Shown here one piece after another: positions 1 to 29,083 of a stretch of 29,083 nt of DNA; the first letter of the stretch is position 1, and each line of letters starts with the position of its first letter. The DNA comes from Candidatus Thorarchaeota archaeon (lineage in GTDB: Archaea > Asgardarchaeota > Thorarchaeia > Thorarchaeales > Thorarchaeaceae). A program made the position numbers and the translations under genes. The notes under the pieces were generated by a model. That model was not told the DNA's origin, did no database searches, and saw only the letters and a program-made list of their open reading frames with translations. The DNA lies in assembly GCA_046758445.1 (NCBI GenBank), contig JBHIAE010000035.1, forward strand, positions 1 to 29,083, read 5' to 3'.

Positions 1-405
1 CACAAATCTCTCTAGGCGATTGGCGTCAATCTTCTGAGCCTCTGCGGTTATGAATGTCCCTCGAAGATACTTGAATGCCGCTCCGCCGCTAAGTAGGGTC
101 AGGACTGCGATCACAATGAAGAAAACAACAAGCTGCCAGAACACAAACAAAGCAATTACGGCTGCGAGTACTGTGACAAGACAAAGCAAATCTGTTATTG
201 CACCAGCAGACTCAACTCCACCCTGAAACATAAGACCGATTCTTCGTAATGCTGCAATATTGACCCAAGTCTGATACATGCTTGCGTCATCCTCGCCAAC
301 AAGATAGTTCCTGACTGATGCCTCTACAGTGTCTTTCTTGCCGCCGTGAACAGTGATACTAATCGTGTTCACATGGGTCGCATCTGGCGGTTCTGGTGTA
401 CTCAT
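1..405 (-). CDS. Hypothetical membrane protein, runs off the window start
   Basis: Read manually: ATG at 405 preceded by GTGAGGGG; open to position 1 (MSTPEPPDATHVNTISITVHGGKK...LVTVLAAVIALFVFWQLVVFFIVIAVLTLLSGG...). Long hydrophobic segment. Not in the ORF track because no stop falls inside the window. Confidence 0.75.
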   Translation of the reverse strand, partial: MSTPEPPDATHVNTISITVHGGKKDTVEASVRNYLVGEDDASMYQTWVNIAALRRIGLMFQGGVESAGAITDLLCLVTVLAAVIALFVFWQLVVFFIVIAVLTLLSGGAAFKYLRGTFITAEAQKIDANRLERFV

Positions 406-530
406 TTGAAATCCCCTCACGCAATCGAAGAAACTCACCGGTTTGATTTAACAGTTGTTCCTCCTGATTTCCAACACTTGTCATTCGAGAAAGCCTAACA
501 TTTTTCGGAAACTTGTCGGACTGGTATACT

Positions 531-1241
531 ATGGCAGATGTCTTTGGTATGGTCATGATGGATGCAGTGAAAGGGAACGAGGCTAAGCATCTGATTGTAA
601 GAAACGATGGATATACTCGTGAGAGTCTTGGAAGTCAGTACATTGCGGACTTCTCCGACTGGCCAGATGGACAGAAACAAGCTGCAAGAGAGGTCAAAGG
701 CAGGATACTAGACATAGGTTGCGGCGCCGGACGCGTTGGAGTCTACTTCCAAAGTGTCGGGCATGAGGTAGTAGGTATTGACATTTCTCAAGGTGCCATT
801 GAAGCCGCGAGGAAGAGAGGCCTCCAGAATGTTCACCTCATGTCAGCAGAGAAGCTAGAATTCCCAGAGAAGTCATTCGACACGGTCGTCCTCTTTGGTA
901 ACAATTTCGGCATCATGGGAGAAGAGGGCCGGATAGTTAGCATGCTGAAGGAAATCTACCGAGTAACAACTCCCGATGGCGTGCTCCTGGCAGAGAGCAG
1001 AGATGTGACAGCAACCGATAATCCAGAACATCATAGATACCATGAGGAGAACAGAGCGAAAGGAAGACCTTTGGGCCTAGTCACCTTGCGTCTAGAATAT
1101 CAAGGTGTCGTGGATGACTGGTGGGAGCTCCGAATGGCAAGTCCTGAAGATATGTCAGAGATTGCTGAGAAGGCCGGTTGGAGGCTTGAGAGAACATATG
1201 GCCCACGCGAATTGTACGTCGGGGTCCTCAGGAAGTCTTGA
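531..1241 (+). CDS. Class I SAM-dependent methyltransferase
   Basis: Motif I ILDIGCGAGR, VVGIDIS, FDTVVLFGNNFG, PDGVLL; ATG at 531 preferred over TTG at 513. Confidence 0.9.
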   Translation: MADVFGMVMMDAVKGNEAKHLIVRNDGYTRESLGSQYIADFSDWPDGQKQAAREVKGRILDIGCGAGRVGVYFQSVGHEVVGIDISQGAIEAARKRGLQNVHLMSAEKLEFPEKSFDTVVLFGNNFGIMGEEGRIVSMLKEIYRVTTPDGVLLAESRDVTATDNPEHHRYHEENRAKGRPLGLVTLRLEYQGVVDDWWELRMASPEDMSEIAEKAGWRLERTYGPRELYVGVLRKS

Positions 1242-1341
1242 AGACAGGGCTCACGAAACCCCGTCCCAGAGGAATCTAACGACACTAATACTTTTAGCAC
1301 TCGATTCTCTTCACGAAACCATCACAAGTGAGGATTGAGAT

Positions 1342-1722
1342 ATGCCAGAGATAGACCTTCGTTACCACTGTTACATCTGCGGGCACCCAGTTAATCTGAC
1401 TCCAGTAGTTCCAACCGCACCGAACTTCAGCCAAGTCGAAGTACGATGCACGAATTGTGGTGATGGTACTCATCTGATGCTTACCGCGTGTCCCAACTGC
1501 AGGAAGGGGGTGAAGTACCTCCTATCGGACTTGGACTTTCCTGAAGAGGTATTGAGACTCTCGGATGCTTACGTGAAGCTGATTGGCGGAATCAGGGACA
1601 GCCTCGGTGAAGTCGTCAGCCAGTTCAATGTTCCACTCCCCAAGCGATGGTCTGTACGACTCGATTGTGAATGTGGCGAACAATATTCAGCAGAGATATC
1701 TCTGCCTCAGCTTGAAACGTGA
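1342..1722 (+). CDS. Multi-CxxC zinc-binding hypothetical protein
   Basis: CYIC, CTNC, CPNC, CEC motifs; GTGAGG upstream. Confidence 0.8.
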   Translation: MPEIDLRYHCYICGHPVNLTPVVPTAPNFSQVEVRCTNCGDGTHLMLTACPNCRKGVKYLLSDLDFPEEVLRLSDAYVKLIGGIRDSLGEVVSQFNVPLPKRWSVRLDCECGEQYSAEISLPQLET

Positions 1723-1731
1723 AGATATCAC

Positions 1732-2169
1732 TCAGCCAATCAATACTTCGCAGGATAGATGTACTGGGCATTTCATCGAGTTAGAAACAATACAATAAGT
1801 ATGGGCTCTCTTCGCAGCCTTCTTCATGCGGGCTTTGTCCCTCTCTGTGGGCACCCATATCTTGGCCGAGATTGTTATTTCATCAAACTCCCACCCATGT
1901 TCGCCCATTTTCAGATCACCCTCCGCTTTTACTGTAAAGTCGTTGAACTCGGCATGGAAACGCTTTGCAACTCCGACCAAAGACACACCATAGCATGACA
2001 CCGCCGATGCCACGAAGAGATCCTCCGGAGACAGAACATCCTTAGGGGCCCCAGGCCAGAAGTCAGTTGGCGTGGCTACTTCTATGGTAGGCTTCCCCTC
2101 AATCTCAATTGTGACAATCTTCTCGCTTACCCAGTTACTCGTCATCTCGTAGTGATGCTCTTCTGCCAT
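1732..2169 (-). CDS. OsmC/Ohr family protein
   Basis: SPEDLFVASAVSC and YCIVSNSMK, the two conserved Cys motifs; GAGGAG RBS. Confidence 0.9.
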   Translation of the reverse strand: MAEEHHYEMTSNWVSEKIVTIEIEGKPTIEVATPTDFWPGAPKDVLSPEDLFVASAVSCYGVSLVGVAKRFHAEFNDFTVKAEGDLKMGEHGWEFDEITISAKIWVPTERDKARMKKAAKRAHTYCIVSNSMKCPVHLSCEVLIG

Positions 2170-2328
2170 CTCTAGACGCTCCTCTGTCGCACCCTCGCCT
2201 TATTTGAAAGGTGTTATGCTCTAGATATGCATGGAAACGGAGTTTTCTGACTTGAGATTGTGACTCCAGAAAGCTGTGGTTCCGGTTTGAGAGCGTCCCT
2301 TATTAGGATGTATGGATACAACCAGAAT

Positions 2329-2422
2329 GTGGTGGTCAGGGTGCCAGCAGGGCCTATTTTCTGTAACATGCCCTCATAACTCCCCCCCTCCTACCAGTAG
2401 CTCTGTTGGTTCTGGCCACCAC
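2329..2422 (+). other. Long stem-loop (candidate structured RNA or orphan leader)
   Basis: GTGGTGGTCAGGGTGCCAGCAGGGC pairs with GCTCTGTTGGTTCTGGCCACCAC (~23 bp, several G-U pairs that work only on the + strand). Confidence 0.5.
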
Positions 2423-2481
2423 CCTTTCACTTGGTGAAGAACAGAAGAGGGAGAGAGTCGTTTGATTAGATGTAAACAGAT

Positions 2482-2763
2482 TCAGCGTCGCAATCTCAAC
2501 ATCTGTGGTTTACGACCAGGCACACGTTCGATTACTCCTCTGGCTTCAAGATCGAGTTTGATTGTCCTGCAGTACCAGCTGATTGAGTCATCAAATGAGC
2601 CGGCCAGTTGTTTCTAAACCTCATCTCTAAGTCTTTTGAAGCCTATTTCCTCTACACCTTGGAGTGTTTGGAGGATAGCACCTTTCACTTGTTCGTACTT
2701 CACTTTCTCAATATTGACACCCTCTTTCCCTTCTGGATGAAGTGTCAGGATTCGCTCAGCCAT
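2482..2763 (-). pseudogene. DUF6958-like small protein interrupted by a single in-frame TAG (2614-2616)
   Basis: MAERILTLHPEGKEGVNIEKVKYEQVKGAILQTLQGVEEIGFKRLRDEV*KQLAGSFDDSISWYCRTIKLDLEARGVIERVPGRKPQMLRLRR; family-like motifs (TLHPEGKxGVNI; SISWY..TxKLDLEARG) on both sides of the TAG in the same frame. Confidence 0.75.
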
Positions 2764-3000
2764 TGCGCATCGATGAAAGTGGTGGTTCCTCACTTATGAG
2801 TCTTCACAATAGTGAATTTTGGGGGGAGATTGAGGTGCTGCTAAATGCAACACCTTGGGAGGTTATTCCTTGGATCTTGATCTAAGCTGCTTCATAGCTT
2901 CGCGAATGTCAACCTCATCGAAACACTCCTGCTTGGTGCTTAGTTGCTACTCGGGCAACGTACAAAAGGAGTTGCCCTGAGGACAGGATGAGGAATTCTT

Positions 3001-3780
3001 ATGGAACTCCCAGAGGGTTTGAAACTGGATGACTACGAGAAGCCCCGTAGAAGAATCGTTGAGTTCATCCGTGACTATGTTTCCAAGACTGGTTTGGCGG
3101 GAGTGGTCTTGGGGCTTAGTGGAGGGATTGACTCAAGTCTTGTGGCAACTTTGGCCTGCGAGGCCCTAGGACCAGACAAGGTCTCAGGACTCATGCTTCC
3201 AGTGGATGCTAAGAAGGACAAGGAGAATGTAAAGGATGCTCGTAATCTCGCAGAGTTACTCAGAATGAGTTATGACGTCTTCGAACTCAAGAGAGCAGTT
3301 GCAGCTTTCGACCCCCTGTATTTGGAGAAAGTCGCCCTAGGAAATCTTACCGCACGGCTCCGAATGACTACTTGGTATGCACGAGCCAATCAGGAAAACC
3401 GATTGGTTCTTGGAACCGGAAACAAGAGCGAGATATTGACTGGGTACTTCACCAAGTACGGAGACGCGGGTGTAGACATTCTCCCTTTGGGAGAGCTATA
3501 CAAAGTGAACGTCTGGGGACTCGCTGAGCACATAGGAGTTCCACAGTACATCATTAAGAAGACGCCCTCAGCAGGACTCTGGGCTGACCAGACTGATGAA
3601 GGCGAGATGGGAGTCACTTACAAGGAGCTCGATAGCATTCTATTCCTCAGATTTGACAGAGGACTCAGCCCTGAAGAGATTGCATCCAGAGGTCATGCCC
3701 TTGACACTGTGGGCAAAGTCATGGCTCTTGTGGAAAGGTCTCAACACAAGCGCGACCCAATTCCAAGGGCCCAACTCTGA
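3001..3780 (+). CDS. nadE: NH3-dependent NAD+ synthetase
   Basis: GLSGGIDS, NLTARLRM, GTGNKSE, GYFTKYGD, PSAGLWADQTDE. Confidence 0.97.
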   Translation: MELPEGLKLDDYEKPRRRIVEFIRDYVSKTGLAGVVLGLSGGIDSSLVATLACEALGPDKVSGLMLPVDAKKDKENVKDARNLAELLRMSYDVFELKRAVAAFDPLYLEKVALGNLTARLRMTTWYARANQENRLVLGTGNKSEILTGYFTKYGDAGVDILPLGELYKVNVWGLAEHIGVPQYIIKKTPSAGLWADQTDEGEMGVTYKELDSILFLRFDRGLSPEEIASRGHALDTVGKVMALVERSQHKRDPIPRAQL

Positions 3781-3787
3781 AAGTCGG

Positions 3788-4453
3788 TCAAGTGTCTCGA
3801 ACAACCATGCCGAGCTGCTCCAACTCCAACAGATACTCGCTTGCGGTTTCCTCTGGAATGACCAAGCTCTCTGAAAGCTGCTTACTCATAGAATCAAAAC
3901 TGAACGTGTCCAGGGATGCGGAGCGCCTTATCAGTAGAACTAGTCGAATCTGGCGTGCACTCGTGGCGCGTTCCATAGCTCGCTCATAGAGGCGGTACAT
4001 AGGCCTCGGGGGACTGATGTGTTCTTTCAGCTGACGTGAAGCCCACTCATGGTCAAAGAACGACCGGTCTCCGTCCCAATTGGTCAACAGAAGTCCATAC
4101 TCGTTCTCATATGTAGTCACGAATCCCTTCAATCTCCTCATGAATCGGTCATCCACCGCGCCTTCCGCTACAGCGATGCCAGCAAGATAGTCCCCATAAC
4201 AGATATGCACTAGGTGACTGTCTATTTCGTGAGATTCGTAGACCAATTCCGAATCATGGGATCCTTTCACTTTCTTAGCAAAGAAGATAGCAGTGAGAAG
4301 GGCACTGAAGAGATCTGGGTCAATAGAGTCCGTGGAGAAAGACTCATGGAAGATAGACAGCCCACTTTGAATCACCGACACTATGATGTCCTTGACACGT
4401 GCAGTTGAGGAAGATATCGTTTCACGTGCGCCAGGCCAAGTACGTTGTCCCAA
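3788..4453 (-). CDS. Hypothetical protein with longin-like N-terminal domain and helical/wHTH-like C-terminus
   Basis: IIVSVIQSGLSIFHESF...DPDLFSALLTAIFF...F..TYENEY..LL.NWDGDRSFF pattern typical of Asgard longin-like proteins; start uncertain (TTG 4453 chosen, upstream part of the 271-aa ORF looks non-coding). Confidence 0.6.
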   Translation of the reverse strand: MGQRTWPGARETISSSTARVKDIIVSVIQSGLSIFHESFSTDSIDPDLFSALLTAIFFAKKVKGSHDSELVYESHEIDSHLVHICYGDYLAGIAVAEGAVDDRFMRRLKGFVTTYENEYGLLLTNWDGDRSFFDHEWASRQLKEHISPPRPMYRLYERAMERATSARQIRLVLLIRRSASLDTFSFDSMSKQLSESLVIPEETASEYLLELEQLGMVVRDT

Positions 4454-4610
4454 TATAGTATGGCTCCAGTCGGTTCCCTTACTTGCGAGGTAATGAGGTT
4501 GCCATCGAAGCAGACGTCGCCGGCTATAACTGTGTCGGCCTCTGCTGCTAGGCAGGGTACTTGGAATACTAGAGGCAGAGAGGGGTCCTTGAACGGACCA
4601 CACTCACAAT

Positions 4611-5024
4611 CTATTTTCCTCTGGGCTCAATCCCGAATCTCGTCGATACATTCGTGTAGAAATGTTCCAAGCCAAACACGACTGCATTGAGTTCGCTTGC
4701 AAAATTGTCCATATTCGTACATTCAGGAATGTCGTTCTCTGAGTACAGATTGTCATTCTCATCCATCGAGTAGGTGACATCGTCATGCATCCAGTTCTCT
4801 CGCAACAGGAAACCGTAGATCTCTTCCTTCTGATCAGAGGGGAGTTCTTCTGGCCTCAAAAGAAGGACCGCAACATGGATCCATTTGTCAGCACGAACTG
4901 TTATTCTGACTTCGAACATCTTCCCTTCTACATCCCAGTCTATCATGAAGGTGCTAATATCCGGGATGAACTCGAATTTCATCTCGAGACTTGTCAACCA
5001 TTCTCTGATTTGCTCTACTGACAT
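4611..5024 (-). CDS. YbjN-like (T3SS-chaperone fold) protein
   Basis: Probable start MSVEQIREWL at 5024; YGFLLRENW..DVTYSMDENDNLY fits the YbjN/CesT pattern. Confidence 0.65.
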   Translation of the reverse strand: MSVEQIREWLTSLEMKFEFIPDISTFMIDWDVEGKMFEVRITVRADKWIHVAVLLLRPEELPSDQKEEIYGFLLRENWMHDDVTYSMDENDNLYSENDIPECTNMDNFASELNAVVFGLEHFYTNVSTRFGIEPRGK

Positions 5025-5239
5025 GAAACTCACATTCCTGAGCATCAACGGCATAGCAGAATCTGAGTTTTGAGTATTTGGGTGGAGCATCATGCGGTTC
5101 GAGATTGTTGAGAAACCATTTCCGAACCAAATGATATGGAAATTGGTCATTTTTGGGTATTGTTTGCAGTTTTCGGAACTTACGCACTCCCGCGAATAGA
5201 TATTCTTTCTGAGCATACGTACTTACAGGGTGAATCAAA

Positions 5240-5572
5240 TTGCCAAGATTCGGTTCAGCACGAATAAAGGAGAAAGTCGACATTGGCCCTGATAAGAGGG
5301 TAGTCACACTAGCGAGCTACCTCAATGCCAGTTTCGGTGTGGTATCAATGGCACTCGTGTTCGTCCCCATTGCAATGATTCCCGGCTATGTAATAATCGC
5401 TTTGTTTGCAGAAATATACCTCGCAGATTGGGTATATACCCAACTTTCAGGAAAGGCGGCCCAGGTCACAGTTGATGTGCACGTAAGACAGCAGGACCTC
5501 GACACACTGAGTGAGATACACGCAGAGCGGACAGCAATCGCTTCGGTGGTCAATAGAGAATTCGCAAGATAG
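5240..5572 (+). CDS. Hypothetical membrane ORF, possibly a degraded fragment
   Basis: TTG-start 110-aa ORF with a hydrophobic stretch; no recognisable complete domain. Confidence 0.3.
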   Translation: MPRFGSARIKEKVDIGPDKRVVTLASYLNASFGVVSMALVFVPIAMIPGYVIIALFAEIYLADWVYTQLSGKAAQVTVDVHVRQQDLDTLSEIHAERTAIASVVNREFAR

Positions 5573-5777
5573 TCGTACGTGGCAAGGCGAAGAAGGGAAA
5601 GCCAGAGTCCATAGGGCTTTCAAGCGCCTCTTCATTACCTTTTGAACAAGGCTACTTCTTTCATTCTTCCAGCCAGTCATGGTTTCATTAATGCACGACC
5701 CTAAAGATGCATTCATAATGGAACTTGAAGAATCGGTTGCATCAAGAATTAGCCATCCCTGAAGGACGTAAAACGCC

Positions 5778-6650
5778 ATGAGGAAACCGGATATCAAGAG
5801 AGTCATACTCAGAATGGCTGGCAAAGGAGAGTTCTATGGTTACGAGATTCATAAGCAACTGGCTGAGGAGAACATCCGGGTCGGGATTGGACGACTCTAC
5901 GCAATACTGACTGAGATGAGAAACGAAGGACTGCTGAAGGATCGATGGCAGAAGAGTCAGTCAGGACCTCGGCGAAGAGTATACCAGATTGGCAAGAAGG
6001 GAAGGAGAGAGCGTGAGAAGATGCTCATGGAGGCAATAGGAACTGTTCACGAGTTCTACACTGAGTATCTCCTCAACCTGCCACCTGAACTCAGTGCATT
6101 CTCTAAGATGAGCAAGCTGCTAAGCATGGGGTTAAGAGAGAAACCGGTCATCGCCTACGCCGCACCTAGATTCTCAGAGCCACTCAAGAGAGTCCTAGCG
6201 GGTCTGAGAACCGAGAACCCTGGGAGTACTATGTACATCGTTTGTTCTAGATCTGCCGCCAACGAACCAGGCCTCGAGAACCTACTGATTCTGGAAGGAT
6301 CGCTTGAAGACATACCGGCCAAAGACAACTATCTCGACCTACTCATTGTCACCGGGAATATTAGGACCGACTCATTAGAAGCATGTTTCACCGAGTGGCA
6401 CAGAGTCCTCAGGAAAGATGGAACCTTAGCCATAGTAACGCCAACGGCTCTGGTTGCATCCTTCGAAGAGCCACTTGGAATTGGCGACTTTATCGAAAGG
6501 AAGGAACATCCTCGGACAGGCGAGAGGGACCATCTCAGTCTGGAAGTCCTCACCCAACAAGTGGGAAGACATTTCGATAAGGTCGAGCATGAGCAGGTTG
6601 TTCATATCACGGTTTTGCGGGGGCTAAAGCCCAAGGCCAAGCCGCAATAG
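5778..6650 (+). CDS. PadR-family wHTH regulator fused to a methyltransferase-fold domain
   Basis: YGYEIHKQL...GRLYAILTEMRNEGLL...GPRRRVYQIGKKGR (PadR); C-terminal EGSLEDIPAKDNYLDLLIV...EWHRVLRKDGTLAIV (MTase motifs) without a clear GxGxG motif I. Confidence 0.85.
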   Translation: MRKPDIKRVILRMAGKGEFYGYEIHKQLAEENIRVGIGRLYAILTEMRNEGLLKDRWQKSQSGPRRRVYQIGKKGRREREKMLMEAIGTVHEFYTEYLLNLPPELSAFSKMSKLLSMGLREKPVIAYAAPRFSEPLKRVLAGLRTENPGSTMYIVCSRSAANEPGLENLLILEGSLEDIPAKDNYLDLLIVTGNIRTDSLEACFTEWHRVLRKDGTLAIVTPTALVASFEEPLGIGDFIERKEHPRTGERDHLSLEVLTQQVGRHFDKVEHEQVVHITVLRGLKPKAKPQ

Positions 6651-6688
6651 CGACTCAAGTCAAGCATAATCGACCTCCAACAAAGAAT

Positions 6689-6716
6689 CAGTATATACAG
6701 AATCGTACTATACTGA
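6689..6716. promoter_or_regulatory. 28-bp palindromic site, copy 1 (CAGTATA-N13-TATACTG)
   Basis: CAGTATATACAGAATCGTACTATACTGA; 24/28 identical to copy 2; extra half site GTGCTATACTG at 6738-6748. Confidence 0.65.
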
Positions 6717-6763
6717 GTCCTTGTTAGATGCTTATTAGTGCTATACTGCTACTTGGTTATAAT

Positions 6764-6909
6764 GCACCATCTAGTTCAGGGTGGTGCCTTCGTGCAATCT
6801 TGACAGGAGTTCCTAAATCTCCTTTTCTACTCGACAGTATCTGTCACGAAGCTCATTCAAAAGAGTAGTATACCATGTTCGGAGGAAGCAGAAACGTTCT
6901 GTTTCCTCC
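6764..6909 (+). ncRNA. Candidate structured RNA between the two 28-bp sites
   Basis: Hairpin GCACCATCT/GGGTGGTGC (6764-6787); CTTCGT..GACAG/CTGTCACGAAG enclosing AGGAG/CTCCT; 13-bp hairpin GGAGGAAGCAGAA-ACG-TTCTGTTTCCTCC (6881-6909). Confidence 0.35.
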
Positions 6910-6957
6910 CCCACTTTTCCAGCGATTTCTGACCTTGCAAGTACGTCTTCTTGCGAC

Positions 6958-6985
6958 CAGTATATCCAGTTTTGTACTATACTGA
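6958..6985. promoter_or_regulatory. 28-bp palindromic site, copy 2
   Basis: CAGTATATCCAGTTTTGTACTATACTGA, ending 86 bp upstream of the 7072 start. Confidence 0.65.
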
Positions 6986-7071
6986 CCTCGTGATATTCGC
7001 TTAGGATTGGATTTGCGGAAGCACAGAAGGCTGCGTGACAGCATTCGCTAAATTAGATTGGGTTCAAGCAC

Positions 7072-8202
7072 TTGAAAACTAGGAAGCTTTTGGGAACTCT
7101 GACTGTTCTGGCGTTCTTCCTGACTGTCTTTTTTGCGTCACAGAACATTGTGGCAGTAACTCAGGGACCCACACTAACGGTATACAGCACAACCGAAGTC
7201 ATCACCGTAGACGGTGACGCCGGGGAATCTGCTTGGAGCAGTGCCGATGTGCTCACCATTCCCGATATAGACGGGTCTGGTGTTGACGTCACTTTGAAGG
7301 CTCTCACTGATGGTACGTATATTTACATCTTTGCAACTTGGAATGACACAACAAAGCACGATACCCGTGAGGGATGGTCATTCAATGGGACGGATTGGTC
7401 TAACGTTGGAGGAAACGAAGATCGCATCACCATCGCATGGGGTCTGGGCAGTGCCATAGTCTGTGGACACAATCCCGGGACTAACGATACAATGTTGTTT
7501 GACATCTGGCACTGGAAGGCCGCTCGCACCGCTCATGCCGGCTGGACTGATGACAAGTTCTGGGACGGTTCAGGAAGACACGGTGATGCCAAGACTGCCG
7601 GCGGCTACAAGGACAACTCTGTCGTAGCACAGGCCGGGAGTCCTGCAGCGATTACCTCAGCCCTTGGCAACAGCTCTCCGGTAGCTGCATTCAGCGACGA
7701 TGACCGTCCGTACTGGGACAATAGCGGAAACGTGATTGCATGGACAAACGGCGCAAACTCGACGCCAGTTGGCGACTTCATCTACGGGTACAATTCGACA
7801 ATTCCGACAGGTAGCCGGGGCGATGTGATCACTGAATCAATCCATAACGGAACAGCTTGGAACGTCGAGTTCAAACGTGCTCTGGATACCGGGAATGCTG
7901 CTGACGATATCGCTTTCAGTGCTGGCAGTACCATCCCGTTCTACGTGGCTGTCCACAATAACTCTGGTGGACCAAACCATTTCATGGCTGGAGGATTCAC
8001 ACCCACCACCTACCAGCTAAGCATTCCGGCCACAACCGGGACTACAACAACCACGGACACCACAACGACGACAACGGACACCGGTCCCACCACTACTACT
8101 ACTCCGCCTCCAGGCCTTGATCCGATGACACTGGCAATAGTGGCCGTTGGTGGAGTCATTGTAGTCATAGTGCTTGTGATATTCATAAGACGCGGGAAGT
8201 AG
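7072..8202 (+). CDS. Secreted DOMON/ethylbenzene-dehydrogenase-related (EB_dh-like) surface protein with Thr-rich linker and C-terminal membrane anchor
   Basis: Signal peptide; ITVDG...W; VTLKALTDGTYIY; NEDRI; FDIWHWKAAR; WNVEFKRALDTG..DD; poly-Thr linker; TM helix followed by RRGK. Confidence 0.85.
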   Translation: MKTRKLLGTLTVLAFFLTVFFASQNIVAVTQGPTLTVYSTTEVITVDGDAGESAWSSADVLTIPDIDGSGVDVTLKALTDGTYIYIFATWNDTTKHDTREGWSFNGTDWSNVGGNEDRITIAWGLGSAIVCGHNPGTNDTMLFDIWHWKAARTAHAGWTDDKFWDGSGRHGDAKTAGGYKDNSVVAQAGSPAAITSALGNSSPVAAFSDDDRPYWDNSGNVIAWTNGANSTPVGDFIYGYNSTIPTGSRGDVITESIHNGTAWNVEFKRALDTGNAADDIAFSAGSTIPFYVAVHNNSGGPNHFMAGGFTPTTYQLSIPATTGTTTTTDTTTTTTDTGPTTTTTPPPGLDPMTLAIVAVGGVIVVIVLVIFIRRGK

Positions 8203-8230
8203 GGCCTTTGGCCCTCTCCCTTTTCTTTTC
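8201..8230 (+). terminator. Hairpin plus U-tract terminator
   Basis: AGGGCC-TTT-GGCCCT followed by CTCCCTTTTCTTTTC immediately after the stop. Confidence 0.65.
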
Positions 8231-8294
8231 TGAACACAAACTGTCACTGCAACATTCTATCATGCGAAGGTTGCTATGCATAGTGGCGTGACTA

Positions 8295-11111
8295 TCACTC
8301 AATCACGATTGCGGGCTTGCCAGGGATTGCCTGGGCTTTCTTTGTCTGAGAGCTATCCGCTTCTGGTTCTACCTGAACTTCTACACCGAACCGGTGTTCC
8401 AATAGCACCTTGACATTCTTTAGGAACTGTAACTCCTCATCTGAAGAGCCGAATGCCTCTCCGAACTTGCCAGGATCCTTCTTAATCCTCGCCAGCAAAG
8501 TCTTCACCTGCTTACCACCTCGTTTAAAGGGCTCGTCGGCCATTAGGGAGGAGAGGATTGCGTAAGGGTCACCGGTTTCCCTCACTGCTTCGAGCGCCTT
8601 TTGGACCACGGTTGTCTTCCATGCGTCAGCCACTATCAGGTGAATATTCTTGAACGATCTCTCCTTGCCATCGCGCTGGAGGATATGGACTATGTTTCGG
8701 ATATCGTCGACAACCTGATCGAAGTAGGTCCATTGCTGTTTAATCTCGGCTTGGATGAAGTTCTCATCGAAGCTGGGCCAATTCTCCAAGGAAACAAAGC
8801 TCTTGCCGTCTGAATTCTCTCCACTGATCTCCCAGACTTCTTCTGCAAAATGGGGGACAAAGGGCGTCAAGAGTAGGATGATCTTCTTCAGGCATTCGTC
8901 AAAGATGGCCTTGTCCACGCCCAAGTCTTCGTTGTCGCTGTATGTCCGAACCTTGTCGATGAAAGAGATGATGTTGGTCAGACCGTCCCGGATTGCTAGC
9001 CTTTCGAGAGCCTCGGTCGTCTGTTTGATAGTGTAATGAAGAGCATACAGGATGGATTGATCAACCACGTGTGAATCCGTCCTCACCTTCTTGGGCGGAG
9101 TTGTGATGAGGTTCCATGTTCTCTGTAAAACACGGAAAGCGTATTCGACACCTTGGTCAGACCACTCCACTTCCTTCTCAGGGTTTGCCCCTGACAAGAT
9201 GAAGAAACGTGCTGTATCTGCTCCGAATTTCTCAATGATACTCTCAGGACTCACAGTGTTCCCAAGCGATTTCGACATCTTGACGCTCCTTATGATGTAC
9301 TTGTTGCCGCAAATCCTGCAGGTTTCGGTTTCGAGATCATAATTCTCCACAGGCAGGAATTGTACGCAGTGCTCACAGTAAGGACTTCCTTTGTTCACCA
9401 TTCCTTGGGTCAGCAAGTTCAAGAAAGGCTCATCGAAATCATGAAGACCGATGTCACGAGTGAACTTCGTCCAGAAACGTGCATAAAGAAGGTGTAGAAT
9501 TGCGTGTTCAATTCCTCCGATATACTGGTCGACAGGCCCCCAGTACATTACTGGATTCTTCCGATATGGTAGGTCGGCCGCCCGCGGGTCGCAGTATCTG
9601 AAGTAGTACCACGAGGAGTCCACGAAGGTGTCCATAGTATCTGTTTCCCTTCGAGCTGGCTCTCCGCACTTGGGGCAAGTTGTGTTCACAAAGGACTCTG
9701 AAGTTTCTAGGGGATTTCCGTGCCCTGTGAACGTAACGTCAGAGGGAAGCTTGACAGGCAGGTCCTTGAACGGGATGGGGACAACACCACATGAACTGCA
9801 ATACACGATGGGGATGGGTGTGCCCCAGTACCGCTGTCTTGAGATTAGCCAGTTGCGGAGCCGATAGTCAACGGTCGCCCTACCTTTCCCAATCTTTTCC
9901 AAGTGCTTCGAGATTGCCTGGGTTCCTGCCCGATTGTCCAACCCGTCGAATCGGTCGGAGTTTACTAGAACCCCGTCCCCCTCATAGGCTCGTGTCATCT
10001 GGTCAGCTATCAATTCAAACTCGGTTGGTTGGATGACCACGATGACAGGGAGGTCGAACTCCTGTGCAAACTCGAAGTCGCGCTGGTCATGGGCGGGTAC
10101 AGCCATCACGGCGCCACCTCCGTATTCGTAGACCACAAAGTTCCCAATGTAGACAGGAATCTCTCGCCCGTTGATAGGGTTGATTGCGTATTTACCGATG
10201 AACATCCCTTTCTTCTCTGTGTCCAGAGCAGTACGCTTGAATTCACTCACTTCAAGGACTTCTTTGAGAAACTCGCGGAAGGGTTTCTCATACTCTGTTC
10301 CCTTAACCCACGTTTCAACGAGTGGATGCTCTGGAGCAAATACGAAGAACGTGGCACCATAGAGTGTGTCTGTTCGGGTGGTGAAGACGGGTATGTCTTC
10401 GCCTGTGTCTTTGATTTCAAAGTTTATTATGGAACCTTCACTTCGCCCGATCCAGTTCCTCTGCATAATCTTGACCTTCTCGGGCCATACCAGTTCGTCC
10501 AGCTTGTAGAGCAACTCGTCTGCATATTCACGAATCCTAAGAAACCATTGTCGAAGAAACTTCTGTTCGACGATTGAATTGCACCGCCAACACTTTCCAC
10601 TAATTACCTGTTCGTTAGCCAGTACTGTGTTGCACGAATTGCACCAATTCACATAGGACTCTTCTTGGAATGCCAATCCTTGTTCGTACATCTTCAGGAA
10701 GACCCATTGATTCCAAACGTAGTAGTCGACGTCGTTGCTCTGGATCTGGCGAGACCAATCGTAGGACAATCCTAGACGCTGCTGCTGAGTCTTAATCTCG
10801 TTGATATTGTCCCACGTCCACTTCTCGGGGTGAATGCCGTGAGCAATGGCAGCATTCTCAGCAGGAAGACCAAACGCGTCGTAACCCATTGGATATAGAA
10901 CATTGTGGCCACGCATACGCTTGTATCGAGCAAATGCGTCTCCGATAGAGTAGTTGCGAAGGTGACCCATGTGGAGTGTTCTACTTGGATAGGGATACAT
11001 CTCCAAGCAGTAGTACTTTGGACGACTGGGATCCTCTCTAACCTCGAAGACCTTGGCTGCTTCCCACCTCTTCTGCCACTTGATCTCAATCTCTTGGGGC
11101 TCGTACTTCAT
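8295..11111 (-). CDS. leuS: Leucine--tRNA ligase (bacterial-type body, archaeal-type C-terminal domain)
   Basis: [32 protein letters not shown]1 FTTRTDT and [26 protein letters not shown]; tail [11 protein letters not shown]. Confidence 0.97.
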
Positions 11112-11143
11112 TCGCTAGACTCCTGACATTCTAGAAGGTTCAG

Positions 11144-11311
11144 TCATTCCATTTTATACTCGTCGCCTTCACTGAGGATAACAACTTCGGTTGAGGAGTT
11201 GCTCTCAACATTTGTATTGAGGACCTCAGGGTCAGCAGATTTGAGATGCATTGGAATTGCAACTCTCGGATTAATCATTGTTGCTCCCTTTGACGCCTCC
11301 TCGATGTCCAT
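11144..11311 (-). pseudogene. C-terminal remnant of an MBL-fold metallo-hydrolase
   Basis: (PFT)MDIEEASKGATMINPRVAIPMHLKSADPEVL...TEVVILSEGDEYKME*; matches the FTM..EA...PKVAIPMH tail of UPF0173-like hydrolases; in-frame TAG just upstream and no N-terminal HxHxDH part. Confidence 0.7.
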
Positions 11312-11360
11312 TGTGAATGGTGTAGTCTAGTGTTTATGTGTGTCATATCAACCTGCACAA

Positions 11361-11410
11361 AACAAGAAAACAGCTGACAAGAGAAGGACCGTCAAGCCCT
11401 TGCCTTCTCT
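11361..11410 (-). terminator. Hairpin plus U-rich tract
   Basis: AGAGAAGG/CCTTCTCT (11380-11410), followed on the minus strand by TGTTTTCTTGTT. Confidence 0.45.
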
Positions 11411-11472
11411 CCTAGTTCATAGAACTAATCCATTTGCAGCTCCTCGTCTACTCAAGCGCATCGCTTGTTTGT

Positions 11473-12456
11473 CTAAGACCTCTTGGCTTCTTCTTTGCGC
11501 TTCTGCCGCTCCTTTTCCAAATCACGAACCCGTTTGTTCCTCGAGTCCTCTGCTTTCTTGATTCGTTTCTCCACTTCGCGAACCCGCTTCTCGGCACTTG
11601 ACAGTTCCTTCTTCCGGCGGTTTTCTGCGTTCTTGTACTCCTTGTTAGCATCGCTGAACTCTTTCCTCGCAGGACTCAATTCACGTTCAATGCTCTCAGC
11701 ACGGGTTCGTTTGGTTTCGGCTACGGTGCGATAACGTTCAACCTCTTCGTCGAGACGGGATCGTAATTTGTCTAGCTCTAACTGCAGCTGTTGATGCTCA
11801 ATATTGAACGCGTTTATGTCGGACTCCAGCTGCCTGACCTTCTCATCCCTAGCAATGTCATCAACCTTCACAGCAACAGTCGGTGCCGGAGGAACGGGAG
11901 GAAGGTCTTCCGGCGGCGGCTCTTCAGGAGGAGCCATTGGTTCTTCGGCTTCGCCTTCAGCTTTAACCTCTGGTTCGTCGAAGGCGGGTGGTTCAGGAAT
12001 CTCCTCCTCTGACAGCTCTTCCTCCAGAGCAACTTCGGTGGTTTCCGGTTCAGCTGGTACGTCTTCAACAGCGGCACGTGCCTCCGCAGCTCTGACCTTC
12101 TCGAGGATATCCTTGACGACTTCCCTGCCCTCCTCATAGTCCAGTACCTCTGGCTCGGCGTCCTTGACGTCTTCCTCTGATTCCCATTCCTCGGCCTCTT
12201 CCAGTTCCTCATGCTCAATTATCACATCAGAAAGCGTGGACTCCTCTTCTTCCTCGACTTTAGCAGAAGCGATCGCGCTTGTAAAGAGTGGCTCAGCATC
12301 TGGAGGGGCAGTGTCTTCCTCAACTGGTTCAGGCTTTGGTTCCTCAACAGTTTCAGGTGCAGGTGGCTCTTCTTCCTTCAGGAGAGATGCTCCACAGGCT
12401 CGACAGAACTTCCGCATCACATCATTTGCCTTTCCGCACTTTGGGCACGTTTTCAA
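11473..12456 (-). CDS. Zinc-ribbon / acidic disordered linker / coiled-coil protein
   Basis: CPKCG..FCRACG; E/P-rich middle; ~125-aa heptad-rich charged C-terminus; AAGGAG before TTG. Confidence 0.85.
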   Translation of the reverse strand: MKTCPKCGKANDVMRKFCRACGASLLKEEEPPAPETVEEPKPEPVEEDTAPPDAEPLFTSAIASAKVEEEEESTLSDVIIEHEELEEAEEWESEEDVKDAEPEVLDYEEGREVVKDILEKVRAAEARAAVEDVPAEPETTEVALEEELSEEEIPEPPAFDEPEVKAEGEAEEPMAPPEEPPPEDLPPVPPAPTVAVKVDDIARDEKVRQLESDINAFNIEHQQLQLELDKLRSRLDEEVERYRTVAETKRTRAESIERELSPARKEFSDANKEYKNAENRRKKELSSAEKRVREVEKRIKKAEDSRNKRVRDLEKERQKRKEEAKRS

Positions 12457-12697
12457 GTTGGAATGTCTCCTTAGTTCGTGAGTAGTGTCTTCTCTTTGGA
12501 TTCATCCTTAGATATACATTTGGCGTATCTTCTGACTGAGAAATCCCTCTTCTATTCTGGGTTTCTTCGAGTTATTATCATGCAAATCGTGGAGCAAAGG
12601 GCACCTCCATAGGAGATCGTGTTTCTTCTCATTGAGAGATTGGACTAGTTCTTGGGCCTAGTCCGACCACAAAAATGGTGGATGGAATGCTGAGGGA

Positions 12698-12895
12698 CTA
12701 TTGTTTCAGCATTCCGACTACACTTTCCTTGCTTACTCGCATTCCGCGACCTTTGGCTACCTCCTGAAGAGGGTAGACCATGCCACAGTTCTCACACTTC
12801 ATTGCCGAGTAGATGACTCCGCCACCGGGGACCTGGACCTCATGGATGACCATCTTCCAGTCCTCAGTACCACACGATTCACAAGAAATCTTCAT
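12698..12895 (-). CDS. Small zinc-finger protein
   Basis: CESC...CENC, 65 aa. Confidence 0.75.
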   Translation of the reverse strand: MKISCESCGTEDWKMVIHEVQVPGGGVIYSAMKCENCGMVYPLQEVAKGRGMRVSKESVVGMLKQ

Positions 12896-13074
12896 GGCTT
12901 CAACTCGGAGTGGATGAAAATAAACTCTGTCACAATCAATTCAGGAATTATACTGCGGAATCACACACGATAGATCGTTGAACGTCCCTCGTTGATGCTC
13001 CTTCATGCGCTCTTTCCCGGAAGCCAACGTTGAGCCCTCAAATCCATTGTATCCTAGTTTTCTTTTTCAAGATC

Positions 13075-13479
13075 TCAATAGTGGTATTCTTCATCTGTCA
13101 CTGGTCCTAACCATTCTGCCTTCCCCTTGTGCCGATTGGTGGGTATAGCAATATGCACAAACCAGCTATCTGCAGATGCACCATGCCAGTGTTTGACATT
13201 AGGATGTATTTCTACCACATCACCTCTTTGCAATGGTTGCAACGGCTTGCCTTCTTCTTTGGAATACCCTTTACCTCCAGTAACAAGCAGAATTTGACCA
13301 CCAGGATGCCTATGCCAATCGGTTCTTGCACCTGGTGAAAGAGTCACATTATATACTCGACAATTGAAGATGTCGTCATTAGGAACCAACACTTCGACCC
13401 ATGCTGTTCCCGTAAAGTTGCCATCTGTGATTTTGCTGCCTTTGGGGAAGATTATACTTTCACTCAAGTCGCTTGACAT
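13075..13479 (-). CDS. Cupin domain protein
   Basis: VTLSPGARTDWHRHPGGQILLVTGG...KHWHGA; AGGAGG RBS. Confidence 0.92.
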   Translation of the reverse strand: MSSDLSESIIFPKGSKITDGNFTGTAWVEVLVPNDDIFNCRVYNVTLSPGARTDWHRHPGGQILLVTGGKGYSKEEGKPLQPLQRGDVVEIHPNVKHWHGASADSWFVHIAIPTNRHKGKAEWLGPVTDEEYHY

Positions 13480-13509
13480 ATTCGTTTTTGTCCTCCTGTA
13501 CTTGGTATA

Positions 13510-13679
13510 TTACTCACGAGCCATCTCAAGGATTTTCAAAGTTTCCTTTCCTTCGAGTTTGGCCAGTTCGTATGCCATCTCACCAGTTTTTTTCCTATCT
13601 TCCCAAATTCAGTCGCTCTGTGTGCTAGATATCTCAGCTTCTCTTCTTGAATGCCAGATTCTTTTAGATTCGTAGGCAA
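13510..13679 (-). pseudogene. Probable C-terminal remnant of an iron-containing alcohol dehydrogenase (frameshifted)
   Basis: LPTNLKESGIQEEKLRYLAHRATEFGKIGKK, frame change around the A7 run (13587-13593), then ...AKLEGKETLKILEMARE*. Confidence 0.5.
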
Positions 13680-13750
13680 TGTTTAGCAGTGGTTCAAGAG
13701 TTTCAATGGGTTCTCTGGCAAGCGAAGGAAACAAACTGGAAATTCGTATA

Positions 13751-13786
13751 GAAAAGAGAAGAGGAGTTGGCTCGAAACACCAACTC
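13751..13786 (-). terminator. Hairpin plus U-tract after the DUF35 gene
   Basis: GAGTTGG/CCAACTC stem followed on the minus strand by CTCTTCTCTTTTC. Confidence 0.6.
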
Positions 13787-13800
13787 TCTAGCATGTTCTT

Positions 13801-14460
13801 CTATTTCATTGACTTGACCCATTCATAGACGGGTTGACAGAGTTCCTTCATTCGCTCCTTCTCTGGATTCATCGGACCCGGTTCCCAGCCTTCTGCGGGT
13901 TCGAACCACCAATCAGTGACTGTGCCACGACGCTCCTCTTTCGGCGCCCAGACGACCTTCACTGGCATCCCGAACTCAGTGTCCCATGGATCTAGTCCCC
14001 GAAGCTCGTTTGCGATTGCAGTGTTGCAACCATCGACAACGACGTATGCTAGCACGAAAGGCAGTCGCTTGAGCGAAGACTTGCCGCTCCATCCTGCTAT
14101 GGTCCATGTGTGCACAACTCCTTCCTGCTTGAGCTGGATCCAGTCGCTCTTCTCCAGATTGCAGTCAAGGTTCCAACAGTTTACTCTTGGTGGGAAGAAC
14201 TTGTCACCACATGTTGGGCATGTCGTAGCCCAGAACTCTCCATCGATGAATCCTTTGCCCAGCCTGGAAACCTCAGCGTACTTCCAGTAGTAGAGTTGAT
14301 CATAATGCAAGAAGACCTTGAACTGCTCCTCCTTCGAGTCCCAGTCATATCCCATAAAGCCAATGCCAGTCTCCTTTACATCCCCTCGGAAGTCATTAGA
14401 GTGTTTGTCATCCCATTCAACGTGGCGTGGAATCTTGTGCAGTCTCTTGTCTTTAACCAT
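13801..14460 (-). CDS. DUF35 Zn-ribbon/OB-fold protein (thiolase partner)
   Basis: CPTCG..FFPPRVNC...C, GVVHTWT, PFVLAYV, GMPVKVVW; 2 bp downstream of the thiolase-like gene. Confidence 0.92.
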   Translation of the reverse strand: MVKDKRLHKIPRHVEWDDKHSNDFRGDVKETGIGFMGYDWDSKEEQFKVFLHYDQLYYWKYAEVSRLGKGFIDGEFWATTCPTCGDKFFPPRVNCWNLDCNLEKSDWIQLKQEGVVHTWTIAGWSGKSSLKRLPFVLAYVVVDGCNTAIANELRGLDPWDTEFGMPVKVVWAPKEERRGTVTDWWFEPAEGWEPGPMNPEKERMKELCQPVYEWVKSMK

Positions 14461-14462
14461 CT

Positions 14463-15752
14463 CTATGGCCTCCTCAGAATGAAATTCGAGATACTTGTCC
14501 CAGTGCCTGCGTGACTGTTGACAAGCCCGGTTTTTGCGTCTTTGACGTAGGTCTTAGAGCTAAGATGCTTCTTGGGTGCGCTGTCATTGAGATGGTACAT
14601 GCATTCGACTGCTGACATGATGCCAGTAGCGCCGACAGGATGTCCATATCCCATCAGGCCGCCTCCGGGATTCGTGGGGAGGTCCCCACCTCCGTCAGAC
14701 TCCAAGAAGGTTCGCTTCTCTCGTATGAACTCCTTGATGTTCTCCTTGTCACACCAGTGGAGTGCCTTGTATATTTGAACCTCCGAGCTGCTGAAGGCGT
14801 CATGAATCTCGGCGACATCGATCTCTTTGAAGGCGTTCTTGTACTCGATGCCAGCCATATCGTATGCCATCTCACCAGATTTCCGGCACGCGGCGAATTC
14901 GGTCATGTCAGGATAGCCCTTGCCGTACTGCTCGTTCCAACCGGGGAAGTCAATCCTGTCGCCGGCTCGAATCGTGCAGCTACTTAGACCGGCACCATCA
15001 ATCACGACATAGTTGCCTGGAGCGTTCTTCTTCGCCCACTCTTCGCTGGTCACAAGACAGAACGCACCTCCACGACTCATCAGACAGCAGTCCAGCCGCT
15101 TCAGCGGATAGCTTATGAGGCGACTATGCATGATGTCTTCGATTGTCAGCTCTTTCTTATGATAACGAGACTTCGGGTTACTGAAATCCGCTCTGTACCA
15201 CTGCGCCTTCTTGTTGTCGGCGGCGTAGTTTCGGTTCTTCATAGCGGCATATGCGAAGTCCTCTTCTTTGAGACCGTTCTCCTTCATGAATTTGTAGGCC
15301 ATCGCGGCGTAGTAGATTGGATAGATACCGCCAGCCAAAGCCTCGTATCGTGTATCAGATGCTAGGGCAATGAATTCAGAGCCCTGTGACTGGGTGACGT
15401 TGTCCATGGTTTCCCAGCCCGCAACACCTACTACATCGAACATACCTGACTTCACGGCCATGAAGGCGCCATACAGGGCGGAGCCTCCGGTGTTTCCTCC
15501 GTTCTCAATCCGCACGTGAGGCAGCCCGACTAATCCCAGGTGGTCGTGCACTATCCATTCGGGTGTGAGTTGCTTGCCAAAGTGGACAGAGAAGTGGGAA
15601 TATATCATAAACTCCAGATCTCTCAGAGTGAAATCCGGTACATCATGTTGTGTTTCCACGACAGCGTTGGCAATCATTCCCTCAGGGGTGATATGCATAG
15701 GATAGTCAAAAGGAGTAGCTGCTCCGCCGGCGATGCAGACTCTTCGACTCAT
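14463..15752 (-). CDS. Thiolase-fold protein (SCP2-thiolase-like) lacking the nucleophilic Cys
   Basis: LDCCLMS, EIHDAF, NPGGGL..GHPVGATG; ENGGNTGG where ENACASG is expected. Confidence 0.9.
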   Translation of the reverse strand: MSRRVCIAGGAATPFDYPMHITPEGMIANAVVETQHDVPDFTLRDLEFMIYSHFSVHFGKQLTPEWIVHDHLGLVGLPHVRIENGGNTGGSALYGAFMAVKSGMFDVVGVAGWETMDNVTQSQGSEFIALASDTRYEALAGGIYPIYYAAMAYKFMKENGLKEEDFAYAAMKNRNYAADNKKAQWYRADFSNPKSRYHKKELTIEDIMHSRLISYPLKRLDCCLMSRGGAFCLVTSEEWAKKNAPGNYVVIDGAGLSSCTIRAGDRIDFPGWNEQYGKGYPDMTEFAACRKSGEMAYDMAGIEYKNAFKEIDVAEIHDAFSSSEVQIYKALHWCDKENIKEFIREKRTFLESDGGGDLPTNPGGGLMGYGHPVGATGIMSAVECMYHLNDSAPKKHLSSKTYVKDAKTGLVNSHAGTGTSISNFILRRP

Positions 15753-15777
15753 TTTGAATCACTAAATCCTCGTTCTC

Positions 15778-16112
15778 TCACCTATTATGGTGGTTGATTT
15801 CTAAGGCAACCCGGCTTTTACTGCTACTTAACAGCTTCGGCCTATACAGGAAAAGGCCAGTTCCAAGATGCCATCTTGAAAAGTCCCTTATGTACCATCG
15901 TCCAATGCTTCCGGTGCCTATGCCCCCAATGGGAATACCTTGATTATACCCATCGTCAGTTGGCTTTGATGGCAGAATTGTTCATCAATTGTTCATCTGG
16001 GCCAGACCATGCTTGGTTCGAGTCCCAGAGGATAGCTTCTGGGCCTTCCAGGTTTGAGTGGACCCTCATTCAGTTGAATGGTCCATGCACAATCAGGTAT
16101 CTGGAAGGTCAT
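15778..16112 (-). pseudogene. N-terminal remnant of a GH116 glucosylceramidase/beta-glucosidase
   Basis: MTFQIPDCAWTI...PGRP, then TGA and an 11-bp tandem duplication (15976-15997), then DDGYNQGIPIGGIGTGSIGRWYIRDFSRWHL, the GH116 N-terminal signature. Confidence 0.75.
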
Positions 16113-16265
16113 TGCGATGTTTCCGGCAATGGGAGCTACTCTAACAGCGTGAACAACCTACAGTGTAGCACAAAAACCGATTAAGAGCTTTGCATGTCTG
16201 GAAACTCAGGATTCAAAGTAGGGGGACGCTAACACAGACTTCATTGGTTTCGACTCTGACACTCG

Positions 16266-17027
16266 CTAGACTGTTGTGAGAACCAAGAGTAGTGTGACCA
16301 GACCAATAGCCAAGGTAGAAAGAGCAACGATTCTCCTGACGAGGTTCTGTTCTAGCTTGGCAGTCGTGAGAGCAGAGAGAGGAGCTGCAACAAGTGCGCC
16401 AATGGTCATGGCAAGAGTAAGCAGCAGTGCAGGGGTTACAGATAGGACAAAATAGATTATGATTCCTAATGCGCAGATGACTCCTTCGACTAGGGCAGTA
16501 ATAGCAATTGCGGCTCTTGGACGAATCCCACTGACAATCTGTCCGGATGTTGCAACAGGTCCATACCCTCCTCCTGAGATTCCCTTGTTGAAAGCCGCGA
16601 AGACCCCTATTACTCCTAGACGCGACCGCGAGTACCTTGAATCTTGCCTGACATCTGCAAGGATCAATAGGCCCATAGACATCACAGTGATGGCGATGTA
16701 TGCCTTCACAAAGTGAGCTGGCAAGTTTATGTTGGCAAGGACGGCCATCACAGCTCCACCGACACCCATGATGGAAAAGATCAATGCAGCCTCCCTTTCG
16801 TCTTCATGTTCGGCAAGGTTCATGTTGCGGAATCTGTGGTGGAAAGCAGCTGAAGTGAATCCCGCAAGGAATTGACTGAATAATATGGCAGGAACAAAGA
16901 CTATTGGCTCATATCCCATTATGATTAGAATGGGTGCAAGAGTTGTACCGTATCCCATTCCCACTGTGGCTGCAACGTACTCAGCGATGAAAGCCAGTAT
17001 GACAACGGGAATGAGGATATCCGACAT
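16266..17027 (-). CDS. Sulfite exporter TauE/SafE family protein
   Basis: GMGYGTTLAP, KGISGGGYGP, multiple TM helices. Confidence 0.9.
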   Translation of the reverse strand: MSDILIPVVILAFIAEYVAATVGMGYGTTLAPILIIMGYEPIVFVPAILFSQFLAGFTSAAFHHRFRNMNLAEHEDEREAALIFSIMGVGGAVMAVLANINLPAHFVKAYIAITVMSMGLLILADVRQDSRYSRSRLGVIGVFAAFNKGISGGGYGPVATSGQIVSGIRPRAAIAITALVEGVICALGIIIYFVLSVTPALLLTLAMTIGALVAAPLSALTTAKLEQNLVRRIVALSTLAIGLVTLLLVLTTV

Positions 17028-17144
17028 ACGCCAACGTCAACTCGTCTTAAGGAATCACATCAATCCGCAGGCATAGAGAGTTGATAAAAGCATTCTGACA
17101 GGCTCTGGATTCCATGATTCTTCCTCGTATGCCCAAACTATCCA

Positions 17145-18023
17145 TTATCTGAACGATGAAACTACGTCATTAGCAAATTGACCCAAGAACTCGATACTCT
17201 CTCCTTCCCGTGGCAGGGAAACCAAGTAGTACTCATGACCCGAATCCTTTGCCGTTTCAACAGCCTTGATGAACTCATTTGTGTCAGTGATTTTCCCACC
17301 CATCATAGAACCAGCCATGAAGCCAATCTTGTCAGTGCGATCCGCTTTCTCCGCAGCCTTCAACACTTTCTCTCTTGCCGCCTCAATATCAGCCGGGCCA
17401 CCTCCCCGTTGCCATGGAGGTATGAAGATGATGTCACCGTAGGTGCCTGCGAGTGTCAACATCCTATCACCCGTGCTTCCAAACAGAAGCCTCGGATAGG
17501 GCTTCTGCACAGGTTTCGGCTCCAATACTGCCCCCTTCGCCCTATAGAAGTCGCCTTCAAAGTCTACCTTATCTTTGGTCCAAAGCTCGAGCATCAGACT
17601 AAGACCTTCGATTGTCTTATTCACCCTTCTTTTCGACCTGTTCCACTCACTGTATCCTTCGAACTCCACTTGCGACCATCCGGCACCTACTCCTGCTATC
17701 ACTCGCCCGTTTGACAGGACGTCAAGAGTTGAGATCATCTTGGCGAGTAGTCCAGGAGGGCGAAAGGGGATTGGAGTGACCATTGTACCGAGATGGATTT
17801 GCTCGGTCTTTCCTGCCAAATACGCCAGAGTGATCCAAGTTTCCATTGTCGAGTTACTATCCGGACGCATCATCATCCCACCCATTTCCCCCCACATATA
17901 ATGGTCAGGCATCAGGGCCCCATTAAAGCCAAGTTCGTCGGCCTTAAGGACAGCTTTCTCAACATTTCCATAATCGTTGTACCAATTGCCAAGTCCACCT
18001 AGAAAGAATCTCAATTGAACCAC
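17145..18023 (-). CDS. LLM-class (probably F420-dependent) oxidoreductase
   Basis: PDHY, GTMVTPIPFRPPGLLAK..STLDVLSNGR...GAGW, PKPVQKPYP; GTG 18023 after GGAGG. Confidence 0.92.
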   Translation of the reverse strand: MVQLRFFLGGLGNWYNDYGNVEKAVLKADELGFNGALMPDHYMWGEMGGMMMRPDSNSTMETWITLAYLAGKTEQIHLGTMVTPIPFRPPGLLAKMISTLDVLSNGRVIAGVGAGWSQVEFEGYSEWNRSKRRVNKTIEGLSLMLELWTKDKVDFEGDFYRAKGAVLEPKPVQKPYPRLLFGSTGDRMLTLAGTYGDIIFIPPWQRGGGPADIEAAREKVLKAAEKADRTDKIGFMAGSMMGGKITDTNEFIKAVETAKDSGHEYYLVSLPREGESIEFLGQFANDVVSSFR

Positions 18024-18238
18024 ATTCCTCCTGGAGTGATTCCCCACTCATAAGTCATGACATCAGTAACTATCCTCAAAAGCATCCTAGAAGGGTGAGA
18101 AGATTGCGGAAGGGGCAAGTGACCAAACGAGAGAGTTGCAGTGCGGCAGCGCTACCGCACCACAGATATCGTGCCTATGGCATCGTACGGATATCACATG
18201 TCCAAGTCGACTATATGATGTCAAGGAGCCACAATCAT

Positions 18239-18793
18239 ATGGAGTTCAGATTCTGCGTTCAGATTCTGATTGCCGAATTTGATTCGACGGATATTGAGAT
18301 CCTGAAGCAACTGACAATTGATGGCACTCTCACTCAAAGGAAACTAGCTCAGATTCTCTCCGTCCCAAAGATGCAAATCAACAGGCGAATCAGGCGTCTG
18401 GAATCTGAGGGCATTATCAAGGACTACAAATTGGTGTTCAGCCCTCACGCAGACGTGCTTTTCATAGCATGTTTCATTGAGATTGATGACCTAGTAGATG
18501 GTGTACTCTCTTCCATCTATCAGATACCGCATCCCGCCTACATCATGATGGAGTCAAGTAAACGATACTGCATCCGACTTGATTTGACGTTGAAGGACTA
18601 CAAGGGGTTTCTGCTTGGATTTGACAGCCTGAGGTCACATCTCTCATCATATTCTATACAGGTCATACACAGGCCACAGCATACATCAACGGTTCATCCT
18701 TTCAACCTCTTCAACAGAGCAACTAAGACTTGGGACACCCCATTGGCCGAATATCTCAGAAGACGTGAGTTTCTCTCAATGCAGAACCAATGA
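18239..18793 (+). CDS. Lrp/AsnC-like winged-helix regulator, possibly 5'-truncated
   Basis: FDSTDIEILKQL..DG...QRKLAQIL...INRRIRRLESEGIIKDY; AAGGAG before ATG 18239; divergent from the LLM gene. Confidence 0.7.
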   Translation: MEFRFCVQILIAEFDSTDIEILKQLTIDGTLTQRKLAQILSVPKMQINRRIRRLESEGIIKDYKLVFSPHADVLFIACFIEIDDLVDGVLSSIYQIPHPAYIMMESSKRYCIRLDLTLKDYKGFLLGFDSLRSHLSSYSIQVIHRPQHTSTVHPFNLFNRATKTWDTPLAEYLRRREFLSMQNQ

Positions 18794-18855
18794 TGAAGAC
18801 TGTGCCATGCTCCTTAAATCCGATAACTCTCCTCACTGTAGGACGGTGAGGCAGA

Positions 18856-19473
18856 CTGATTGCTGAACTGAACTTCATCTCAATGGTGCTCTTCAATTTC
18901 ATCTCCTTTGTGTTCTACGTACGGAGTGTGGGGCCTGCAGCTCTTGAGCAGAAGATTGGCGAGATTGCATACGAGAGATGTGCAAGGTATCGACAGATAG
19001 CATCTATTGCATTCTACGCTGCCTTTGCGAATTTCGCCATATACTACTTCTTTCCTCTCTCCACTTCCCTTCCCCAACATTTCCCTTGGGACTACCTCTT
19101 TACGGCATCAGTAGCCACCATTGTCTTGATCCCTAGCCTGTACCTAATGTACCGAGGAGTCAAAGACGCGGGAGAAGAGACCCTCACTCCTAGGAAGGAG
19201 CACTCTCTCTATGGTGGTATATATGAAATTGTGAGACATCCGCAAGCTTTAGGCGAGGTATGGTTAGGTCTTGTGATTGCCTTATACCTGAAATCTCCCT
19301 TGTTGGCACTCTTCTCTTTGATCTACTTCCCTGCGTTCTACTACTTCTGCGTCGTAGAGGAAAGAGACCTCGTAATCAGATATGGTCAGGCCTATGTTGA
19401 GTATAGAGACAGAACGCCTATGTTCATTCCTAGGCGTGGAAGTCCGAAACAGATTGAAACCAGTGAATCCTGA
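18856..19473 (+). CDS. Isoprenylcysteine carboxyl methyltransferase/PEMT family membrane protein
   Basis: GGIYEIVRHPQ, EERDL..RYGQAYVEYRDRTP; probable CTG start at 18856 behind GGTGAGG (ATG 18883 is the alternative). Confidence 0.85.
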   Translation: MIAELNFISMVLFNFISFVFYVRSVGPAALEQKIGEIAYERCARYRQIASIAFYAAFANFAIYYFFPLSTSLPQHFPWDYLFTASVATIVLIPSLYLMYRGVKDAGEETLTPRKEHSLYGGIYEIVRHPQALGEVWLGLVIALYLKSPLLALFSLIYFPAFYYFCVVEERDLVIRYGQAYVEYRDRTPMFIPRRGSPKQIETSES

Positions 19474-19488
19474 TGTGATTTGCTGCCT

Positions 19489-19953
19489 CTAAGAACTCAG
19501 TAGCTCTGCTCCGAAAGCCTTGCCAAAGTCACGAGCCCTCGGCAGTTCAGCAGGGTTGAGTGGTCCCCGAAATCCGTCCACAAGCGCTGTGAAACCTGGC
19601 GTAACAAGCCTCATTCCAGGTGCCCTCCTCTTGATCTCGGATTCCATCTTTCTGACAGCCCGGGCCCTTTGAGTGCCCATGTAGGTATCAAAGACAGCTC
19701 CAAGCTTTCCATCGAGTCCTGCCTTTGTGGCCTTCTTGATTGCCCCTTTGATTCCCCTTGTTGCTGTTGTTGCATGAACCGGACAGCCAAAGAGAACTCC
19801 TTCATAGGAAGCGATGTCTTGCTCAGACAGCTCACTATGCTTCGTCAGCGTACACAAGATATCACCTGCTTCTTCAATCCCAGCAGCTATCTCTTCGGCG
19901 AGAAGCTTGGTATTCCCAAATGTAGTGTCATAGACGACCAATGCGCGTTTCAT
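19489..19953 (-). CDS. Flavodoxin family protein
   Basis: VVYDTTFGNTK, GCPVH, GAVFDTY; start MKRALVV at 19953. Confidence 0.9.
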   Translation of the reverse strand: MKRALVVYDTTFGNTKLLAEEIAAGIEEAGDILCTLTKHSELSEQDIASYEGVLFGCPVHATTATRGIKGAIKKATKAGLDGKLGAVFDTYMGTQRARAVRKMESEIKRRAPGMRLVTPGFTALVDGFRGPLNPAELPRARDFGKAFGAELLSS

Positions 19954-19975
19954 GAGCCTCGCTTTCTCAAGCGGA

Positions 19976-22900
19976 CTATTGAGCGTAGCGGTAAGAAGCA
20001 AAGTCCTCTGAAAGAACCCTATCGAGCGCATCGACAAATGAATCAGCGTTCTCTCTTGTGAAGACCATGGGCGGCTTGATTTTCAACACGTTGTTGTGTG
20101 GCCCATCAGTACTGATGAGAATGCCCAGATCTCTCAACCGGTTCACGACATAGGATGCTTGAGCAGTCGCAGGTTCTTGGCTCTCCCTGTTGAGGACCAG
20201 CTCAACGCCTAGGAAGAGTCCAAGTCCCCTTACGTCCCCAATTGTCTGGTGACGTTCTTTGAGCTCGCTCAGCCTCCTGAAGAGGTAGTCACCAACCTCC
20301 CTAGCTCTCTGCTGGAAACCCTCTTCTTCCATCACATCTAACACTGCGATACCCACAGCGCATGAAACCGGGTTCCCTCCCGTTGTGCTGAACCACTCCA
20401 TGCCGGTTTCAAACGACTTGGCAATCTCTGGCGTCGTCACGACTGCTCCTAAGGGATGTCCGTTTCCGATTGGTTTCCCCAAGGTTACTATGTCTGGCAC
20501 GACTCCCTGAGTTTCAAATCCCCAGAAATGAGTTCCAACTCTTCCAAAACCAACTTGCACTTCGTCTGCGATACATACCCCTCCGGCCTGACGCACTAAG
20601 TCAAATGCCTCTTGAAGGTAGTTCTCCGGGAAGACAATCTGTCCAGCGCATCCCATCAAGGGCTCGCACACAAAGGCGGCGGGGGCCTTTCCCTCCTTCT
20701 TGAGTCGCTTGACTACTCCACGAACGTCCTTGGCGTACTTAGACCCTGCACCTGAGTCACTGGCCTTGTAAGGCCCGCGGTAGACGTCAGGCGTTCTGAC
20801 CTTGTGCGCATGCGGCGGCGCTCCCTGCCCCCCAGGGCCATCGAACTTGTATGGGCTTATGTCGACCAAAGACCCTGTATTCCCGTGGTAGGCACCATCA
20901 ATCACAATCATGTCTTGATTACCGGTGTATGTCCTAGCTAAACGAAGTGCGAGCTCGTTTGCCTCACTCCCGCTATTCACGAAGAAGCAGACACTCAGTG
21001 GCTCGGGCATCTTGCTCACGAGCCGTTCTGCATATCGTACGAGATTCTCGTGAAGATATCTAGTATTGGTATTCAGGACTGCAGCTTGTTTCTGAAGAGC
21101 CTCTACGACTCGAGGGTGGGAATGACCGACATGCGGCACATTGTTTCGGACGTCCAGATATCGTCTTCCGAACTCGTCGTATAGATACTGCATATGCCCA
21201 CGTACGATGTTCAGTGGCTTCTCATACGACACACTCAACGTCCTGCTGATCTTGGCCTCTCTGACAGTTTGAATATCGTTCTTCTTCATTGTATCTTCGG
21301 GAAAGGCACTGTCTGGAATCCCTAGGATGAGATTGGGATTTGGGCTGATACTGAGCCATATATCGCGTTTAGTGGGAGCGGCCACACCAAAGAAGTCCCC
21401 TTCCCATCCAAGCATGTCAACAATAAGCTGGAAGTGTAGATGTGGAGGCCAGCCCCCATTGGTCGGATACTCGCCGACGCGGGCGATCTCCTGGCCCTTC
21501 TTGAACTCCTTTCCAATTCTCAACCCTTCTAGGGAGTCCACACTGAGATGGCCATAGAGTGTATGAAGCTTTAGGCCTGTCGACCCCAGGTCATGCTCCA
21601 GAACAATTGTTGGCCCATTGTCCAGAGGATTCTTGTTGTAGAGAAAGCTGTGAACCCTACCGTCCAATGGAGCCAAGACTCGTGTGCCTGACTCCATAAA
21701 CATGTCAATGCCCACATGGACAGTTCGCATCTCGCCAAAAGCTTCGTACTGTCCACCAGCGTATATCAGTCGCGCCTCATTGTACCTGCCGACGCCAAAC
21801 TCAGCACCTGTGTCTTTTAGCTTCCTAGCCACAAGATCTGTGAATTTGTCGATATCCGACAAGTCGTCCAGACTCGGAACGTCTAGACTCCCTACGCTTA
21901 GGTCGAATACAACCCCAGGTGTGGTCTGTAGATCAAACTCAACAATCGAGCCGATTTGTTCCGGGTTGCTTCTGAGCCACTCTTGGACTTCAGTACTCTG
22001 TGGGCAAGGCTCCAGGTTACATGCGTGTCTGAAGATGTATGTAGCAAGTCTAGGGTGAATCTCTCTCAGCAGGCGCATCAGGACTAAGATTTGCTCCTGA
22101 CTGATGTTCAGATACTCGTTGTTTGGTTCGAGCTTCCTCTGGTACGCCGCAATGGACATGCTTGCGGCAAGCCTGGTGCAGATTAGAGGAAACAAGAGCC
22201 CTATTTCTAGCTCTGTCAATGGAAATACCGAGTTGTACCCTCTCACTACTTCCGCTGCAGCGGAGAGAGGGTCGTTCTTCCCAAGCATCACGTAAGCGGC
22301 TGCGATTACGATCTCAGAAACCGTACACGTATGAACCATGTCACCAAAGTCTAAGATACCGAACGCCGCCTCTTCAAAGGGGTAGGCCTTGGTCACAACT
22401 ATGTTGTAGTCATTTGCATCGTTGTGCACTACGCTTGTGCGAAGATGTTGGATAAGCGGGACCACATTTTGTTCAAAGTACTGATAGAAATATCCCACGA
22501 GAGCAAGCCTTTCTTCGTCGACAATGTACTCCATGTGTCGCCTGATTACTTCACCGGCGTTCCTCAAGTCCCAGTAGAACTCGCGATCAGCCGCCGGGTG
22601 CGAAAAACTCTGCAGAGCCCTGCTAAGATGACCGATGAATTCACCCAACCTACGAAGCAGTTCAGTTGCGTGAGGGTTCACTTTCGCTAGGACCTTGCCA
22701 GGAAGAAAGGTCAACATTCTTACGAAATGAGAGTTCCCGTCTCCATCCTCAATTGAAGCAATGTGCGCCCCCTCAGAGGTCTCAACGACTTTCGGGCACT
22801 GAACCTGTATGCCATGGTCTGACAGGTGCTCCATCGCAGAGTTCTGGAACTCGAGCACTTCTTTCTCCTCAGACCCAGCGGCAATCTTCAAAACATATTC

Positions 22901-23056
22901 CTCGCCAGTCTGCGCACTCAAGAGATAGTTGCGGTCACGTTCGCTTGGGAGTTCTTGTGCAGAACCGGTGACGCCGTAGAGTTTACTGGCGATTCTGAGC
23001 GCGTCTTCTTCTGTGAATGACGGTCGGCTCGGGTCCCTGGATGACAGTTTCGTCAC
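19976..23056 (-). CDS. APH/hydroxylysine-kinase-like + M23 peptidase-like + class III aminotransferase (phospho-lyase-like) fusion
   Basis: HNDANDYN and DFGD (kinase); HVGID and HLHFQ (M23); [25 protein letters not shown] (PLP Lys). Confidence 0.93.
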
Positions 23057-23080
23057 ACCTCATTCTACTGTTTTGCACTC

Positions 23081-23515
23081 CTAGTCGAACTGCAGACTAT
23101 CAACGTTGCATTCGTCATCGTCCCCTGGGCGTAGGTAGGCAATACGTTTTGGCTTTATTCGGATGAGCGTGAACTCAGGGTCGTTGGCATCTACCCAGTA
23201 GGTTTCAAAGTATGAAGCCATTGCAGCTAGGCTTTTTCGGACGGTCGGGTCTTCCACAATTGATGCATCTGCAGCAATTCTCAGGTAGCCTCTATTCTCT
23301 CCGTGCTTGACGGGTCTTACAATCTCTACGTTGGAGTTTTCTCTAATCTCGCCGACTTTCCTGCACTTCGTGCTTGTCAGTACAAAGAGATTCCCCAGGC
23401 TCTCTACCAGTGTCACCGGACGGACTCTCGGTTCACTGCCATCAACTGTGGCTAGGTAGACTGTGGGCTCATCCTCCAGAAGACTCTCAGGAGTGGGAAC
23501 AGAAGCTTCTGACAT
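23081..23515 (-). CDS. Pyridoxamine 5'-phosphate oxidase-like FMN-binding protein
   Basis: YLATVDGSEPRVRPV, KVGEIRENSNVE, DPEFTLIRIKP. Confidence 0.88.
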   Translation of the reverse strand: MSEASVPTPESLLEDEPTVYLATVDGSEPRVRPVTLVESLGNLFVLTSTKCRKVGEIRENSNVEIVRPVKHGENRGYLRIAADASIVEDPTVRKSLAAMASYFETYWVDANDPEFTLIRIKPKRIAYLRPGDDDECNVDSLQFD

Positions 23516-23560
23516 GACGATGATGCAGAGCTATCAATACAGATAAATCAAGTCCCCGGA

Positions 23561-24061
23561 ATGGTCGGAGCCATGAGAGAGGAGTCCGTGGAAGAGGTCA
23601 CTGTGACAGTCTTTCCCCCAATGCCAGGGATTGGCATCGTCGAGGACGAACCTGTGATTGAGGACGACGAGTCTTGCGGAGATGCATCACTTACTGTCCT
23701 GACAATCGACCCATCTGCCGACTCTGAATCTGCAGTTGTTTCATTCGATTCCAAAGACCCCATTGTGAGAATCAACCAGATGCTCAGCGAAGCCAAGGAA
23801 ACCCATGGTGACAGCCTTTGCATCCGTGTGGCAGACTATGATACTTCAGAGTCTCTTGATGATGCCATCGAGTGGTTGAACTCGGCTCTCAGGGGAAGTG
23901 GTGACAACACAGTCTTGGACTCTCAGAGCTTCTCGATGTTCATCGGTTCGTCTGCGCCAATAATCACCATCAACAATAGACTGTCTTTCGTAGGAACGGT
24001 TCCGACCAAGGACTTGCTTCTAGGCCGAATCTCTGCAGCCTTGAGGTCTGTTCGTTCTTGA
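23561..24061 (+). CDS. Hypothetical protein with a thioredoxin/ArsD-like C-terminus
   Basis: APIITINNRLSFVGTVPT resembles the cis-Pro strand of thioredoxin-like folds. Confidence 0.65.
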   Translation: MVGAMREESVEEVTVTVFPPMPGIGIVEDEPVIEDDESCGDASLTVLTIDPSADSESAVVSFDSKDPIVRINQMLSEAKETHGDSLCIRVADYDTSESLDDAIEWLNSALRGSGDNTVLDSQSFSMFIGSSAPIITINNRLSFVGTVPTKDLLLGRISAALRSVRS

Positions 24062-24085
24062 AGAAAAGGGGAGGATAGCCCCTCC
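24061..24085 (-). terminator. Terminator of trpB2
   Basis: Minus strand GGAGG-GGCTAT-CCTCC followed by CCTTTTCTT. Confidence 0.55.
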
Positions 24086-24128
24086 AAGATGTTACTCCAA
24101 GAGGAGCTATATTCCGATGGATCAATCA

Positions 24129-25484
24129 TCATGTGGTCTGCGGCAATGGTACGCCTTCTTTCGCGGTCACCATTTCCTTCTCTGGTACTAGTGCGCCATC
24201 CATCAAGGCTGCATAGGCGCCCATGTCAAAGTGTCCATGACCTGAGAGATTGAACACTATCACACTCTCACTGCCCGACTTCTTCGCCTCTAGTGCAGCA
24301 TCGATAGCGGCCTTCACCGCATGAGCCGTTTCAGGAGCAGGAATAACTCCCTCAGCCTTTGCGAACATCAAGGCGGACTCGAGTACTGAAATCTGATCAT
24401 ACGCAACGGGGCGAATTCGTCCCTCGTTGACAAGAGCACTAACCGTCGGCGCGACACCGTGATACCTCAGACCACCTGCATGTATCTCTGGAGGTGTGAA
24501 ATCCTTGCCCAGAGAATACATCTTTACCTTCGGGGTGATTCCGGCTGTGTCGCCAAAGTCATACTTGAACTCTCCTTCAGTCATTGACGGACAGGCTATG
24601 GGCTCGACGCCGATAAACTCGGTCGCCTCGAATCGGGAGTCCGCCATGAACGGGTACGAAATCCCAGCGAAGTTGCTTCCACCTCCGACGCAACCAATGA
24701 CCTTGTCGGGGGTCTCGCCCATCTTCTCGAGCTGGATTATGGTTTCCTGACCGATGACCGACTGATGGAGTAGGACATGATTCAACACGGAACCAATGGT
24801 GTACTTTGTGTCCTCTCTGTTCAGCGTATCCTCCAATGCTTCGCTTATGGCAATGCCCAGAGTGCCCGGATGCCCAGGAAACTCTTCATTCACCTTCCTA
24901 CCGAACTCGGTCTGGTCGGACGGGCTCGGGACTATTTCAGCACCGTATGCCCTCATTAGAGTTCCGCGGAACGCTTTCTGTTCATAACTGACACGCACCA
25001 TGTACACCATGGCTTCGAGGCCAAAATGAGCACACGCAAGGGCTACTGCGCTCCCCCATTGCCCGGCACCAGTCTCAGTCGCATATCGTGACACTCCCTC
25101 TTTCTTGGCATAGTATGCCTGAGTGAGTGCAGTGTTGAGCTTATGGCTCCCTGTCGGTGAAGCGTCCTCACGTTTGTAGTAGATCCTGGCGGGCGTATTC
25201 AGAGCCGCTTCAAGACCCACTGCCCTCTGTAGAGGAGTAGGACGCCCATATTTCATATACGCCTCTCGGACCTCTTCAGGAATCGGTACGAGTCTTTCCG
25301 GGGACATTTCCTGCTTCACACACTCCACGGCGAAGATGGCCATGAGCATCTCAGGACTGACTGGGTTTCCCGTTTCGGGGTTTATAGGAGGGGCCAACGG
25401 CTCCGCCAGGTGCGGCAGGATATTGACGTAGTTCTTTGGCACGTCTTCGATGTCTAGTAGGATTCGTGATTCTGTTCTAGTCAT
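24129..25484 (-). CDS. trpB: Tryptophan synthase beta chain, type 2 (TrpB2)
   Basis: GSHKLNTA, TETGAGQWG, GCVGGGSNF, HAGGLRYHG, PAPETAHA, FNLSGHG; stand-alone. Confidence 0.96.
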   Translation of the reverse strand: MTRTESRILLDIEDVPKNYVNILPHLAEPLAPPINPETGNPVSPEMLMAIFAVECVKQEMSPERLVPIPEEVREAYMKYGRPTPLQRAVGLEAALNTPARIYYKREDASPTGSHKLNTALTQAYYAKKEGVSRYATETGAGQWGSAVALACAHFGLEAMVYMVRVSYEQKAFRGTLMRAYGAEIVPSPSDQTEFGRKVNEEFPGHPGTLGIAISEALEDTLNREDTKYTIGSVLNHVLLHQSVIGQETIIQLEKMGETPDKVIGCVGGGSNFAGISYPFMADSRFEATEFIGVEPIACPSMTEGEFKYDFGDTAGITPKVKMYSLGKDFTPPEIHAGGLRYHGVAPTVSALVNEGRIRPVAYDQISVLESALMFAKAEGVIPAPETAHAVKAAIDAALEAKKSGSESVIVFNLSGHGHFDMGAYAALMDGALVPEKEMVTAKEGVPLPQTT

Positions 25485-25664
25485 TTCTTGTTTCTCCTTT
25501 TCTTGTCTTTCTGCAAGGCCCCTTCCTTCCCTTTTCTGGAAACGAGTCTGTCATCTGGCGCGCAGGCTTGGTCGAAAAATGAGTCTGGAAGACATCAGAT
25601 CGCGCCATCAGGCATCCAAAACTAGTCAGTCTGTGATGTGAGTGTGTGAGATATGGAGTACTAA

Positions 25665-25715
25665 CTAAACGGGCCTTCTTCGGCCCGAATTCCATTGGTA
25701 TATACACACGCTCAT
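25665..25715 (-). CDS. Candidate leader peptide MSVCIYQWNSGRRRPV in the trpB2 5' leader
   Basis: ATG 25715 preceded by GGGATGTGA; TGG at codon 8; TAG 25665-25667; embedded in a long stem. Confidence 0.5.
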   Translation of the reverse strand: MSVCIYQWNSGRRRPV

Positions 25716-25739
25716 CTATTCACATCCCTTGGAAAGGGT

Positions 25740-25829
25740 TGTACTGCACAAACAACTTCGCTATTTAAGTATGCCCGTTAGAGTACTATAGTGCGCACTT
25801 GTGTACATCTACGTATCACTTGTGTACAT
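25740..25829 (-). promoter_or_regulatory. trpB2 promoter with TRP-box-like repeats
   Basis: TATA-like CTTAAATA (minus strand, 25762-25769); CACTTGTGTACAT twice (25796-25808, 25817-25829, 21-bp period), each containing TGTACA; variants TGTACT 25740-25745 and AGTACT 25782-25787. Confidence 0.6.
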
Positions 25830-25948
25830 GATATGCCTAGCTGAAGCACTGATTGGAGTCTATTAGGGGAAGAGATAGCTGTGGCTCGAGAGAATGAGCT
25901 TGTGTTTGCACGAGGACAAGATTTAGAAACATCTTCTCAGGGTGGATT

Positions 25949-27292
25949 GTGATAGTAGTCGAGAACTTCTCCGACGCAATCGGAGAGGATGATGTCAGCA
26001 CACTCTGTGACCTACTAGACCAGGCTATATGTGATAATGGTTGGCCGGCAGCCCGGGATATGCTGAAGACTGCATTCCTTGCCAGACATCAAGGGCAGTG
26101 GTTTGCCATCAACAGACTGATTCTGAAGATCATCGACGCTGAAGAGTTGATTGGGTACGACGGCGATATCATCGAAGAGCTAGACACCCTTCAGGACGTT
26201 CGCAGCCTGACCGACCTCAGGACCACTCTGTATGACTTGCTTGTAGAGAGAGTGCGTAGCCAGATTGCAAGTAATGGATCACTATTGTTCTTCGACGTAG
26301 ATGCAATGTCCTCCAGACCCTCCAGTGTACTATTGGCCGAGCTACTTGAGGCACGAAAGAAGCAGTTCGTTGACAGCGCAACCGCTTTTCTTTCTCAAAG
26401 ACCTTCTTCTGCCGAGTGGACCGAATCCCCTCCACTTTGGACTACTAGCTACGGCCTAGACCTTCTAGTCAGGCTTGACAGCTTCAATGACGACTACTTT
26501 AGCGAGTTCCCCTTGACATGGATTAGGCAGAACCTAGAACCTATTCTATCGGACTTGGGAGTTGATGAAATCGCACATACAGATGAACAGGGACCCACCT
26601 CTGAGGTCCTGATGTCTGAGAGAATGGAGCTTCTCGCGGTAGCGATTGTGAGCCGCTTCAACAACTATCCAGAAAGACTAGCTTGGGACGAGCCCTGGTA
26701 CATCATATTCTCTTCCGGGCATAGGGACTCCTTTCAGTTTGTGCTCGATGTTTCTAGTGGAGCATATCGTTGGATGAAAGAGATGGTCTCAGAAGTCTTT
26801 GATGATGATGACCTCAAGACTCTTACACAGGACATCAGAGCTAGTATGTTGCGAGGAGCGGTAAGAGCGCTCTCATTTGTAGGAACCACTGAAGCTGTAG
26901 AGCTCTTAGGAATGCTTCTGGCTTGGGAGGGTACAGAGAATGCTCTTCTCTACATCCAATCAATGAGTTATCGTGAGTACTTTCATTACCGCGACTCCAT
27001 TCAAGACTGCATTCTTGACTCATTGTCCAAGCTTGACCGCGAAACCATTCAGAAACATGTAATCGCGTTCGTCAACGACCAACTGTGGGATGTCAAAAAG
27101 AGCAAATGGAGTGAGAGTGCCTTTTTGACAGGGACCTCATTAGAGCTGCTGAAGGTTGCCACAGGCATGATTCTTAGGAAGAACCTGTATATAATAAGCG
27201 AGAAACTGATGGACCTTCATAAGGTTGGAGAACTCAATCCCGACATAAGTGGCTTCGCAGCCTCAGTCCTAAAGGATTTCGAGCTAGAGTAG
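25949..27292 (+). CDS. Hypothetical alpha-helical protein with a HEAT-like repeat
   Basis: 447-aa ORF; LRGAVRALSFVGTTEAVELL HEAT/PBS-like segment. Confidence 0.75.
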   Translation: MIVVENFSDAIGEDDVSTLCDLLDQAICDNGWPAARDMLKTAFLARHQGQWFAINRLILKIIDAEELIGYDGDIIEELDTLQDVRSLTDLRTTLYDLLVERVRSQIASNGSLLFFDVDAMSSRPSSVLLAELLEARKKQFVDSATAFLSQRPSSAEWTESPPLWTTSYGLDLLVRLDSFNDDYFSEFPLTWIRQNLEPILSDLGVDEIAHTDEQGPTSEVLMSERMELLAVAIVSRFNNYPERLAWDEPWYIIFSSGHRDSFQFVLDVSSGAYRWMKEMVSEVFDDDDLKTLTQDIRASMLRGAVRALSFVGTTEAVELLGMLLAWEGTENALLYIQSMSYREYFHYRDSIQDCILDSLSKLDRETIQKHVIAFVNDQLWDVKKSKWSESAFLTGTSLELLKVATGMILRKNLYIISEKLMDLHKVGELNPDISGFAASVLKDFELE

Positions 27293-27331
27293 AAGGAAAC
27301 CCAACAAGACCAAATGGCCAAGACTCACTAT

Positions 27332-27673
27332 CTAGCATGTCAGGTGCAGACAAGCAATGATGCCATATTCATCTCTGCGTGTATTGTAGACTTCGCAGGC
27401 CTCCCTAGTCCCTCTCTCGACTATCTCACAGTCAATCTGCTTCATTCTGTCAGTCGTTTGATCCAACACCTTCATTCTGCCATTGTAGCCAGTGCCCACA
27501 ATCAACGTTCGTGGTCCAAAATCAAGGACAGAGGCGAGGTCCTCCACACAGAGCTCATGCCCACTCTTCCGCCACCAATCGCTCTCGACATGGTCGGGAA
27601 AGATGATGACATCGTTCCTGTATTCTCGGCCATCAACTACGATACTGCCGAATCGGTAGTCGTCTATCCGCAT
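27332..27673 (-). CDS. Mth938-like domain protein
   Basis: IDDYRFGSIVVDG, LIVGTGYNG, TREACEVYN, LHLTC. Confidence 0.92.
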   Translation of the reverse strand: MRIDDYRFGSIVVDGREYRNDVIIFPDHVESDWWRKSGHELCVEDLASVLDFGPRTLIVGTGYNGRMKVLDQTTDRMKQIDCEIVERGTREACEVYNTRRDEYGIIACLHLTC

Positions 27674-27771
27674 GTTGGACCTTTAGTCGCAGGTCAAGAT
27701 AAGGAACTTGTTCGTTGAACAGTAAGAGATGCGACGTCAACCTGACCCGAAATCCTCCCTTCTGATAAGAA

Positions 27772-28056
27772 TCATCCCTGCGCCGCTTCAAATCTCCTAT
27801 CCAGGGGCCTCACGCTGAGCACCATTGTAAATCCATAGGCCAAGAGCAGACAAGCAAGGCTGAGTATCTTTCGAATCTCCACCAGTATGTAGTTGAACAG
27901 ACTGACGAACGTGCTGGATAACCTCGGTACCAATGCGATGAGAAACATTATCAGTACTCTTCTTCTGAAAGACTCCAATGAAGTGTTCTCCTTGAATGAC
28001 CTGTAGAGTAGCAAGACTACAATTTCGCTTGGAGGCATGATTGAGGCATGGTACAT
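27772..28056 (-). CDS. Short hydrophobic ORF, possibly a fragment
   Basis: 94-aa ORF with hydrophobic helices and no recognisable family. Confidence 0.25.
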   Translation of the reverse strand: MYHASIMPPSEIVVLLLYRSFKENTSLESFRRRVLIMFLIALVPRLSSTFVSLFNYILVEIRKILSLACLLLAYGFTMVLSVRPLDRRFEAAQG

Positions 28057-28200
28057 TACATTCTCTTCTGGATACAGGGACTCTTCCGGTTTGTCAACGA
28101 CGTTCCTAGTGGAGCATGCGTTCCGGAGGAAGACATGCTTAGGCTTCAGACCAGACCGGGTGGCTCTGCAACAGGAGAGAATGAGAGACGAGCTAGATAG

Positions 28201-28470
28201 ATCAGAAGGGAGCTTGAGCCGTCAAAGCCCACTGGCGAGAATCTCTACAAGTCATCTGCTACGACACACTCACTCCCCGGTCCCTTGAAAGATGAACTCG
28301 AACAGCTTGGGAGAAGCAAGCTCATAAGCAGGACCATCGGTGAAAGCCTGATTGGTGCTGTTACGAAACTGCGAACTGCCGAATGGAAAGACTACATGGA
28401 CACGACGGGAAACCCTGGCATCTCCGAGGAAACTGACTGGGAGATTGAGAGGTACCTGTATTTCAACTAG
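28201..28470 (+). pseudogene. glnA: C-terminal remnant of a glutamine synthetase-family protein
   Basis: IRRELEPSKPTGENLYK...LPGPLKDELEQL...IGESLI...KLRTAEWKDY...TDWEIERYL*; classic GS tail, rest of the gene absent. Confidence 0.8.
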
Positions 28471-28557
28471 CTATAAACCATCTCGCCTCTGTTAGCTCGA
28501 ATTCCAAAAGACTTGTATCGGCCTTTGCGGTGTCGGAATCTCGTAGGTGGCTGTGAG

Positions 28558-28980
28558 ATGCCAGGTTTTGAGAGTACTGACCAACTGAGAGAGGTCTTCG
28601 AAGAGTTCTGGACGCGAGCAAGACAGAACGAAGAAGTAATGGAAAAGCTGACCAAGGCGGGAGTGATTGTTCGCTTTGACATAGAAGACCCCGAGGCCCA
28701 CATTACTATCGACTTCAAGAATCCTGGACCTGATGGCAAGCTAGGACAGCTCGTCTGGGAGAGCGACATCGAGCCGGAGATTAAGGTATGGAGCAAGTCG
28801 GAAACCACTAACAAGTTCTGGCATGGGAAATTGAACACTGCTGTGGCGCTGGCAAGGGGCCAGGTCAAGATTCAGGGGCCTATCACTAAAGCCATTGGGT
28901 TAGTTTCCAAGATCAAGCCCCTCTACGCGCTCTGGCCAGACGTCCTGAAGGACAAGGGACTGGATCACATGCTACTTTGA
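28558..28980 (+). CDS. SCP2 sterol/lipid-binding domain protein
   Basis: MPGFESTDQL...NKFWHGKLNTAVALARGQVKIQGPITKAI. Confidence 0.88.
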   Translation: MPGFESTDQLREVFEEFWTRARQNEEVMEKLTKAGVIVRFDIEDPEAHITIDFKNPGPDGKLGQLVWESDIEPEIKVWSKSETTNKFWHGKLNTAVALARGQVKIQGPITKAIGLVSKIKPLYALWPDVLKDKGLDHMLL

Positions 28981-29083
28981 CCATTCTAAGAACCAAACAA
29001 TGAACAGGGAAAAGACTCCTTCCCTAGTACTTAGGTGACTCCCTTGAGAGCTGCAAATGAATCATGTGGCACGTTGGTGGATG

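Follow-up and report, generated by a model that had tools for sequence, protein, structure and literature searches.

The trpB2 gene of the Thorarchaeota contig JBHIAE010000035.1 (assembly GCA_046758445.1; the whole analyzed stretch of 29,083 nucleotides is referred to below as the window) is preceded by a leader of about 255 nt, which is best read as a conserved cis-regulatory RNA holding a short, predicted-translated open reading frame (uORF) with the tryptophan codon UGG as its constant codon. We regard it as fairly probable that this leader is a tryptophan sensor read by the ribosome, in a single-codon Thorarchaeal variant. As far as comparative sequence analysis goes, the ORF, its Trp codon, the GC hairpin located 5 nt behind UGG (P1c), the helices P1 and P0, and the exclusive link to trpB2 are established features of the element. 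Their coordinates in the window are given in Table 1.

Table 1. Features of the trpB2 leader and its surroundings in the window.
Feature	Positions	Strand	Remarks
TGTACA boxes (two)	25828-25823 and 25807-25802	minus	Upstream of the TATA box; candidate TrpY-type operator
TATA-like box CTTAAATA	25769-25762	minus	Read from the sequence
P0, 5' arm CCCUUUCC	25738-25731	minus	Predicted 5' end of the mRNA; pairs with 25526-25519; MFE fold
SD-like GGGAUGUGA	25728-25720	minus	4 nt ahead of the uORF start codon
uORF, 16 codons and stop, MSVCIYQWNSGRRRPV	25715-25665	minus	ATG 25715-25713, TGG 25694-25692, TAG 25667-25665
P1, outer stem UGAGCGUGUG / CACACACUCA	25714-25705 with 25648-25639	minus	9 of 10 pairs, one C.A mismatch; at the uORF start
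Invariant CCAAUGG	25698-25692	minus	Includes the Trp codon; from comparison of leaders
P1, pairing AUGGA / UCCAU	25695-25691 with 25657-25653	minus	Spans the Trp codon
P1c, GC hairpin CGGGCC-GAAGAA-GGCCCG	25687-25682 with 25675-25670	minus	Within the uORF; stop codon 3 nt past the stem
P1, 3' arm	25657-25635	minus	From folding, including alifold
P1, pairing GAUGUGA (SD-like) / UCACAUC	UCACAUC 25641-25635	minus	In MFE folds
P2, UUUUGGA (pyrimidine-rich) / UCCAGAA	25621-25615 with 25540-25534	minus	MFE fold
P3, hairpin UGGCGCG / CGCGCCA	25607-25601 with 25562-25556	minus	Second stem of the original prediction; MFE fold
P0, 3' arm GGAAGGGG	25526-25519	minus	Ends 34 nt ahead of the trpB2 start
trpB2	24129-25484	minus	ATG at 25484; SD GGAG 25497-25494; presumed regulated gene

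The product of trpB2, a gene with a 464-nt intergenic region on its 5' side, is a TrpB-like PLP enzyme: it scores 658.7 bits on NCBIfam PRK12391 and just 189.5 bits on the canonical TrpB model, whose cut-off is 392.45 bits. The closest public trpB2 loci are named Candidatus Thorarchaeota or Promethearchaeota, in agreement with the Asgard-like host that had been expected from the letters of the sequence. Neither TrpA nor indole-3-glycerol phosphate synthase (IGPS) was detectable in the host genome (3.25 Mb, 113 contigs, 92.7% complete), and TrpA was found in 7 of the 86 genomes of the family; TrpB2 therefore stands alone, and it would make sense for such a gene to gauge tryptophan. According to the literature on TrpB2, the role of a stand-alone enzyme would be the formation of tryptophan from scavenged indole. 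If the leader does sense tryptophan, it marks the stand-alone TrpB2 as a closely tuned gene in these probable tryptophan auxotrophs.

The comparison was based on 54 distinct leaders, representing 13 genera and one paralogous copy (14 lineages); the genome G348 carries a second copy of trpB2. The trpB2 upstream regions from genomes of the same genus and of the same family all contained the same small ORF and hairpin. The original prediction had placed the uORF, the UGG codon, the GC hairpin, the complementary tracts, the second stem and the TATA-like box on the minus strand, and all of them lie where it had placed them. It had also named conservation of the uORF, the Trp codon and the stems among relatives as the check that could overturn it; all three are present before trpB2 in the 54 distinct leaders from relatives, and covariation was seen in the stems.

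Several properties of the uORF suggest that its frame is read. An ATG-started frame runs through UGG in 50 of the 54 leaders (12 of 14 lineages), and the remaining four start with GTG, whereas the two other frames give an ATG-started open reading in two leaders and one leader, respectively. In genus g5, the distance from the conserved block GAGCGUGC to UGG is 2 nt shorter than elsewhere, but the start codon has moved upstream by 5 nt, which preserves the frame; the frame is likewise kept in L038, L120 and L149, all three of which have 3-nt insertions in the hairpin loop. The stop codon is TAG in 49 leaders, TGA in three and TAA in two. The usual stop is lost in g7, g24, g28 and g29, where the frame extends by 4-9 codons more, and the stop sits 8 to 18 codons past Trp, depending on the genus. 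Two leaders are exceptional at the end of the frame, L132 with a TAG inside the hairpin loop and L010, in which TAG is changed to TTG. Half of the leaders (27 of 54) have a core SD tetramer at positions -16 to -4 relative to the start of the uORF, while the figure for randomly chosen places in the leaders is 12%; trpB2 itself has one in 47 of 54, and the uORF signal is weak. Taken together, the comparison provides good evidence, though not proof, that the uORF frame is read.

Every leader (54/54) contains at least one UGG in the frame, while the neighboring codons are variable. Before the second trpB2 of G348, UGU stands at the usual place of UGG, yet a UGG two codons further on is retained. 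The uORFs of the family carry one to three Trp codons, the window uORF having one; the additional UGG codons seen in some lineages amount to no overall enrichment (0.014 per codon vs. 0.016 in the proteins of the window). The codon before UGG is usually that of Gln, always CAA and never CAG, with His in g27. As CCAAUGG is invariant as a nucleotide sequence, and with it both the wobble base of the Gln codon and the nucleotide ahead of that codon, a role of these bases at the RNA level is possible. The rest of the peptide follows the hairpin. The Gly and Pro of its G-x-x-x-P motif correspond to GGG and CCC of the stem, with P/R/L and R/G/W in between, exactly what the stem permits. In g24, which has the stem GGCUCC/GGAGCC, both Gly and Pro are replaced by Ala, and in g7, with GCGUCC/GGACGC or GGUCCUUC/GAAGGACC, the residues are Val/Leu...Thr or Arg...Arg. 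Judging from these alignments, the peptide is conserved hardly beyond the demands of the RNA, and what is constant is the Trp codon.

This pattern bears on the likeness to TnaC, the leader peptide of the E. coli tryptophanase operon, which the original prediction had pointed to and which shares with the window copy a single Trp in a short peptide and a proline near the C-terminus. TnaC senses free tryptophan and induces a catabolic operon through Rho. An arrest peptide of this kind, stalling the ribosome at the stop codon by means of the nascent chain and free tryptophan, could be imagined from the window peptide, which has a single Trp and ends in Arg-Pro-Val-stop, and from many relatives, in which the end is G-P-x-G-P-V-stop. 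However, the last residue may be Val, Thr, Ile or Ala, the residue at Trp+4 is never acidic, the stop lies 8 to 18 codons past Trp by genus, and, with the stem intact, Gly and Pro give way to other residues, which are Ala...Ala in g24 and either Val/Leu...Thr or Arg...Arg in g7. TnaC itself depends on strictly conserved Trp12 and Asp16 and on a Pro24 that occupies the P site while the A site holds the stop codon (PMC8429421), and these defining residues and their spacing are absent from the Thorarchaeal leaders, in which the corresponding positions are not conserved. With a C-terminus that changes wherever the stem leaves room for it, a peptide sensor like TnaC is very improbable, and the analogy, which had been drawn from the C-terminal Arg-Pro region, was abandoned: both this region and the position of the stop vary.

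The thermodynamics of single sequences gave weak evidence for the leader fold: compared with shuffled sequences, the whole leader had z = -0.69 and -1.29 in two runs, and z = -3.0 was obtained for a hand-picked piece of 101 nt. The region also gave no tRNA match. That the element is more than chance rests instead on the recurrence of the uORF, UGG and the stems before trpB2 in the 54 distinct leaders from relatives. The conserved GGG of P1c begins 5 nt past UGG in 52 of 54 leaders (6 nt in g29), both partners differ among leaders in four of the six pairs of this hairpin, the observed covariation score was matched by none of 500 shuffles, and slid registers scored far lower. P1 is a long hairpin: the stretch between the start codon and UGG, which is the uORF's 5' half, pairs with sequence 10-45 nt past the stop, so that the whole ORF is enclosed.

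Two further helices, P0 and P2, which were absent from the original prediction, close the whole leader into one domain; together with P3 they appear in the MFE fold of the window leader from the predicted start. In relatives, P0 joins the predicted first bases of the transcript, often with SD-like bases of the uORF, to a site whose end lies 22-35 nt before the trpB2 start. Its sequence varies by genus (CCCUUUCC/GGAGAGGG, CCGAGUGUGG/CCACACUCGG, CCACCUUCAAGG/CCUUGAAGGUGG, GCCCUUUCGA/UCGAGAGGGC and UCCUGAGG/CCUCGGGA). The contiguous-helix score was 8.9 for cognate arms, against 6.8 for arms taken from other genera and 6.6 for shuffled ones, and a score of 8 was reached by 59% of cognate pairs vs. 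16% of non-cognate and 13% of shuffled pairs; moreover, RNAalifold recovered P0 independently in genera g1 and g5. Duplex energies of P0 and P1 differed between cognate and non-cognate arms by only about 4 kcal/mol, owing to partial homology of the arms across genera; the contiguous-helix test is the clearer one. P2, a helix between the pyrimidine tract after P1 and the purine tract before the 3' arm of P0, is probable, though less firm than P0: an equivalent Y-tract/R-tract helix was the top match in about 18 of 54 leaders (g1, g5, g7, g2, g24, g29). At the place of P3, other members of g1 have a hairpin of different sequence, GCUGAC ... GUCAGC.

The extent of this folding raises the alternative of a structured cis-regulatory RNA, riboswitch-like or bound by a protein or tRNA-Trp, in which the multi-helix domain with its unpaired CCAAUGG would be the sensor and the ORF incidental or auxiliary. 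A closed multi-helix domain (P0, P1, P1c, P2, P3) with covarying helices and invariant unpaired bases is what such an RNA would look like; most of the seemingly conserved residues of the peptide, Gly and Pro, follow the stem and change together with its compensatory changes, the Gln codon is CAA and never CAG, and there is a single Trp codon. No ribosome-dependent alternative fold was detected by footprint folding or by the anti-RBS test described below, which also favors this alternative. We nevertheless consider it unlikely: ATG-started reading through UGG is found in 50 of 54 leaders vs. 1-2 of 54 for the other frames, the start codon shifts so that the frame stays, and the stop varies only among TAG, TAA and TGA. 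Furthermore, related Asgard ORFs with three to five alternating Trp codons fit the reading of codons, and no Rfam family, T-box and Trp_leader (RF00513) included, matches the leader at the gathering score or at E up to 10.

The promoter region may contribute a second type of signal. Transcription is predicted to start near 25742-25739, from the usual archaeal spacing after the TATA-like box, and boxes resembling TTTAAATA, TTTATAA or CTTATAAG were found at the matching place in relatives. In the 5182 nt upstream of the leaders of the 54 relatives, TGTACA occurs 77 times against about 1.3 expected, and it is present in the upstream regions of 50 of them. In Methanothermobacter, binding of TrpY to TRP boxes at trp promoters is documented (PMC6737238). 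We take TGTACA to be the consensus of the TRP box, and trpB2 is a further gene at which the repressor acts in that organism. The TGTACA boxes at the Thorarchaeal trpB2 promoter are the feature in common with TrpY/TRP-box repression of trp genes in Methanothermobacter thermautotrophicus, and they probably add a separate, protein-based promoter layer of the TrpY type; that system, however, is a protein-DNA mechanism at the promoter, whereas the element under study is the leader RNA.

Regulation might also reside in the promoter entirely, with a TrpY-type repressor at TGTACA, the leader serving mRNA stability or basal translation, or the ORF encoding a functional small protein. We find this quite unlikely, more so than a structured RNA sensor, despite the strong enrichment and conservation of TGTACA at the promoter, the precedent of TrpY binding in Methanothermobacter, and the paired 5' end (P0), which could merely protect the mRNA. 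A stability element needs no ORF whose frame is fixed and whose invariant Trp codon lies 5 nt ahead of a hairpin, the peptide varies too freely for a folded or trans-acting product, and the Trp-rich uORFs of sister lineages argue for codon sensing.

The distribution of the element was assessed in the family, whose 85 other genomes are named Thorarchaeota (Asgard), and in 315 genomes from elsewhere in the phylum. The strict pattern CCAATGG-N4-6-GGG-N8-14-CCC-NNN-TAG had one match in the host genome and matches in 39 of the 85 family genomes and in two of the 315, neither of the latter being near trpB2; a control with the reversed pattern gave 0 matches. In every pattern match with enough contig, the distance from the end of the element to the trpB2 start was 146-181 nt. 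A covariance model, R1, built from the 54 distinct leaders, scored 89 bits at the element in the host genome and at most 13 bits anywhere else in it, so that neither the pattern nor the model revealed further copies before other genes of this genome. R1 matched 57 of the 85 other family genomes, with one copy in each, and its presence tracks that of trpB2, also found in 57 of the 85; for the mismatches between the two sets that were checked, the end of a contig or an incomplete gene accounts for the discrepancy. Weak matches in G340:C345 and G009:C21 were dismissed as chance-like, neither having a uORF or hairpin. In G347, trpB2 is broken and the element decayed. By these searches, the element is present once per genome and is linked exclusively to trpB2.

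For the ribosome-read sensor, we infer that the uORF is translated, that the supply of Trp-tRNA sets the dwell time of the ribosome on it, and that the change of fold regulates trpB2. A ribosome would load onto the uORF during the ongoing transcription of the leader. With charged tRNA-Trp plentiful, it would pass the GC hairpin to the stop codon just behind it and depart, after which the uORF would fold into P1 and the leader would close via P2 and P0. With charged tRNA-Trp scarce, the ribosome would wait for it, UGG occupying the A site, and would thereby cover the 5' arm of P1; the closed leader fold would be blocked, and the fate of the trpB2 message would be altered. As this arm is formed by the uORF, stalling at UGG must hold P1 open. 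The first G-C pair of P1c would in this state lie at about +12 from the first base of the P site, which in the bacterial ribosome is the place of the mRNA entrance. On biological grounds, more TrpB2 might be expected when tryptophan is short.

The kind of mechanism that the original prediction had proposed, a ribosome-dependent tryptophan switch, is thus retained as the best reading, while its details, namely the likeness to TnaC and the hairpin followed by TTTAGTT as a terminator, did not hold. The GC hairpin lies inside the ORF, and TTTAG holds its stop codon. Runs of five or more T, the signal of archaeal intrinsic termination, occur in 9 of 54 leaders, and 10 of 54 have no T4 at all; an oligo-T attenuator was therefore rejected, T-runs not being conserved among the 54 leaders. 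For the pyrimidine tract that follows P1, a role as one strand of P2 is the better explanation.

A thermodynamic switch at the ribosome-binding site (RBS) of trpB2 was not found either. Folding with and without a ribosome footprint, a check that had been suggested for codon 8, was carried out with the footprint placed on UGG or on the stop codon and left the accessibility of the RBS the same in most of 40 leaders (partition function); the exceptions were a few leaders in which it went down and one, that of the window, in which it went up. The best anti-RBS site of each leader was no better than those obtained with shuffled RBS sequences (z near 0), and the 3' arm of P1 was the top site in 14 of 54 leaders vs. 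about 8 expected. Matches between this arm and the RBS seen by eye in g1, g5, g9 and g28 were discounted, as shuffled RBS sequences score as well. Sequestration of the trpB2 RBS was rejected on both the footprint folding and the shuffled-RBS test, and no sequence with which the 3' arm of P1, once freed, could pair instead was found to be conserved among the leaders. The output might consist in read-through or in factor-dependent termination where the leader stays unfolded; in mRNA stability, with the paired 5' end shielded from 5'-3' decay or left open to it; or in translation, influenced by the closed fold. Tentatively, we suggest that in Thorarchaeia the occupancy of a single-codon uORF may decide the closure of a five-helix domain, and that its output, other than a U-run, could represent a new coupling of translation to mRNA fate; this more specific proposal is a doubtful one.

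The sensing of amino acids through a leader ORF read by the ribosome is a textbook bacterial mechanism. Its principle, ribosome-mediated leader-peptide attenuation, is described in PMC1183508. With trpL of E. coli and Salmonella, the Thorarchaeal leader shares a short leader ORF of a tryptophan-pathway gene containing the codon of the end product, as well as the position of this ORF in the 5' arm of an RNA hairpin whose formation a stalled ribosome would prevent. The short putative leader ORF is also kept in relatives (50/54; 146-181 nt before trpB2), as is typical for the trpL type. However, trpL belongs to bacteria and the present leader to an archaeon; trpL has a tandem pair of Trp codons, the regulatory codons normally numbering two or more, against one UGG here; and trpL has a terminator, whereas neither a hairpin-plus-U-run terminator nor a demonstrable 2:3 antiterminator was found in the Thorarchaeal leaders. 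These are, unlike trpL, closed by the long-range helices P0 and P2, and they show no match in sequence or structure to Trp_leader (RF00513) of Rfam.

Asgard archaea are the prokaryotic lineage nearest to eukaryotes, in which control by uORFs is the rule. A literature search returned bacterial leader peptides, TnaC and eukaryotic uORFs and no archaeal leader-peptide sensor, an absence that is not proof, and, according to a paper of 2019, little is known on the regulation of archaeal tryptophan biosynthesis beyond TrpY (PMC6737238). If the proposed reading is true, Asgard archaea use uORFs to couple translation with gene control, and one Trp codon with an RNA fold can suffice without a classical terminator. 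The leader would also be a compact part, of about 240 nt, in which the coupling of archaeal transcription and translation is testable.

Related leaders were found in other Asgard families, where sense ORFs ending with at least three Trp within 12 residues are present in 13 of 31 trpB2 upstream regions (antisense control, 1/31). Examples are MTFWRWQWQWRS, MATLRIQSWQWPWCWQ, ...FWRWQWCWRWQ and ...IWAWRWLLWP, each followed by a stop codon. Like the Thorarchaeal form, these leaders are structured, lie before trpB2 and contain a uORF of about 16-18 codons with Trp codons near the stop. They differ in having three to six UGG codons at alternating positions (WxWxW), against a single UGG, sometimes two or three, in the Thorarchaeal form, which, unlike them, has a GC hairpin inside the ORF. 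In the AT-rich leader L173 of the other Asgard families a hairpin and then a U-run come after the uORF, whereas the Thorarchaeal form is without a conserved U-run. The window uORF, with its one Trp, lies below the at least three Trp by which the Trp-rich class was delimited; it does belong to an Asgard genome and to a leader RNA, folded and conserved, that immediately precedes trpB2, and the single-Trp Thorarchaeal form is classed as a variant of the Asgard Trp-rich trpB2 leaders. Outside the archaea, uORFs with runs of consecutive Trp codons precede several bacterial trpB2 genes, among them three named Bacteroidota and one named Ignavibacteriae.

The gene order trpB2, small ORFs and PNPOx-like gene, with all members on the same strand and the last ones lying directly downstream of trpB2 in the window, is retained in relatives of the same genus by neighbourhood comparison, which also found the placement of a 1026-aa fusion ORF downstream of trpB2 to be kept within the genus. 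trpB2, the small ORFs and the PNPOx-like gene may form an operon, in which a PLP enzyme would be linked to a protein of the PNPOx fold. The family search of the window ORFs assigned no family to either small ORF. Pfam divides the fusion ORF into an APH phosphotransferase (residues 35-275), a Peptidase_M23 (446-545) and a class-III aminotransferase domain (614-1015). The divergent neighbour of trpB2 has no match in Pfam or NCBIfam, and no counterpart adjoining trpB2 was found in the relatives compared.

Location of genes around trpB2 in the window and of variant trpB2 leaders in the family
Feature	Location	Strand	Remark
Small ORFs of 69 and 91 aa, and 144-aa PNPOx-like protein	window 23081-24132	-	PNPOx-like: PF01243
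1026-aa three-domain fusion ORF	window 19976-23056	-	Pfam domains
447-aa ORF, divergent neighbour of trpB2	window 25949-27292	+	
L154 and L155, two trpB2 leaders of genome G348	G348:C6:11230-11760 and 22030-22560		
L197, disrupted trpB2 with decayed leader	G347:C167:6700-8650		

In genome G348 of the family trpB2 is present twice, at a distance of about 11 kb, and both copies are preceded by a leader element of their own; the uORF reads HWYW in one copy and HCHW in the other, the latter having lost the usual Trp and retained the following one. At L197 trpB2 is broken, with an open stretch of 89 aa followed by a disruption, and the leader is decayed as well: the uORF has lost its start, Trp+1 is directly followed by a stop, and the hairpin is weakened. 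In the leader L014 (G022:C57) the main uORF starts with GTG and is overlapped by a second, out-of-frame ATG ORF with a Trp-stop end (MKSRENW*); in L156, from the same genus, this ATG shares the reading frame of the main uORF.

Outside the family, uORFs with runs of consecutive Trp codons (e.g., YWWWLW, AWWWWRP, and YWWWRWQ*) precede trpB2 at four loci (L049, L055, L063, and L109), which by contig name belong to three Bacteroidota and one Ignavibacteriae; these look like bacterial-type Trp leaders. At two loci of another Asgard family (L021 and L023; genomes G030 and G040), trpB2 lacks a long leader, its TATA box is abutted by a TGTACA / TGCACA pair, and the divergent gene upstream encodes, as judged by eye, a putative DNA-binding regulator.
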